Source of the DNA: Acidobacteriota bacterium
GTDB lineage: Bacteria; Acidobacteriota; UBA6911
Assembly: GCA_963664705.1 (NCBI GenBank)
Contig: OY761556.1
Location: 2,752,001 to 2,816,000 of the forward strand
Direction: 5' to 3'
DNA length: 64,000 nucleotides
Shown here: one piece after another, positions 1-64,000 of the stretch
Numbering within the stretch: the first letter of the stretch is position 1
Layout of the letters: every line of letters starts with the position of its first letter
The notes under the pieces: generated by a model
What the model was told of the DNA's origin: nothing
Seen by the model: only the letters and a program-made list of their open reading frames with translations
Databases searched by the model: none
Translations under genes and position numbers: made by a program

Positions 1-1548
1 CATTTGATATTTGGCCAATTGCGCCGCCTGCTCAGACGTTCCCGTATAGCCCATGCCCGCCATGGGAACGGCGGCCGCAAAAACGGACGGATCGCCGTTA
101 ACAGCCTTGAAGGTTGCAAAGCCGCCCATCGAATATCCAGTAACATAGACCCGCGAGGGGTCCAGCGCCGGATAGGCTTTCAGTATATGTCTCACAAATT
201 TTGGCAAGATATCGCACTCAATCCCTTCGACATATTTTGTCCCCTGCTGCGTCCAGAATATGTATTGATGTTCCGGCGCAATGACAGCAAAACGCTCGGA
301 CCCGGCGAGCGAGAGCAATCCTATTTCATCAACAAATGATCGAGGATCATCACCGCTGCCATGCATAGCAAGCACCAAGGGGATGGTTCCCGCGGGAGCG
401 GTCTTGGCCCAAACCTCTTCCGGAATATACTCAAACCAGGTTTGCAGGTATTCCCCATCTATCGTCTTGGTATCCTTAAATGTTTCTTCCGTCCGCCTTA
501 TTAAATGAATGCCATCCTTTGTGATGCCGTTTATAACTGCGTTCCTGGCGCAAAGTGAATAGGGCGCTTGATCCAAACCACTATTTTGATAAGGAGTGGA
601 CGCACTAAACAGGCCCGCCTTGAGAACCGGAACTCGCATGGCTTTGATGAACATATTGTAATAAGCATCCCGGATATACTTTCCTGAATCCACGTTCGCA
701 CTCCGGGCGATTGAGACCTTTTTGAGCGGCAGCGCCTGATTAAACCATGTTTCCACCCCACCGGATGTTGTCCATGCGTTTACATCATTGGCCTTTTTAT
801 ATTTCTCAATAATCGTATCCGCAGCGTTGACAAGGTACACAGGGACGAAAGCGGCGACCGGACGGATAGATTCCATTTTGCCATTGATGAGAAGCATGCC
901 GGCAATGCGGCCGACATAATCCATGGTTCCGGCAACGTAGTTGTTGAGGAATGTGGCGCCGCCATCAATGCCAATCGCATATGTGTAGCCAAATCCGCCA
1001 AAGTATTCGGCGTCCGAGTAATAGGTTACATTCTTTCCGCTCCTTTCATTGGCTTTTTGAGCGAATATTGCCGTCTGCAGAGCGTAATAGGCGTGTTGAT
1101 CCCTGACTGTAAATCCGGCTTTGGAATCGGACGGAGTAACAAGGATGATGCTACCAATCGCTTGATTAATAATATCGATTAGCCCGAAATCCCTGAGGAA
1201 TTTGAATGCCGCATCCTTATCCGTGAAAGCCTTGTCCGCAAAAACCAGGATATCGGTATTGAGCCTGGCGGCGGCTCTGCCGCCAAATAAATTGGGAGAC
1301 CGGTAGACGTAGGTAGTTCCTTGCGGATAACCATCCAGAACCGGGTGAGATTTGAAGGTCTTTCCCTGGTTGGTTTCCAGCTCCGCAACGGCCGCTGGTC
1401 CGGTTACGCGGGTTTCTTCCAAAGTCTCGAAGGTAGCAGGGTTTCGTTGGCAGCCGGAGTAGTCCAGCGCAAACGCACTGAAGGCAAAAGCCATGTTCAA
1501 CATGAACAATAGGACAATCATCGGATTGATTCTTCTTGTTTCATTCAT
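1..1548 (-). CDS. Secreted alpha/beta-hydrolase (PHB-depolymerase/esterase-like), 3' end runs off the window
   Basis: Missing from the ORF track because it has no stop in the window. Manual translation from ATG 1548 is open to base 1 (516 codons): signal peptide MNETRRINPMIVLLFMLNMAFAFSAFA, PLVLAMHGSGDD, and DPSRVYVTGYSMGG nucleophile elbow. Confidence 0.85.
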   Translation of the reverse strand, partial: MNETRRINPMIVLLFMLNMAFAFSAFALDYSGCQRNPATFETLEETRVTGPAAVAELETNQGKTFKSHPVLDGYPQGTTYVYRSPNLFGGRAAARLNTDILVFADKAFTDKDAAFKFLRDFGLIDIINQAIGSIILVTPSDSKAGFTVRDQHAYYALQTAIFAQKANERSGKNVTYYSDAEYFGGFGYTYAIGIDGGATFLNNYVAGTMDYVGRIAGMLLINGKMESIRPVAAFVPVYLVNAADTIIEKYKKANDVNAWTTSGGVETWFNQALPLKKVSIARSANVDSGKYIRDAYYNMFIKAMRVPVLKAGLFSASTPYQNSGLDQAPYSLCARNAVINGITKDGIHLIRRTEETFKDTKTIDGEYLQTWFEYIPEEVWAKTAPAGTIPLVLAMHGSGDDPRSFVDEIGLLSLAGSERFAVIAPEHQYIFWTQQGTKYVEGIECDILPKFVRHILKAYPALDPSRVYVTGYSMGGFATFKAVNGDPSVFAAAVPMAGMGYTGTSEQAAQLAKYQM

Positions 1549-1589
1549 CGGACATTCCAACCCCACAGAACTCGCGTTTACTTATTCAA

Positions 1590-1892
1590 CTAAACCGTAT
1601 CGCGCATAATCTTGCCGGTTGATTTGTCTTTCCAGGAACCCCGTTGCTGCAGCGGCCAGTTGAATGAAATGGCTCCGGGAAATCTGCAATCCATGGCACA
1701 GCAGCCGCAGTACCAGCATTCATCGGGATGCAAAACGATTGGAGGATTGCCCTTTTCGGGATTGGGAATAAAGACATCCACCTGGCAGACATTGACGCAG
1801 GTATTGCATCCGGTACAGAATTCGGGATTGAAAATTACCGGCGAATTCGGTGTTGTGATATTTGGCAAAGCGCTAATTTTGACTTGAGCCAT
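1590..1892 (-). CDS. 2x[4Fe-4S] ferredoxin, AprB-like beta subunit
   Basis: CTGCNTCVNVC and ECWYCGCCAMDC motifs; starts 1 nt downstream of the flavoprotein stop. Confidence 0.85.
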   Translation of the reverse strand: MAQVKISALPNITTPNSPVIFNPEFCTGCNTCVNVCQVDVFIPNPEKGNPPIVLHPDECWYCGCCAMDCRFPGAISFNWPLQQRGSWKDKSTGKIMRDTV

Positions 1893-1893
1893 C

Positions 1894-3825
1894 CTATTTC
1901 CCCTTATAGACTCCGGTGTAATTTTTATTGTGAGCTTCGTAATTGGCCTTCATATCGCCCCAGAACCCCAGGGGCAATTCACCGGATACGACCGCGTCAT
2001 TTACCAGTTTTATGGTTAGATATTTGTTCCATTCCGGCGGATCCGTTTCCGGATGGTCTATTCGATGGAAATTAAGAGGCACGCTGCTGGCCTTCCGTGC
2101 AAGAGAAGCATGTAAGACAATCTGCGCGTGCGTCAACATGCTTAGATCCTCAATGCTCCGCATTAACTTATGCGGATCCAGCGCATACAATCTGGGGACA
2201 AACGTTTCCTCGATTTCCTTTAGTGTGTCCAATCCCAGTCGGAGCAGGCTTTCGGTTTTGAATTCGCTGCAGTAATACTGCATGGTTCTGGCGATTCCAG
2301 CATTGAGTTCCTTCCACTCCATGCCACTCGTACGCTTAACGGGAGCATAAATGCGCATTTTTTCCGCAGTGATTTGATCCTTGGACGGCTGCAGTAGATC
2401 CACCTGCCCGGAATAGTCCGCCGCCTTGCGTCCCGCGTACCTGCCGGTGGAAGCGGCAAAGCTGTGATCGCCGGGCGAAAAAAGCTGTTCTCCTGCAACA
2501 TAAAGACCATCGAGGGTCGACTTGAGGTTCCAATCCACGACTGGGCCGCCGCCTCTCGCGGTGCGCCACTGGGAATGGGTTTCCCCCTCAATGAAAGCAT
2601 AGCTTTGGAGCAGATGCCTTTGAGGGTCGAAGCCGGCCCGTTCGTAGGTGCCGGTGATGATTTTCGTTGTGGATTCTTCTCCCAGCATGAGATTCCATGT
2701 GGCTTTGCGTTCGGCATCGGACATAGCCGGGAAATCGCCATAGAATGGAAGAGCCCATTCACCCTTAAAAATTCCTTTGCGGATAGATTCGCGCATGTCC
2801 GGCGAGGGCATCATAGCCCCGCCGTCCTGCCATCCTTGAGTAGGCCAGGGCAGTTTCTTGCCGTTGGCATCGACAAGCTGCATATTTTCATAGCTGGCAT
2901 CCCCTGCCCCGCCATACCAATTGTGCTTATATCCGGTGCCCAGCATTAACGGAATCGTATATTCCATCGACACAAGTTCTGCGCCGGCTTTCCATGCCAT
3001 TGCCACCCCATCTCCCGTGGCACACCGTGAGCGGAATTGTCTGCAGCCGGCATGTTCCGTATTCAACATCCACATGTAGTAATCACCGGCCATTGAGAGC
3101 ACTGTCGCCTTCGATCTGAAAATCATGAAAGCTCCGGTGCGGTTGTTAAACCCTGTTGCCCCGATTACTCGCGCCCCCCGAACCCCTCCTTCGGTCAAAA
3201 GGCTGGTGGCCATCACCCGGTCGAAGATCCGAACACCCAACCGCTGACATTCCTTTTTCAAAGCGGGTTTGAAGGTTGTTCCCCAGACACGTAAAACAAC
3301 CTCGGTTTGATGATCCGGACTGGTGCGGGGAGAAAACATGAACTTGGTGTCATCATACCGGCCCTTGACTCCAATATATTCATCATGGATATCGCGGATT
3401 TGCCCGCCCATCTGCTCCAATTCGAGAAGCGTATCGTAATTTTCCCGGCAAGTAATCTGAGAGCCGATGCCGTTTCCGTAGGACAGCTTGGGAGCGCCTT
3501 TCGGAAGCGCCGTTAATGCACCCGGATTTTGCGCCATTACCTTGGCCCACTCATCAGGATCTACTTTGGAGTGTGGATTTGCAGGACATTGACACCAATG
3601 ATCGCAACCTGGCCCACCGGCGCCGCTTCTGACGGTGTCGCCTTTCTCCACCAGCGCAACACGAATTCCCTTCCTGGCAGCACTTATTGCAGCCCAGCAG
3701 CCGGCAATGCCTCCGCCCAGAATCAGAACATCTGTATCAATCTCATGCTCCTCTTCGTAATCCACGGTGTAGGGCCAAGCCGGCGGATTGCCCTGTTTGA
3801 GATAATAATCGTGCCATTTTGTCAT
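1894..3825 (-). CDS. FAD-dependent oxidoreductase, AprA/succinate dehydrogenase-fumarate reductase flavoprotein family
   Basis: DVLILGGGIAG Rossmann motif, RSGA, TGDGVAMAWKAGA, GLYVAGE, C-terminal helical domain with ARKASS...HR.D.P; RBS GGAGG upstream. Confidence 0.85.
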   Translation of the reverse strand: MTKWHDYYLKQGNPPAWPYTVDYEEEHEIDTDVLILGGGIAGCWAAISAARKGIRVALVEKGDTVRSGAGGPGCDHWCQCPANPHSKVDPDEWAKVMAQNPGALTALPKGAPKLSYGNGIGSQITCRENYDTLLELEQMGGQIRDIHDEYIGVKGRYDDTKFMFSPRTSPDHQTEVVLRVWGTTFKPALKKECQRLGVRIFDRVMATSLLTEGGVRGARVIGATGFNNRTGAFMIFRSKATVLSMAGDYYMWMLNTEHAGCRQFRSRCATGDGVAMAWKAGAELVSMEYTIPLMLGTGYKHNWYGGAGDASYENMQLVDANGKKLPWPTQGWQDGGAMMPSPDMRESIRKGIFKGEWALPFYGDFPAMSDAERKATWNLMLGEESTTKIITGTYERAGFDPQRHLLQSYAFIEGETHSQWRTARGGGPVVDWNLKSTLDGLYVAGEQLFSPGDHSFAASTGRYAGRKAADYSGQVDLLQPSKDQITAEKMRIYAPVKRTSGMEWKELNAGIARTMQYYCSEFKTESLLRLGLDTLKEIEETFVPRLYALDPHKLMRSIEDLSMLTHAQIVLHASLARKASSVPLNFHRIDHPETDPPEWNKYLTIKLVNDAVVSGELPLGFWGDMKANYEAHNKNYTGVYKGK

Positions 3826-4143
3826 GAAGTTCCTCCGGGGGAATTGGCGAAGGCTTTGGAGTGCACGAGCTAGTTTGGCGCATGTTCAAGCGGCAGCCAG
3901 CTGTCCTGCTCCATATTGCCTTCGGTGAAGAATGATCGCTTGTTGCTTGGCTGGAATCCGCACTCCTAATCGACACCAGGCAAAGTACCCATCGAGCGCT
4001 TTCAGCCCGCTCATTCACAAGTAACTCATTTTCGAGCTCCCGAATGAGTGGTACTGAGGGCAGTCCTTCCTGTGCTGCAAAATAACGTAAGCTTTACAGG
4101 CCAACCCTTACTATCGGCGCTGCTCGTGGCTTGTCAAGCATAT

Positions 4144-4161
4144 TGTCACCAATATGTGACA
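4144..4161. promoter_or_regulatory. Palindromic operator candidate TGTCAC-N6-GTGACA
   Basis: Perfect 6-bp dyad in the divergent intergenic region; near-identical dyad at 11413-11430. Confidence 0.4.
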
Positions 4162-4312
4162 TATATTGTGTTAGGGTGGTGCTTCACACGCGCCATCGAT
4201 GCACCGGCATCCGATGATATCCGGGAATTTGAGAACACGTTCTGGCGAGTGCGACTGACCCGAAATTGAGTCATATGTATAATATTCAAAACAAAGCAGC
4301 AAAGGATGTGAA

Positions 4313-5404
4313 ATGAATATCCGGAAATTTGACCCGACGGAACTTGAAATTGTAGGAACTCTCGAGACATTCGCGTGCAAAATTTTTGGGTTGCCGGCAT
4401 CACCCATCTACAGGTTTCCGGTTTCAATGAAGGAAGCTGTAAAAGCTTTGTACCGGCGCAAACCGATCTGGCAAATCTCAGATATCGAAACCATGATGTT
4501 CGCACCCCGCATTTATCCGGACAATGTAGCCAGGGCCCTGGTCTCCGAAGCAGATGCCATGCCTCCGGAAGAGGGCGGCGGCCCCGACATTTTCGGAATT
4601 GAGTGGGAATATATCCCCGTTGCCGGCGGATCGATGGTGCGTCCCGGCAAACCGCTTCTCGGAGATGCCAATGAATGGAAGGATAAAATCGTCTGGCCCG
4701 ATATCGACCGCTGGGATTGGGAAGGCAGTGCGAGGAAAAATGCCGCATTCCTGAACAATGACAGATATAACACGTGCTGGATTCAAAACGGGTGGTTCGA
4801 GCGTCTAATCACTTTCATGGATTTTGAGGGCGCGATTCTTGCAATCGTTGATGAGGAACAAAAAGAAGCGGTCCGGGAGCTTTTCGATAAACTGTCCGAT
4901 CTGTATATACGGTTGGCAGACAAGTTTCTCCTGCATTTCCCCGGTATCGACGGTTTTTTAATCCATGACGACTGGGGCTCCCAAAAGGAGACATTCTTCT
5001 CGCCGTCGGTCGTTGAGGAAATGATCGTTCCTCATATGAAAAGAGTTACGGACTTCATACATTCAAAGGGCAGGTTTTGCGAATTGCACAGCTGCGGGCA
5101 AATCATGAAACAGGTCCCGAACATGATTAAAGCCGGTTGGGATTGCTGGGCCGGTCAACCTATGAATGATTTTGGGAAAATATACGAACTTTATGGCAAT
5201 CAAATTACTCTTGCAATCACCCCCGAACTATTCGATGCGAAAGCAACTTCCGAACAGGAGCAGCGAGTCCTGGCCAGAGAATATGCTAACGCGTTCTGCA
5301 ATCCGGACAAGCCGACTTACATGAGCATCGCGGCGGCGTCGGTTCTGACTCCCGCGTATCGCGAGGAGCTGTACAGGCAGTCCAGACTCAATTACGGCCG
5401 GTAA
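4313..5404 (+). CDS. Uroporphyrinogen decarboxylase-family protein (methylcobamide/corrinoid methyltransferase-like)
   Basis: DIFGIEW, GWFERL, HDDWGSQ and LHSCG zinc motif, typical of URO-D/MtaA-like TIM barrels. Confidence 0.8.
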   Translation: MNIRKFDPTELEIVGTLETFACKIFGLPASPIYRFPVSMKEAVKALYRRKPIWQISDIETMMFAPRIYPDNVARALVSEADAMPPEEGGGPDIFGIEWEYIPVAGGSMVRPGKPLLGDANEWKDKIVWPDIDRWDWEGSARKNAAFLNNDRYNTCWIQNGWFERLITFMDFEGAILAIVDEEQKEAVRELFDKLSDLYIRLADKFLLHFPGIDGFLIHDDWGSQKETFFSPSVVEEMIVPHMKRVTDFIHSKGRFCELHSCGQIMKQVPNMIKAGWDCWAGQPMNDFGKIYELYGNQITLAITPELFDAKATSEQEQRVLAREYANAFCNPDKPTYMSIAAASVLTPAYREELYRQSRLNYGR

Positions 5405-5478
5405 AGATATCTGTGCGAGCACAGATTTTCGGCTGTGTAATCTCGGACAATGAGGAGAATCTGATCAGGAGTCCTGCA

Positions 5479-6444
5479 ATGAAACTAATTTGGAAGACAA
5501 TAGCAAAGATCGGACTGCCAGCTTCCTTGTGTCTGGTGCTAAATCTGGCACCGGCACAGGATGGCGGAGCTGCGCAATCCGCCCCCAACGCCGGCCCAAG
5601 TACCACAGCGGGCCAGCAACGACGCATCGGGATGGATCCGGTTGACGATCGCGTGCAATTGCGCGAGTATCACTTCAAGGATACGGACGAAACTCTTCCC
5701 TACGCTGTATTTGTATCTACGAAAATCACCAAGGACAGAAAAGCCCCCCTGGTCCTGGCGCTGCATGGCTTCAGCGGAAACCATGGCACCTTTATGCGCA
5801 CCCAGTGCGTGGATGAAGCGGAAAAGAACGGATACATTCTCGTCGGCGCCATGGGCTATAGCCCGAGCGGCTCGTTCGGTATGCCAATGGGTAGTCGCGG
5901 CGGCCCCGGCAGCAGGGGCGGGCCGCCGGGACGCGCAGGCGCACCGGGCCAAGCAGATGGACCACCCGCACGAGGCATGTTTATGGGGATGAGAGGCGGA
6001 CCAGGCGGAACCAAAGAGACCGACCCGGCCAAGGTGACAGAACTCAGTGAGAAGGATGCGATGTATGTTCTGGAAATGGCCCGCAAGGAATTCAACGTTG
6101 ATGACAACCGCATTTATCTGATGGGGCATTCACTGGGCGGCGGCGGCGCGCTGCATATGGGAGAGAAATACTCAACAATTTGGGCTGCGGTTGCCGGATT
6201 GGCTCCCGCCGCCTTCGGCTTCCAGTGGAGTGCGGATCAGAAGCTGAAGAACGTTCCGCTGTTGATCATTGTGGGCGACAAAGACACCCTGGTTACCGGA
6301 TCGCAACAACTGGCCGATCAGCTCAAAGGAATGAGCTTTCGGGTCGAATACCAATCGCTTCCCGGACTGGATCACGGCGGAATCATTGGCGGCAGCATGC
6401 CGGACGTGTTCAAATTCTTCAACGAACACGCCAGATCGAAATAG
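5479..6444 (+). CDS. Secreted alpha/beta-hydrolase (esterase/phospholipase-like)
   Basis: RBS AGGAG then ATG 5479; signal peptide; PLVLALHG, RIYLMGHSLGG, GDKD, GLDH triad; Gly/Pro-rich insertion. Confidence 0.85.
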   Translation: MKLIWKTIAKIGLPASLCLVLNLAPAQDGGAAQSAPNAGPSTTAGQQRRIGMDPVDDRVQLREYHFKDTDETLPYAVFVSTKITKDRKAPLVLALHGFSGNHGTFMRTQCVDEAEKNGYILVGAMGYSPSGSFGMPMGSRGGPGSRGGPPGRAGAPGQADGPPARGMFMGMRGGPGGTKETDPAKVTELSEKDAMYVLEMARKEFNVDDNRIYLMGHSLGGGGALHMGEKYSTIWAAVAGLAPAAFGFQWSADQKLKNVPLLIIVGDKDTLVTGSQQLADQLKGMSFRVEYQSLPGLDHGGIIGGSMPDVFKFFNEHARSK

Positions 6445-6453
6445 CGAGCAAAC

Positions 6454-6489
6454 ACCGATGCCTGCGCAGGCGCCTGCACAGGCATCGGT
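6454..6489. repeat. 36-nt near-perfect palindrome (hairpin)
   Basis: accgatgcctgcgcaggcgcctgcacaggcatcggt is self-complementary with one mismatch; lies between two co-oriented hydrolase genes. Confidence 0.6.
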
Positions 6490-6543
6490 CGCAAAGAGGA
6501 CATACGGTCCTGAATCGGCAGCACGTTCTACGTGGAGTTACCT

Positions 6544-7362
6544 ATGAATTATCATGAGGGCCAGGTCATAATCGATGGGGTCAGAATCCACTATTATCGT
6601 TCCGGCGGGAAGAAGCAAGCCATTGTGCTGCTGCACGGCGCTACAGACAACGGCCTGTGCTGGGGACGCACGGCGCAGGAGCTTGCAGAACGATATGATG
6701 TCATCATGCCGGATGCGCAGGGACACGGGCTTTCCGATAGATTAGGCCCGGATTTTTGTTTCGAGCATCATACAAAGCAGGCCGCCGGCCTGATCAAAGA
6801 ACTGGATCTGCAAAATCCCATCATCATCGGTCACTCCATGGGCGCAGGAACAACGTGCAATATAGCAATGGAATATCCCTCGCTGCCTAAAGCAATCATC
6901 CTTGAAGACCCAGCCTGGGGATTGTTTCCGCCAAAACCTGAACATGCGGAAGAGGTCAGGAAAAATCACGAGGAAATACGGGCCTATCAGACAGAGGTGG
7001 CCGAGTTGCCGATAGAAGATATCAAAGCCAGATGCCGAAAGGATAACCCGTCCTGGCCGGAAGATGAAGTGATCACCTGGGCAAACTCTAGAAAAATGTG
7101 GGATAAAGCCCTGTTGGACCGAATTGGGGTTCCATCACGCCCCTATGAAGAGATCGTCGCCAAAATTTCGTGCCCCACTCTATTGGTCATCGCAGAAAAG
7201 GGCATTGTATCCAGAGAAACGGCAGAAAACGCGGCCAGGCTTTGGAAATCCCAGGCTCCGTTCCAATGGGTATATATCAAAGGAGCGGGACACAGTATAC
7301 GCCGGGAGCAATACGCCGCCTTCAAGGAGGCTCTCTATGGCTGGCTGGATACACTGAAGTAG
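6544..7362 (+). CDS. Alpha/beta-fold hydrolase
   Basis: LLHGATD, PDAQGHGLS, GHSMG, GAGH motifs; RBS GGAG before ATG 6544. Confidence 0.9.
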   Translation: MNYHEGQVIIDGVRIHYYRSGGKKQAIVLLHGATDNGLCWGRTAQELAERYDVIMPDAQGHGLSDRLGPDFCFEHHTKQAAGLIKELDLQNPIIIGHSMGAGTTCNIAMEYPSLPKAIILEDPAWGLFPPKPEHAEEVRKNHEEIRAYQTEVAELPIEDIKARCRKDNPSWPEDEVITWANSRKMWDKALLDRIGVPSRPYEEIVAKISCPTLLVIAEKGIVSRETAENAARLWKSQAPFQWVYIKGAGHSIRREQYAAFKEALYGWLDTLK

Positions 7363-7536
7363 CCTGCCCAAAGACATTGCCCTGCAAACCGGAGCAAAGA
7401 TGTATCGGCGGAATTCCCTGCCGTGGCTCCACAATCATCCCTGCCAGTTCCTAACCCGCGATCAAGACATGATTGTCTTGGCTGGAATCTCAAAACACCA
7501 ATCGCGCAGGAAAACTTTCAGTATTCCTCTAAATTT

Positions 7537-7562
7537 GTAAACCTTGTTTCGCAAAATTCGTC
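7537..7562 (+). promoter_or_regulatory. Candidate ECF sigma autoregulatory promoter GTAAAC-N16-CGTC
   Basis: AAC...CGTC with 16-nt spacer, about 35 nt upstream of the ECF sigma start. Confidence 0.5.
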
Positions 7563-7595
7563 CAATACAAATAGAAAGGACGAATTCGATCCTCA

Positions 7596-8159
7596 ATGAA
7601 CAGAACCAGAGCGGCCGCTGCCAGCGAAGATCCATGCCTTACCGGGCAAGATGATTTTGATCAAATTGTTATTCAAAATCAGAAACGGATTTTCCGGACG
7701 CTGCTATTTCTGGTGCGGGACTCGGATGCGGCTGAAAACCTGACTCAGGAGTGCTTCCTTCGGGCTTTCCGGACGCTGAACGAGTTCAGGGGTGAATCCG
7801 GGCTGACTACCTGGCTGGTTCGCATCGCCATTAACCTGGCACACGACCATAACAGGAGCAGGAGATGGGCATTCTGGCGCAGGCTTTCACACATGGATGC
7901 GATAGAAACCGCCAGTCTAATGGCTACCGGACGATCGCCCGAACAGGCAGTGATTGACGGCCAGTCATTGAATGCAGTCTGGACTGCAGTTGGCAAGCTT
8001 CCGGATCGGCAAAGGACTGTATTCCTGCTGCGCTTTGTTGAAGAGATGCCGCTGGAGGAGATCGGTGAGGTGATGGAACTCAGGCTTGGAACGGTTAAGA
8101 GTCATTTGCACCGAGCAATCGAGGCGGTTCGCGTTGCCTGCGCGCCGACAGCGGGTTGA
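7596..8159 (+). CDS. ECF RNA polymerase sigma factor
   Basis: Region 2 (AENLTQECFL, TWLVRIAINL) and region 4 (LPDRQRTVFLL, EEIGEVM...GTVKSHLHRA). Confidence 0.93.
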   Translation: MNRTRAAAASEDPCLTGQDDFDQIVIQNQKRIFRTLLFLVRDSDAAENLTQECFLRAFRTLNEFRGESGLTTWLVRIAINLAHDHNRSRRWAFWRRLSHMDAIETASLMATGRSPEQAVIDGQSLNAVWTAVGKLPDRQRTVFLLRFVEEMPLEEIGEVMELRLGTVKSHLHRAIEAVRVACAPTAG

Positions 8160-8270
8160 AAGCTCAATACCATGCATCTCTGGAGCAAGGAAATGAGAGA
8201 AAGCAAACAAAAAAAAAGGAATCTCCCTTTTCAAACCCCTGCGAAAATCGACCGGGAACGGAATTTTGGA

Positions 8271-8624
8271 ATGCCAGAAAATCAAATCGAAATTCTCAGG
8301 GAAGCGCTCCACCAATCAGCCCAAAGGCCGGATTTTTTCTGGAAACGGCAACGCAGCGAGATTATGGCGCGCTTGAAGGAACCGGTCCTCGTTCCCAAAA
8401 GACAACCGGCAAGCCTATGGGTCCCCGTGGCTCTGGGAGTGGTTCTTTGTATCTTCTTTTTCGTCCAAAGCAGCAAGGCGCCCACTCCGGATTTTGCTGC
8501 CGGATCGGATCAGGAGCTGCTGATCGGAATTGAGCGAGCTCTAAGCCGTGATTATCCGGAAGCCTTCGACCCGGCTGTGGTCCTCAATGCTGACAAGAAA
8601 AAAGAAAGACAATCTGGACAATAG
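8271..8624 (+). CDS. Putative single-pass membrane anti-sigma factor (start may be 8172)
   Basis: Directly downstream of the ECF; FFWKRQRSEI, one TM helix, SDQELL..IERAL periplasmic tail. Confidence 0.65.
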   Translation: MPENQIEILREALHQSAQRPDFFWKRQRSEIMARLKEPVLVPKRQPASLWVPVALGVVLCIFFFVQSSKAPTPDFAAGSDQELLIGIERALSRDYPEAFDPAVVLNADKKKERQSGQ

Positions 8625-8662
8625 CGACATTAAAACACCGGTAATACCAAACGGAGCTAGCC

Positions 8663-9433
8663 ATGAGTATGCGTTTTACATTCATTCAACTCTGTATTGT
8701 GTCTTCCCTGCTGATGGCGTCTTCTGCATTCGCTGCGGCTTTGACGCCGGCCCAACCGGAATTAGGAAAGTGGTGGAAAAATTCCGGGACGGTCAAGCAT
8801 TTGCAGCTTTCGGAATCTCAGGTGGATCAGATCGAACAGACATTTCTTCGCCACAGGCCCGCGCTGGCCAACCTTTTGGCAGATCTGCAAAAACGCGAGT
8901 TGGAGCTGAAAACGCTTCTGAAAGCGGATCCTCTCGATGAATCCAAAGTTATGTCTCAAACTGACATTGTTGCAGAATCACGAACTGCGCTTGAGAAGGC
9001 AAATTCCGCAATGATGCTGGACATTCGACGGAATCTCACCAAGGAACAGTGGCAAAAGCTGCAGGTCATGCATGATTTGCGGGAGTCCGGATCCACATTC
9101 CTTCCCCTCAACCCGGGAGAACCTCCACCAGGAGAAAGACTTTATCGCATCGGCGAACAAGGGGTCGCCGCGCCAAAGGCTGTTTATCGGCCTATGCCCC
9201 AATACACGCCGCAAGCGAGAGAAGCAAAGGTTCAGGGCACGTTGCTTATGCAGGGTATCATTCGCAAAAACGGACATGTTGATGGCCTGAAAGTGCTAAG
9301 ACCGCTCGGGTTTGGACTGGATGAGCGCGCGCTGGATACAGTCGGCAAGGAATGGAGGTTTGAGCCCGGAACGCTTCAAGGTCAGCCCGTGGATATTGAG
9401 GCAAACTTCGAAATCTCCTTCCGCCTGTTTTAA
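8663..9433 (+). CDS. Periplasmic Spy/CpxP-like protein fused to a TonB C-terminal domain
   Basis: Signal peptide; GKWWKN, LQLSESQ and LTKEQWQKL (LTxxQ); then PQYTPQAREAKVQG...GLDERAL...WRFEPG...VD (TonB_C). Confidence 0.8.
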   Translation: MSMRFTFIQLCIVSSLLMASSAFAAALTPAQPELGKWWKNSGTVKHLQLSESQVDQIEQTFLRHRPALANLLADLQKRELELKTLLKADPLDESKVMSQTDIVAESRTALEKANSAMMLDIRRNLTKEQWQKLQVMHDLRESGSTFLPLNPGEPPPGERLYRIGEQGVAAPKAVYRPMPQYTPQAREAKVQGTLLMQGIIRKNGHVDGLKVLRPLGFGLDERALDTVGKEWRFEPGTLQGQPVDIEANFEISFRLF

Positions 9434-9743
9434 ATATACTGTTTTGCAGCGGTCCGATGCCTTTGCAATCGGCCCGCTCCTTCCGCATGGGAATTCTGCC
9501 GGTTTGGATCCGCTTTGCCAAAAAACTGAAACCTAATCATTCTGGAAATTTGGATTTTGAAGTAGAATCGCCGGCAAGAGCGCTCGATCCCCAAGCAGAG
9601 CGGCCTGCGGTTGCATCAAAATAAAACACCTGGCATCAGGGCGCGGCTCAGCCTTTTGGCTTCCGGGATCCTGGATGCGTGGTCAGGCGCTCGAAGCGCA
9701 CTATTGATAAGCCCTCAGCATACTGAAACGGGAGAACCGGAAA

Positions 9744-11336
9744 ATGGCAACAGCGCAGCAGCAGACGATTGAACCGGCCAGCGGCCATAGACAGATCACC
9801 TTTGGGCTGGCTGCCGTATTCCTGACCTACTTTGCTCATGGCTACTTCACTCAGATCCTGCTTCCCGCATTGCCCAAGATTACGGCAGACCTTGACGGAA
9901 TGCCCTGGTATTCATGGGGTATCTCGATTCCGCACCTGGGACAGGCCTTTGCAATGCTGATGGTGGGTAAATTGTCCGACATGTACGGACGGCGCGCGCT
10001 TCTGCTGGCATCACTGGCAATCTGCCTGATTGGCACGGTCTGGAGCGCCCTCAGCACAACTTTCATGATGTTTGTCGTTGCCCGCACGGTTCTCTGCCTC
10101 GGGCAGGGGGCGCTGGCACCGCTCGTTTTTTCTGTGCTGGGCGACATGTTCGAACCGGTGGATCGAAGCAGATGGGCCGGCCTTCTCAACATACCGGCAG
10201 GGATCTTTGCTTTTGTAGGCCCTACCCTGGGCGGTTGGTTCGTGGATAATCTCAGCTGGCGCTATATTTTCTGGTGCGGAGCACCTCTCCTTATTATCTG
10301 CCTGGCCGCCGTCCTGTTCGGCTTGACGCGGCGCACACTGCATACGGCTCCCAAAATTGACTCCCGTGGCGCCCTGTCTGCGGCGATAGCCTCTTCAACC
10401 ATGATCCTTGCATTTTCCCTGGCCGGGACACTGTATCCCTGGATATCACTGCCGGTGATCGGATTGCTGGCTGCCTCTATCCTCTGCTGGGTGCTTTTCA
10501 TAAAGACAGAGTCCGGCGCGGAGCAGCCCATACTTGACCTGCAGGTGCTCAAGAATAAGACCGTTGTCACCGTTTCAGCAGCGTGCGTGTTATCCGCCAT
10601 AGGGATGATAGGCATCGGAGTTTATTTGCCACTGATGATGCAGGGCGTTCAGGGAATCAGCGCGACGTTGACCGGAAAAATCATAACTCCCGGCGGCATT
10701 TTAATGGGCTTTCTCGGCGTTCCCACCGGTTTCATACTCGCCCGCACGAAACGCTACAAGTGGATGTATGTTCTGGGTTACGCCCTGACTGTGGTTGCAG
10801 CGTGCCTTCTGGTCTTTTTCAAGGCATCGACTCCCGCCTATGGGGCACTCGTGGTAAACATTATCAGCGGACTGGGTATTGGCGCCATGCCGACTCTCAA
10901 TACCCTTGTGGTTCAATATGCGGTTCCCAAAAGATTGTTGGGGGTAACAACCAGCGCTTTGTTTTTCTTCGTTATGTTCGGCCAATCGATCGCACCGGCA
11001 ATTCTCGGCTCCGCCATGAATACGCGGTACAACAGCGTTTTAAAGGCAACACTTCCGGCGGAGTTGGGCCAATTGGCGAGCGAGGCCACCATGACTTCTC
11101 TGGGCAACCCGCGCGTGCTTCTGTCGGAGCCTGCAATGGCGGCGCTCCGCGAGACTCTCCACAACAGGAGGGACGTCCTGGATCAAACGGTTTCTGCCAT
11201 CCGGACTTCAATGCTATCCAGTCTGAGATTTGTTTTTATCATCGGCGCCGCATGCATGGTGCTTACCCTGCTGATCATATGCACGATTCCCGAAAACTCC
11301 ATCGATGCCCAGATGAAGGACAAAATCCCCAGATAA
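9744..11336 (+). CDS. MFS transporter, 14-TM DHA2 family
   Basis: GKLSDMYGRR motif A, GPTLGG motif C, LSWRYIF; about 14 hydrophobic segments. Confidence 0.9.
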   Translation: MATAQQQTIEPASGHRQITFGLAAVFLTYFAHGYFTQILLPALPKITADLDGMPWYSWGISIPHLGQAFAMLMVGKLSDMYGRRALLLASLAICLIGTVWSALSTTFMMFVVARTVLCLGQGALAPLVFSVLGDMFEPVDRSRWAGLLNIPAGIFAFVGPTLGGWFVDNLSWRYIFWCGAPLLIICLAAVLFGLTRRTLHTAPKIDSRGALSAAIASSTMILAFSLAGTLYPWISLPVIGLLAASILCWVLFIKTESGAEQPILDLQVLKNKTVVTVSAACVLSAIGMIGIGVYLPLMMQGVQGISATLTGKIITPGGILMGFLGVPTGFILARTKRYKWMYVLGYALTVVAACLLVFFKASTPAYGALVVNIISGLGIGAMPTLNTLVVQYAVPKRLLGVTTSALFFFVMFGQSIAPAILGSAMNTRYNSVLKATLPAELGQLASEATMTSLGNPRVLLSEPAMAALRETLHNRRDVLDQTVSAIRTSMLSSLRFVFIIGAACMVLTLLIICTIPENSIDAQMKDKIPR

Positions 11337-11412
11337 ATCAACCCTGATTAGGCACACGCAATTCGAAAGTACCGGATACGGCTGCGCATTGTTGATCCCG
11401 CCCGGATGCATT

Positions 11413-11430
11413 TGTCACAGATTTATGACA
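11413..11430. promoter_or_regulatory. Palindromic operator candidate TGTCAC-N6-ATGACA
   Basis: Same dyad and spacing as 4144-4161; upstream of CDS 11561. Confidence 0.35.
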
Positions 11431-11560
11431 TTTATTATGATAAAGTCGCTGGCGCGGTGAAGCACCTCGCAAAGACAGGGATCCCTGCCCTTTGATGTGC
11501 AGTTCCGGCCCCGGGCAACCGGGAGATTGTGCAGACGCTTCGATTACGGGAGGAGACTGA

Positions 11561-13054
11561 ATGCAGAATGACGATCAGAAACCGGTCCGCGTCGACCGAC
11601 GGGATTTTATCAGGGCAACGACACTGGCCGGCATAGCCGGAACTCTCCCCGTATCGAGCCTGGTTGCCCAGGATACGCCAATGCCTTTGAAGCCGAGGAA
11701 TGTCGGAAATACGAGGAAGGTCGCGTTCGTGAGCGATTCGCTGGCGAGTTCCGATAAACTGATCGACTCGATCAAGGCAATCCGGGAATACGCATTTCAG
11801 GTGGTTCCAATCCAGGCAAGTCTTCAGCAGAAGCCGCAGGAAGTGGCCAAGTCCGTACGGGAACTCAGTCCCGATGTTCTTGTGATCCGGCCGACCGTAA
11901 GAACGGCCGTCGGGAATATCGAAAATATCGCGGTTTCCATGGCGGCACTGGATATTCCCATCATACTTCTTCCCGCGAATTTTGATCTGATCATGATGGA
12001 TACCGATATCGTGGCGGCCATGCAGACAAGAGGCGCCAATGCGGTCCTGGCAAGTTCGGAGGCGCACGCAGTCGAGCTGCTGAAAATTTTTGCAGTCCCC
12101 CGGATTCTTGACGGCAAGCAGGCTCTCATTTTCGGCAGACCCTTTGACTCGACCAGCGTACCAATGGGCAATTTAAACAGAGAGTATGTGTATAAGAAAA
12201 CTGGTCTCCGGATTCAGTACCGGCCGGTAGACGATTTATTGCCGCTTTTCGAAAAAGTCAGCGAAGCCAGCGCGATGAAGGAACTGGAACGATGGAAAAA
12301 AGAAGCGGCCAGAGTCCTCGAGCCTTCCGACAAGACAATTCTCGATTCAGCCCGTTTGTATGTATTACTGCGCTCCCTTGTTGAACAGGAAGGCTTGGCG
12401 GCAATCTCTATCGATTGTCTAAGTTTTTCGTTCAGCGGCAAACCACCGCTGCCGCTGCCTTGCCTGGCATTTACCAGGCTGCGGGATGAAGGGGTTACGG
12501 CTCCGTGTGAAGCCGACGTATGCGCTCTTCTTACCTCCATGGTATTGCAGGAAATCAGCCGGAAACCCGCCTACCAGGCCAATCTGGCTGAAGTGGATTT
12601 TCCGAAATCGTTTGCCATTCTCCGTCATTGCGTAGCACCGCTGCAACTAATGGGGCGGGAAGCTCCCCGGCTGGCATACAATCTCCGGGACTATCACGGA
12701 TTAGGGAAAGGGGCCACCGCGGAAGTTGAATTCCCAATGGGAATCGACGTAACGTTGGGATTGTTCAAAAAAGACCTGAAGAGTTTCGTTCTGTGGCCGG
12801 GAAAGACCCAAACCAGAGCTACCGATATAGACCGTCCTATCCTTGCCAATGCGCCGCCCACCACGGTAAAGGTGCGCAAGTATTGCTCGAATCAATTGGC
12901 GGTGAAATTCAAGGACATCCACGGGCTGCACCAAAATTTATCCGGCTGCCATCACGTAATGATTGCCGGACTATATGAAAAAGCCCTCCGGGAGGAAATG
13001 GTGAGGATGGGAGTCCAGATCATCGGGCCGTCAGACATGGCCTCTCCCGCCTAG
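11561..13054 (+). CDS. Tat-exported L-fucose/L-arabinose isomerase-like protein
   Basis: DRRDFI twin-arginine signal; AISIDC, PCLAF.RLRDEG..APCEAD, ILRHC and GCHH motifs of FucI/AraA-like proteins. Confidence 0.65.
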   Translation: MQNDDQKPVRVDRRDFIRATTLAGIAGTLPVSSLVAQDTPMPLKPRNVGNTRKVAFVSDSLASSDKLIDSIKAIREYAFQVVPIQASLQQKPQEVAKSVRELSPDVLVIRPTVRTAVGNIENIAVSMAALDIPIILLPANFDLIMMDTDIVAAMQTRGANAVLASSEAHAVELLKIFAVPRILDGKQALIFGRPFDSTSVPMGNLNREYVYKKTGLRIQYRPVDDLLPLFEKVSEASAMKELERWKKEAARVLEPSDKTILDSARLYVLLRSLVEQEGLAAISIDCLSFSFSGKPPLPLPCLAFTRLRDEGVTAPCEADVCALLTSMVLQEISRKPAYQANLAEVDFPKSFAILRHCVAPLQLMGREAPRLAYNLRDYHGLGKGATAEVEFPMGIDVTLGLFKKDLKSFVLWPGKTQTRATDIDRPILANAPPTTVKVRKYCSNQLAVKFKDIHGLHQNLSGCHHVMIAGLYEKALREEMVRMGVQIIGPSDMASPA

Positions 13055-13326
13055 GGCAAAGCTGCTTCAATAGCAATTCGGCTACGAGAGCCTCTGATCT
13101 CGATATTTTCGGAGAAGGCTTGGGTGTTACAAATGAAGCCCATGTCCTCATCAGATCATTCCGCCTATCGAACCACATAGTTATCAAATAGGCAGCGTCG
13201 ACGCCATTCCTGACTGTATGGACCAGAGATGCTTCAATAACGCTTTTTTTATAGAGTAGATGATTCTTCTTGACTCGCGAATTGTTCGGAGAAATCCTAT
13301 CTCTCTTTTAGGAAAGGAGTTATGAC

Positions 13327-14139
13327 ATGCGTTGGTTCGTATTGTGTCTTGCCATTTGCTCTTGCCCTCTGTGGGCTCAGCGTCCTGATGCCAAGGGCTG
13401 CAAGGAAAACAGTGTCGTTACAAGAATGCCGGGCTGCATCATCACCAGTTGCGAAAATCGCGATTTCGCATCTGCCGATATGCCGCGAAAACAGAACGAA
13501 AGAGGTCATCAGGTTGAGGGGCAATTGGAACGTACCGTGTACTCCTGCCCGAGAGAAAAGTCCCCATTGGAACTGGGCCGCAATACCGAGACCGCGCTCA
13601 AGAATGCCGGGTTTCAGATTTATTATTCCTACGTGTACGGCAGCGGCGGGCGCTTCTATTTGACTGCCCAGAAGGAGTCTCAGTGGGTACATCTGAATGT
13701 CGTTTCGGATTCGTACGAAATCATCGCCCTCAAAGAGAAGGCGATGGAACAGACGATGAAGGCCAATGCTGAAGGATGGGCCGACCAGGTGAACCAGACG
13801 GGAAGAGTATCCGTCTATGGAATCAACTTCGATACCGGCAAGGCTACTATCCGCCCCGAATCGGAGGCCGTTCTGGCGGAAGTGGCCAAAATGCTACAGG
13901 CAAATCTGTCATGGGCAATGCTGGTAGCCGGACACACAGACAATGTTGGCGCAAAAGACATGAACCTGACCCTTTCCCGCCAACGGGCCGAAGCCGTCAG
14001 TGCCTGGCTTTCAGCCAAAGGTGTGGACAAATCGCGCCTGGTTCCCGCCGGGTTTGGAGATACCCGCGCGATAGCGGATAACAAGGACGAGGAAGGCCGA
14101 CAAAAAAACCGGCGGGTCGATTTGATAAAACTCTATTGA
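13327..14139 (+). CDS. OmpA-family peptidoglycan-binding periplasmic protein
   Basis: Signal peptide; INFDTGKA, GHTDNVG, NLTLSRQRAEAV, NRRVD. Confidence 0.9.
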   Translation: MRWFVLCLAICSCPLWAQRPDAKGCKENSVVTRMPGCIITSCENRDFASADMPRKQNERGHQVEGQLERTVYSCPREKSPLELGRNTETALKNAGFQIYYSYVYGSGGRFYLTAQKESQWVHLNVVSDSYEIIALKEKAMEQTMKANAEGWADQVNQTGRVSVYGINFDTGKATIRPESEAVLAEVAKMLQANLSWAMLVAGHTDNVGAKDMNLTLSRQRAEAVSAWLSAKGVDKSRLVPAGFGDTRAIADNKDEEGRQKNRRVDLIKLY

Positions 14140-14190
14140 CCCGGGTCGAAGACCGTCAGACTCGAAGCGGCAGTGCTGAGTCCGGAGCAG

Positions 14191-14273
14191 CCTTTTCTGC
14201 TATGCGGAGCCCCTCGGATGATTCCAAACCACAACTTTGGAATCATCCGAGGGGCTCCGCATAGCAGAAAAGG
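14191..14273. repeat. Perfect 38-bp inverted repeat with 7-nt loop
   Basis: 14191-14228 ccttttctgctatgcggagcccctcggatgattccaaa is the exact reverse complement of 14236-14273. Confidence 0.9.
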
Positions 14274-14377
14274 TGATGCGGAATTCCCGATCGAAGTTAA
14301 AAAATGATGGACCGCATGCCCGCTGTGATATAAGTCCATCCGCACGAATCACGCACAATCTATCGAGGATCCTGTGG

Positions 14378-15550
14378 ATGCGGACCAATAAAACCCTGCT
14401 CAAAATAGCGATTCTTGCAGTTGGTGTTCAGGATATCGGTGGCGGCGCAGCTTCACCAGCGCTGGCCGATATCATGAAGGCTATGCCGAATGTGCTGCCG
14501 ACCACAATAATGCTCATCACCACACTCCCAACTCTCGGCCAGGTAGTCATGAGCTTTGTCTTCGGAAGACTTTCGGAATGTTTTCGCAAAAGGTCCCTGT
14601 TTTTCTGCGCATCCGCCGTATTTCTTGTCTCTGGCCTGGCACCACTGTTCCTCGATAACATCATTCATATCCTGATCTGCCGCTTTATCCTGGGCCTGGC
14701 CATCGGCGTATTTGTTCCTCTGGGTGTTACACTGATTACCGACTTCTATGACGATCCTCGAGAAATCAACCAGATGAACGGCCTTAACATTACCATCGCC
14801 TGCTTTGGCGGGATGGCATTTCAGATGATCGGTGGGTTTCTGGCCAAAACCAACTGGCACTATTGCTTCTTGGCCTATCTATCCAGCATTGTCGTCTTCA
14901 TGATTGTGTTTTTCTGGATGCCCGAACCAATCAAAAAGGAGACGGGACTCACCGCCGTGAAGGAGAAACTTCCAGCCACTATCTACTGGATTGCCATTCT
15001 CTACGGCGTTACCAATATGATCCTGATGTCGATCGTTACGAATAACGCCGTTGCCATTGTTATGAACAGGTATGGCGACGCGGGTACGGCGGGAATTTCG
15101 TTAACCGGCTATACGGCCGGCGGTCTTGTTGGCGGCATCCTGTTCGGGTTCATGGTCCGAGTGCTCAGGCGATATACGCTTTCAACGGGTTATCTGATTG
15201 CCGCGGCAGGCTTCACCGTTGCGTTTATTGCCTCCAATGCCGTGATGATTATTATCGGCACTACTCTGGTTGGCATTTCCTTGGGAACGATTATCCCTGC
15301 TTCGTATGAAAAAATTCAGAGATCGGCGCCGCCAGCCCTCATAGGTGCGGGCATTGGCCTGGCCTGTGCTTTCCAAGGCTTAGGACAATTTTTCCAGGCG
15401 ATTATCTATGATCCTATTCTGAAGGTGATTGGCGGACCCGGCAAGCCTGCGTTCGGTGTCAGCGCCGTTGCGTGCGCCGCGCTCTTTATCCTGGCAGCTC
15501 TCTTGACCGCCATGAAACGAGAAAAGGCCGTCCCATCCAGCTGCCTGTAG
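14378..15550 (+). CDS. MFS transporter (12-TM)
   Basis: RBS GAGG then ATG 14378; GRLSECFRKR, CRFILGLAIG, NWHYCFLAY; 12 hydrophobic segments. Confidence 0.85.
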   Translation: MRTNKTLLKIAILAVGVQDIGGGAASPALADIMKAMPNVLPTTIMLITTLPTLGQVVMSFVFGRLSECFRKRSLFFCASAVFLVSGLAPLFLDNIIHILICRFILGLAIGVFVPLGVTLITDFYDDPREINQMNGLNITIACFGGMAFQMIGGFLAKTNWHYCFLAYLSSIVVFMIVFFWMPEPIKKETGLTAVKEKLPATIYWIAILYGVTNMILMSIVTNNAVAIVMNRYGDAGTAGISLTGYTAGGLVGGILFGFMVRVLRRYTLSTGYLIAAAGFTVAFIASNAVMIIIGTTLVGISLGTIIPASYEKIQRSAPPALIGAGIGLACAFQGLGQFFQAIIYDPILKVIGGPGKPAFGVSAVACAALFILAALLTAMKREKAVPSSCL

Positions 15551-15561
15551 CGGAAACTAAA

Positions 15562-15593
15562 CAAGGGTAGGACGAGGGGGTCGCCTACCCTTG
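15562..15593. terminator. Hairpin between convergent genes
   Basis: caagggtagg...cctacccttg, 10-bp stem. Confidence 0.45.
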
Positions 15594-15652
15594 AAATTCA
15601 TAGGACACAATCGATTGTCTTATCGCGGGGATCATTTGTTTCGTTAGGAATT

Positions 15653-15928
15653 TCACCCCGTGTCCTCCACATCCTTCACGCTGTTGAGGATTCTCACCAG
15701 GCTCTCTGCTCGCTTCAGATCCAGCCCGTGGATTTTCGTCTCTGATCCAACCGCAATGCCGAACAGGGCTCCATCGGGAATGATCCGGTAGCGATGCGTT
15801 TGGGATGCGGATCCGGGGCGAGCCAATCTCATTCCGTGCAGATCCTTTCCGCAGTGACAACACGAGTCTGTGGAGTCTGGAAGCTCTTTCATGCAGAAAG
15901 GACAAACGCTTCTTCCCGTGTCTTGCAT
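15653..15928 (-). CDS. Small double-zinc-ribbon protein
   Basis: CPFC...CCHC; GGAGG RBS upstream. Confidence 0.6.
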   Translation of the reverse strand: MQDTGRSVCPFCMKELPDSTDSCCHCGKDLHGMRLARPGSASQTHRYRIIPDGALFGIAVGSETKIHGLDLKRAESLVRILNSVKDVEDTG

Positions 15929-16326
15929 AGCCAGTCCTCCATCCAGACGAGGGATTATCCAATAGAGACCTGCTTACAAAACTGAGTCCAGGGAAACTGA
16001 AATATTATACGCCTCTTGAGGGTCTATCATCGAGGATTTTGCGTTACACGCATGAACCATTGCATGGCCGCAGAGCCGGAAATGCCCTGGCACATCCGCT
16101 AGCGATACAAACCGATCCCCATCAAGGCCAGTGAACTTCCACCAGCGCCATAAGAAAAATGCATCAAAACGCCGCAATCTGCGCAAATAATCAATAAAAA
16201 TCAGCTTCTCAGAGTAGCCAATCTTCCATCGATTGCGTACTTGATAGTAAGAGAACGCAAAACTATCGCAAGTATTTGCCGCTTTAAAGACACCGAAAAA
16301 AATGCCAAATGTGAGGGGAAAGAGCC

Positions 16327-17508
16327 ATGGGGATCGGCGCATTTCACAGAATGATTCGGGGATTGACCGGAAAATCGACGAATCACGTTTTCCAGCCTAA
16401 AGAAGCATTGAAAGAGGCGGGGGAATTGGCGGATTCGGCCAAGCCAAAAGACACGATCGTGGGCACTTCATCTGAATCGAATGCTGCCGGTGCCGAGCCT
16501 CCGCCAGATCCTTCGCTGACGTATGAAGCTCGACTGAATGCTCAGATTGAACAGTACCGCCAGGCCAAAAACATACACGAATTGCCTGAAATTTTTCACT
16601 ACTGGTCCAACAAGTTTCTGCGGCCGCGTCTGAATGAGGTTATGGGGGTGGACAGCATCACGGACTTTTATGCCGGCCATTTTGCGCAAGCCTGTGAGCG
16701 AACAGCCTCTTGCCAGCGATCATTTTTAAGCATGGGATCGGGCGACAGCAGTGTCGAGATCGAGGTTGTGAAGCGCCTTCTAGCTTTGGGGCTGCAAACG
16801 TTCAACTTTACTTGCCTGGAAGTATCACCGCCTCTGGTCGACAGAGCCGTTGGCGCGATTCGGAACGAGGGGCTGGAATCGCTGATCCAAATCGAATGCA
16901 TGGACATTAATCACTGGTCGCCGAAACTCAAGTACGCCGGAATAATGGCCAATCATTCCCTTCACCACTTTGTGGAACTCGAGAAGATTTTCGATAACAT
17001 CAAACTGTCGCTGAAGCCCGGCGGCTTTTTCGTAACGAATGACATGATTGGCCGCAATGGCCATATGCGCTGGCCGGAAGCGCTGGAAGTCATTGAGGGG
17101 CTCTGGGCATTTCTTCCCGACCGATTCAAATATAATTGGCAGCTCAGTCGACTGGAAAAGCAATTCATCAACTGGGATTGCTCCAACGAAGGGTTCGAGG
17201 CCGTGCGTTCCCAGGATATCCTGCCTCTTCTCGTACCGCGATTTGCATTCAAGTCCTTTCTTGCTTTTGGCGGGATCATCGATGTCTTTACAGACAGGGC
17301 TTTCGGCCACAACTATGATCCCACGCAGGAGAGTCACCGGGCATTCATCGATTTTGTCAATTACATGAACGATGTTCTTATCGATAGTGGCACATTGAAA
17401 CCGACAACGGTGTTTGCAGTGCTCAGCGCCGATCCGACTGCGGAAACCAGACAATGGCGCCATTGGAGTCCGCTCTTCTCCATGCGGAAGCCTGAGCTTA
17501 TCGGCTGA
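16327..17508 (+). CDS. Class I SAM-dependent methyltransferase
   Basis: FLSMGSGD motif I, LEVS, ANHSLHHF, LKPGG. Confidence 0.8.
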   Translation: MGIGAFHRMIRGLTGKSTNHVFQPKEALKEAGELADSAKPKDTIVGTSSESNAAGAEPPPDPSLTYEARLNAQIEQYRQAKNIHELPEIFHYWSNKFLRPRLNEVMGVDSITDFYAGHFAQACERTASCQRSFLSMGSGDSSVEIEVVKRLLALGLQTFNFTCLEVSPPLVDRAVGAIRNEGLESLIQIECMDINHWSPKLKYAGIMANHSLHHFVELEKIFDNIKLSLKPGGFFVTNDMIGRNGHMRWPEALEVIEGLWAFLPDRFKYNWQLSRLEKQFINWDCSNEGFEAVRSQDILPLLVPRFAFKSFLAFGGIIDVFTDRAFGHNYDPTQESHRAFIDFVNYMNDVLIDSGTLKPTTVFAVLSADPTAETRQWRHWSPLFSMRKPELIG

Positions 17509-17510
17509 AA

Positions 17511-17954
17511 TTATCGCGCACCCGGCTTCGTTCGCATCGCCAGCATCGGCCGGAATGCGCTTCTGTATGCCCTAGCCAGGTAGATCTCCAGAACCAGCAC
17601 GGCCAGCGCAAGGGGTAATCCAGAAGGCAAAAGAAAAACATGAAAGGTGATGATGCCGATAATGACCGGAGCGATGAGCGCAAGCGCTAAGGGGACGAAA
17701 CGGTTCGCCAAAAGCAGGATTCCCACGATCACCTGCGTTCCCATGATCAGCCGAAACATATATCCGCTCTGCAGCAATGCCGCAATAAATGCCGCGGCCT
17801 TTTCCGGCATGGGGGCTTTGGGTTGCGGAAGGAAGTTGAAAAACCCATTGAGGCCGGTGATGGCAAACACCAATCCCATAAGGATTCTGGCGATGACAGG
17901 AATATAGACAGCTGATCGTCTTTTATTTTGTTCTTCTACATCTACGTAGTTCAT
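17511..17954 (-). CDS. DoxX-family membrane protein
   Basis: ARILMGLVF..GLNGFFNF, SGYMF, NRFVPLAL; four TM segments. Confidence 0.8.
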   Translation of the reverse strand: MNYVDVEEQNKRRSAVYIPVIARILMGLVFAITGLNGFFNFLPQPKAPMPEKAAAFIAALLQSGYMFRLIMGTQVIVGILLLANRFVPLALALIAPVIIGIITFHVFLLPSGLPLALAVLVLEIYLARAYRSAFRPMLAMRTKPGAR

Positions 17955-18277
17955 AGCAGTCTTGCCAAATAAGTATTGCAGTTTCCCGCCTCTCATTACA
18001 GAGTGATTCGCTCCAGCCACTCAACCCATTGCCTTCACGATACTCACAGTTCCGCATGGACTTTGCTATTCAAATGATATACCAATAAACAACAGGCTCA
18101 TTCACCAGAAGATATCCTTGTTGGATTTATTCCGGTTCCAAATCCCGTCCTGCTTTCCGCACCTTTAGGAAACCCGGTGCGGCCAATTCTCCAGTTGTCC
18201 GGTACGAATCTGTCACTATCGCATCAACTATCTGACTTGAGATCTCGCATTTTCAATTCTTTGGTGAGGATAATTCC

Positions 18278-18757
18278 ATGAGAAAACACATTCTCGTCCT
18301 TGCAGTAACGATGGCACTCGTCTCAGTGATTTCAACAACGGCTCTCGCGGCGGATCCAATTGTGGGGACATGGAAAACCAATGCCTCCAAATCAAAACTT
18401 GCGCCGGTTGGAAATTGGTTAAAGGAAGCCACGATGATGTTTCGAGAGGGAGGAAACCTGCTTTGGGTGGAAATTAAGGGTACGAATGTAAACGGCACGC
18501 CGTATGTAAGCAAAGGCAACCGTCCGTTGCCAGGCGGGATTGTCAAAAGCGAGCCACCGGCTGCCCAGGGAACCTCTCTCTATGTAACGGTAATAGGGCC
18601 GGGAGACGCCTATCTGACCACGTTCCAGAATGGGAACCAGACGGTTCTCGACCACTATGTCGTCAGTAAAGATGGGAAGACCTTAAGCTGGACATCCAAA
18701 GGTATGGACGAAAAAGGCAAACCCGCTGAGGCTCTATACATACTGGACAGGCAATAG
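18278..18757 (+). CDS. Secreted small beta-barrel (lipocalin-like) hypothetical protein
   Basis: Signal peptide; ADPIVGTWKTNASKS and VSKDGKTL; paralog of 21082. Confidence 0.75.
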   Translation: MRKHILVLAVTMALVSVISTTALAADPIVGTWKTNASKSKLAPVGNWLKEATMMFREGGNLLWVEIKGTNVNGTPYVSKGNRPLPGGIVKSEPPAAQGTSLYVTVIGPGDAYLTTFQNGNQTVLDHYVVSKDGKTLSWTSKGMDEKGKPAEALYILDRQ

Positions 18758-18825
18758 CAAATTTCCTAGGCTCAGTAAGCAGGGGCTCTTCATTCTGAAC
18801 TAAAATCCAGAAGGCTCGATCTTTC

Positions 18826-18913
18826 GCCCCTTCGGGGCTCTTTGTCGCGGTTATCTCTACCGGGGGTTCGCTACGCTTCACCCCCGGCTATTTTCTGACC
18901 GCCCCTCCGGGGC
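18826..18913. repeat. REP-like palindromic unit (gccccttcggggc / ccgggggttcgctacgcttcacccccgg / gcccctccggggc)
   Basis: Three short hairpins; the reverse complement resembles the unit split by the IS at 19085-19102 + 20645-20671. Confidence 0.7.
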
Positions 18914-18968
18914 TGATTTGATTGCGATTCCGGGTTCCTTGAGCAAATAGCATGCGGCATCAGCCGGG
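18901..18968 (+). repeat. 68-bp direct repeat, copy 1 (copy 2 at 20701-20768)
   Basis: 62/68 identity by manual alignment. Confidence 0.85.
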
Positions 18969-19201
18969 ACGGCTGCGTCCCCAGCGTGCAATTCTAAAAG
19001 AGTCGTGACCGTTGAGGTCTCCGAGTGCGGATTGTGCTGCTGCATAACAATTGTTCTGAGCTCTGCGACGCGAGAGAAGCACCAGGCCCGGAGGGCAAGT
19101 AGACATAATGGAGTGATCGGTCTCTAGCATGTAATATCGTGGGTTACAGCTGAAGTCGTGGTGACGAAGCTGCAGAGCCATAAAACATGAGGAGACCGAT
19201 C

Positions 19202-20296
19202 ATGGCAGATTGTATCACTTGGGTAGGGATGGATGATTCAGCAAAAAAGATAAACGTCGCAATTTTTCGCGGGCAGGAAAGTAACCCTCGAGAAGAACTT
19301 GTTGTATCAAACGACAGTACGGGGCTGGGTCGGTTAGCGAAAAAGCTAAGGGCATTTGAAGATGATGTACGGTGCGTCTACGAAGCGGGCGTTAATGGAT
19401 ACTATTTGCAGCGCTATTTGGCCAAACATGGGATTTCTTGTGAGGTTGCGGCCCCTTCGTTGACTCCGAGACGAGCGGGGAAAAAAGTAAAAACGGATAA
19501 GCTGGATGCGAAAGCCTTGGGCAAATTGTACCGAGCGGGAGAACTAACATGTATTGTGATCCCGCAAAAAGAACAGGAAAGTCTGCGAGATCTGGTGCGT
19601 GCGCGAGAAGACGCATTGGAAGACCAGCAGCGAGCACGGCATCGATTAGCACGGTTTCTGATGCGACGTGGATTGAAATATCCGCAGGGCAAGAACTGGT
19701 CGCTTGGGCACCTAAAGTGGATTAAGAGCCTTGTGTTTGAGGATGATGGGGATCAAACAGTACTGGAGGAATATCGACAGGCGCTTGAGCAACAGACGGA
19801 GCGGTTGAAAACATTCCAGGGAAAAATCGAGGAAGTTGCAAAACAGCCGAACTATCAAAAGCGAGTCAGCTATTTGATGGCGCTAAAAGGCGTTCAGGTT
19901 CTGACGGCGATGACGATTATCGCAGAAGCGCTCGATTTAAGACGGTTCGTTGATGCGCCTTCGTTTATGGCCGCTATTGGGGTGGTGCCTTCGGAAAGCA
20001 GCTCAGGTGAACTTGAAAGACGGGGAAGGATAACCAAAACGGGAAACAGCCACCTACGTAGGGTGCTGATCGAAAGCGCCTGGCACTACCGTCATTCTTC
20101 AGTAGCTGGCAAAACTCTCAAGAAACGACGAGAGTGTTTGCCGGCAGAAGTTATCGAGATTGCACAACGTTGCGATAAGCGATTGAATCAAAAATTCCGA
20201 CGCATGCTCAACCGAGGGAAAGAAAGACAAAAGATCGCGGTTGCGGTAAGTCGAGAATTGGCAGGATTTATCTGGGCTATCGGTCGTGTTGCATGA
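19202..20296 (+). CDS. IS110-family DEDD transposase/recombinase
   Basis: WVGMD, VYEAG, KTDKLDA (RuvC-like DEDD), LRDLVRARE, GVVPSESSSG (Ser loop), GRITKTGNSHLRRVLIESAW; RBS GAGGAG before ATG 19202. Confidence 0.95.
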   Translation: MADCITWVGMDDSAKKINVAIFRGQESNPREELVVSNDSTGLGRLAKKLRAFEDDVRCVYEAGVNGYYLQRYLAKHGISCEVAAPSLTPRRAGKKVKTDKLDAKALGKLYRAGELTCIVIPQKEQESLRDLVRAREDALEDQQRARHRLARFLMRRGLKYPQGKNWSLGHLKWIKSLVFEDDGDQTVLEEYRQALEQQTERLKTFQGKIEEVAKQPNYQKRVSYLMALKGVQVLTAMTIIAEALDLRRFVDAPSFMAAIGVVPSESSSGELERRGRITKTGNSHLRRVLIESAWHYRHSSVAGKTLKKRRECLPAEVIEIAQRCDKRLNQKFRRMLNRGKERQKIAVAVSRELAGFIWAIGRVA

Positions 20297-20355
20297 CATA
20301 AGGCACCAGCTCTTGCAGCTATTTTGTTCTTCAATGGATTAATAACGGAAACATT

Positions 20356-20563
20356 CGGTTAGTGAACGGAACAGGAGATCGAGTTCCAGGCTTCGAAAGG
20401 AGAAACCTCGACCTGGCTATGTTGGTATGGGAAACCAGAATCCACGGAAGTAGAGTGAGGCCGCTCCCGATGAATCAGTTGTCATGCGTGCTTATCGACC
20501 CGCGAATATCAGATTGATTATCGTCGCTGTTGCCAACTCGATCCCCTGTTCTTTTTACTGGCT
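20356..20563 (+). ncRNA. Predicted bridge/seek RNA of the IS110 element
   Basis: Outer stem 20369-85/20535-51 (16/17 bp). Target loop closed by cctc/gagg contains cctggcta (20412-19) and aagtag (20448-53). Donor loop closed by cgatgaatcag/ttgattatcg contains tgtc (20480-83) and atatcaga (20506-13). Confidence 0.8.
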
Positions 20564-20622
20564 GATTTATTTATGAACCGAAGAAAACCAAAATGAACGA
20601 ACAAGGAACGGATTGATTGTAC

Positions 20623-20628
20623 TTGACC
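20623..20628 (+). promoter_or_regulatory. -35 box (TTGACC) of the circle-junction promoter; -10 CATAAT at 19104-19109
   Basis: Joining the ends at the AG core gives TTGACC-gatcactccatatcaga(17 nt)-CATAAT. Confidence 0.8.
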
Positions 20629-20644
20629 GATCACTCCATATCAG

Positions 20645-20671
20645 CCAGGGGTGAGCGCAGCGAACCCCTGG
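20645..20671 (+). repeat. Right half of the REP-like unit interrupted by the IS
   Basis: ccaggggtgagcgcagcgaacccctgg hairpin, homologous to the reverse complement of 18860-18887. Confidence 0.75.
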
Positions 20672-20700
20672 CTTGGAATAGCCCTAAACCAATCCCGGAG

Positions 20701-20768
20701 GGCCCTCCGGGGCTGATATGATTGCGATTCCGGGTTCCTTGGGCAAATGGTATGCGGCATTAGCCGGG
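20701..20768 (+). repeat. 68-bp direct repeat, copy 2
   Basis: 62/68 identity to 18901-18968. Confidence 0.85.
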
Positions 20769-20784
20769 TGGCCGCGGTCCCGTT

Positions 20785-21018
20785 TCATTGAGCCGCATAT
20801 TTTTCATCGGCATAAAATTCCAGATATCCGCAGCCCTTGCATCGATAGGTGGCAATAGGAATGCCACCGCCCATCGGCACCTTCGTGTACCAAAAAACGG
20901 ATGTCTGGGGATGGCCTTCGACCCACGACGCCACATACTTCGCACCTTCGGTATAGTCGGGAATAAACCCCTGGATCATCTGTCCCTGGCATTTGGGGCA
21001 TGGAATGGCTGAACTCAT
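20785..21018 (-). CDS. Small zinc-ribbon protein (PF20097/DUF6487-like)
   Basis: CPKCQGQMIQGFIPD ... YRCKGCGYLEFYA; AGGAG RBS. Confidence 0.75.
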   Translation of the reverse strand: MSSAIPCPKCQGQMIQGFIPDYTEGAKYVASWVEGHPQTSVFWYTKVPMGGGIPIATYRCKGCGYLEFYADEKYAAQ

Positions 21019-21081
21019 TCTGTCTCCTGCTCTTGTTTTCGCGTAAAATGCGCTCATTGGACCTACAGGGAGAATACGCGC

Positions 21082-21588
21082 ATGCCACATCGGTGGTTCT
21101 CTGGAATCGGAGCGTTGCTGCTGCTTTTTGCTTCCGCCTTGGCGCAGGCCCAGGATCCGTTTGCCGGTACGTGGAAGCTGAACCTTGCAAAGTCTCGCTA
21201 CAATCCGCCCGGTTCAGCACCCCGAAGCGGAACAATCAAGACCGACGCAACAAAAACCGGTTATAGAAGCATAGGAGATGGAATCGATTCGGAAGGAAAG
21301 AGAACCCATTGGGAAAGCTCTCCAATCCTGGACGGCAAGGCTCATGCCGTTGCGGGAAATCCGGAGAATGGCATGTATGTGGCGGTAAAAGTTAATCTAC
21401 ACACGATCACCGGCACGGTTACGAAAAAAGGAATAGCGATCAGTTCGGAGCGCTCTGTAGTTTCGGATGATGGTCAGACCCTCACCGTTACTTCAAAGCA
21501 AAGGAACTCTCAGGGAATGGAAACAACCAACATCGCTGTTTTCGACAGGCACCGAAGCACGCCGACCGGCTCACCAGAGCTCCGGTAA
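21082..21588 (+). CDS. Secreted small beta-barrel (lipocalin-like) hypothetical protein
   Basis: Signal peptide; QDPFAGTWKLNLAKS, LDGK, VSDDGQTLT, VFDR; paralog of 18278. Confidence 0.75.
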   Translation: MPHRWFSGIGALLLLFASALAQAQDPFAGTWKLNLAKSRYNPPGSAPRSGTIKTDATKTGYRSIGDGIDSEGKRTHWESSPILDGKAHAVAGNPENGMYVAVKVNLHTITGTVTKKGIAISSERSVVSDDGQTLTVTSKQRNSQGMETTNIAVFDRHRSTPTGSPELR

Positions 21589-21591
21589 CGG

Positions 21592-21619
21592 CAAGGGCCG
21601 CTCGGGGGAGCGGCCCTTG
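21592..21619. terminator. Bidirectional hairpin between convergent genes
   Basis: caagggccgctc-gggg-gagcggcccttg, perfect 12-bp stem. Confidence 0.6.
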
Positions 21620-21653
21620 TATAGAACCCAACATCCAAGGCAGGGAAAGGTTG

Positions 21654-22265
21654 CTACTTCCTTTTCCTCCGGGAAACCAAGCCTACGACTCCAAGCCCGG
21701 TCGCCAGCAGGAGGATGGAAGTAGGCTCAGGAACCGCCCCGCTTCCGCCCGCATTAAAGCTGAAATTATCCCAACCCAATCCGCCCGGATCCACGATTCC
21801 ATAAATCCGGATCGAGGTAACATTTGAGTAGGCGGTCAGATCAACCAGATCAGGAACATTGAAATTGTCGTAGCTCATGATATCGACAGTTGCCGAGAGA
21901 CTACCATTTTCAAATACATCCACCTTTGCGCCGACGCCCGAAAAATTATCCCCGACTTGATAAAAGCTCAGCCCATTGACCGGGCTCGAAAAGGTCAGGA
22001 TAGTCTCCCCGGCGCAGTTTAGACCGGCTCCCACAGCGGCGGTGCAGAGAAAATTGTTGCCAAAACCAATACCGGCCTGAGTTGTAACAACATTCTGATT
22101 GCCGCCGACGCTCGAAAAAACAACACCAGCATATTGATTGGTAACCGCCGGGCCAGCGACGCCAACATTTCCAAACTCCTCAAAACCGATGGTTGCGGCG
22201 TTGGCTACGCCCAACATACCTGCAATCATCAAGCACATCCAAACGACTGATAGCTTCCTTGCCAT
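21654..22265 (-). CDS. PEP-CTERM sorting-signal surface protein
   Basis: Signal peptide; C-terminal VPEPTS + hydrophobic helix + RRKRK. Confidence 0.92.
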   Translation of the reverse strand: MARKLSVVWMCLMIAGMLGVANAATIGFEEFGNVGVAGPAVTNQYAGVVFSSVGGNQNVVTTQAGIGFGNNFLCTAAVGAGLNCAGETILTFSSPVNGLSFYQVGDNFSGVGAKVDVFENGSLSATVDIMSYDNFNVPDLVDLTAYSNVTSIRIYGIVDPGGLGWDNFSFNAGGSGAVPEPTSILLLATGLGVVGLVSRRKRK

Positions 22266-22298
22266 ATCCTTGCTCCCTTAGCGTTTACAAGGATTAAT

Positions 22299-22531
22299 GC
22301 AATAACTATTCCTTGTCAGTAACCCTCGAACAAATTTCGCCACATACTTAATAAATACAATTACTTACATTACTTTATTCGGCAGAAAGGATCTGCGGAA
22401 AGGCATTGGATGTGTAAACGCGGATTTACAAGCCCCTTGTTGGCAGAACAAGGAGAAGCAACATATCTCATTACGGTTTAGGTATTTACCGTCCATTGAC
22501 CCAGGCCAGAAAGCTGTAAGCTTTTCCGACG
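22299..22531 (-). promoter_or_regulatory. Candidate sigma54 promoter with upstream enhancer dyads for the PEP-CTERM gene
   Basis: Minus strand GG-aatagttatt-GC (22312-22299); AT-rich spacer; TGTAAA-N6-TTTACA (22413-30) and TGTAAG-N5-CCGAC (22515-30). Confidence 0.5.
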
Positions 22532-22621
22532 CTTTATGAGGCTGGGAGGCCCCACCGATGCAAAGCCGCGATCGCCTATTTAGGTGGATTCCTTACAATA
22601 GATGAATTTTCGGATGAGCTT

Positions 22622-24052
22622 TTACCGGCGAGACGCCCGGTGCTCCCAATTGACACTCCCGTTAAGCCTGAATGCAGCGATACGCGACTCGAGGAATGAC
22701 CGAATTCCCGACCCCAGTCCGAGGCATTGGCTGAAATCCATTTCTGATTCGCGATTCTTTCCCTGCAGTAGGAATGCTCTTCCCCGCTCGAGATAGGCCA
22801 GGGCATCCCGCGGATGCTCTCGGATGGCCTGGTCGAAATCGGAAATGGCGCCATCCAGATCTCCCTGGGAAACCAATATTCGGCCTCTGTTGTAGCGCGC
22901 TTCGGCATACTCCGAACGAATCGAAAGTGCCCGGGAAAAATGGCGCAATGCAAGATCCGGGTCTCCCTTGGCCTCAGCAACCAGGCCACGGTTATTCAAA
23001 GCCTCCGCACTATTCGGATTCATTTCAATGGCGGATTCGAAATCAGACGCAGCACCATCCAGATCCCGTTGGGCATACAGGACAGTTCCCCGACTCATGT
23101 ACGCCTTGAACATCCGCGGATCCAGATCAATGGCCTTGGAAAAATCCCCGTAGGCACCAACATCATCCCCGGCGGACCTCCGCGCCATTCCACGATGGAA
23201 ATAGTTCTCCGCGACATGCGGGGCAATCTCAATGGCCCGGTTGAAATCGGAAAGCGCCTTTTCATTATCTCCAGTTCCCAGGTAAAGCGTCCCACGGTTG
23301 ATATAGACCTCGGCAACGCCTGGGTTTATCCGGATGGATTCATAAAAATCGGCCAGAGCCCCTTCCCGGTTTCCTTTCGCCTTACGAACAAGTCCGCGAG
23401 CATTGTAGGCCGCAGCCTTGTTCGGATTGTCCACCGAGAGCGCTATCTGGCTTGCAAGAAACTGCGGAAACAGCGGAATCGCTCGGTCAAAATCCGCAAG
23501 CGCTTTGTCCAGTTCTCCCTGGGCATTCCTGGCGCAGCCACGGTTATAATACGCCTCGGCCAGATGCGGACTGACTTTGATGGCCTTGTCGAAATCAGCC
23601 AGGGCTCCCGCCACATCCTTTTTCCTGAACTTGACGATGCCCCGGTTGGAATATGCCACGCCCAGGCGAGGGCTGATCTGAATCGCCCGGTTGTAATCGG
23701 CAACGGCATCGTCAAGCCGATCGGCAAGTTCCCAGGCACGACCACGGTTCACATACGCCTCCGCCAACCGCCCGTTCGCTCCGATCGCTTTTGTGTAAAG
23801 ATCGATCGCATCCGCAAGATGCCCTTCCATCTGCAACAGGTTCGCCCGTCGCAACAGCGCATCGGTCGCGATGTGGATATTCTGAGCAAGAGATGCTGTG
23901 CCTATTGATGCCAATAACACCAGAGTGAGAAGGATTCTCCCTCGCCCCCGAGACAAAACGGTATCGGGCAAAAAGGCATCACTCATCGACAAAAATGGAA
24001 TCGATAGTTTTTTCATAAGCTTCTCAATACGCGAGCAAATAGTGATTTTCAT
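22622..24052 (-). CDS. Tetratricopeptide-repeat protein (start uncertain)
   Basis: About 11 repeats of AEAYxNRG...ALADFDxAI...P after an N-terminal hydrophobic segment. Confidence 0.9.
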   Translation of the reverse strand: MKITICSRIEKLMKKLSIPFLSMSDAFLPDTVLSRGRGRILLTLVLLASIGTASLAQNIHIATDALLRRANLLQMEGHLADAIDLYTKAIGANGRLAEAYVNRGRAWELADRLDDAVADYNRAIQISPRLGVAYSNRGIVKFRKKDVAGALADFDKAIKVSPHLAEAYYNRGCARNAQGELDKALADFDRAIPLFPQFLASQIALSVDNPNKAAAYNARGLVRKAKGNREGALADFYESIRINPGVAEVYINRGTLYLGTGDNEKALSDFNRAIEIAPHVAENYFHRGMARRSAGDDVGAYGDFSKAIDLDPRMFKAYMSRGTVLYAQRDLDGAASDFESAIEMNPNSAEALNNRGLVAEAKGDPDLALRHFSRALSIRSEYAEARYNRGRILVSQGDLDGAISDFDQAIREHPRDALAYLERGRAFLLQGKNRESEMDFSQCLGLGSGIRSFLESRIAAFRLNGSVNWEHRASRR

Positions 24053-24547
24053 GAAAACCAGCGGGCAGAATCTCGGTTGCAGCGCAGAGAAGTAACCAAT
24101 CCGCAGGAGGAATTTCAGGATGTTATGCTGTGTTCATGAAGCGCAAGTCAATACTACCGGGTACGCGATGGAGGGATCAAGCTAAATCCCGCGTCCATAT
24201 TGATCATGAAACCCGCCTAATACTGCGAATTATAGGACTTGCAAACGTGCAGGACTGCGGCGCCACTGCCCTTTGTCACAGCATCATCCGGAGATTGATT
24301 GTTCGGAAATGAAAGAGGGGTAGGAACCGGAAGCGGTTACCTACCCCAAATTCGAAGGGACACAGCCCGATATACGAAGCCGGTATCAAAATAGTTCCGC
24401 AAAAAAGAAAAGAGGGAGCAGAAACCCCTCTCCGCTCCCTCCCCTTTTCAGGAAGTGTGTTCTACAATCTCATGGTTTTATACGCGCAGAGCCGCGATAA
24501 TGTTTCACCGAACAAAGTCCTGAACGCGGATCCTTCGACTTTTGTTT

Positions 24548-24805
24548 TCAGTGAATGGTTCGAACCATCGCATATCCCCGCGCGCTCCTCCTGCGCATCC
24601 CACGCGGCACAGGTTTCATCAGCGGCTGAATCGTCCATCCTTCTTCCTTCAATTCCGCGAGAGCCATTTTTCGGGTGGCCCAGCTTCGGGCCGGATACTT
24701 GACATTTCCATCCAGCAAAAGCCACTTTTCTCCAAAGCGGTCCAGCCATGCAAACTGCCGCCAGATTTCTCCAACCACCCCTGCCATATCCAGATTGCGC
24801 GACAT
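24548..24805 (-). CDS. Small hypothetical protein
   Basis: GGAG RBS; globular-looking 85 aa; downstream hairpins around 24317-24450. Confidence 0.5.
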   Translation of the reverse strand: MSRNLDMAGVVGEIWRQFAWLDRFGEKWLLLDGNVKYPARSWATRKMALAELKEEGWTIQPLMKPVPRGMRRRSARGYAMVRTIH

Positions 24806-24948
24806 AATTATTATTCCGATTCTTTCTGACTCCCCGGGAATTTCACAACTTCTGTGGAAAACCCTGTGGATCCCCGGGATTTTCTCAATCTATTCTTCTG
24901 AAGAAAAAGCATTTCGAGCGAATTGCTGAAAAAGAGTGCACATTCGGA

Positions 24949-25620
24949 TTATCCAAGCGTTCTGAAATCCCCCAGCGTCACTGTCGTCCCGGGTCCGGCA
25001 ATAACGAAGTCCTGGTCCCACGGTCCCCAGACCAGCTTTCGAACCAGTGCGTTGTCTCCATCGATTTCCTCGAACCGCAGGTCAAGCCGCCGGGCAATTT
25101 CCCTGCTGCGGATCCGGTATCGATCCTGTTCGTAATTCCCTGTGTTGATAAACGCAAGCCGCGTATACCCTCCCAGCATTTTGCGAAAGAGAAATGCAGC
25201 CTTTTCTTCTCCATACCTTTTGGCCATCAGGCTCCGCTGCTCGTCCAGCGGTGTCCCCGATTCAATCCAGCCCTTGGTCAGATACAGTGTACCCGGCTCG
25301 CTACGCTGTTGATGGGCATATTTGTCCGCGGATCCGAGAAAAATAGTTATGCAATCATCGGCCCGGGGAATCACTATGGTTCGACTGCCGGAAACCAAAC
25401 CGACGGCCGCCTTTGCGCAGAGCCCAAAACCAAGCAGTATGGTATGGATACTCGACGGAGCTGCATCGATAGAAGCCTGCAGCGCTGCCCTCAATTTGTC
25501 GGGATTGGAATGCAATCCGAAATCGAGCACTTCGTACGTCAACGACGAGGGCATCAGCGGCAGGATTTCCTCAATGACCGTGGCGCAAGCAACCAGCCGG
25601 CAAGATTCCACATCAAGCAT
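24949..25620 (-). CDS. DUF1638-domain protein (associated with corrinoid activation systems); start may be slightly upstream
   Basis: LVAC, GLHSNPDKL, GFGLC, PRADDCITIFLGS, LYLTKGW, YTRLAFINTG. Confidence 0.8.
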   Translation of the reverse strand: MLDVESCRLVACATVIEEILPLMPSSLTYEVLDFGLHSNPDKLRAALQASIDAAPSSIHTILLGFGLCAKAAVGLVSGSRTIVIPRADDCITIFLGSADKYAHQQRSEPGTLYLTKGWIESGTPLDEQRSLMAKRYGEEKAAFLFRKMLGGYTRLAFINTGNYEQDRYRIRSREIARRLDLRFEEIDGDNALVRKLVWGPWDQDFVIAGPGTTVTLGDFRTLG

Positions 25621-25850
25621 AGCGGGTGAATTATACATCAGCATTTCAAAAGCCAAAGAGCAACCATCCCGCGTTTTTTGCCAAGCCCGCAAAATCCTCA
25701 GCCTGAATATCGTATACTTTAGTTTCTTCCCAAATCGTGTCTATTCGATTGCGGTCCGCGCCAAGCCCGCCTAATATCTTAATAATGATATTTCCTTTTC
25801 TAAGACGCCGACGCTAAGACCCCGATAAGGAGAATGGGAGGTTGGGCACG

Positions 25851-28800
25851 ATGCCTGGGGATATTGAAGCTCTGAAACAAAACGCCTCGAAGATTCCACC
25901 GGAAGAAACGGAGTCTTCTATGCAGGCATCCGAAGGCACAGGCGAATCAGCCGACACACTTTCCTCCAGCATTGCCTATCGAATGGTCATGGATCAGGCT
26001 GGAAATGGCCATTTCACCTACTTGAGCCCGGGCTTAGCACTTGCCCACGGCATCACTCCAGAACAGGCTTATCAGGACTCCATGCTGCTGTGCCGGCAGA
26101 TTCACAGTGATGATTTTGCCAACCTGGTTAAGGCAGCGACCGAATCGCTCAAGACCGGCGCGCCTGTAAAGGTGGAGATTCGCTTCCGCAAACCATCGGG
26201 AGAACTTCGATGGGCGCTTCTGCATTGTGTCCCGAGGCGAGCACCCGACGGCAATACTATCTGGGACGGCGTTGAGATCGATATCACCGAGCGGCGCAGC
26301 GCGGAAGAAGCCCTTAAGGAAAGCGAGGAGAAATATCGCCTCCTAGTGGAAGCATCGCCGCATGCCATGTTCCTCCGGGACAAAAACGGCAGAATTTCGT
26401 ACATCAACCCGGCCGGGCTCAAAATACTGGGCGCGGCCAGTCCGGATCAGATCGTGGGTCGGTCCAGCCTGGAATTTGTGCATCCCGATTATCACGAGAT
26501 TGTTCTGGAGCGCGTTCAGCGGGTGCAGCAACACGGAGAAACGGCGCCGCTGCTGGAAGAAAAGTTCCTCCGCCTGGATGGCAGCATCGTCGAAGTGGAA
26601 GTGACCTCCGTTCCCTTTTCCCAGGGCGGCGAACCGGGAATGCAGGTGCTTTTCCGCGACATTACCTTGCGGAAGACATCGGAAGAAGCGCTTCAATCCT
26701 CCAAAGCTTTCCTGGATGCGATCATTGAACACAGTCCCCATGCCCTGTGGGTTTCAGACAGCACCGGAACGATGCTTCGCATGAACCAGGCATGCCGGGA
26801 CATGCTGCAAATCGAGGATGCGAAGGCCGTTGGCCAATACAATATTCTGCGCGACAGCATCGTAGCGGAGATGGGATACCTGCCGCTGATACGACGCGTG
26901 TTCGACTGCGGTGAAAAAGTTCAGTTCAGCATCGAATATGACAGTCCGCAGCAACCTTCTTCCCCGGCTGAGCCAAAGACGCCCCTGGCGCTCCAGATCA
27001 CGATTTCACCCGTTCTCGACTCCCAGGGAAACGTAATCCACGCGGTGATCCAGACCGTGGATATTACCGACCGGAAAAAGTTCGAGACAGCCCTGAAGCG
27101 CCGCCAGGAACTCGGCCACCTCATCACCATCATTTCGTCGCGTTTCCTCCGACTGGAACCGGAGGAGATCAACGACGGCATCCATAGCTCGCTTCGCGAA
27201 ATCGGCGAGTTCATGGAAGCCGAACGAAGCTATCTCTTCTTTCTGAAAGAAGACAGGAGCCGTGCCGACCTGACCCACGAGTGGTGCGCAGATTCCATTG
27301 AATCCAATTGGGAAAAGCTACAGAATTTGGGCGTGGCAGAGCATGGCTTCTTTACCGAACCGCTTCTGCGCTCAGAAATCGTCCACTTTCCCCGCCTGGG
27401 GGATGTCCCTTTGCCTTCGCACTGGAGCGACGTCGCCCCAATACTGAAGGACATCAAATCGTTGCTTCTGGTTCCCATCGAGGTCGGCCGCACGGTTGTG
27501 GGGTGTCTGGGTTTCGACGCCGTGCACCAGGAAAAGATCTGGCCTAACGACATCATCGCCCTGCTTCGCGTTGTGGGAGAGGTGTTTACCAATGCGCTCG
27601 AGCGGAAACGCGCGGAAGAAGAACACCGAAGAAGCGAACATTTCCTCAGCCAGGTTGTGGAGAATGCTCCTTTCGGAGCGCACTTTTATCGGCTGGATAA
27701 TGACCATAGACTCATTTTCGTCAAAGCGAACAAGGCAGCGGAGAACATCCTGGGCATCCAGCACGATTCCCTTCAAGGCAAGACGATTACCGAAGCATTC
27801 CCGGGACTTGCCGGCACGGATGTCCCCGAAACTTATATACATATAGCCCGCTATGGAATTGACCGCGTTTACCGAGAGGTCGAATACAATGAAGGCAGAA
27901 TTCAGGGCGTCTTCGAGATCAGTGCATTCCCGACCCTGCCCGGCCATATGGCCGTATTCTTTGTCGATGTCACGGAGCGGAAGCGAACCGAACGGGCTTT
28001 CATCGAGGAAGCCACTCTCCGTCGAATTTTGTTTGAGCAGTCTCCGGACGGAATCGTAATCCTGGACCCCGACAGCACGCGCTTTTTGGATTTCAATACG
28101 GCGGCACATCGACAATTGGGCTATACGCGCGAGGAGTTCTCCAGGCTCAGCATCAAGGATGTGGATGCAGTCGAATCCCCACAGGAAACACGCGCCCGTA
28201 TTTCGCAGGTCCTCAGAGGAGGGGGGACGGACTTCGAAACACTCCAGCGCACGAAACAGGGAGAGATTCGCAATGTTCATGTGCGCGCCCATACGGTGGA
28301 GGCGCTCGGCCGGTCGTTTTATCAGTGCATCTGGCGGGATATCACGGACCGGAAGCGCGCCGAAGATGAAAGAAAACAGCTGCAGATCCAGCTCGCACAG
28401 GCGCAAAAAATGGAATCGGTCGGACGCCTGGCCGGAGGAGTCGCCCACGACTTCAATAATATGCTGGGTGTGATTATCGGACATGCGGAAATGACCCTGG
28501 ATCAATTCTCCGACGATGACCCCATGCGCGCGGATATCGAAGAGATTCGCAAGGCCGCACAACGATCCGCGGATCTCACGCGACAACTGCTTGCGTTTGC
28601 AAGAAAACAGGCGATCACGCCGAAAGTGGTTAATCTGAATGACGCCATCTCGGGCATGCTGAAGATGCTGCGGCGCCTGATCGGCGAGGATATCGAGCTC
28701 TCGTGGATTCCACAGACCAACCTCCATTCTGTCCGGATTGATCCAACCCAACTGGATCAACTCCTCGCCAATCTCTGCGTGAACGCTCGAGATGCCATTG

Positions 28801-29531
28801 CAGGTATCGGGCAGATAAAAATCCGCACTCAAAATATTATAATTACAGAAGACAATCGCCCCCGCGGTCTGGATATTGCCCCCGGCAGATATGTGCTGCT
28901 TGAACTAAGCGACAATGGTTGCGGAATGTCCGAGGAAGTCCTGTCCCATCTTTTCGAGCCCTTTTTCACGACAAAGGAAACCGGCCGGGGAACCGGACTT
29001 GGATTGGCAACCGTGTATGGTATCGTGACACAGAATGAAGGCGCGATACATGTTCAGAGCAGGCTTGAAGAAGGAACAGAATTTTTCATTTACCTCCCCT
29101 CGGTTGAAGTGGAGCATCCGATAAAAGTGAGCACTGAAAGAAGAAACGTTTGGCAAGGCATGGGAGAGACTGTGTTGCTGGTCGAGGATGAGCCGGCAAT
29201 TCTGAACCTGGGCAAAACCATGCTAAAAAAAATGGGACTCAATGTTCTTGCCGCCAGCGGCCCGGGAGAAGCCATCCAAATGGCGCAAGATCACATTGGA
29301 AAAATCGAACTGCTGATTTCCGACGTAATTATGCCGGAGATGAACGGACGGGATCTCGCGATCAAAGTGGCCGCCATTTTCCCGGATATCCAATGCCTCT
29401 TCATGTCCGGCTATACGGCTGACGTCATCGCGCACAGGGGGGTGCTGGATGAAGGAGTGAACTTCATTCAGAAGCCGTTCTCGCTGCAGGACCTCTCGGC
29501 AAAAGTGCGCGAGCTCCTGGAAAAGAGATGA
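25851..29531 (+). CDS. Hybrid sensor histidine kinase/response regulator with multiple PAS and one GAF domain
   Basis: Repeated DITERK PAC ends; GGVAHDFNN H-box; NARDA, DNGCG, FEPFFTTK, GTGLGL; C-terminal REC (VEDE, SDVIMP, KPF). Confidence 0.93.
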   Translation: MPGDIEALKQNASKIPPEETESSMQASEGTGESADTLSSSIAYRMVMDQAGNGHFTYLSPGLALAHGITPEQAYQDSMLLCRQIHSDDFANLVKAATESLKTGAPVKVEIRFRKPSGELRWALLHCVPRRAPDGNTIWDGVEIDITERRSAEEALKESEEKYRLLVEASPHAMFLRDKNGRISYINPAGLKILGAASPDQIVGRSSLEFVHPDYHEIVLERVQRVQQHGETAPLLEEKFLRLDGSIVEVEVTSVPFSQGGEPGMQVLFRDITLRKTSEEALQSSKAFLDAIIEHSPHALWVSDSTGTMLRMNQACRDMLQIEDAKAVGQYNILRDSIVAEMGYLPLIRRVFDCGEKVQFSIEYDSPQQPSSPAEPKTPLALQITISPVLDSQGNVIHAVIQTVDITDRKKFETALKRRQELGHLITIISSRFLRLEPEEINDGIHSSLREIGEFMEAERSYLFFLKEDRSRADLTHEWCADSIESNWEKLQNLGVAEHGFFTEPLLRSEIVHFPRLGDVPLPSHWSDVAPILKDIKSLLLVPIEVGRTVVGCLGFDAVHQEKIWPNDIIALLRVVGEVFTNALERKRAEEEHRRSEHFLSQVVENAPFGAHFYRLDNDHRLIFVKANKAAENILGIQHDSLQGKTITEAFPGLAGTDVPETYIHIARYGIDRVYREVEYNEGRIQGVFEISAFPTLPGHMAVFFVDVTERKRTERAFIEEATLRRILFEQSPDGIVILDPDSTRFLDFNTAAHRQLGYTREEFSRLSIKDVDAVESPQETRARISQVLRGGGTDFETLQRTKQGEIRNVHVRAHTVEALGRSFYQCIWRDITDRKRAEDERKQLQIQLAQAQKMESVGRLAGGVAHDFNNMLGVIIGHAEMTLDQFSDDDPMRADIEEIRKAAQRSADLTRQLLAFARKQAITPKVVNLNDAISGMLKMLRRLIGEDIELSWIPQTNLHSVRIDPTQLDQLLANLCVNARDAIAGIGQIKIRTQNIIITEDNRPRGLDIAPGRYVLLELSDNGCGMSEEVLSHLFEPFFTTKETGRGTGLGLATVYGIVTQNEGAIHVQSRLEEGTEFFIYLPSVEVEHPIKVSTERRNVWQGMGETVLLVEDEPAILNLGKTMLKKMGLNVLAASGPGEAIQMAQDHIGKIELLISDVIMPEMNGRDLAIKVAAIFPDIQCLFMSGYTADVIAHRGVLDEGVNFIQKPFSLQDLSAKVRELLEKR

Positions 29532-29594
29532 CCGGCAGGAGAGCGGCTACGTCACTGATGCTGATATCGCCGGGGCGGCAGCGCTCCCCCCAGC

Positions 29595-31178
29595 CTACTC
29601 CGCCGGTTTATCGATCTCTATTTGCGGTATTGTGCATATGGTCAAAAACGTCAGCAGCATGGCGACCGCACCCAGGATGAAGCAGATTCTCAAGCCCGCC
29701 TCCATCGAAACACGAATGGCCGCCACCGTCTGATCCACCACCTGGGGGTTGCCGGGACTTTCCTTTTGAAGGGTCCCGCGAAGCGCATCCATGGCTGATT
29801 TCGACATCAGCACCTTGGGATTTCCAATCGAGGTCATGGTTGCCTCGCTGGCCATGCGGGACACCTCTGCCGGCAGTGCCGCTTTGAGGGCACTGTTGTA
29901 TCGCATGTTCATTGCCGATCCGAGGATGGCCGGCGCGATGGCCTGCCCCAGCATGACGCTGAAGAACAAGGCTCCCATCGAAACGCCCAGCAGCCTCTTC
30001 GGAACAGCGTACTGTGCGACCAGCGTGTTGATAGTGGGGATAGCGCCCATTCCAATGCCGGCCAGGGTAATTGCGGCAAAGCCCCAGGATATCGGCGTCG
30101 TGACTTTAAAGAGAATCAGGAAGCACATCACTACCAGCGTCAAACCATAACCGAGAATGAACATCCCTTTGTAACGCTTGGTGCGGGCCAGAAGAAATCC
30201 CGCCGGAATACCGAGGAAGTTCATAAACACGTTGCCCGGAGTCATTATCTGTCCCGTCAGCGTTGCGGAGGCTCCCTGGACTCCCTGCATCATGAGCGGG
30301 TAGTAAATCATCAGTCCTACCATGCCGAAGGAAGAAAGGATACACGCGCATGCAATCGTGACAAACGACCGGTTTTTCAAAACCTCCAGATCCAGGATCG
30401 GCTCCTCCGCGCCGGCTTCGGCCTTTACAAACATTACCCAGGCGATAATGGACACGGCCAGTAAACCCAGCACCTGCACGGAAGCCCACGGATACATGGT
30501 TCCGGCAAGCGAAAAGGTGAGAATCAGCGTCGATGAAGCCACTGCAGCCAACAAGGCTCCGCGGCTGTCGATTTTTGGCTTTTGCGACTGAACCTGCCCG
30601 GATAGGCCAAACATCACCATCAGCAGCGCAATTATCAACAACGGAACGCCGCACCAGAAGATATAGCGCCAGCTGAGACTGTCGACAAACCAGCCGCCCA
30701 GGGTCGGCCCGACAAATGCAAAGAGACCGGCAGGGATGTTGAGAAGCCCGATCCATCGGCTTCTTTGAATAGGGTCGAACATGTCTCCAAGCGCGGAAAA
30801 GCACAGGGGCGCAATTCCTCCCTGTCCGATGCAAAGAAGAGTCCGGGCAATGATGAGCATCATGAAACTTGGAGTCAGGGCGCTCCAGATGGCTCCGACA
30901 AGACATATGCCGAGGCACGCCATCAACACCGCGCGCCGCCCGAACATATCCGACAGTTTCCCGGCAATAAGCATGGAAAACGCCAATCCCAGATTGGGAA
31001 TAGAAACACCCCAGGAATAAAGATGCATGCCGTCGAGATCGGCAGCGACCCGCGGCAGGGCAGACAGCATGATCTGGTAAAAGTACATATATACGAAATA
31101 TGCCAGGAAAACAGTCGTCAGCCCCAAAGCAACTCGGGGTCGCGCTTCAACCGGTTCAGCCATCTTCGGTGTTGCCAT
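29595..31178 (-). CDS. MFS transporter, 14-TM DHA2 family (paralog of 9744)
   Basis: AGGAG RBS, MATPKMAEP start; GKLSDMFGRR, GPTLGG, LSWRYIFW. Confidence 0.9.
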   Translation of the reverse strand: MATPKMAEPVEARPRVALGLTTVFLAYFVYMYFYQIMLSALPRVAADLDGMHLYSWGVSIPNLGLAFSMLIAGKLSDMFGRRAVLMACLGICLVGAIWSALTPSFMMLIIARTLLCIGQGGIAPLCFSALGDMFDPIQRSRWIGLLNIPAGLFAFVGPTLGGWFVDSLSWRYIFWCGVPLLIIALLMVMFGLSGQVQSQKPKIDSRGALLAAVASSTLILTFSLAGTMYPWASVQVLGLLAVSIIAWVMFVKAEAGAEEPILDLEVLKNRSFVTIACACILSSFGMVGLMIYYPLMMQGVQGASATLTGQIMTPGNVFMNFLGIPAGFLLARTKRYKGMFILGYGLTLVVMCFLILFKVTTPISWGFAAITLAGIGMGAIPTINTLVAQYAVPKRLLGVSMGALFFSVMLGQAIAPAILGSAMNMRYNSALKAALPAEVSRMASEATMTSIGNPKVLMSKSAMDALRGTLQKESPGNPQVVDQTVAAIRVSMEAGLRICFILGAVAMLLTFLTICTIPQIEIDKPAE

Positions 31179-31482
31179 CACGGAAGTCTCCTTATATCGG
31201 AACCTCGGAATAGTCTCCGGAACAGTACGGCCGCGCATCCCCGGCCGGCTGGTGCTGCATGTGCTTGAATGAGGTTTGGTTAATGCGGCTCTTTTGTGCC
31301 ATTGATTGCATTTCAATTGCAAGAACAAAACAGGGCGAGCGCCCCGGGAACACCGCACTCTCGCCGGCAAGAGCAAATCTGCATCCACCGGCCATTGCCA
31401 CAGGGACAGCGGCAATACGCATGCGACCATAGTTCCCGGTGGTATATAATGCGCTCTTCCAGCACATGAGGGAGTCATCGAG

Positions 31483-34137
31483 ATGAAGCTCGTCTACCGA
31501 TTGCGAATAACACTGCTATCATTCTTTGCCTTGGTTTGCGCGTTCAGTTTTTCCCAGGGGCTTGACTACAGAAAGCTTCCCTACATGAATCCGTCGGTCC
31601 CGATCGAAGCCAGGGTGGCGGACCTCGTGGGAAGAATGACTCTGGATGAAAAAATCTCCCAGACACTGAGCAGTGCTCCTGCCATCGAACGACTCGGCAT
31701 CCCGGCATACGATTGGTGGAACGAAGCCTTGCACGGAGTTGCACGAGCCGGCGTGGCAACGGTATTCCCACAGGCGATTGGGCTTGCATCCACGTGGGAT
31801 CCAGGCCAGCTGTTGGATGTAGCTACCGTGATCTCCGATGAAGCCCGCGCCAAGCACCACGAATTCGTTCGCCAGGGACGCCATGGGAGATATGAGGGCC
31901 TGACCTTCTGGTCGCCAAACATCAATATCTTCCGGGATCCCCGCTGGGGTCGCGGCATGGAAACATACGGCGAAGACCCCTATCTGACCGGAAAAATGGC
32001 GATTGCTTTTATCAAAGGTCTGCAAGGTGACGATCCCAGGTATTTCAAAGTGATCGCTACCTCCAAGCACTTTGCCGTTCATAGCGGCCCTGAGCCCCAG
32101 CGGCATGTTTTCGATGCACAGGTCAGTGACCGGGATCTTTACGAAACTTATTTACCTCATTTCAGGGCAACCGTCATGGAAGGCGGCGTCTACTCGATTA
32201 TGGGAGCGTATAACCGCTTCCGCGGAGAATCGGCCAGCGCAAGCAAACTACTGCTGCAGGAACTCCTTCGGGATAAATGGGGCTTTAAAGGCTACATTGT
32301 CTCCGACTGCGATTCGATTCGCGATATCTTCGCCACGCACAAAATCGTCCCGACCGCGGAGGAGGCCTCCGCACTGGGCATCAAGCGCGGTTGCGATCTT
32401 GATTGCGGCAATACCTACAAGGCCATTGCGGGGGCTATCCAACAGGGGCTCCTGACCGAAAAGGAACTGGATGTGGCGGTCAAACGCCTTTTTACAGCCC
32501 GCATGAAGCTTGGTATGTTCGATCCGCCGGAAACGGTGAAATGGGCCCGGATTCCCTATTCGGTGAATGACTCTCCCCAAAATGCGCAGCTTGCCGAGAT
32601 TGCCGCGCGAAAATCGATGGTTCTGCTCAAGAATGACCGGAATACGCTTCCCCTTCAAAGAAGCCTCCGCACCATCGCGGTGATCGGCCCCAATGCCGAC
32701 GATACGGAACTCCTTGTCGGAAATTACAACGGCACTCCATCCCACCCGGTCACTCCGCTTGCCGGTATCCGTGCAAAGGTCGGGACCTCGACGCAGGTTC
32801 TTTACGCAAGAGGCTGCGATGTAGCCGAGGGCGTAGCCTCCTTTGAACCAATTCCAGACTCCGCCTTCACTGCAAACCCGGGCTCCCGGAACAAACCCGG
32901 AGTTACGATCGAATTCTTCAACAATCTCCAGCATGAAGGATCCCCGGTTCGAACCGAATTCAGCCCCAATATCAAAGCCTCCTGGGGCAATGATGTCCCC
33001 TATCCCGAGTTGACCGACGACCACTTTTCCGTTCGGTGGTCCGGCCAGATTCAAGTCGCGGAATCGGGCGAATATACGCTGCGAGTGGCCGGAGCCTATG
33101 GTCGCCTGATCCTGGACGGGAAGCAGCTCGGCGGCAAAATGGGTGCGGCTCCGCAATTTGTCAGGCTGGAGGCCGGAAAAACATACCCGGTTATTTTCGA
33201 GCTTGCCGACAGGTTCGGAGGTATCACGGTGGAAATGCAGTGGTCCATGCGAGGCCGCGATTATGCGGCGGAGGCCGTGGCTGCGGCGAAAAAAGCCGAC
33301 GTGGCCCTGCTCTTTCTCGGACTCTCCCCACGCCTTGAAGGCGAAGAAATGCCGGTGCAGGTTCAGGGATTCTCCGGTGGAGATCGAATCAGCATCGATC
33401 TCCCCAAAGTTCAGGAAGATCTGATGCGCGCGATTGCCGCGACCGGAACGCCCACAGTGCTGGTGCTGATGAATGGCAGCGCGGTTGCGATCAACTGGGC
33501 AGATAAAAACATTCCTGCCATTCTGGAAGCATGGTATCCAGGCCAGGCAGCGGGAACCGCAATTGCCGATGTGCTTTTTGGGGACTACAACCCCGGCGGG
33601 CGCCTCCCAATCACTTTTTATAAGTCGGTAGATCAACTCCCTCCATTCGAAGATTATTCCATGAGAGAACGCACCTATAAATACTTCACGGGAGTGCCGC
33701 TGTACCCGTTCGGCCATGGACTCAGCTATACGACATTTGATTATCATGATCTCAGGCTGGATAAATCGGTAAAGAACGGGCAGCCGGTTCATGTGTCGGT
33801 AACGGTTGTGAATACCGGAAAAAAAGCCGGAGATGAAGTCGTGCAGTTGTATATAAAGGATGTGGAAGCTTCGGTTCCGGTCCCGATACGAAAACTGGCC
33901 GGATTCCGTCGCATCACGCTGGCACCCGGCTCATCCCAAAAAGTGAGTTTTGCCATCAATCCGCGTGAATTGTCACTCATCACAGATGACAGCAGGCGTA
34001 TCATTGAACCCGGATCGTTTGATTTATGGATCGGAGGCAAACAGCCGGGATTGGCTGGCACCGCGGATGCAGGTACAACCAAGATACTCACCGGCCGGTT
34101 CACAGTCACCGGTAAAGTGGTTGAACTTGAACCCTGA
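31483..34137 (+). CDS. GH3 beta-xylosidase/glucosidase with PA14 and Fn3-like domains
   Basis: WWNEALHG, DPRWGRGMETYGEDP, KHF, IVSDC nucleophile, EGEE, AWYPG; signal peptide. Confidence 0.93.
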   Translation: MKLVYRLRITLLSFFALVCAFSFSQGLDYRKLPYMNPSVPIEARVADLVGRMTLDEKISQTLSSAPAIERLGIPAYDWWNEALHGVARAGVATVFPQAIGLASTWDPGQLLDVATVISDEARAKHHEFVRQGRHGRYEGLTFWSPNINIFRDPRWGRGMETYGEDPYLTGKMAIAFIKGLQGDDPRYFKVIATSKHFAVHSGPEPQRHVFDAQVSDRDLYETYLPHFRATVMEGGVYSIMGAYNRFRGESASASKLLLQELLRDKWGFKGYIVSDCDSIRDIFATHKIVPTAEEASALGIKRGCDLDCGNTYKAIAGAIQQGLLTEKELDVAVKRLFTARMKLGMFDPPETVKWARIPYSVNDSPQNAQLAEIAARKSMVLLKNDRNTLPLQRSLRTIAVIGPNADDTELLVGNYNGTPSHPVTPLAGIRAKVGTSTQVLYARGCDVAEGVASFEPIPDSAFTANPGSRNKPGVTIEFFNNLQHEGSPVRTEFSPNIKASWGNDVPYPELTDDHFSVRWSGQIQVAESGEYTLRVAGAYGRLILDGKQLGGKMGAAPQFVRLEAGKTYPVIFELADRFGGITVEMQWSMRGRDYAAEAVAAAKKADVALLFLGLSPRLEGEEMPVQVQGFSGGDRISIDLPKVQEDLMRAIAATGTPTVLVLMNGSAVAINWADKNIPAILEAWYPGQAAGTAIADVLFGDYNPGGRLPITFYKSVDQLPPFEDYSMRERTYKYFTGVPLYPFGHGLSYTTFDYHDLRLDKSVKNGQPVHVSVTVVNTGKKAGDEVVQLYIKDVEASVPVPIRKLAGFRRITLAPGSSQKVSFAINPRELSLITDDSRRIIEPGSFDLWIGGKQPGLAGTADAGTTKILTGRFTVTGKVVELEP

Positions 34138-34161
34138 TAGTTTTCTCGGAGGTCAAAGGCA

Positions 34162-35295
34162 ATGACCGGCATCATCAGCGCACCGGACACGCAGAGAAAA
34201 CTCGAAATTCTCAGTACGGATGCCCAGTATGACCTGGCTTGCGCCTGCGCAACCGGCAAAGAGGAACACCGCTCGCGCGGTTCCCAGGGGTGGATTTATC
34301 CTGTAACGCTGCCCAACGGTGGAACCAGTGTTCTGTTCAAGACCTTGATCTCCAATGCCTGCTCGAACGACTGCAAATATTGCCCGCTTCGCTCCGATCA
34401 GGATGTCCGCCGTTGCACGCTCACCGAGGAAGAGACGGTGAAGACATTTCTGGATTATCTCAATCGCGGAGAGGTCTTTGGCCTGTTCCTCACCTCCGGT
34501 GTCATCGGAACTCCGGACCGGACCATGGAACAACTGATACGCGTCGCCCGGATTCTTCGCTATCGTCATCATTTTCGTGGCTACATCCATCTCAAAGTCA
34601 TACCTGGAGCGAGTGCGGCCGCGGTCGAAGAAGCGGTGTCACTCTCCTCTGCCGTTTCTTTGAATATAGAAACTCCAGGCGCGCAACACCTGGCCAGGCT
34701 TTCCGAAAAAAAACGGTTTATTGAAGATATCGTTGAACCGATCAAGCTGATCAGCCGCCTGACCGGCCGTGGAAACAAATATGCGAGAGTGAAACAGACA
34801 ACCCAGTTTATCGTGGGCGCAGCCGAAGAGACGGATGCCGAAATTGTAAAATATATGTGGGGGCTGTATGACCGTCTCCACCTCAAGAGGGTATATTTCA
34901 GCGCATATCAGAAGCCTTCAGACGGCACCCGGGAAGAAGCGCCGGTTTCCATGACACCTGCCTCCGAGGTCTTTGTGCGTGAACACCGCCTGTACCAGGT
35001 TGATTTCCTGATGCGCAAATACGATTTCTCAGAAACGGATTTCTCATTCAATGCAGGGGGCCATCTGCCGCTTGAAATTGATCCGAAGGAGCACTGGGCC
35101 AACCTGCATCCGGAATACTTCCCCATCAATATCAATAAGGCCAGCAAATATGAGCTCATGCGAGTTCCGGGTCTGGGAGAAATAACCGTGGGCCGCATTC
35201 TTCAGCAGAGAAAAAACTCCAGAATCAAGGCTATAGGAGAGATCGGAAAACTGGCACCCAGGCTTCAGAAGGCAAACGAATACCTCAGTTACTAA
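34162..35295 (+). CDS. Putative DNA modification/repair radical SAM protein with C-terminal HhH (TIGR03916-like)
   Basis: DAQYDLAC, CSNDCKYC, YIHLKVIPG, TQFIVGA, REHRLYQVDFL, NKASKYELMRVPGLG. Confidence 0.85.
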   Translation: MTGIISAPDTQRKLEILSTDAQYDLACACATGKEEHRSRGSQGWIYPVTLPNGGTSVLFKTLISNACSNDCKYCPLRSDQDVRRCTLTEEETVKTFLDYLNRGEVFGLFLTSGVIGTPDRTMEQLIRVARILRYRHHFRGYIHLKVIPGASAAAVEEAVSLSSAVSLNIETPGAQHLARLSEKKRFIEDIVEPIKLISRLTGRGNKYARVKQTTQFIVGAAEETDAEIVKYMWGLYDRLHLKRVYFSAYQKPSDGTREEAPVSMTPASEVFVREHRLYQVDFLMRKYDFSETDFSFNAGGHLPLEIDPKEHWANLHPEYFPININKASKYELMRVPGLGEITVGRILQQRKNSRIKAIGEIGKLAPRLQKANEYLSY

Positions 35296-35313
35296 GGCCG
35301 GGAGGGATATGGA

Positions 35314-35688
35314 ATGCCGGACAGGATCACCAAGCGTCTCATCGCGCCTTGCGGGATGAATTGCTCCGTCTGCCGAGCCTACCTGCGGCAACGACGACCG
35401 TGCCACGGCTGTCGCGATGCAGAACAAAACAAGCCGCCGACACGATTCCATTGCGCGCTGCGAATCTGCGAGAAGCGAACCGGGGACTATTGCTTCAGCT
35501 GCCGGGAGTTTCCATGCAAGCGTCTGCAGCACCTGGATCTGCGTTATCAGACACGGTACGTCATGAGCGAGATTGAAAATCTGCTATTTATCCGCGAACA
35601 TGGAATCCGTAAATTTCTGGATAGGGAACGCCAACGATGGATCTCGGACAAGGGCATCTTCTGCGTGCATGACAAAAAAACCTACTAG
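35314..35688 (+). CDS. DUF3795-domain Cys-rich protein
   Basis: IAPCGMNCSVC, CHGCR, CFSCREFPC. Confidence 0.8.
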   Translation: MPDRITKRLIAPCGMNCSVCRAYLRQRRPCHGCRDAEQNKPPTRFHCALRICEKRTGDYCFSCREFPCKRLQHLDLRYQTRYVMSEIENLLFIREHGIRKFLDRERQRWISDKGIFCVHDKKTY

Positions 35689-35739
35689 GTCCGAGAGCAT
35701 CTCGCAAGCCGGGAGCGCCGGCATCCCGGTCAGGCCTAT

Positions 35740-36339
35740 TTAAGCTTTGGCGTCGCGCACCAACTCCAGGTCGAGAGTGATTTGCACTTCATCGCTGACA
35801 ACGACTCCGCCCGAATCGAGTGCCCGGTTCCATTTGATGCCATAATCCTGCCGGTTCAGTTTCCCGGTTGCGTGCGCGCCAATGCGCGATTCACCTCCCA
35901 TGCCTTTTATGATAGGAGTCGCTTCCACTGCGAGCGATATCTCCCTGGTCACACCTCGCATCGTAAGGTCGCCAACCAGCGTAAAATTATTCCCCTGCAC
36001 GGCCTCCACCCGTTTTGATTTGAAGGTAATGGACGGATAATTTGCCGCATCAAAAAAATCCGCGCTGCGCAGATGGTCATCGCGCTTCTGCTCGCGTGTA
36101 TTGATCGAGGCCACGGCAATGGTCGCTTCGGCTTTTACGCTCGAGAAGTTCTTTCCATCAAAAGAGGCAGTTCCGGAGAGCTTGCCGAATTCACCCCGAA
36201 CCGTGCTGATCATCAGATGCTTCACCTGAAACTGTGCCGCCGAGTGGGCTGGATCAATGTTCCAGGAGGACTGGGCAATTGCCGGGGAAGCTATCAGAAA
36301 CAGAGCCGCAAAAACAGTCAACAGAGCCTGCAGTCTCAT
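35740..36339 (-). CDS. yceI: YceI-family periplasmic lipid/polyisoprenoid-binding protein
   Basis: WNIDPAHS, KHLMIS.VRG.F, RDDHLRSADFFD, GDLTMRGVT, NRQDYG. Confidence 0.92.
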   Translation of the reverse strand: MRLQALLTVFAALFLIASPAIAQSSWNIDPAHSAAQFQVKHLMISTVRGEFGKLSGTASFDGKNFSSVKAEATIAVASINTREQKRDDHLRSADFFDAANYPSITFKSKRVEAVQGNNFTLVGDLTMRGVTREISLAVEATPIIKGMGGESRIGAHATGKLNRQDYGIKWNRALDSGGVVVSDEVQITLDLELVRDAKA

Positions 36340-36566
36340 GGAATTCCTCCTAAACGGACGCAGCTAGCATGGAGCTTGTCCGATTAGTTTCATATAATAT
36401 CTCCCCATCCAGTTGCGCAACCTCAAAAGGCGTTGAAAGCTTGACTGCGAGTTTAAAAGTTCGGGCTATGCATGACTGATTTGGCATCTGCTTCTGCAAC
36501 AAATTTCACTGTTCAAAAAACAAGCTTTCCCGATTAAAGTAGTACATTCCACAAGGAGTATTGATA

Positions 36567-37697
36567 ATGGCCAGACGATCGATTCTTCTGCTCTTTCTCC
36601 TGATGACGGCCATCACGGCTGAAGCTCCGGCGCAAGGTTCTCTCAAAGAGGCATTCCAGCGTGACTTTCGTATCGGGGCCGCACTCAATCCCGGCCACTA
36701 TAATGAGACCGACGCGTTGGGCAGCGCACTCGTAAAGCAGCATTTCAACACGATCACGCCGGAAAACGACATGAAATGGGAGCGAATCCATCCGCGCTCC
36801 GATGCGGGCATTGCCGGATACAGCTTTGAAGCTGCGGACAAATACGTGGAATTCGGCGAAAAGAACGGGATGTTCATCGTCGGGCACTGCCTGGTCTGGC
36901 ACAGCCAGGTTCCCAACTGGGTCTTCCAGGATGCCGGTGGAAAGCCGCTTGACCGCACAGCCCTTCTGGACCGCATGCGCGAGCACATTTTTACGGTGGT
37001 TGGCCGCTATAAGGGGCGCGTTCATGGATGGGATGTCGTCAACGAAGCATTGAACGAAGATGGCACCCTGCGAAAATCGCAGTGGTTCAATATTATCGGA
37101 GAAGATTACATTGCCAAGGCCTTCCAATATGCGCACGAAGCGGATCCGCAGGCCGAACTCTATTACAACGACTACAATCTCGACTATGAAGCCAAGTGCA
37201 AGGGTGCCGTCGAGCTTGTCCGGAAGCTGAAGCAGCAAGGCCTCACCGTGACGGCAATTGGCACGCAAAGCCACCATAAAATGGATCGGCCCTCGATCCA
37301 GCAGATCGAGGACAGCTTGAAGGCATTCAGGGAACTGGGCGTGAAGGTGGCGGTTACCGAATTGGATATCGACCTGCTGCCGGCGGTCACACGGCAGCCG
37401 ACCGCGGATGTGTCGGTACGGGCACAGGCCACGGCGGAATCCAACCCCTATGTTTCCGGTCTGCCCGATGATATGCAGAAAGCGCTGGCCAGGCGATATG
37501 CGGATATCTTCGCCGTCTATCTGAAATACAAAGACATTATCACGCGCATTACATTCTGGGGCGTCACCGACCGGTTCTCATGGCTCAACAATTTCCCAGC
37601 TCCTGGTCGAACCAATTATCCGCTTCTGTTCGACAGGGATGGCAAGCCCAAACCGGCATTTGACGCGATACTCCAGGAAGTGGTCAGAGCGAAATAG
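36567..37697 (+). CDS. GH10 endo-1,4-beta-xylanase
   Basis: TPENDMKW, GHCLVWHSQ, WDVVNEA (acid/base), YNDYN, TELD (nucleophile); signal peptide. Confidence 0.95.
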   Translation: MARRSILLLFLLMTAITAEAPAQGSLKEAFQRDFRIGAALNPGHYNETDALGSALVKQHFNTITPENDMKWERIHPRSDAGIAGYSFEAADKYVEFGEKNGMFIVGHCLVWHSQVPNWVFQDAGGKPLDRTALLDRMREHIFTVVGRYKGRVHGWDVVNEALNEDGTLRKSQWFNIIGEDYIAKAFQYAHEADPQAELYYNDYNLDYEAKCKGAVELVRKLKQQGLTVTAIGTQSHHKMDRPSIQQIEDSLKAFRELGVKVAVTELDIDLLPAVTRQPTADVSVRAQATAESNPYVSGLPDDMQKALARRYADIFAVYLKYKDIITRITFWGVTDRFSWLNNFPAPGRTNYPLLFDRDGKPKPAFDAILQEVVRAK

Positions 37698-37778
37698 TGC
37701 GTGCGCGGTATCCATCGCGTACTGGTTGCAGGTTCAGGCCTGCGAATTGTTCATCGCGGGCCAGATTTGGATTCATAA

Positions 37779-39806
37779 ATGCAATCTCCGCCGCCGCTCA
37801 AATGGAAAAGGTTCTTTGCCGGTCTATCGATTGCGATCGGTTCGGCCGTACTCGCCTTTCTTGTGGCCCAATTGCCGCTTCTGAAAACCATTGAATGGAA
37901 AATATACGACCTGGAGTTTCGAGCCCTGGCCCAACCAAACAAGGCCAGCGATTCCATCGTGATGATCCAGATCGACGATGAAAGCATCGAGAGAATGGAT
38001 CGCTCTCTTGATCTGGGTCGCTTCCCCTGGCCGCGGGATGTTTACAAGGACCTGCTGAATTATCTCGAACGGGCAAAACCCCGCGCGATTGCCTTTGACC
38101 TGCTTTTTCTGGAGCAAGACAAGAGCGCCGAGGGCGCTGCCAGGGATCAGGAACTGGCGGCGGCGACGGAGCGCCTTGGTAATGTGATTCATGCAGCGGA
38201 GGTAAATGACACCTTTTCCTCTGCTCCGATTCATTCGGGCGGAGACTTCCAGCTTGGCCCGGAAGTGGAGGAACACAGCAGTCTGAAAATTCCGTTTGAA
38301 GCCCTTGCCACGGCCAGCGCCAGGCTCGGGCATACATTCATGCCGCTGGATTCGGATGGACCGGTCCGGCGCGCCGTCCCTTTTGTTCGCAAAGGAAATG
38401 TCCTGTGTCCATCTCTTGCCGTTGCGACGGCAATGGTAGCCTTGAAGCTGAAGCCATCCGATATCCGGCTTGACCAGGCAGGCCTTCATCTCGGGAATCA
38501 CATAGTTCCGCTTTTTGAAGGCACGGCAGAATATCAGCGTCGCGTACGCACCCGGCATATCCTGGTGAACTACCACGGATCGGCTTATGCCGATTCCGCC
38601 AGGACCGTCAGCACCTACCGCAGCTTCCGCTTCTGCGATCTCTTTTTATCCGAACTCCAGATCGAAGCGGGAGAACAACCCGCTGTGAATCCAGGACTAT
38701 TCCGGGACAAGATTATTTTCATCGGGACTACGGCCTCGGGCCTTCATGATGTGTTTCAGACGCCTTTTGGCTCGAAGGGAGCCATGCCCGGCATGCAAAT
38801 TCATGCCTCGGTCGTTGACAGCATTCTGAACCAGTCCTTTCTTCGCCCGGCCGGCAATGCGGCATCCATAGCCCTGCTGATCGCCACCACACTGGCGGTG
38901 GCGCTTGCCAGCGTCTATTTCGGATTCTGGGGGGCCATTCTTCTTGCACTCGGCATCGGAGTTGCCGATATTGGAGCAGTCGCCATTTCTTTCCGCCATG
39001 GCATCTGGCTTGCAGGCATCCCGACCTTTATAGGACTGATTGTTGCTGAGTTTTCCAGCGTGGCTTACCGCTACTTCAGTGAAGACAAGGCAAAACGGCA
39101 GGTTCGCGCGCTCTTCGCCAGGTATGTTTCTCCGGAGGTTGTAAGGGAGTTGATGGAGGATCCGTCGAAAGCACGGCTCGGAGGGCAACGGCGCAATATG
39201 ACGGTGCTCTTCTCCGATATTCGCGGATTCACAACCCTTTCCGAAGCCGGCCAACCGGAAGAAGTGCTCCGGCAATTGAATGAGTATTTCGGCAGGATGG
39301 TAGAACTGCTCTTTCACCATCATGGAACGCTCGACAAATTTGTCGGGGATATGATCATGGCTCTTTTCAATGCCCCGGTCGCCGATCCGGATCATGCGGA
39401 TCATGCCGTGCAAATGGCATTGGCCATGCTCCGGGAGTTGAGGATCCTGAACGAGGGATGGGAAAAGCAGGGCCTTCCACCTTTCGACATCGGGATCGGC
39501 ATTAATACCGGAGACATGATTGTAGGAAATATCGGTTCGGAAAGGACGCTCAGCTATACTGTCATTGGAGATAATGTCAATCTTGGATCCCGGCTGGAGT
39601 CGTTGAACAAAGATTACGGCACCCACATCATCATCAGCGAGTCTGTAAAAGAGGCGCTCCAGGGCAAGTATTTTATTCGGAGCCTGGGAAAAACACGCGT
39701 CAAAGGAAAGACCAAACAAATACCGATCTACGAGGTGTGCGTATCTGCGGATGAACTGAGGCGGAAAGAAGAGACGGAGCCGCCGGCTCAGCCGACACAT
39801 GCCTAA
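37779..39806 (+). CDS. CHASE2-domain class III adenylate/guanylate cyclase
   Basis: FPWPR, DSDGPVRR, PGMQIHA, 3 TM; FSDIRGFT, DKFVGD, GIGINTG, YTVIGDNVNLGSRLE. Confidence 0.92.
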   Translation: MQSPPPLKWKRFFAGLSIAIGSAVLAFLVAQLPLLKTIEWKIYDLEFRALAQPNKASDSIVMIQIDDESIERMDRSLDLGRFPWPRDVYKDLLNYLERAKPRAIAFDLLFLEQDKSAEGAARDQELAAATERLGNVIHAAEVNDTFSSAPIHSGGDFQLGPEVEEHSSLKIPFEALATASARLGHTFMPLDSDGPVRRAVPFVRKGNVLCPSLAVATAMVALKLKPSDIRLDQAGLHLGNHIVPLFEGTAEYQRRVRTRHILVNYHGSAYADSARTVSTYRSFRFCDLFLSELQIEAGEQPAVNPGLFRDKIIFIGTTASGLHDVFQTPFGSKGAMPGMQIHASVVDSILNQSFLRPAGNAASIALLIATTLAVALASVYFGFWGAILLALGIGVADIGAVAISFRHGIWLAGIPTFIGLIVAEFSSVAYRYFSEDKAKRQVRALFARYVSPEVVRELMEDPSKARLGGQRRNMTVLFSDIRGFTTLSEAGQPEEVLRQLNEYFGRMVELLFHHHGTLDKFVGDMIMALFNAPVADPDHADHAVQMALAMLRELRILNEGWEKQGLPPFDIGIGINTGDMIVGNIGSERTLSYTVIGDNVNLGSRLESLNKDYGTHIIISESVKEALQGKYFIRSLGKTRVKGKTKQIPIYEVCVSADELRRKEETEPPAQPTHA

Positions 39807-39823
39807 TGTCTTTTGGGGGAATC

Positions 39824-40966
39824 ATGCATAACAGAATTTTGCTTTGCACCGTGCTGCTTTTATTTGGGGTTCCGTCCTTGTGGGCTCAATTCCCTTTCCC
39901 CCGCAAAGTGGTGGACAAGATCGATGCGGCAGCCGGAAAGTATAAGGACCTCGAGATCTCCAATGAGGAAGAAGTAAAACTCGGAGAGAATATCAGCGAG
40001 CGTATCCGTCAGCGCTTCGGCGTTTTCCAGGATCCCGAAATTCACCGATATGTCACGATGACCGGAATGGTGCTGGCAAGAAAGAGCAGCCGCCCCAGCC
40101 TCACCTACCAGTTTATCGTTCTGGATACCGATGGAGTCAATGCCTTTGCCGCCCCGGGCGGATTTGTGCACATCACGAAAGGCGCCCTGGCCCTGATGAA
40201 AAACGAGGCGGACCTGGCAGGCGTCCTCGGGCATGAACTCATTCACATCACTGAAAGACACGCGGTGCGTGCCACGCAAAAGAACAAGGCGCTTCAAATG
40301 GCTGCGGGGCAGAAAAGCCTCGCCGCCAACCCGGACCTGCTGCGTCGCGTAGAGGATGAGATGTTCAAAGTCGTCTTTGCGGGGTTCGGTCGCACGGATG
40401 AACTCGAGTCTGATGACAAAGGACTCGCTCTCGCGGCCGCCGCCGGATACGACGCGGCCGGACTTCGACGCTTTCTGGAAGCCCTCGAAAAACGCAACTC
40501 CGGATCGGATAGCCGGCAGGGCTTGTTTGCTTCTCATCCCGAAATGAATGAGCGCCTGCAGCGAATAGACGCCTCGATCCAGCAGGCCAACCGGAAGAGC
40601 GGAGCCATGAATCAGGAAAGACTTGCCCGTTATGTGAAGTACCAGCCGGTTCCCCTTGCAGGCATCGCGGCCGTACAGGATGGCGCTTCGGGCCTTGCAG
40701 AAGGGAGCGGTGGAACCGATGAAAAGAAGAAAAAGGAAAGCCAGGAAGAACCCAAGAAAAGCCGGTTCAGCCTTTCCAAGTTGAAAGATCCCCTTGGAGG
40801 GGGCACACAGAAGACGCAGAGTGCCGAAGTCACAGCTTCCGGCGGATCCCGAGGCGTGGACAGAGAGCAGACGGCAACCGGCGGTCCTAATCCGGCGGCG
40901 GTGATTGTGCGCATCAGCGAACCGGATATTCAGGCTTTTAAGAAGGAAGGCGGACTCCCGGACTAG
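39824..40966 (+). CDS. M48-family zinc metallopeptidase
   Basis: NAFAAPGG, LAGVLGHELIH (HExxH), ELESD, SHP...R; signal peptide. Confidence 0.88.
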   Translation: MHNRILLCTVLLLFGVPSLWAQFPFPRKVVDKIDAAAGKYKDLEISNEEEVKLGENISERIRQRFGVFQDPEIHRYVTMTGMVLARKSSRPSLTYQFIVLDTDGVNAFAAPGGFVHITKGALALMKNEADLAGVLGHELIHITERHAVRATQKNKALQMAAGQKSLAANPDLLRRVEDEMFKVVFAGFGRTDELESDDKGLALAAAAGYDAAGLRRFLEALEKRNSGSDSRQGLFASHPEMNERLQRIDASIQQANRKSGAMNQERLARYVKYQPVPLAGIAAVQDGASGLAEGSGGTDEKKKKESQEEPKKSRFSLSKLKDPLGGGTQKTQSAEVTASGGSRGVDREQTATGGPNPAAVIVRISEPDIQAFKKEGGLPD

Positions 40967-41176
40967 AATGCAATCATGCTGCATTCCAGGATTCGATCGA
41001 TTCAGCAATTTCCGGCAAGCTCTATCCCCCGGCTAAAAAGAATCGGGATGGGAACCAGAACACAGGAATACTCGTACTTGATTAGAAAGACGGAGTCCGG
41101 CAGATTCCTGCCTATTCATGGCACCGGCCGGCGGCTCATTCCGATCCAGACCCACACTTCAATAAGGAGGCAAAAA

Positions 41177-41557
41177 ATGTCGATACGTACCCTGACTATT
41201 CTGGCAGCCGTGATCCTTGCCGGCCTTGTTTGTGCTTATGCGGCCGATATTAGCGGGACATGGACCACTCAGTTTGATTCACAGGTCGGACTTCAAAAAT
41301 ATACGTTCGAATTCAAGGTCGATGGAACAAAACTGACCGGAAAGGCCATATCCAATATAGCCGGCGCCGATGCGAAGACCGATCTCACTGAAGGCAAGAT
41401 CAATGGAGACGAGGTCTCATTTGTTGAGAATCTGAACTACCAGGGCATGGAGCTCAAAATTACCTATAAAGGCAAAGTTTCCGGTGATGAAATCAAATTC
41501 CAGCGCACAGTCGGAGATTCCGGCGGCGAAGAATTTGTAGCAAAGCGTGCCAAGTAA
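41177..41557 (+). CDS. Small secreted beta-barrel hypothetical protein
   Basis: AAGGAGG RBS; signal peptide; AADISGTW...FKVDGTKLTG...YKGKVSGDEIKF. Confidence 0.8.
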   Translation: MSIRTLTILAAVILAGLVCAYAADISGTWTTQFDSQVGLQKYTFEFKVDGTKLTGKAISNIAGADAKTDLTEGKINGDEVSFVENLNYQGMELKITYKGKVSGDEIKFQRTVGDSGGEEFVAKRAK

Positions 41558-41590
41558 GCGCAAGCATCTACCCACTGGAATTTCGTATCA

Positions 41591-41643
41591 TTCGTGCAAT
41601 TCGTGGCAGATTTGCAGCTCATATCTGCCACGAATTACACGAA
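41591..41643. repeat. 21-bp inverted repeat (ttcgtgcaattcgtggcagat / atctgccacgaattacacgaa)
   Basis: 20/21 paired; internal TTCGTG periodicity typical of REP-like intergenic units. Confidence 0.65.
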
Positions 41644-41800
41644 GCAGTTGCTGCTGTCATTACCCCGATCTCCGCCGCCGCTCTCCCCATAGAACCCCCT
41701 AAAAATCAGTAAATGAGCGGGATGTCTCTGATTTTCTACGAATAAGATTGACTTAAATTGAAAATAGCCTTAGGACTGATCCGTTTCCTAGGAGGCTTTC

Positions 41801-43240
41801 ATGCAGACAAGCGGCACCTATGACGTAATTGTAGTTGGCGGTGGAACTTCGGGAGTTGCCGCGGCGATTGCGGCGGCAAGAACAGGGGCAAAAACACTGC
41901 TCGTGGAACGGCTGGGAACCTTGGGCGGTCAGATGAACGTATCGGGCCCTCCAGGCTTTGCCTATGCCAACCTTTATAATGAACGGCAGGAACGGATCAT
42001 CGGCGGAATCATCACCGAAACCCATGAACGCCTTCTGAAAGACGGACACGCCATTCCCCACATGGAACCCGATTTTCGAGGCTGGTACACATTCGCCTAT
42101 GTAGACCCGGACTGGTGGAGTCTGATGATGTTTGAAATGATGGAGGAGAACAAGGTCAAACTCCTTCTGCATTCGCTTGCCGTCGATGTGGTCAAGGAAG
42201 GCAATGCCGTAAAAGGGATTATTGTTGAAAATGTTTCCGGACGTCAGACCATCTTCGGCAAGGTAATCATCGATTGCACGGGTGAAGGCGAAGTGGCCGC
42301 ACGGGCCGGCGCGCCCTTCGAGCTTCTTCCAAAAGACCAAATGGAACCCCATTCGCTTTCCTTCACAGCGGACGGAGTCGACTGGGCTAAAGTCATGAAG
42401 TACATCAAGGACAATCCCAGGGAGTTCGAGTTTGAGCGATTCATGGAAAACACGCAGCACAAGTGGACCTATGATCAGCTCGTTGAGCGGATCCGGAAGG
42501 TGGAGTCCGTTGAGGAGTTCGGCGAGGTCATGGGATTCCGCAGCCTTAAGCTGAAGGGGCTCGAAACCGGTGAGTGGCACGGTTTCAGCGGCGTTGGATT
42601 TTTCCTGATCCCCAGAGAGGGAGGCGTCGTCCAGGCGCATTTCCAACATTCCTCGCAGATAGGAAATTGTGACGCCACCGATGTGGAAGATCTTACATTT
42701 GCCGAGATCGAATGCCGTCGCCAGTGTGTGATTGCGTGGAAGTTTGTAAAGAAATACCTGCCGGGGTTTGAGAAAGCCTATATCACGCGAGTTTGCCCGG
42801 AGCTGCGCATTCGGGAAGGCCGCCGCATTATGGGAGATTATATCCTGCGCGGGGAGGATGTGATTGAGGAACGCAAGTTCACCGATGTCATCGGCAAAAG
42901 CTCATTCCCTGCCGGCGCCGTGCATGTAGTCGGTCCGGGAACGCTGAATGACATGAAACCACCCGACACGCCCAAAACCGGCGGATCCCATGATATTCCC
43001 TATCGATGCCTGGTGCCCCAGAAAATTGAAAATCTCCTGGTGGCCGGTAAGGCCGTATCCGCACACCGAGAAGCCTATCTGCGGTTTCTGATGCAGACAA
43101 TGGTAACCGGACAGGCTGCGGGAGTGGCCGCCGGCTTGTGCGCCCGGGATAACATCACGCCGCGCATGCTGGAATCGGATGTTACCGAGCTGCAGAAGAT
43201 CCTGGTACAGCAGGGGGCAATTCTCACGGGTACGCATTAG
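41801..43240 (+). CDS. FAD-dependent oxidoreductase (PF12831-like)
   Basis: VVGGGTSG, LGGQM, IDCTGEG, RIREGRRI, IPYRCLVP, NLLVAG, GQAAG. Confidence 0.88.
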   Translation: MQTSGTYDVIVVGGGTSGVAAAIAAARTGAKTLLVERLGTLGGQMNVSGPPGFAYANLYNERQERIIGGIITETHERLLKDGHAIPHMEPDFRGWYTFAYVDPDWWSLMMFEMMEENKVKLLLHSLAVDVVKEGNAVKGIIVENVSGRQTIFGKVIIDCTGEGEVAARAGAPFELLPKDQMEPHSLSFTADGVDWAKVMKYIKDNPREFEFERFMENTQHKWTYDQLVERIRKVESVEEFGEVMGFRSLKLKGLETGEWHGFSGVGFFLIPREGGVVQAHFQHSSQIGNCDATDVEDLTFAEIECRRQCVIAWKFVKKYLPGFEKAYITRVCPELRIREGRRIMGDYILRGEDVIEERKFTDVIGKSSFPAGAVHVVGPGTLNDMKPPDTPKTGGSHDIPYRCLVPQKIENLLVAGKAVSAHREAYLRFLMQTMVTGQAAGVAAGLCARDNITPRMLESDVTELQKILVQQGAILTGTH

Positions 43241-43322
43241 CGCTATCGTGGCATGCGCGGCTGGACAGGCTGCGCATGCCACGGAAGCAAGGACCCTATC
43301 GAATAAAACCGAGGAGATCGGA

Positions 43323-44708
43323 ATGGCAGAGATTCGCGGAAATAGCGCGACCGGCAGTGCAATCGATCTAGGAAAGATCATCGATGAATCCAAGTTCAAC
43401 AAAGTCTCGCTCACGGTTATTGCATTATGCGGACTGATCATGCTGATGGATGGCTACGATTACACCATCATCAACGTGGCCGCCCCCGTGATTATGAAGG
43501 AGTGGGGTGTCAGTAAATCGCTGTTCGGCTGGGTATTTGCCTCGGCATTTTGCGGTTATCTGTTTGGCGCCATCATCTTCGGCACCCTCTCGGACAGAAT
43601 CGGCAGAAAGAAGACGCTCATCATCTCATCCCTGGTTTTCAGCATCGGGACGCTACTGGCCTACTTCTCTCACTCGGCACAAAGCCTGATCCCCATGCGC
43701 GTGTTCACCGGAATCGGTATCGGGGGAGCCGTCCCCTGCGCCATCACGCTCACAAGCGAGTATTCGCCTCTCAAGGGACGAGGGAAGTATGTCTCGATCA
43801 TGTATACCGGGTTTCTGATTGGCATCGTTCTTGGCGGGTTTGTCGCCGGCTATGTACTTGCCCGGTTCGGATGGAGGCAGTTGTTTGTCATTGGTTTCGT
43901 GGCTCCCGTCCTTGCCATTATCCTTGTATGGTTCAAGCTGCCGGAATCCGCCCGATGGCTTTCGGCAAGAACCCAGACAGCACAGCAACAGGAAGTGCTG
44001 TCCGATATTGTCCGACAGATAAGCCCCGGGATCCAGATTGGCACGGATACACAATTTGTATCGACCGGGTCGAGCAAAAGCAAGGCATCGTTCCGCGAGC
44101 TTTTCAACGGCAGGCTGGCATGGGTCACGGCCATCGTCTGGTCCTACTATATGGTAAGCTCCATCGCGGTCTTCTTCATCGGCAGCTGGTCGCCTCAGCT
44201 TCTCGTGGTGAAAGGATTCTCCGCCCCCACAGCCGCATTCATCACCGGCTCCGGCAATATCCTGATCGCGACGGGGTGCCTGATCAGCGGATTCTATTTT
44301 GACAAATTCGGCTTTCGGTGGGGATGGGTCCTCCATGTGATTGCCGCCGTGTGTGTTTTCTTTCTTGGCGGACTCCAGCCGCTCGGCTTTGTGATTCTGC
44401 TTTTTGCCAGCGGCTTTTTCATCAATTCAGCCCATATGGCCATTACCATCCTGGCCCCCATCGTATACCCTCCCAGTTGCAGGAATCAGGGTGCCGGCAC
44501 GGCCATTGCCTTTGCCCGGATCGGAGCCATGCTGGGCCCCTCCATCGGCGGAATGCTCCTGGACACACAAATCCCGCTGCAAAAGCTGATCGCTCTCGTT
44601 TCCATTCCGCTCGTAATTGCCGCGCTCCTCTGCTATGTAGCGGGACGGCAGTACGATTTCTATTTCGCTCCTCTGTATGCCGGAAAGCTCAACCCGAACG
44701 AAAAATAA
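43323..44708 (+). CDS. MFS aromatic acid:H+ symporter (PcaK/BenK-like)
   Basis: DGYD in TM1, LSDRIGRK, GIGIGG, SEYSP, LPESARW. Confidence 0.85.
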   Translation: MAEIRGNSATGSAIDLGKIIDESKFNKVSLTVIALCGLIMLMDGYDYTIINVAAPVIMKEWGVSKSLFGWVFASAFCGYLFGAIIFGTLSDRIGRKKTLIISSLVFSIGTLLAYFSHSAQSLIPMRVFTGIGIGGAVPCAITLTSEYSPLKGRGKYVSIMYTGFLIGIVLGGFVAGYVLARFGWRQLFVIGFVAPVLAIILVWFKLPESARWLSARTQTAQQQEVLSDIVRQISPGIQIGTDTQFVSTGSSKSKASFRELFNGRLAWVTAIVWSYYMVSSIAVFFIGSWSPQLLVVKGFSAPTAAFITGSGNILIATGCLISGFYFDKFGFRWGWVLHVIAAVCVFFLGGLQPLGFVILLFASGFFINSAHMAITILAPIVYPPSCRNQGAGTAIAFARIGAMLGPSIGGMLLDTQIPLQKLIALVSIPLVIAALLCYVAGRQYDFYFAPLYAGKLNPNEK

Positions 44709-44722
44709 CCTCGCTTAACCCC

Positions 44723-44767
44723 AAAAACGCAAGGACTTAAGGATTCATTCCCAGTCCTTGCGTTTTT
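44723..44767. terminator. Intrinsic terminator
   Basis: aaaaacgcaaggact...agtccttgcgttttt, 15-bp stem with T tail. Confidence 0.7.
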
Positions 44768-44821
44768 AGCCACTTGTGTAAAACATATCCACCTAATGTC
44801 ACTCGATTGCCCTTGTCTTAC

Positions 44822-44837
44822 TTACACATTGGTGTAA
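44822..44837. promoter_or_regulatory. Operator candidate TTACAC-N4-GTGTAA
   Basis: Perfect dyad in the TBDR upstream region; near copy at 59125-59140. Confidence 0.4.
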
Positions 44838-45186
44838 TTGTAGGCGCAGCTAAGCCAATAGTACAAAGTGTCTCCCCAAAATTGCGGGGGGAGCGTTTCT
44901 AATTAATGCCAGTTTGTTTTGGATCTAGTCAACAACGGTGCGAATTGGGATGAAGGATGCGACATGTGCAGCGCTTCCCTGGCTGCGAAGCACATGCAGG
45001 ACGATGGCCTTTTAATACGGGCTTAACTGAAGAAGTATCGAATTAGACAAATGATGCGATACGCGGCAATGACCTGGATAGCGCTCGTCTGAGTCGTATT
45101 TCGGAGGGGGTTCGTGTCCGAAATCCCACAGAAGGCTAACGATAGAAAGAAATCAAATCACTTCTAACTCCACAAACGGAGGATTG

Positions 45187-48100
45187 ATGATGAGAGGATT
45201 TTGGATTGTGGCATTTGCAGCACTTGCCCTGGCGATATCCCCATTGGCATTCGGCCAATCCAGTAACGGTACCATCAGCGGTACCGCGGCCGATACTTCG
45301 GGCGGCGTTTTGCCGGGGGTCACGGTGACGGCAACAAACACGAGTACCGGCATTGTTGCGACAGCAACAACCAATAGTGCCGGCATCTATAACTTTCTCA
45401 GTGTTCAGCCTGGCAGCTATAAAGTCAGCGCGGAAATGAAGGGGTTCCAGACAAAAACATTTACCAATGTTTCCGTTGGAAATGCGGCGCAGGTCAGACT
45501 TAATTTCGCGCTTGAACTGGGCCAGATCAATGAAACCGTTGAGGTCAGCGTGGCAGGCGATCGCCTGTTGCTGGAATCCACCTCGTCGGTTGGAGATGTT
45601 CTTCCTGAAACAAAGGTGCGCGAACTGCCTCTCACGAGCCAGAATGTGCTGGACCTTTCCAAAGTAATGGGCGGCGTCATCCAGACCAACGATGCGATCT
45701 TCGGCGAGAGCGCAGGAATGGGCGGCGGCGGCACGACATTTGCCGGAGTCAGCCCTGCGAATGTAAACGTACAGAGGGATGGTATCCCGATGAGCGACGT
45801 TCGCTGGCCAACCGGTATCAACTCCGCCACGCGCCTTAATCCTGACCTGGTCGGCGAAGTCCGGATGCTGCTCGCTCCGGTAGATGCCGAAGCGGGACGC
45901 GGCAATGGTCAGGTGCAGGTTCAGACCAAAGCTGGAGGGAATGCATACCACGGAGCGGCGGTTTTAAACTCCCAGAATTCCTTCCTGGATCCGAACACAT
46001 GGACAAACAATCGAAGTGGTATCGCTGCGCCCTGGAGAAACCTGCAGCAATACACCCTCAGCCTCGGCGGGCCACTGATCAAGAACAAGACGTTTTTCTT
46101 TGTGCTCTGGGATCAGCAGTTTGCCCGCCAGCGCTACCCCAGGCAATCGCTGGCTCTGACGCCCTGCGCCCAGCGAGGGATCTTCCGTTATTATGACAAT
46201 TGGAATAACGGAAATATTCGATCTGCCACCGTTGGCGGCTCCACACCAACAACGGCCGTTGTGAATGCCGATGGCAGTCCCAAGGCTCCGTCCACGAATC
46301 CGGACGGCACCACTCACAACGGAATCCTTCGCTATGCCAGTGTCTTTGGTCAACTGGCCAGCACGCCCAAACTGGCGGACTGTTCTGATGCGGTAGTCAC
46401 TCCGGGCACAGCCTGGGATCAATACCGTACGGGAATGGATCCGACCGGATACATCGCCAATTTCATAAAGATGACACCGAAGGTAAACAACTATGAAGTC
46501 GGCGATGGGTTGAATACCGCGGGATCCCGCTGGACACAGGCAATCCGAGGAGCCGACAATCTGTACGGAGTTGGCGAAGACACCCAGAGGAAGCAGATCA
46601 ACGTCCGAATCGACCACAACTTCAACCAGAAGCACAGGGTCAATGGATCGTGGAGCTATGAAAGAGACTGGGCGGACGACACCTTTGCCAACTGGCCGGA
46701 AAATTCGTACGGCGGCAAAGTCACCCGTTATCCGCAGGTGTTCACAATCAACTTGATTTCCACCTTCACGCCAACCCTCCTCAATGAAGCCCGCGCGGGA
46801 ATGATGAGAAACGGAAACAATATCTTCTCACCATTGAAGAATCCCGACGTAAAGGACAAGATGATCGCACTCCTTCCCAAGGTCAATGGCCAGCCGATGA
46901 TCGTCGGCCCGGGAGACGGGAATGTGAACTTCAGCCCCGACTGCTTCCCCTACTGCCCGGCCAATGCTGCGGCAGGCACGCCAAGCAATCCCTTCGGCGG
47001 CAGAGGCATGCTGTCCTATGACGGCTTCGATACAAGCACGCGGTGGACGTTCGGCGACACGCTCGCCTGGACGAGAGGTGCCCATTCCTTCAAGGTGGGC
47101 GGTGAATACCGCGTTTCGACTTCCTACGGCGCGGTCGGCTGGGTGATGAATTCATCGTGGCAGAGCCTGGTCCCGACGCCGTTTGCAGCCGGCGGAGCGG
47201 CCACCTATGCTCCGAACGGAATCACGCCTTTCACGGGGATCCCTGGATTGGCCGGCTTCTTTGCCGGTAACCAGGCAAACATGGCAAGTCTTCTGAACTT
47301 CCTGTCCGGGTCGATCGGAAGCATGCGCCAGTATTACTATCTCAATTCGCCCACCCAGAGCACGTGGAGCGACTATACAAAAGAGCCCTATCCAATTCGG
47401 GACTTCCACCAGAATGAATGGGGATTCTTCTTCAAGGATGACTGGAAAGCACATCAAAACCTCACCCTCAACCTTGGATTCCGTTGGGATTATTATGGTG
47501 TTCCCTACATCAAATCCGGCATGACCGCCGGCTTTGACGGAGGTGGAGCCGCCCTGTTCGGAATCTCCGGAAGAAACTGGGGCGATGCTTTCTGGAAGGC
47601 CGGTGCCCGCGCCGATCTGACCAAGTCAATCTTTGTCGGTCCCAATTCTCCCCATCCCAACCAAAGCGTATACGAAAAAGATCTGAATAACTTCGGTCCC
47701 GCCGTAGGTTTTGCCTGGCAGCTCCCCTGGCTTGGAAAGGGCAAGACAACCATCCGCGGAGGCTATCAGCTCACCTATACGCCTGCCGCCCGCGTAAGTA
47801 CCATGGCGGACACCCTGGGCACACCTCCTGGCAGCGTCTACATGGCAAGCTATAACGGTTCGCCAACGAACCCTTATCTTAGCCTTTCCAACCTGACCAG
47901 CCCGGTGCCGATTCCTACGGGAATCGCCCCGATGCAATCGATTCCGCTGACAGACAGGATCACGACGATATCCGCTTTTGACCCGAACTTCAGGACTCCG
48001 TACATCCAGAACCTGACTTTGGCGATCACGCGGAACATCGCATCCAACCTGGAAGTAGACATCAAGTACATCGGGACCTTGAGCCGCAAGCTCCAGGGGA

Positions 48101-49305
48101 CTCAAAACATCAACCTCCCCAATTTCATGACCAACGGGTTGCTCCAGGCGTTCAACTCTGCACGCACCGGAGGCGAATCCGCCCTGTTGGACAAGTTGTT
48201 TGGTCCGATTCGAGGAACGCAAAGTGGAGCCACTTACCTGCGAAACGCCCAGAGCTATTCTGACTGGGCCCCTGCAGTGGGTGTCTACACCTTCATGCGA
48301 AACGATCTCGCCAACGGCAACTATGCCAATATTGCGCAGACCATCAATTACATGGGCGCCACCCCTGGACAGTTGCTGCGGGATGCCGGATTTGCAGAAA
48401 ACTTCATCAAAACCAATCCGCAGTTCAACAATGCCAACTATCTGACCAATTCGGATAGATCCAACTATCACTCGCTGCAAACTCAGGTTACATTGCGCCC
48501 CACGCACGGGATCAGCTTTACCGCTACCTACACGTGGTCGAAGAACCTGGGTATTACCGGCACTCCAACGGATCCGTTGGATCGAAACGGAGACTATTCG
48601 CTGCTGGCCGGTAACCGCAGCCACGTTTTCGTCACTTACGGAACCTTTGATCTGCCCTTCGGGCCGGGTCGGATCTTCGGCAGCAGCAGCCGAGGCGTTC
48701 TCGCCCGCCTGATTGAGCAGTGGCAGGGAAGCTGGATCTTCAACCTCAGAAGCGGAACGCCGCTGGGAGTAACCGCGGCAAACATGCTCTATGCCAATGG
48801 AGTTCCGGATCAGGTCGGGAAGTTTGACTATAACTCGGTGGGAACGGTATGGCTGAATGGTGCCGCCAGCGGCAACTACTTCGGCAACAGATACAAAACC
48901 GTAGCCGATCCGCAGTGCTCCAGCATTGAGTCAAGCCTGCGGTCGGCCTGTACGCTCCAGGCAATCGCCGATACCAGCGGCAGCATCATTTTCCAGAATC
49001 CTCAACCGGGCACGAGAGGCAATTTCGGCCGAAACCGGTTTGATGGACCAGGGGAATGGTCTTTGGATATGGCAATGTCCAAGGCAATACGTATTGCCGA
49101 AGGCAAAACTTTTCAACTCCGTCTGGATGCGAACAACATCCTGAACCATCCGGTGCCGTCGTATCAGTCCTTCGGTTCGGGCATGCGCATCATCGTTGCG
49201 CAAGCCCCCATCGTGAGCATCAACGACGCCGTGAATCCATTTGGTTACCTGGATAACAAAGTGGGTACCCGCACATTCCAGATAACCGCTCGCGTAAACT
49301 TCTAG
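45187..49305 (+). CDS. TonB-dependent receptor, Oar-like, with carboxypeptidase-regulatory N-domain
   Basis: Signal peptide; GGVLPGVTV, ELPL, FKDDWK, LNLGFRWDY, NNFGPAVG, C-terminal RTFQITARVNF. Confidence 0.92.
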   Translation: MMRGFWIVAFAALALAISPLAFGQSSNGTISGTAADTSGGVLPGVTVTATNTSTGIVATATTNSAGIYNFLSVQPGSYKVSAEMKGFQTKTFTNVSVGNAAQVRLNFALELGQINETVEVSVAGDRLLLESTSSVGDVLPETKVRELPLTSQNVLDLSKVMGGVIQTNDAIFGESAGMGGGGTTFAGVSPANVNVQRDGIPMSDVRWPTGINSATRLNPDLVGEVRMLLAPVDAEAGRGNGQVQVQTKAGGNAYHGAAVLNSQNSFLDPNTWTNNRSGIAAPWRNLQQYTLSLGGPLIKNKTFFFVLWDQQFARQRYPRQSLALTPCAQRGIFRYYDNWNNGNIRSATVGGSTPTTAVVNADGSPKAPSTNPDGTTHNGILRYASVFGQLASTPKLADCSDAVVTPGTAWDQYRTGMDPTGYIANFIKMTPKVNNYEVGDGLNTAGSRWTQAIRGADNLYGVGEDTQRKQINVRIDHNFNQKHRVNGSWSYERDWADDTFANWPENSYGGKVTRYPQVFTINLISTFTPTLLNEARAGMMRNGNNIFSPLKNPDVKDKMIALLPKVNGQPMIVGPGDGNVNFSPDCFPYCPANAAAGTPSNPFGGRGMLSYDGFDTSTRWTFGDTLAWTRGAHSFKVGGEYRVSTSYGAVGWVMNSSWQSLVPTPFAAGGAATYAPNGITPFTGIPGLAGFFAGNQANMASLLNFLSGSIGSMRQYYYLNSPTQSTWSDYTKEPYPIRDFHQNEWGFFFKDDWKAHQNLTLNLGFRWDYYGVPYIKSGMTAGFDGGGAALFGISGRNWGDAFWKAGARADLTKSIFVGPNSPHPNQSVYEKDLNNFGPAVGFAWQLPWLGKGKTTIRGGYQLTYTPAARVSTMADTLGTPPGSVYMASYNGSPTNPYLSLSNLTSPVPIPTGIAPMQSIPLTDRITTISAFDPNFRTPYIQNLTLAITRNIASNLEVDIKYIGTLSRKLQGTQNINLPNFMTNGLLQAFNSARTGGESALLDKLFGPIRGTQSGATYLRNAQSYSDWAPAVGVYTFMRNDLANGNYANIAQTINYMGATPGQLLRDAGFAENFIKTNPQFNNANYLTNSDRSNYHSLQTQVTLRPTHGISFTATYTWSKNLGITGTPTDPLDRNGDYSLLAGNRSHVFVTYGTFDLPFGPGRIFGSSSRGVLARLIEQWQGSWIFNLRSGTPLGVTAANMLYANGVPDQVGKFDYNSVGTVWLNGAASGNYFGNRYKTVADPQCSSIESSLRSACTLQAIADTSGSIIFQNPQPGTRGNFGRNRFDGPGEWSLDMAMSKAIRIAEGKTFQLRLDANNILNHPVPSYQSFGSGMRIIVAQAPIVSINDAVNPFGYLDNKVGTRTFQITARVNF

Positions 49306-49364
49306 CGAGCAGCGCAGTTACTCAGCCTCGAAGGCTTGAAGGCCTGAAAAAATTTTCGGGTCTC

Positions 49365-49386
49365 CGAGTCTTCGGGGCTTTTTTTG
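49365..49386 (+). terminator. Intrinsic terminator after the TBDR
   Basis: Short UUCG-capped hairpin followed by a T-run. Confidence 0.45.
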
Positions 49387-49435
49387 TGATACCCTCAAAG
49401 CCTCCAAGTCAGAAATTCCTCGAAGGAGACAAATC

Positions 49436-50734
49436 ATGCGCACCTGTCGGTTGTGGATCGTTTCTACGCTCGCTTTGCTTTTCTCCCTTTCCAGCCTGTT
49501 GGCCCAAAACACTCCATTCCCGGAGGTGAAGCCTGAAGCGGCCGGCTTCTCCGCTGAAAGACTGAACCGGCTCGATAAAGCCATGCAGGAGGCCATCGCC
49601 AGCAAGACGCTGGCCGGAATCGTCACGATGGTGGCGCGCCACGGAAAACTGGTTCAGCAGAAAACATACGGGCTCCAGGATATCGCAACATCAAAGCCCA
49701 TGCAGCGCGACACCATTTTCCGAATCTATTCCATGACCAAGCCGATTACGGGCGTGGCCATGATGATCCTGTACGAAGAAGGAAAATGGCGGCCCAGCGA
49801 CCCGATCGCAAAATACATCCCGGAATTTGCCGACCTGAAGGTATACACGGAAGCTGGCGGCAAGCCGAATCTTGAATCGCCGGTCCACCAGCCCACCATC
49901 GGCGAACTGATGTCTCACACCGCAGGATTCACTTACGGATCGTTCGGCAGCACCCCCGTGGACAAGATGTACCAGCAGTCGAATCCGCTGCAGGCAGCGT
50001 CTTTGAGGGAATTCATCGATAGGATGTCCAAGCTTCCGCTCGTCTATCAGCCGGGCGAAGGATGGATCTACAGCGTCTCCGTCGATATCCAGGGATACCT
50101 GGTCGAAAAACTTTCAGGAAAACCGTTCCCGGATTTCCTGCGTGAACGGATCTTCATCCCTCTCGGCATGAAAGATACCGCGTTTTATGTGCCTAAGGAT
50201 AAACTCGATCGTCTTGCCACCATTTATACGCCGGACCCGAAAGGACCAGGGCTGGTGCCGGTCCCGAGAGATACAAATGTCGATAAAATCCCGGGACTCC
50301 CCTCCGGCGGCGGGGGGCTCTATTCCACGGCCGAAGACTATCTCCATTTCGCGCAAATGCTTCTCAATGGCGGAGTGTTGAATGGGACCCGAATTCTGGC
50401 GCCGAGTACCGTGGCTTTAATGCGCGTCAATCACCTTTCGGCACAGCTCATGACCGGGAAGTACGGGATCGGGTTTTACACGATGCAACCCGGCCTCGGG
50501 TTCGGGTACGATTTTGCCGTATTTGAAGATCCGACTCGATTCGGCAGTACCGCGGGCAAAGGCACTTTTCTCTGGGATGGCGTAGCCGGAACCTGGTTCT
50601 GGATCGATCCGACCAACGACCTCGTTTTTGTCGGAATGATACAGCGCGTGATGACTGCGGGACCAACACCCCCGAACATGGAAGATCTGTCACGGGCTCT
50701 GATCTACCAGGCACTGGTAGATCCAGCCAAATAG
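49436..50734 (+). CDS. Serine hydrolase, beta-lactamase class C/esterase family
   Basis: YSMTK (SxxK), LMSHTAG, WIYS, GGGGLYST; signal peptide. Confidence 0.9.
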   Translation: MRTCRLWIVSTLALLFSLSSLLAQNTPFPEVKPEAAGFSAERLNRLDKAMQEAIASKTLAGIVTMVARHGKLVQQKTYGLQDIATSKPMQRDTIFRIYSMTKPITGVAMMILYEEGKWRPSDPIAKYIPEFADLKVYTEAGGKPNLESPVHQPTIGELMSHTAGFTYGSFGSTPVDKMYQQSNPLQAASLREFIDRMSKLPLVYQPGEGWIYSVSVDIQGYLVEKLSGKPFPDFLRERIFIPLGMKDTAFYVPKDKLDRLATIYTPDPKGPGLVPVPRDTNVDKIPGLPSGGGGLYSTAEDYLHFAQMLLNGGVLNGTRILAPSTVALMRVNHLSAQLMTGKYGIGFYTMQPGLGFGYDFAVFEDPTRFGSTAGKGTFLWDGVAGTWFWIDPTNDLVFVGMIQRVMTAGPTPPNMEDLSRALIYQALVDPAK

Positions 50735-50783
50735 AAACAGTGGCAATGGGATTCGCGGCAAGACAGCCGCGAATCCCGCGAAA

Positions 50784-51476
50784 TTACTGAATGACGTCCT
50801 CCACATCAAATCGTCCCCGCCGGACGCTCCCTTCCCTTTCAAAGCTGTCGATCCAGCCCCGGACGCGGCCTTTTCCATAGGTTTCCTCAAAGGCTGTCAC
50901 GATCCGGTCCACCGGGATGTCTGTGAAACTGCCCAGAAATTCAATATATTCCATGAATTTCCGGTTCTCTGAATTGAACAGCTGGAAGATGGAGTCTTCG
51001 CGGCCATTGAACTCGAGCGGCTCGACATGATGCCGTCGGCACAATTCGATATTGAACGCGGGAGTCGACTTCACCCACTTCCCTTCCAAAAAGAATTCGA
51101 CAAACGCATGGTAAGCAAAAATATCGCTCCCCATGTACTCAATCAACTGACGCGTGGCCAGGTGATTTCTTACATTCGCAAAGCCGGGCCTGGTGGGAAT
51201 GCCCATCGCTCTCCCGGCAGCACAGAGCAAGGATGCTTTCGGTATGCAGAAACCTCTCCCGATCTTCAGCACATGGCTCGCGCGGTAGTGTTCCGGCCGG
51301 TAGAACGGCACATACGGGTCATACCAGATTCCATCCCTGACCGCATAATAGAGGCGCACCGCCTTTTCTGTGTCAGTCATGGCATCGACGCATATTCTCT
51401 CGGCGAATTGTCGGATTTCGGGATGATTGCAGTCAATAATTTCCGTCGGTTTGAGATACAGATCTGTGTTTTCCAT
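50784..51476 (-). CDS. Transglutaminase-like protein
   Basis: GFCIPKA (Cys), YHAFVE (His), GKWVKSTPAF. Confidence 0.85.
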   Translation of the reverse strand: MENTDLYLKPTEIIDCNHPEIRQFAERICVDAMTDTEKAVRLYYAVRDGIWYDPYVPFYRPEHYRASHVLKIGRGFCIPKASLLCAAGRAMGIPTRPGFANVRNHLATRQLIEYMGSDIFAYHAFVEFFLEGKWVKSTPAFNIELCRRHHVEPLEFNGREDSIFQLFNSENRKFMEYIEFLGSFTDIPVDRIVTAFEETYGKGRVRGWIDSFEREGSVRRGRFDVEDVIQ

Positions 51477-51525
51477 TGCGCCAGTGTAACACCATCCGGG
51501 GGACAACCGGAAAATGGAATCCTGC

Positions 51526-51556
51526 TTGACCTGTCTAAAGCTTCACAGTTTACAGT
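51526..51556 (+). promoter_or_regulatory. MerR-type promoter with 19-bp spacer
   Basis: TTGACC-N19-TACAGT with a CTGT...ACAG dyad across the spacer, upstream of the MerR gene. Confidence 0.65.
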
Positions 51557-51607
51557 TCTCTTTGCCCGCTGTTTTCGGGAATAATGAGTTCGAAAGGTTG
51601 AGATCCT

Positions 51608-52138
51608 ATGATGAAAACCATTTCCGCCCTGGCCCGGGAATCTGGATTGTCCCGCAGTACGCTTCTCTACTACGACAGACTGGGTTTACTGAAACCGCAT
51701 GGCAGAAGTCACGCCGGGTACCGGTTCTACTCGTCAACAGAGGTGGAACGGTTAGGCCAGATCTGCGCATTCCGGCAGATGGGCATCCCACTTAAGGAAA
51801 TGAAGAGACTGCTCGACAGGTCGGTCGGAAATGCATCCGCCCTGATTCTGAGGCGCAGGCTGCGGGTTCTTGATCGGGAAATCTCAAATTTGCGAAGACA
51901 GCAGCATTGCATCCTGGAGCTATTGAAACAAAAACAACTAAGACAAGGAGTTGAAATGATTACCAAAGAACGCTGGGTAGCGATCATGCGTGCTGCCGGA
52001 CTTAACGATGAAGATATGCATAACTGGCATATCCACTTTGAGAAGATGGAACCGGACGCACATCAGGAGTTTTTGGAATCGCTGGGAATCCAACCCCCTG
52101 AGATAAACAAAATTCGGGAATGGAGCCGAAATCAGTAA
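51608..52138 (+). CDS. MerR-family transcriptional regulator
   Basis: TISALA...SRSTLLYYDRLGLL, GYRFY, GIPLKEM; His-rich C-terminal domain. Confidence 0.92.
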   Translation: MMKTISALARESGLSRSTLLYYDRLGLLKPHGRSHAGYRFYSSTEVERLGQICAFRQMGIPLKEMKRLLDRSVGNASALILRRRLRVLDREISNLRRQQHCILELLKQKQLRQGVEMITKERWVAIMRAAGLNDEDMHNWHIHFEKMEPDAHQEFLESLGIQPPEINKIREWSRNQ

Positions 52139-52167
52139 TCACTGAACGGGCCAGCCCACACACAAAA

Positions 52168-52220
52168 ATCCAATTCCAGATTTCGGACTACCCATGGGAT
52201 CCGGAATCTGGAATTTGGAT
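52168..52220. terminator. Imperfect inverted repeat between convergent genes
   Basis: atccaattccagatttcgga ... tccggaatctggaatttggat. Confidence 0.5.
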
Positions 52221-52230
52221 CCAGGCATCC

Positions 52231-52938
52231 CTACTTTATAGGCGGAGGTATTTTACTCTTGGGCATAGGCTTCCCCTTCTGCGAGGAACCGTCGGAGTCA
52301 ATAAAGATGTATTTGTTCCTCATATCCGGCGGGACGAGGTCCCGCAAAGAAGTCTCTACGTCCTTGGGAGAATATTGCGCCTCGATAAAAATGAACGGGC
52401 GCGTCACCTTGGTAACCCTGAAAGGACAATGAATAAAATTGGCCGGAATATACACAAGAGAAGGCTTGTTGACGACATGCTTCTCCATTTCAGGCCCCAT
52501 GAAAACTTCGTATTCGGCACCCAGTTCCTGCGGGTGATCGGGATCGGTTCCGAGTGCGACCAGGACTTCCGGATCCCTGTGTTTATGCGGTCCATGCCCC
52601 GCGATTTTTGTGGCGGATTCCCCCATCAGCATGGCGGAAAAAAAGTGACAGCCCTCGATGATGTCGCCATCGCAGAAAACCATGAACATGTTTTTCATGG
52701 CGCCGTATCCAATTTCGTATTCTTCCGGCGTCAATTCCGAGGTGAAATACCGTCGATATTTTGCTTCGCCTGGTTTGGGAGACTGGGCCGCAGGCCTGGG
52801 GGCCGCGATCAATCCTTCATTGGCGTTCAGCACCGTTCGCAGCGCTCCGGCCATGGCAACTCCGGCACTTCCGGCTGCGATCTCTTTCACGAAACCCCTA
52901 CGGGTTGTCTTCGGTTGTGCGATTTTGATGAGACCCAT
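52231..52938 (-). CDS. Tat-exported cupin-like hypothetical protein
   Basis: AGGAG RBS; TRRGFV signal; PHKHRDPE and IPANFIHCP cupin-type metal motifs. Confidence 0.7.
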   Translation of the reverse strand: MGLIKIAQPKTTRRGFVKEIAAGSAGVAMAGALRTVLNANEGLIAAPRPAAQSPKPGEAKYRRYFTSELTPEEYEIGYGAMKNMFMVFCDGDIIEGCHFFSAMLMGESATKIAGHGPHKHRDPEVLVALGTDPDHPQELGAEYEVFMGPEMEKHVVNKPSLVYIPANFIHCPFRVTKVTRPFIFIEAQYSPKDVETSLRDLVPPDMRNKYIFIDSDGSSQKGKPMPKSKIPPPIK

Positions 52939-53077
52939 GTATGTTCTCCTTGTGTGGATGGCTTTGGAAACATCATAATTCCTCGTCCTTCCGATGTCGA
53001 GATTTCTCACAGGGGGATCGCGGCTGCTTGCAGGCGCTGATGCCGCCGGGACGGCGGCGCTCCTGTGCAAGCCGCGA

Positions 53078-54487
53078 TCAGGCAAGACGCCGGTGCTCCC
53101 AGTGGGCGGGCGAAATATCGTCTCCCTCGGTATCTCGTCCAGCGAGCAACCGCTCGAGCCAGGGCAGCATTAGTCCCACTCGCCTAGCCCGGATCACGAG
53201 ATCCCACAACGGTTCGAATTTTTTCCATCCCGCGGTATAGGCAAGATGACGCAGCCGTTCCGACCAGGCGTCCTTGGTGCCGACCGATTGCAGAATGGAT
53301 TTCCAGCTGTAAAACTCCCGGTAGGCGCGCCAATAACCCGACTCGAGTTCTTCCCTGGTCAAGCCGGAGGGAAGATACACACAGTGTCGCGTATCGTACA
53401 GATCCCAATTCTGATGCAGAATGCGTCCCTGGGCGGCCATGCGTGCGTGCAGGCGCGTACCTGGATAGGGTGTAAGAATATGGAATGTTGCGGTTTCAAT
53501 ACCCAGCCGAAGCGCCCAGTCCACGGTGCGGGAAAACACTCCGGCATCATCATGATCCATCCCAAAAACAAAACTGGCATTGACCATGATATTCAGGTCA
53601 TGCAGCCGTCGAACGGCACTCGCGTAATCGCACTCGGCGCTGTGCGCTTTGTTCTGGGCTCTCAGATTGGCGGGATTGATCGTTTCAAAACCGATAAAGA
53701 GGCTCCGCAATCCGCAGGCCGCTGCTTTCTCAAGCAAACCCGGCTGCAATACTGCTTTCACCGTTGCGGCCGCCTGCCATAGCCGGCCCATTCCCCGCAT
53801 GCCATCAAAGAGGGCTCCGGCAAATCTGGCATCGGCAAACAGGTGATCATCCAGAAAATAGAGATGACGCCCGGGCAATTCCTCGATTTCCGAAAGCGCC
53901 GCATCCACGGATTGGGTATAAAAGGCACAGCCTTCCCGGAAAAAAGATTCTTTGTAGCAAAAATCGCATGCATGAGGACATCCCCGCGAAACGACAATTG
54001 AGTTCGGGACCAGGTACAGGGAACGCTTGATCAGATCTCTGCGGACCGGGGGTACACCCGCCAGCGTACGTATGCGTGACTGATAACAGCGCTGCGGCTG
54101 ACCGCAGCGAAATTCCTTCAGAAAAACGGGCCAGGTATCCTCGCCGGGTCCCAGGAAGATGGTATCGGCATGCCGCAACGCTTCTTCAGGCTGTGCCGTA
54201 ACGTGAATGCCTCCCAGAACAACATAGGATCCACGCTGCCGGTAATGATCTGCGATCCGATAGGCACGATAAGCCGAAGTGATATAGACCTGGATGACGA
54301 CGAGGTCTGGCGCATCATCGAATCCATCCTCTTCGACGTGTTCATCCGTGATCCGTATATCATCCTCCTGATCCAGATACCCGGCAAGCGTCGCCAGGCC
54401 GAGAGGCGGGAATAGCGAATACTTGATCGGACGATAGAAGGGGCTCTTTGCTTCTGTCAGCGCGGGCAGAATCATTTTTACTTTCAT
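53078..54487 (-). CDS. B12-binding radical SAM protein
   Basis: PPLGLATLA, VLGGIH, SRGCPHACDFC, IGFET, TPYPGT. Confidence 0.9.
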   Translation of the reverse strand: MKVKMILPALTEAKSPFYRPIKYSLFPPLGLATLAGYLDQEDDIRITDEHVEEDGFDDAPDLVVIQVYITSAYRAYRIADHYRQRGSYVVLGGIHVTAQPEEALRHADTIFLGPGEDTWPVFLKEFRCGQPQRCYQSRIRTLAGVPPVRRDLIKRSLYLVPNSIVVSRGCPHACDFCYKESFFREGCAFYTQSVDAALSEIEELPGRHLYFLDDHLFADARFAGALFDGMRGMGRLWQAAATVKAVLQPGLLEKAAACGLRSLFIGFETINPANLRAQNKAHSAECDYASAVRRLHDLNIMVNASFVFGMDHDDAGVFSRTVDWALRLGIETATFHILTPYPGTRLHARMAAQGRILHQNWDLYDTRHCVYLPSGLTREELESGYWRAYREFYSWKSILQSVGTKDAWSERLRHLAYTAGWKKFEPLWDLVIRARRVGLMLPWLERLLAGRDTEGDDISPAHWEHRRLA

Positions 54488-54552
54488 GCGCCACAGAATA
54501 GCTCACATTACTTTATATTGTAAAGTACTTTATTAATGCTGCATAAAAAAAC

Positions 54553-54605
54553 GGCTGAATAGGCCTCGAATAGTGATTAGCCCCATTCGAGGCTCGAATT
54601 CAGCC
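54553..54605. terminator. Imperfect hairpin downstream of the carboxylesterase
   Basis: ggctgaataggcctcgaat...attcgaggctcgaattcagcc, next to an A-run (T-run on the minus strand). Confidence 0.5.
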
Positions 54606-54630
54606 GCTCCCGAACCGCTCATGCTGCAAA

Positions 54631-56307
54631 CTAGGTTGTGCCCAATGACCTCCTGGCTTCCCGGTCAGGATCGTTCTTCACCACGCATACATCATCGAGA
54701 ATCATGGTCTCACCGTTCGCAGCCGTGTATTTCGGCCATGCCAGCCAGCCCTTGCCATTGGGATCCCCTGTTTTCATGAACTGCAGCAGGTATCCAGCCA
54801 TCTTCGTCGCCAGGCGCCTGGGACGGGCTCCGCCTCCCGTATGAGTCAGCATCAGGTCGGTATTGTAGAACCAGAAGCAGATGTCCACGCAGTGGAAGGC
54901 GCGCATCCGCGCATCAAACAGCGGCGGTTGCCAGCCGAACCAACTGACAAACACGGGCGCTTTTTGTTTTGATTTTGCATCCGCCAGCGAAACCACCCCC
55001 TGACGGTTGCTGCTCACCAGAGCCCAAATCTCCACCGGTCTCATTTTGGGAAAAGCTTTCGCGTAGGCTTGAACGACATCCCTGGCCTTATCCCCGAATC
55101 CGGCGCCGAATCCAGCTCTTTCTTTGACCTTTTCCACCACTTCATCCAATGTGATCTTTTCGAGCGCAGAGTCGGTCCAGCTGGGCGATTGCTCATGGAA
55201 AGTCGAGCAGATAATCATCGGAACGCTGTCCGCCGTTGCGGCTGCAGCTGGTGAGTAGGGATGCTGCGGAAGATAGGTTCCATCCACGAACGGGCTGAAT
55301 CCGCGCCGCATGCCGCCTCCCGCTCCGGCCGGCTCTGCCGCCAGTTTCTGCTGCGCCTTGGTTGCCAGCGCGTAATAATCCTTCCACGGCATCTGCTGCA
55401 GCTTCTCTATCTCGGAGGGAGCCAGCCCGGCTTCCTTCATCACATACGAGCCCAGTTTCTCGGAGGATTCCTTATCCCCGGCCTGCGTGGTTGCGCCGCT
55501 GAGAACGACGGCTTTGTGGAATAGGCCTTTCGCGGAGGGCATTGCGGTAAGGATGCACACTTTGGCTCCACCGCCGGACTGCCCCATGATGGTGACATTT
55601 CCCGGATCGCCGCCGAAGTTGGCAATATTATCCCGTACCCATTCCAGCGCTGCTACGATGTCCAGCATCCCCACATTCCCGGACGCAGCGTATTTCGCCC
55701 CGCCGGCACCGGCAAGGTTGGTGAACCCAAGCGGTCCCAGGCGGTGATTGATTGAACAGAAAACGACATCACCAAAACGGGCAAGATTCTCGCCGTTATA
55801 TCCGTCCTGCTCAATCCCGTTGCCATTGGTAAAGCCGCCGCCATGGATCCAGAATAGAACCGGCCTTCTCTTTCCATCCTTGATCGCGGGCGTAAACACA
55901 TTGATGCGCAGACAATCTTCGCTCACATCGTCATAATTCCAGTGATCACGGAAGGAGCCGAGCTTATTGGCATACCGGTTTTCCATGTTTTGTGGAGCAG
56001 TGTTGCCCCACCAGAGCGCGGGAAAAATATCATTCCAGGGTTTGGGTTTCTGCGGAGGCATGAATCGATTTGCGCCGGAGGTATCCGCACCATAGGGCAT
56101 ACCCAGGAAATAATGGATATCACGCAGAATATATCCCTGCACCTTGCCATAGATCGTATCCGCGAGCGCAATGTTGTCACCAACCTGCAAAACCGGCCCG
56201 TCCGTGCTCTTGCCCGCCGCCCCGGCCGCTTCCGTCGCTCCTGACAGGGAGAGACCCGCTGCACCGGCTGCCATTATCTGAAAAAATGTTCGTCTGTTTG
56301 TAGTCAT
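54631..56307 (-). CDS. Tat-exported type-B carboxylesterase
   Basis: NRRTFF signal; SEDCL, WIHGGGF, NFGGDP, GQSGG nucleophile, AFH. Confidence 0.92.
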   Translation of the reverse strand: MTTNRRTFFQIMAAGAAGLSLSGATEAAGAAGKSTDGPVLQVGDNIALADTIYGKVQGYILRDIHYFLGMPYGADTSGANRFMPPQKPKPWNDIFPALWWGNTAPQNMENRYANKLGSFRDHWNYDDVSEDCLRINVFTPAIKDGKRRPVLFWIHGGGFTNGNGIEQDGYNGENLARFGDVVFCSINHRLGPLGFTNLAGAGGAKYAASGNVGMLDIVAALEWVRDNIANFGGDPGNVTIMGQSGGGAKVCILTAMPSAKGLFHKAVVLSGATTQAGDKESSEKLGSYVMKEAGLAPSEIEKLQQMPWKDYYALATKAQQKLAAEPAGAGGGMRRGFSPFVDGTYLPQHPYSPAAAATADSVPMIICSTFHEQSPSWTDSALEKITLDEVVEKVKERAGFGAGFGDKARDVVQAYAKAFPKMRPVEIWALVSSNRQGVVSLADAKSKQKAPVFVSWFGWQPPLFDARMRAFHCVDICFWFYNTDLMLTHTGGGARPRRLATKMAGYLLQFMKTGDPNGKGWLAWPKYTAANGETMILDDVCVVKNDPDREARRSLGTT

Positions 56308-56397
56308 CTGTGTTCCCCCTTGGATCGCAAGCATCCGCCTGTATCGCTGCGTTTTCTCCGGCCCCGTACACTCAAGGCAGACAATTGCATCGAATCG

Positions 56398-59097
56398 CTA
56401 ATTGATGGTAAAAGACCCGTTCAGCCGTATATCCCTGGATGAGCTTCCAATCATCACCGAATAGCCTCCAGGATAAAGGCGCCAGGAATGGCCTTGGGAA
56501 TCCCATGCCGAAAGACTCTCCTTGTCGAGCTGCCATGTAACGACTTTGGCTTCCCCCGGCTTCAGCGTGATTTTTTCGAAACCCTTCAGTTGTCGGGGCG
56601 GTTCGTCTGCCACGGCCGGCATTCCGAGATACAGTTGGACGACCTCCGCCCCTTCCCTCTTCCCGGAATTGGTCACTTTCACTTTGACGGTGATCTGGTC
56701 TTTGCCCTTTGGTTCAACAGTCAAATCGCTATAGCGGAACGTTGTGTAGGAAAGGCCGAAACCGAAGGGGAAGAGCGGCTGCTGTTTCTTTGCATCGTAC
56801 CAGCGGTAGCCGACAAGGACCCCCTCCGAATAATTGACAGTCATACCATCACCTGGGTATTCGAGGAAGGTTGAGCCCGGCCCCTGGTATTCATCCGCGG
56901 GAAATGTCATGGCAAGTTTTCCCGATGGGTTGACATCTCCAAACAGCAGTCGGGCAATCGAACTGCCGGCTTCCTGCCCGGGATAAAACGCCTCGATTAC
57001 GCCGGCAACATTATCCAGCCAGGGCATGGCAACCGGGTTGGAATTGTGCAGAACCACAACGGTGCGCGGATTGGCTTTGGCTATTGCCTGAATAAGGCTG
57101 TCCTGGTTGCCAGGCAAAGGCAGCGTTATTTTGTCCTGTCCTTCCCCCATTTGCTCCGCCGCAAACACGATGGCCATATCCGCCTGTTTAGCCGTGGCGA
57201 CGGCCTTTTCGAGCATTGACGGATCGGGAGGCTGCCAGCCCAGTGCCAGACCGGGTCCTAGAATGCTGGAGGTATTCGAATACTTCAATTCCACGGTGAC
57301 CGGCCGGCCGGCGGTCAGATCCGCCGCCCCCTGGACTGTCTGGCCGAAATCCGCCCGCATCATGGTGGCAACCGGCTTATTATCCACATACAACTGAGCG
57401 GTTCCGACACCTGTCACTGAAAAGAGATAGGTACCGGTAGCCGGCGGGGTGAGTTTTCCAGTCCATCGCGCGGACCAGATGTTGCGGCGGGGCATCGACA
57501 TCCCGCCACCAGCCGGCGGCGGAGCCCCCGCCGCGGGAGGCGCTCCGGAAGCACTTCGTCCGCCCGGGGCCGGAAGCCCCAGCGCGGCAAAAAACTCGGA
57601 CGGGGGATTCGACACATCCTTAACGCCATCCTCCACTCGTGCAATCACCGGTACGCCGGTAGAATCGCCGCTATTGAAATACTGGGCCAGAAGCCCCTTC
57701 CCTTCGCCCGACGCAGGTTTCAAGACATCCTGCGCAATGATGGGAAGCGGCCCGATTCCAGCTGTTCCCTGCGCATAGGTAACCCTGACTCCCTGCCCGG
57801 CACGCTCTTTGATGGCATCCAGCGGAACTGCAACCTTGGTGGCATAGACGTGGCCGCTGCCATTCAACCCGATGGTCACGTTGGGTCCGGCATCATCGCC
57901 AATGACAGCAATGGTTTTCACCCGGGCGGGATCAATGGGCAATATGCCCTGATTATTTTTCAGGAGCACGGCTCCCTCTTCCGCAATTGTCCGCGAAAGT
58001 GCCTGGTGCTCCGGAGTGGAAACCTCCGCATCGGCTTTGCCCTGAGCCGGCGAATCATAGATGCCCAACCGGAAATAGGGAGTCAGATTGTAGTAAAGCA
58101 TCCGGTCGAGATCGCTGACGCGCAGTTTCCCTTCCTTGATGAACGTCCCGACATCTCCTCCGGACACGCGTGTAACGCCGGCCAGCGCAGCCGTAAGAGG
58201 ATCGCGCTGGGCAAATGCGGCATCCGGCGCGATAAATCCATCATAGCCCCAGACGCGCAGATAGCTGAGGAGGTCGGGGTTATTGCAGGCAAACTGTCCA
58301 TTTACCTGGTTGTAGGAACACATGATCCCGCCGGTCTTTGCGCGCTCGACCGATGCCTTGAACCCGGGCAGATAAATCTCGTGCAGCGCCTTCTCGGATA
58401 TCCTCGCATCGATACCGGCGTTGTCGGGGAGAATGCCGCAGCGCGTGTTTTCCTGATTGTTGCCGGCATAGTGCTTCAAAACCGTCAGCACCTTTTGTTC
58501 GTTGAGAGCTTTGATTTCGGCGACGGCAAATTCGGCGGTCAGGTAGGGATCCTCGCTAAGTGTCTCCCCGTTCCTGCCCCAATGCCAGGTCCTCATTATA
58601 TTGATCGTCGGACCCAACACTGAATTGGAGCCCTTCCCGATAAACTCCTCACCAAGAGCCTTGCCGTACCGGCCCGCCAGATCTCGATTCCAGGTGGCCG
58701 CTAAAGTCACCGCATTTGCCCACGCAGTGACATTTTTCCCCCGTGCCTGCGGAGTGGATCCCATCGTCGCAATGCCGTTCGGTCCGTCCGACCCCCCGCC
58801 GGAGTTCAAACCAAGACGCTTGTTCGTGCTCCTGCCCGTGATGCCTCCAAGCTCAGCCAGTTTCTCTTCCAGGCTCATGCTGGCAATGGCTTCAAGCGCC
58901 CGGCATCCGGGAGTCTGGTTTGGGTTCAACCACGGCCTCTCTTCAGGACCGGGATTGCAGGGGCCCGGCTGAATGCCAGGTATCTGGGCAACACGCATAG
59001 CAGTTTGGGAACTCGCCACCTGGCTCGACTGACCCAGCACCCACGGCAGCATTGCTATTATCAGAACACACGAAAACTTCACTCTTTGAACAGACAT
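56398..59097 (-). CDS. GH3 glycoside hydrolase with PA14 and Fn3-like domains
   Basis: SDGPNG, GRNGETLSEDP, KHY, MCSYN, APD nucleophile, GEGQD, FYPGQE; signal peptide. Confidence 0.9.
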   Translation of the reverse strand: MSVQRVKFSCVLIIAMLPWVLGQSSQVASSQTAMRVAQIPGIQPGPCNPGPEERPWLNPNQTPGCRALEAIASMSLEEKLAELGGITGRSTNKRLGLNSGGGSDGPNGIATMGSTPQARGKNVTAWANAVTLAATWNRDLAGRYGKALGEEFIGKGSNSVLGPTINIMRTWHWGRNGETLSEDPYLTAEFAVAEIKALNEQKVLTVLKHYAGNNQENTRCGILPDNAGIDARISEKALHEIYLPGFKASVERAKTGGIMCSYNQVNGQFACNNPDLLSYLRVWGYDGFIAPDAAFAQRDPLTAALAGVTRVSGGDVGTFIKEGKLRVSDLDRMLYYNLTPYFRLGIYDSPAQGKADAEVSTPEHQALSRTIAEEGAVLLKNNQGILPIDPARVKTIAVIGDDAGPNVTIGLNGSGHVYATKVAVPLDAIKERAGQGVRVTYAQGTAGIGPLPIIAQDVLKPASGEGKGLLAQYFNSGDSTGVPVIARVEDGVKDVSNPPSEFFAALGLPAPGGRSASGAPPAAGAPPPAGGGMSMPRRNIWSARWTGKLTPPATGTYLFSVTGVGTAQLYVDNKPVATMMRADFGQTVQGAADLTAGRPVTVELKYSNTSSILGPGLALGWQPPDPSMLEKAVATAKQADMAIVFAAEQMGEGQDKITLPLPGNQDSLIQAIAKANPRTVVVLHNSNPVAMPWLDNVAGVIEAFYPGQEAGSSIARLLFGDVNPSGKLAMTFPADEYQGPGSTFLEYPGDGMTVNYSEGVLVGYRWYDAKKQQPLFPFGFGLSYTTFRYSDLTVEPKGKDQITVKVKVTNSGKREGAEVVQLYLGMPAVADEPPRQLKGFEKITLKPGEAKVVTWQLDKESLSAWDSQGHSWRLYPGGYSVMIGSSSRDIRLNGSFTIN

Positions 59098-59124
59098 AGC
59101 GCCTCCAGGAAAACGGCCTCCATT

Positions 59125-59140
59125 TTACACAATTGTATAA
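59125..59140. promoter_or_regulatory. Operator candidate TTACAC-AATT-GTATAA
   Basis: About 28 nt upstream of the GH3 start; near copy of 44822-44837. Confidence 0.4.
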
Positions 59141-59148
59141 TTCCTGGC

Positions 59149-59273
<125 letters not shown>

Positions 59274-59278
59274 GCCCA

Positions 59279-60478
59279 CTACCCACTGATTTTAATTTTT
59301 CTCGAGGAAACAAAATTGGCGAGGGCAATGACGGCTCCACCCAAAAACACATACCGGTACCCGCCAACGCCCCCTTTTGTCCAGGCCAGGCCGCCAAGGA
59401 GCGGTAGAAAAATCGTAACGATGTGATCGAGGCTGGTACCGAGGGACAGGCTCGGAGAAATCTCATCCGGAGAAACTGCAATCTTTTTCATGTATGTGAT
59501 CCGGGCCATGCCAACCGAGTCGAGTGTGAAATCCGCAATATAGCAGAGGTAGATAAAAGCAATTGCGACCGATGGACGGAACAGGCTCTCGGCAAAAACA
59601 TACCCGAGGCAGGTAAAGAAAAAAAGGAATGCCTCCGCACTCAGAACAAACCGCTCCCCTACCTTGTCGATCAGATGCCCTACCCAGGGTTTTACAAAGA
59701 TGCCGATCACCGCAACGATAAAAAAAAGCAGCGTCATCGTGGCGACAGGTTGTTTGAATACCTCGACCAGCACCCAGGGGCCAAAAGTCAGGAAGATCTG
59801 CTTGCGCGCGCCATAGAGCATGCACAGCCAGTAATAGAGACGATATTCTTTTCGGAAAATATAGCGCCTTTGCGTTCGCAGCCTGTGAACGGGGCGGATA
59901 AAGGCCAGGAAAATTGCGGAAAGCAGAAAAGCTCCGGCCCCGAGACTGAAAGCCGTAAGGAAATTGATATGCAAAAACCGAAATAAAACCCACAAGGCGG
60001 CAGAACTAAACACAATGGCTACATTGCTGACAGAGCTGAGCTTCCCAAGTACTTTCCCGGTTTCGTCCGGGTTGGCAAAGCCCATCCCAATGCTGCCGCT
60101 CAACGGCATAAAGATATGCTGCCCCATGCTATAAATAAAAATGACCGGAATCACATAGGCATAGACGGGAGGCAGCATTCCCAGCGTGAACATTCCCACG
60201 GCAGCAATGATGTTTGCCAGAACCGAGATTCGAACGTCGCCCAGAAAAGAAAGAGCGCCGATAACAAGCACCACCAGCAATCCGGGCAATTCGCGCGGGA
60301 ATTCCAGCGCCGTCCGGTGCATGATCAGCATGCCAAAATGTTCTTTCAGGTAATTGGCAAGGGTTGAACTGTCGACACTCTGGGCAATTCCGAGAAAAAT
60401 GCCGGAAATAAGAAACATCAGGTAATCCCGCTCCATGCCCTTTACGATGCCCTGTATTTTTTTCATGAACATGCCCAC
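59279..60478 (-). CDS. MFS transporter
   Basis: EFPRELPG, YGARKQIFLTFGPWVL, GHLIDKVGER; 12 hydrophobic segments. Confidence 0.85.
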   Translation of the reverse strand: MGMFMKKIQGIVKGMERDYLMFLISGIFLGIAQSVDSSTLANYLKEHFGMLIMHRTALEFPRELPGLLVVLVIGALSFLGDVRISVLANIIAAVGMFTLGMLPPVYAYVIPVIFIYSMGQHIFMPLSGSIGMGFANPDETGKVLGKLSSVSNVAIVFSSAALWVLFRFLHINFLTAFSLGAGAFLLSAIFLAFIRPVHRLRTQRRYIFRKEYRLYYWLCMLYGARKQIFLTFGPWVLVEVFKQPVATMTLLFFIVAVIGIFVKPWVGHLIDKVGERFVLSAEAFLFFFTCLGYVFAESLFRPSVAIAFIYLCYIADFTLDSVGMARITYMKKIAVSPDEISPSLSLGTSLDHIVTIFLPLLGGLAWTKGGVGGYRYVFLGGAVIALANFVSSRKIKISG

Positions 60479-60702
60479 AGATGAATGGATCTATCTCAAG
60501 CCGCCGATATGGTGCGCGGCACTCTGGCCCGCGATTAAATCATTTATTCGCTGAATATAGTACGAATTTCGGCGTAAAATTGCAGGGTTGCCTATTGCTT
60601 TACCGGAGGATTCTTTCCCGTGTGAATCTTTTGTGTATGCTCAATCGTATTACACTCGGGTGGAATATGTACGGGTCAATTGATACGGCAATTGGAACAC
60701 TG

Positions 60703-61263
60703 ATGACTTTCGAGAACGAAGCGACACGGCTGCGCAGCGGAGATACGGATGCCATTGCGCAACTGGTGGAGCAATACCAGCATCGGCTGTACCGCTATCT
60801 GCTGCGGCTAGTATCCAAACCCAGTACGGCAGAGGACTTATTTCAACAAACATGGCTGCGCGTAATGGAGCGAATACAGTATTATGATCCACGACGCAGC
60901 TTTGAGGGTTGGCTATTTGCCGTTGCGCATAATCTTGCCATCGATCATCTCCGGCGCAAGCAACCGGAAAGCCTGGATGAGCCGCTCCCTTCGGGAGAGA
61001 CGCAGGCAGATTTGACGCGAAGCGAAAAGCCGGGTGCGCTTGATCTGCTGATGACGAAGGAACGGGCGGAGGGCGTGGGAGAAGCGATTGCCGACCTGCC
61101 GGTTGCCTTTCGCGAGGTGATCACCCTGCGATTCGAAGAAGGAATGAAGTTGGAAGAAATAGCGGCCGTTCTTTCACTCCCGATGGGGACAGTGAAGACG
61201 CGCCTGCATCGTGCCCTGAAGGCATTGCGGTTGACTCTGGAAGAAAGACTGGAAATCGAGTAA
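60703..61263 (+). CDS. ECF RNA polymerase sigma factor
   Basis: AEDLFQQTW, WLFAVAHN, LEEIA...GTVKTRLHRA. Confidence 0.93.
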   Translation: MTFENEATRLRSGDTDAIAQLVEQYQHRLYRYLLRLVSKPSTAEDLFQQTWLRVMERIQYYDPRRSFEGWLFAVAHNLAIDHLRRKQPESLDEPLPSGETQADLTRSEKPGALDLLMTKERAEGVGEAIADLPVAFREVITLRFEEGMKLEEIAAVLSLPMGTVKTRLHRALKALRLTLEERLEIE

Positions 61264-61268
61264 ACGCC

Positions 61269-61730
61269 ATGAAGGAACACCTCATCGTACGCGAATTACT
61301 GCCCCTTGCCTCTGCAGATATGCTGGAGACGGATCAGGAACATCTTGTTCAACAGCATCTGCTTCACTGCCCTGAATGCCGCGCGGAATATAGCCAATGG
61401 AATGGGATTGCCGGTGCACTCAAAGCGATTCCGATCCCGCAGGCCCCGCAAAGGCTTGTCATCCAGACCCGGCGTCTTCTATACAGCACGGTCTCCGCAA
61501 GGAAGCATCAGGCAAGCAAGGTTGGCCTGTCGTTACTGGTTATTTTCTCCTGGATGGTGGCATTCATGACTTTGGGATTTGTCCGAATGCTGGATGTTCC
61601 ACTCACCCGGTGGCTTGATGTATCCTCGACGACTCTGTGGGTCGTCTATATCGGGATCAGCTGGTTTGCCACGGCATTGGCGGCCGGGATACTTGGCAAG
61701 CGCTATCAGCAGGAGGGCAGAACCATATGA
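61269..61730 (+). CDS. Zinc-binding (ZAS/zf-HC2) anti-sigma factor
   Basis: HLLHCPEC (HxxxCxxC) and two TM helices. Confidence 0.85.
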   Translation: MKEHLIVRELLPLASADMLETDQEHLVQQHLLHCPECRAEYSQWNGIAGALKAIPIPQAPQRLVIQTRRLLYSTVSARKHQASKVGLSLLVIFSWMVAFMTLGFVRMLDVPLTRWLDVSSTTLWVVYIGISWFATALAAGILGKRYQQEGRTI

Positions 61731-62188
61731 AATCTTTTTTCCAGGAACTGCGCCTTGTTCCGCGTATCATCTGGCCCATAGCGCTGATGGCCACCAGTGC
61801 CATCTGGTACCTGTTTTTCTGGGCACCGCGATCGTGGCCCATCACCCGCACTGAAGTTGCCTTCCTGGCCTGGGGAGCGCTGATCTTCTTTGCCTGGGTT
61901 GTGATGATCGGGTACATCTACTCCGATTCCCGGCGACGAGGCATGCGCCATATCATGTGGACCATGCTGGCCATCTTCATCCCATATTTTATCGGAGCCA
62001 TCCTCTATTTCGTTCTGCGGGATCCACTATTGGTCGCGTGTCCCAAATGCACTGCCAATTGCCGGAGTACTTTTGTGTACTGCCCGAAATGCGGCGCCGA
62101 GATTTCGCCAGCCTGCCCCGAATGCAAACGCGCGGTGGAGCCTACCTGGAATCGCTGCGCTTATTGCGGGAAAGAGCTCATCAGCTGA
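61727..62188 (+). CDS. Membrane protein with C-terminal double zinc ribbon
   Basis: ATGA overlap with the anti-sigma stop; 3-4 TM, YSDSRRRGM, four CxxC pairs. Confidence 0.85.
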   Translation: MKSFFQELRLVPRIIWPIALMATSAIWYLFFWAPRSWPITRTEVAFLAWGALIFFAWVVMIGYIYSDSRRRGMRHIMWTMLAIFIPYFIGAILYFVLRDPLLVACPKCTANCRSTFVYCPKCGAEISPACPECKRAVEPTWNRCAYCGKELIS

Positions 62189-62471
62189 ACTTTAAAACCA
62201 TATTTTCCATTCGATGCGATGCAGGCCGGTAGACCCGCGTGGAAATGCCGGCTCCGCCTCAGTTACCTGTCCTTTTCCATTCCCTTCAAAGCACCTGCCC
62301 CCCAATGGATGCCAAGGGCAGAAGTTCCGCCCCGAGGGGACGCGCATTTCGCGTCTGCCAATTTTTCTATCGGGATCCATTTGCTTCTCTTCATCCGCGA
62401 CCTTAAATAATAGCAAAGCGCGGGGGAAACCCTGGCTTATTGAGCGCCACCCGCATCGGAAGGAGTGTGCC

Positions 62472-63407
62472 ATGCACGCCAGGCTCACAGTAGTACTTGC
62501 CGCTTTGATTCTCTCTTCCACCACACTTTGGGCTCACGGGATTGTAGGAAATCGCATGTTCATTGAACCGCTGTTCACCGAGGATGCGAATGTCAAGAAC
62601 GAGCTCGTATTGCCGTTCCTCAAATTTGGAGTTCAACCCGATGGCACCTGGCGCCAGACCTCCTTCGCACTGGAGAAGCAACTATACCCGGAACGCCTCT
62701 CCATAATTTTGGAGTCCGGGCGCATGAACCGGCATGACGGCTCGTCGCGCCTGTCCGGGTGGGACAATCTGGAGCTGGGCGTGAAATTCCAGGCATATAC
62801 CAATGATGCACACGAGTTTCTGCTGAGCCCGGCCTTGTTTGCAGCGCTCCCCACCAGCTCCAGATCGGTGACAGAGCATGAAACCTCATTGACGCCGATG
62901 CTGCTGTTTGGAAAGGGCTTGAACGAAGCTCCATCGCGATGGATGCGCCCATTGGCGATCCAGGGAGATGTCGGCTTTTCATCTTCAGTGCGAGGTCCTT
63001 CGGAGAAGGAATTCCAATTTAATGCCGTGTTGATGTACAGCGTTCCCTATCTGAACCACTATATTCGAAAAGCAGACGATCGTTACGCCGTGGAACATAG
63101 CCTTCGGCGGGGACTTTCCCGCGGGGCGTTGTTGGGAAATCTTTTCCCATTTGTTGAATTCAACAGCACACATCCAATAAATAGCGAGGATGCACGGGTC
63201 TCGAGTTCTCTGCGCCCGGGGATCCTTTGGATGGGCCAATATGTCCAGGCAAGCCTGGCCGCGGACATTCCGGTTCAATACTCCGGCGCGGAGGATCGCC
63301 CACACAGAGGCGTCTGCATTTCATTCGATTGGTTTCTTGATGAAATATTCGACAGCCTGAAATGGACACCGTTTGGCAACCATTCGCGGAGCCATGGGAA
63401 ACATTAG
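62472..63407 (+). CDS. Putative outer-membrane beta-barrel protein, possibly metal uptake
   Basis: AAGGAG RBS; signal peptide ending LWA|HGIVGNRMF; SGWDNLELGVK and alternating beta-strands; His-rich C-tail. Confidence 0.6.
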   Translation: MHARLTVVLAALILSSTTLWAHGIVGNRMFIEPLFTEDANVKNELVLPFLKFGVQPDGTWRQTSFALEKQLYPERLSIILESGRMNRHDGSSRLSGWDNLELGVKFQAYTNDAHEFLLSPALFAALPTSSRSVTEHETSLTPMLLFGKGLNEAPSRWMRPLAIQGDVGFSSSVRGPSEKEFQFNAVLMYSVPYLNHYIRKADDRYAVEHSLRRGLSRGALLGNLFPFVEFNSTHPINSEDARVSSSLRPGILWMGQYVQASLAADIPVQYSGAEDRPHRGVCISFDWFLDEIFDSLKWTPFGNHSRSHGKH

Positions 63408-63427
63408 GAAGCGAGGATACCACGAAA

Positions 63428-64000
63428 TCAGGAACCGGATTTCGTGCTGTTCCCGTGTATGTATACGGCACGAGCCGGCAGCGGGATGGCAATGTTTTCG
63501 AGTCGAAAGCGCTTCAGGATTCGCTTTCTCAACTCATGTTGAACGGAGAACTGATCCACGAATTCGGCAACCTGGCAGCTGAGCGAAAAATCCAGCGACG
63601 AACTCCCGAACCCGGGGATAAACCGAACGGATGGCGGCGGCTCCAGGAGCAGCCCCTTGATTTCACCGGCCCCTTTGCGAACCTCGTCCAGCAGGATTGC
63701 CTCAATCCGGTCCGGGTCGCTCTCCAGGCTTACCGACACAGGAATACTGAAACCGATCTGTTTCTCCGGAAGATGATAGTTGGTAACGATTGCCTGTGCG
63801 AGTTTCGAATTTGGAATGATTACCAGGTTATTGGCCAGCGCTCGAATGGTCGTGCTGCGCCAGCCGATATCGGACACATATCCCTCCTGGCCGGAGTCGA
63901 GCTTAATATAATCCCCAGGCCGCACATAGCCTGCCAGGCTGACGTAAAAACCTGCAAAAAAATTAGCCAAGGTATCCTGGAGCCCGAGAGCAACAGCGAG
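63428..64000 (-). CDS. mscS: MscS-family small-conductance mechanosensitive channel (5' end outside window)
   Basis: LAVALGLQDTLANFFAG, RPGDYI, IGWRST, IPNSKL. Confidence 0.88.
   Translation of the reverse strand, partial: LAVALGLQDTLANFFAGFYVSLAGYVRPGDYIKLDSGQEGYVSDIGWRSTTIRALANNLVIIPNSKLAQAIVTNYHLPEKQIGFSIPVSVSLESDPDRIEAILLDEVRKGAGEIKGLLLEPPPSVRFIPGFGSSSLDFSLSCQVAEFVDQFSVQHELRKRILKRFRLENIAIPLPARAVYIHGNSTKSGS

What the first reader, a model, noticed from the sequence alone, without database searches (positions are those of the whole stretch)
20356..20563. RNA-guided recombinase: IS110 non-coding end encodes a bridge/seek RNA whose loops match this element's own target and donor
Seen: removing the IS at the shared AG core gives the target ...gcaagtAGccagggg... 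and the circle junction ...ccatatcAGacataat.... In the 3' non-coding region, a 16/17-bp outer stem (20369-85/20535-51) encloses two internal loops. Loop 1 holds cctggcta (20412-19, exact reverse complement of target tAGccagg) and aagtag (20448-53, identical to target aagtAG). Loop 2 holds tgtc (20480-83, reverse complement of donor gaca) and atatcaga (20506-13, identical to the donor junction). Known: IS110/IS1111 DEDD recombinases use such bispecific RNAs, and IS1111-type elements encode them downstream of the transposase. Here the reverse-complement guide lies 5' of the sense guide, the opposite order to IS621. Inference: this is an intact, potentially reprogrammable recombinase/RNA pair. 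I cannot tell whether this particular element has been described.
Basis: partly seen in the sequence, partly recalled or inferred. Interest (0 to 1): 0.9.

Follow-up and report, generated by a model that had tools for sequence, protein, structure and literature searches.

The report
RNA-guided jumping gene targeting palindromic repeats
This is a jumping gene of a known RNA-guided kind, present eleven times in this genome, whose tail is predicted to make a two-loop guide RNA; the guide letters match its landing sites and change in step with the landing sites of its relatives, and their 'reversed' order likely means only that the RNA reads the DNA from the other strand.

Summary
Window 19103-20644 is an intact 1,542-bp IS1111-type element (369-aa DEDD recombinase, 15-bp subterminal inverted repeats, AG core), with 11 full copies in the genome. 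Across 71 non-redundant relatives, the two target guides follow each element's own site (26 independent pairs for, 2 against); donor guides follow the ends more weakly. The one copy outside a palindromic repeat shares little more than the 8 bases of the first guide. The 'opposite order to IS621' is the published IS1111 order (PMC11187229). Read on the other strand, the core is CT, the layout is IS621's, and handshake-like positions follow the partner DNA, so it likely works like IS621 on a flipped site. It belongs to the ISSso6/ISEc45 branch, about 25% identical to the tested IS1111 enzymes; I found no bench test of that branch. No RNA or circle was observed. This scan found the same kind of element, and the mirror-image reading, on other DNA before. 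New member of a known kind; interest 0.27.

The parts
19101..19102 (+). AG core dinucleotide, left copy (CT on the other strand)
   Evidence: AG in 71 of 71 relative clusters
19103..19107 (+). left terminal extension ACATA (7 bp with the core); supplies the -10 box CATAAT (19104-09) of the predicted circle-junction promoter
   Evidence: 7-bp left/3-bp right extensions define IS1111 ends in PMC11187229
19108..19122 (+). left subterminal inverted repeat, 15 bp, perfect
19187..20296 (+). DEDD recombinase, 369 aa; D16, E66, D104, D107 and S273 align with the IS621 catalytic positions
   Evidence: PF01548 + PF02371; NF033542 206.6 bits over cut-off 140; alignment to IS621/ISCro4 chains; residue numbers counted
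20366..20551 (+). predicted bridge/seek RNA (about 185 nt): outer stem 20369-85/20535-51, target arm about 20400-20467, donor arm about 20468-20524
   Evidence: model R1 match 20366-20551 (by construction); true ends unknown
20412..20419 (+). 5' target guide CCTGGCTA: pairs with the top strand at target -1..+6 (IS621 LTG equivalent in the flipped frame)
20448..20453 (+). 3' target guide (A)AGTAG: pairs with the bottom strand at target -3..+1 (RTG equivalent)
20454..20455 (+). handshake-like dinucleotide AG of the target loop; follows donor +2/+3, not target
   Evidence: 69 of 71 and 40 of 71 match donor; 8 of 71 each match target
20480..20483 (+). 5' donor guide TGTC: pairs with junction +1..+4; short and mismatch-prone
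   Evidence: 6 independent pairs for, 0 against, 5 ties
20506..20512 (+). 3' donor guide ATATCAG: identical to the last 5 bases of the right end plus core
20513..20514 (+). handshake-like position of the donor loop; A here, but follows target +2 in 9 of the 11 relatives where it is not A
20624..20629 (+). -35 box TTGACC of the predicted junction promoter (17-bp spacer to CATAAT in the circle)
20625..20639 (+). right subterminal inverted repeat, followed by the 3-bp extension ATC
20643..20644 (+). AG core dinucleotide, right copy
20645..20670 (+). hairpin of the interrupted REP-like repeat (GTAG foot at 19099-19102, stem CCAGGGG...CCCCTGG)
   Evidence: 120 hairpin cores of this family in the genome

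Best explanation
This is an IS1111-type insertion sequence whose 3' non-coding region is predicted to give a two-loop bridge RNA that likely binds the element's recombinase and, by base pairing, would bring the site (A)GT-AG-CCAGG and the element's own joined ends together for recombination at the shared AG. Shown here: element ends, intact catalytic residues, 11 copies at one motif, conserved fold, and guide letters that change with target and ends across relatives. Inferred from IS621/ISEc11 work: excision to a circle makes a promoter (TTGACC-17-CATAAT) that transcribes recombinase and RNA; the RNA is processed out; a recombinase tetramer cuts and exchanges strands. Inferred here: the recombination sites are flipped relative to the gene, so that on the bottom strand the core is CT, the 5' guide of each loop is IS621's left guide, the 3' guide its right guide, and the two bases after each 3' guide are handshake bases; the first strand cut would then be the bottom strand relative to the recombinase gene.
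For: Sites of 11 of 11 full copies read TAGCC[AG]GG; the copy at C1:2938673 lies outside the repeat family and shares little but TAGCCAGG. Repeats with the perfectly matched base are filled 9:1 over the wobble type, whereas empty ones run 36:54 (Fisher p 0.005). Unbiased map of 5,216 RNA-by-target cells over 63 clusters: the nine best cells all lie on the two predicted diagonals (z 6.2-12.8). Own-target matches at +2..+6: 61/71, 64/71, 57/71, 57/70, 42/68 against 0.25-0.29 for other elements' targets; at -1, -2, -3: 70/70, 65/67, 38/66 against 0.58, 0.30, 0.25. Tree-independent pairs: 26 for, 2 against, 5 ties of 33 informative (p 3e-6); six shifted registers gave no signal. Fold: 97.2% of cells paired, 9 of 25 pairs with double changes, slid controls 33-54%. 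Donor guide placed by scaffold alone: 60 of 66 match 7 of 7, and 4 of 7 variant ends are followed exactly. Handshake pattern: summed pairing rises after exchange in 40 of 71, falls in 2, is equal in 29, the direction reported for IS621 (PMC13626964). Junction promoter of at least 9/12 in 28 of 71 circles against 1 of 60 linear left junctions.
Against: No RNA and no circle were observed. In the single-sequence fold the guides are partly paired, and the alignment consensus did not recover the outer stem. The 5' donor guide is only 4 nt and mismatched in several relatives (L004, L107, L109, L117, the L065 group). Some elements misfit their single known site (L082, L158, L162). In this element the handshake balance is neutral (1 pair before, 1 after), the second donor-loop position follows neither DNA (9 of 71 each), and independent pairs for the handshake positions are too few to test (2-0, 2-1). 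Donor ends vary little, so the 3' donor guide test is weak (4-0, p 0.125).
Confidence: 0.9

Rival explanations
1. SeekRNA model: only the target arm is the working RNA; the element's ends are held by protein through the 15-bp inverted repeats, and the donor-like arm is a dispensable precursor part.
For: For ISEc11 an 82-nt target-only RNA supported movement better than the 154-nt form (PMC11187229). Here the 5' donor guide is short and often mismatched, and 3 of 7 variant ends are not followed exactly by the 3' donor guide.
Against: The donor arm is the most conserved part of the RNA; 4 of 7 variant ends are followed letter for letter; 20480-81 covary with the left end (z 5.6 and 8.8; 6-0 in pairs). 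Selection on these matches is hard to explain if the arm is idle. The two models can both hold for different steps.
Confidence: 0.2
2. The guides are read in a geometry truly different from IS621 (reversed loop polarity, different strand order), as the authors of the seekRNA paper allow.
For: [quoted passage not shown] The enzyme is distant from IS621 (E 2.8e-6 only). 20419 follows the target's own -1 base (57 of 70).
Against: On the other strand the core is CT in 71 of 71 clusters, the long guide is 5' and the short guide 3' as in IS621, the long terminal extension falls on the IS621 'left donor' side, and cross-pairing (target loop with donor, donor loop with target) appears just 3' of the 3' guides, where IS621 has it.
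Confidence: 0.2
3. The element finds the repeat hairpin by shape through protein, and the RNA matches are chance or relics.
For: 11 of 12 insertions (with the deleted copy) are in repeat hairpins, more than the share among empty matching sites (55 of 213 TAGCCAGG; 115 of 180 GTAGCC[AG]GG).
Against: Relatives use 43 different +2..+5 target words and their guides follow them; one copy here sits at a guide-matching site with no hairpin. Survival in intergenic DNA can explain the excess.
Confidence: 0.03

Closest known systems
ISSso6 / ISEc45 / ISCARN28 branch (labelled IS1111 in the source data of PMC11187229; ISCARN28 bridge RNA predicted in Durrant et al. 2024, PMC11208160 Fig. 6d)
   Same: Recombinase 38% identical to ISSso6 and 36% to ISEc45, one clade with them at support 99. 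Model R1 finds the RNA behind ISSso6 (69.5 bits) and ISEc45 (37.5 bits). ISSso6 has AG core, 5-base left and 3-base right extensions. ISCARN28 is 44% identical to ISSso6 in the paper's matrix.
   Different: Different target (GTAG-footed palindromic repeat) and under 40% protein identity to any named element found. ISCARN28 itself was not compared directly, and I could not see the figure with its predicted RNA.
IS1111-family seekRNA elements ISEc11, ISKpn4, ISPst6, ISPa11 (Siddiquee et al. 2024, PMC11187229)
   Same: Subterminal repeats with 7/3-bp extensions, non-coding region after the gene, top-strand complement before bottom-strand match, junction promoter; ISPa11 also targets REP sequences. 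ISEc11 and IS4321 show the same order of segments, including donor matches.
   Different: Recombinase only about 25% identical over part of its length to ISKpn2, IS4321, IS5708 (31% over 138 aa to ISEc11) and on a separate long branch; 369 aa against 330-350; R1 does not match their RNAs.
IS621 / ISCro4 bridge recombinases (PMC11208160, PMC11208158, PMC13626964)
   Same: DEDD + serine active site, two internal loops with paired guides, REP targeting, and, on the opposite strand, CT core, long-then-short guides and handshake-like positions.
   Different: RNA downstream rather than upstream; long subterminal repeats; sites flipped relative to the gene; shorter covarying target (about 5 + 2 + 3 bases against 7 + 2 + 2); both arms closed by a long outer stem.

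Membership tests
IS110 superfamily RNA-guided recombinases | DEDD RuvC-like domain plus Tnp domain with catalytic serine | tested here: met
IS110 superfamily RNA-guided recombinases | Site- and orientation-specific insertion at a shared core, no further duplication | tested here: met
   11 of 11 copies at TAGCC[AG]GG, same orientation, one AG each side
Bridge RNA (Durrant 2024) | Structured RNA with two internal loops | tested here: met
   consensus fold and pair counts; computational only
Bridge RNA (Durrant 2024) | Target-loop guides covary with both target strands | tested here: met
Bridge RNA (Durrant 2024) | Donor-loop guides covary with both donor strands | tested here: met
   met weakly: 6-0 (p 0.03) and 4-0 (p 0.125) in independent pairs; 60 of 66 by scaffold placement
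Bridge RNA (Durrant 2024) | Handshake bases pair with the partner DNA after strand exchange | tested here: inconclusive
   clear across clusters (40 up, 2 down, 29 equal), neutral in this element, too few independent pairs
Bridge RNA / seekRNA | RNA is expressed, binds the recombinase and is required; reprogrammable | not testable with these tools
   needs bench work; no RNA holder listed
IS1111 family in the ISfinder/Durrant sense | Subterminal inverted repeats with 7-bp left and 3-bp right extensions; long non-coding region at the right end | tested here: met
   86 nt before and 351 nt after the gene
IS1111 family in the ISfinder/Durrant sense | Top-strand complement lies 5' of the bottom-strand match | tested here: met
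   against PMC11187229
IS1111 family in the strict sense of Siddiquee 2024 | Transposase related over its full length to the tight IS1111 cluster (330-350 aa) | tested here: not met
   25% over 237-314 aa to three named members, separate branch; ISSso6/ISEc45/ISCARN28 are about 15-25% identical to that cluster in the paper's matrix. IS1111 itself was not in my tree; only 4 canonical members and 1 outgroup.
IS110/IS1111 elements | Circular intermediate with junction promoter | tested here: inconclusive
   promoter predicted; no circle joint in the contigs laid, which drop rare forms

The most novel reading that the evidence does not exclude
The reversed guide order of IS1111-type RNAs is not a second mechanism: this whole branch is an IS621-type bridge system whose recombination sites are inverted relative to gene and RNA (AG core = CT core), with handshake bases kept in place. 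It would cut the bottom strand first and could be programmed with IS621 rules on the opposite strand, opening an untested recombinase branch (ISSso6/ISEc45-like, about 25% identical to the tested enzymes) with a simple two-loop RNA downstream of the gene. I did not find this stated in the passages I read (five searches), but figures were not visible and it may be implicit in Durrant's Extended Data Fig. 10c.
Probability: 0.65. Interest if true: 0.42.

Novelty: new member of a known kind. Interest (0 to 1): 0.27.

Why it matters
It adds a clean, recently active example (11 copies, 98.9-100% identical) of an RNA-guided recombinase from a branch for which I found no experiment, with all four guides and the handshake positions mapped from natural variation, so it is ready for a plasmid test. 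The strand-flip reading gives a sharp prediction that would settle whether IS1111-type and IS621-type systems share one mechanism, a point the seekRNA paper left open. As a tool it is unremarkable: the covarying target is only about 10 bp.

Tried and rejected
Rfam: three weak matches (E 0.08-0.34), none in the RNA, all below gathering scores. Sequencing runs: no RNA holder listed; raw DNA run X22 laid 0 reads, so no test; contigs of X1, X3, X5 showed no end-to-end circle joint, but contigs drop rare forms; the 'skip' joints there carry other letters between and are other repeat copies, not excision. Linear promoter scan found no plus-strand promoter or terminator for the RNA. The first end-finder by longest inverted repeat was misled by repeats and replaced by a motif rule (121 of 181 loci called; 5 dropped as doubtful, 116 collapsed to 71 clusters; 8 clusters with short flanks left out; L078 and L090 missing from the tree). 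The donor-guide counts were anchored on the element's own junction and are partly circular; redone by scaffold (5 not placed, 3 misplaced). The promoter tally was one base out of register and is superseded. One search stopped after 2 of 6 named elements. Idea rejected: that 20419 is a handshake base of opposite polarity to IS621; in the flipped frame it is an extension of the left guide. Idea rejected: that 20484-85 follow the target (no sign). Search of earlier findings by sequence: nothing. No structure or complex prediction was run.

Full report
Observation. The element runs from 19103 to 20644 (1,542 bp, one AG core included), with a second AG at 19101-02, a perfect 15-bp subterminal inverted repeat (19108-22 / 20625-39) and a 369-aa recombinase gene at 19187-20296 that matches PF01548, PF02371 and NF033542. 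D16, E66, D104, D107 and S273 align with the IS621 active site (numbering counted by me). The region 20356-20563 folds better than all 200 shuffles (z -4.09). In 3,000 base shuffles the three longer matches arose together once; singly they arose 76, 1,042 and 155 times, and TGTC 2,043 times. So sequence matches alone are suggestive, and the case rests on comparison.

Inside the genome. There are 11 full copies, 98.9-100% identical, and one 91-bp left-end remnant. One full copy has an internal stop. The guide segments are unchanged in all 11. All 11 sites read T-AG-CC[AG]GG. Ten are at the GTAG foot of a palindromic repeat family with 120 hairpin cores in the genome. The eleventh (C1:2938673) has no hairpin and shares with the others little beyond TAGCCAGG, the exact complement of the first guide. 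Among repeats, the perfectly matched CCAGG type is filled 9 times and the wobble CCGGG type once, while empty ones run 36 to 54 (Fisher p 0.005; copies may not be fully independent). Repeats are filled more often than their share of matching empty sites (55 of 213 for the 8-mer, 115 of 180 for the 9-mer); survival between genes or a liking for hairpins could explain this, and I did not resolve it.

Relatives. Three searches gave 181 loci. A motif rule called both ends in 121; I dropped 5 doubtful calls and collapsed 116 into 71 clusters. All 71 have an AG core; they use 43 different target words at +2..+5. RNAs were aligned without using target information. Per position, the first guide matches its own target at +2..+6 in 61/71, 64/71, 57/71, 57/70 and 42/68 cases against 0.25-0.29 for other elements' targets; the second matches -1, -2, -3 in 70/70, 65/67 and 38/66, and -4 not above chance. 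To allow for kinship I took 34 disjoint pairs on the protein tree: where partners' targets differ, own beat swapped in 26 pairs, lost in 2, tied in 5 (p 3e-6), and six shifted registers gave nothing. The donor side is weaker because ends vary little: 6-0 with 5 ties for the 5' guide, 4-0 with 2 ties for the 3' guide. With the 3' donor guide placed by scaffold alone, 60 of 66 match 7 of 7, and 4 of 7 variant ends are followed exactly, 1 partly, 2 not. Misfits exist (L082, L158, L162 for targets; L004, L107, L109, L117 and the L065 group for the 5' donor guide).

Structure. For 34 of the 71 clusters (the closer-looking RNAs) the consensus has two arms, each with an internal loop holding a guide pair; 9 of 25 pairs show double changes, 97.2% of cells pair, and slid controls pair 33-54%. 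The consensus did not recover the outer stem, which aligns poorly, though it is firm in this sequence. Alone, this RNA partly hides its guides at a cost of 6.7 kcal/mol.

Guide order. Siddiquee et al. (PMC11187229; I read parts 1-5 of 9 of the text, and supplement passages) report that the top-strand complement comes first in all IS1111-type seekRNAs tested and last in the IS110-type one. ISEc11 and IS4321 fetched here show the same succession, with donor matches behind the target matches (2 of 6 examined before the script stopped). Reading the DNA on the other strand removes the difference. The core becomes CT, as in IS621 (PMC13626964, passages). The 5' guide of each loop is then the sense copy of the left side and the 3' guide the complement of the right side, with the long-then-short target guides described for IS621 (PMC11208160, section 6 and passages). 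IS621 has handshake bases just 3' of its right guides, which pair with the partner DNA after exchange (PMC11208158, passages). Here 20454 equals donor +2 in 69 of 71 and target +2 in 8; 20455 equals donor +3 in 40 (26 expected) and target in 8; 20513 is usually A but equals target +2 in 9 of the 11 clusters where it is not. Summed, pairing rises after exchange in 40 clusters, falls in 2 and is equal in 29. Against: this element is one of the neutral ones, 20514 follows neither DNA, and independent pairs are too few.

Mechanism. Shown: ends, sites, fold, covariation. Inferred from published elements: joining the ends creates TTGACC-17-CATAAT (a match of at least 9/12 spans 28 of 71 circle junctions against 1 of 60 linear left junctions), which would transcribe gene and RNA; the RNA would be cut out, bind the recombinase and align target and donor for exchange at the core. 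Whether excision is cut-out or copy-out is open even for IS621 (bioRxiv 10.64898/2026.08.31.748434, abstract only). No RNA or circle was seen here.

Placement. The closest named elements are ISSso6 (38%) and ISEc45 (36%). They form one clade with this element (support 99), apart from ISEc11, IS4321, ISKpn2 and IS5708 (fast tree, long branches, one outgroup). The RNA model finds ISSso6 and ISEc45 but none of those four nor ISRel9. The source data of PMC11187229 label ISSso6, ISEc45 and ISCARN28 as IS1111 and give them about 44% identity to one another and about 15-25% to the tight IS1111 cluster. Durrant et al. predicted the bridge RNA of ISCARN28 (legend only; figure not visible). So the element has IS1111-type anatomy and is an IS1111-group member in the database sense, but fails the strict full-length similarity criterion. 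A search for six names of this branch returned 21 papers, 19 listed, none by title or abstract start an experiment on its RNA (listing only). The human-cell screen chose RNAs with an IS621-seeded model (bioRxiv 10.1101/2025.05.14.653916, passages). Also seen: PMC13604230 (passages and section 4), which speaks of 'opposite guide-RNA transcriptional orientations'; PMC12288879, 10.1101/2025.10.25.684509 and 10.64898/2026.04.29.721476 (passages). Durrant's Supplementary Table 5 was not visible in the cut file. That GTAG-footed hairpins are a class of REP spread by RAYT transposases is recalled, not from a call. I cannot say whether this exact element has an ISfinder name; no named match above 38% turned up in the plasmid collection, which is not ISfinder.

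Verdict. It is a well-supported new member of a system described in 2024, in a branch for which I found no bench test; this scan has reported the same kind on at least eight other stretches. Interest 0.27; the strand-flip reading, if new and true, 0.42.

Noticed in passing
L192 (G000:C1:1439920-1440261, minus strand): The genome's only Y1_Tnp match (PF01797; NCBIfam IS200/IS605 55.8 bits against cut-off 55) is flanked by an inverted pair of the same GTAG-footed repeats that the element targets: a RAYT-like arrangement that may be the source of the repeat family.
   Followed up: partly
G000:C1:4126129-4126219: A twelfth insertion reduced to the left 91 bp, joined directly to the repeat hairpin; the right end and three target bases are missing.
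   Followed up: partly
G000:C1:4951644-4953185 (L018): One full copy carries a single internal TAG stop in the recombinase; its RNA region is unchanged.
   Followed up: no
window 18855-18981 and 20686-20781: Further repeat units flank the element: an oppositely oriented hairpin of the target family at about 18860-18885 and a 79-nt direct repeat (86% identical) on both sides, a mosaic repeat cluster between two short genes without Pfam match (18278-18757, 21082-21588) that look alike.
   Followed up: no
window 20419-20445 and 20484-20505: The two RNA arms share a scaffold (ATG-CGG ... AACCCGCG ... AGA in the consensus), as if one arm arose by duplication of the other.
   Followed up: no
L028-L041, L044, L074, L076, L084: Many copies of one relative sit at nearly the same flanking sequence in several genomes titled Dehalococcoidia, which suggests that it targets another repeated element.
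   Followed up: no
L004, L102-L108, L110-L115: The closest relatives also sit at the foot of similar hairpins, with guides adjusted to CCCCG, CCCAG, CCTGG or CCAGG variants: retargeting among versions of one repeat type.
   Followed up: partly
window 21654-22265 (minus strand): A PEP-CTERM protein gene lies 1 kb downstream; unrelated to the element.
   Followed up: no
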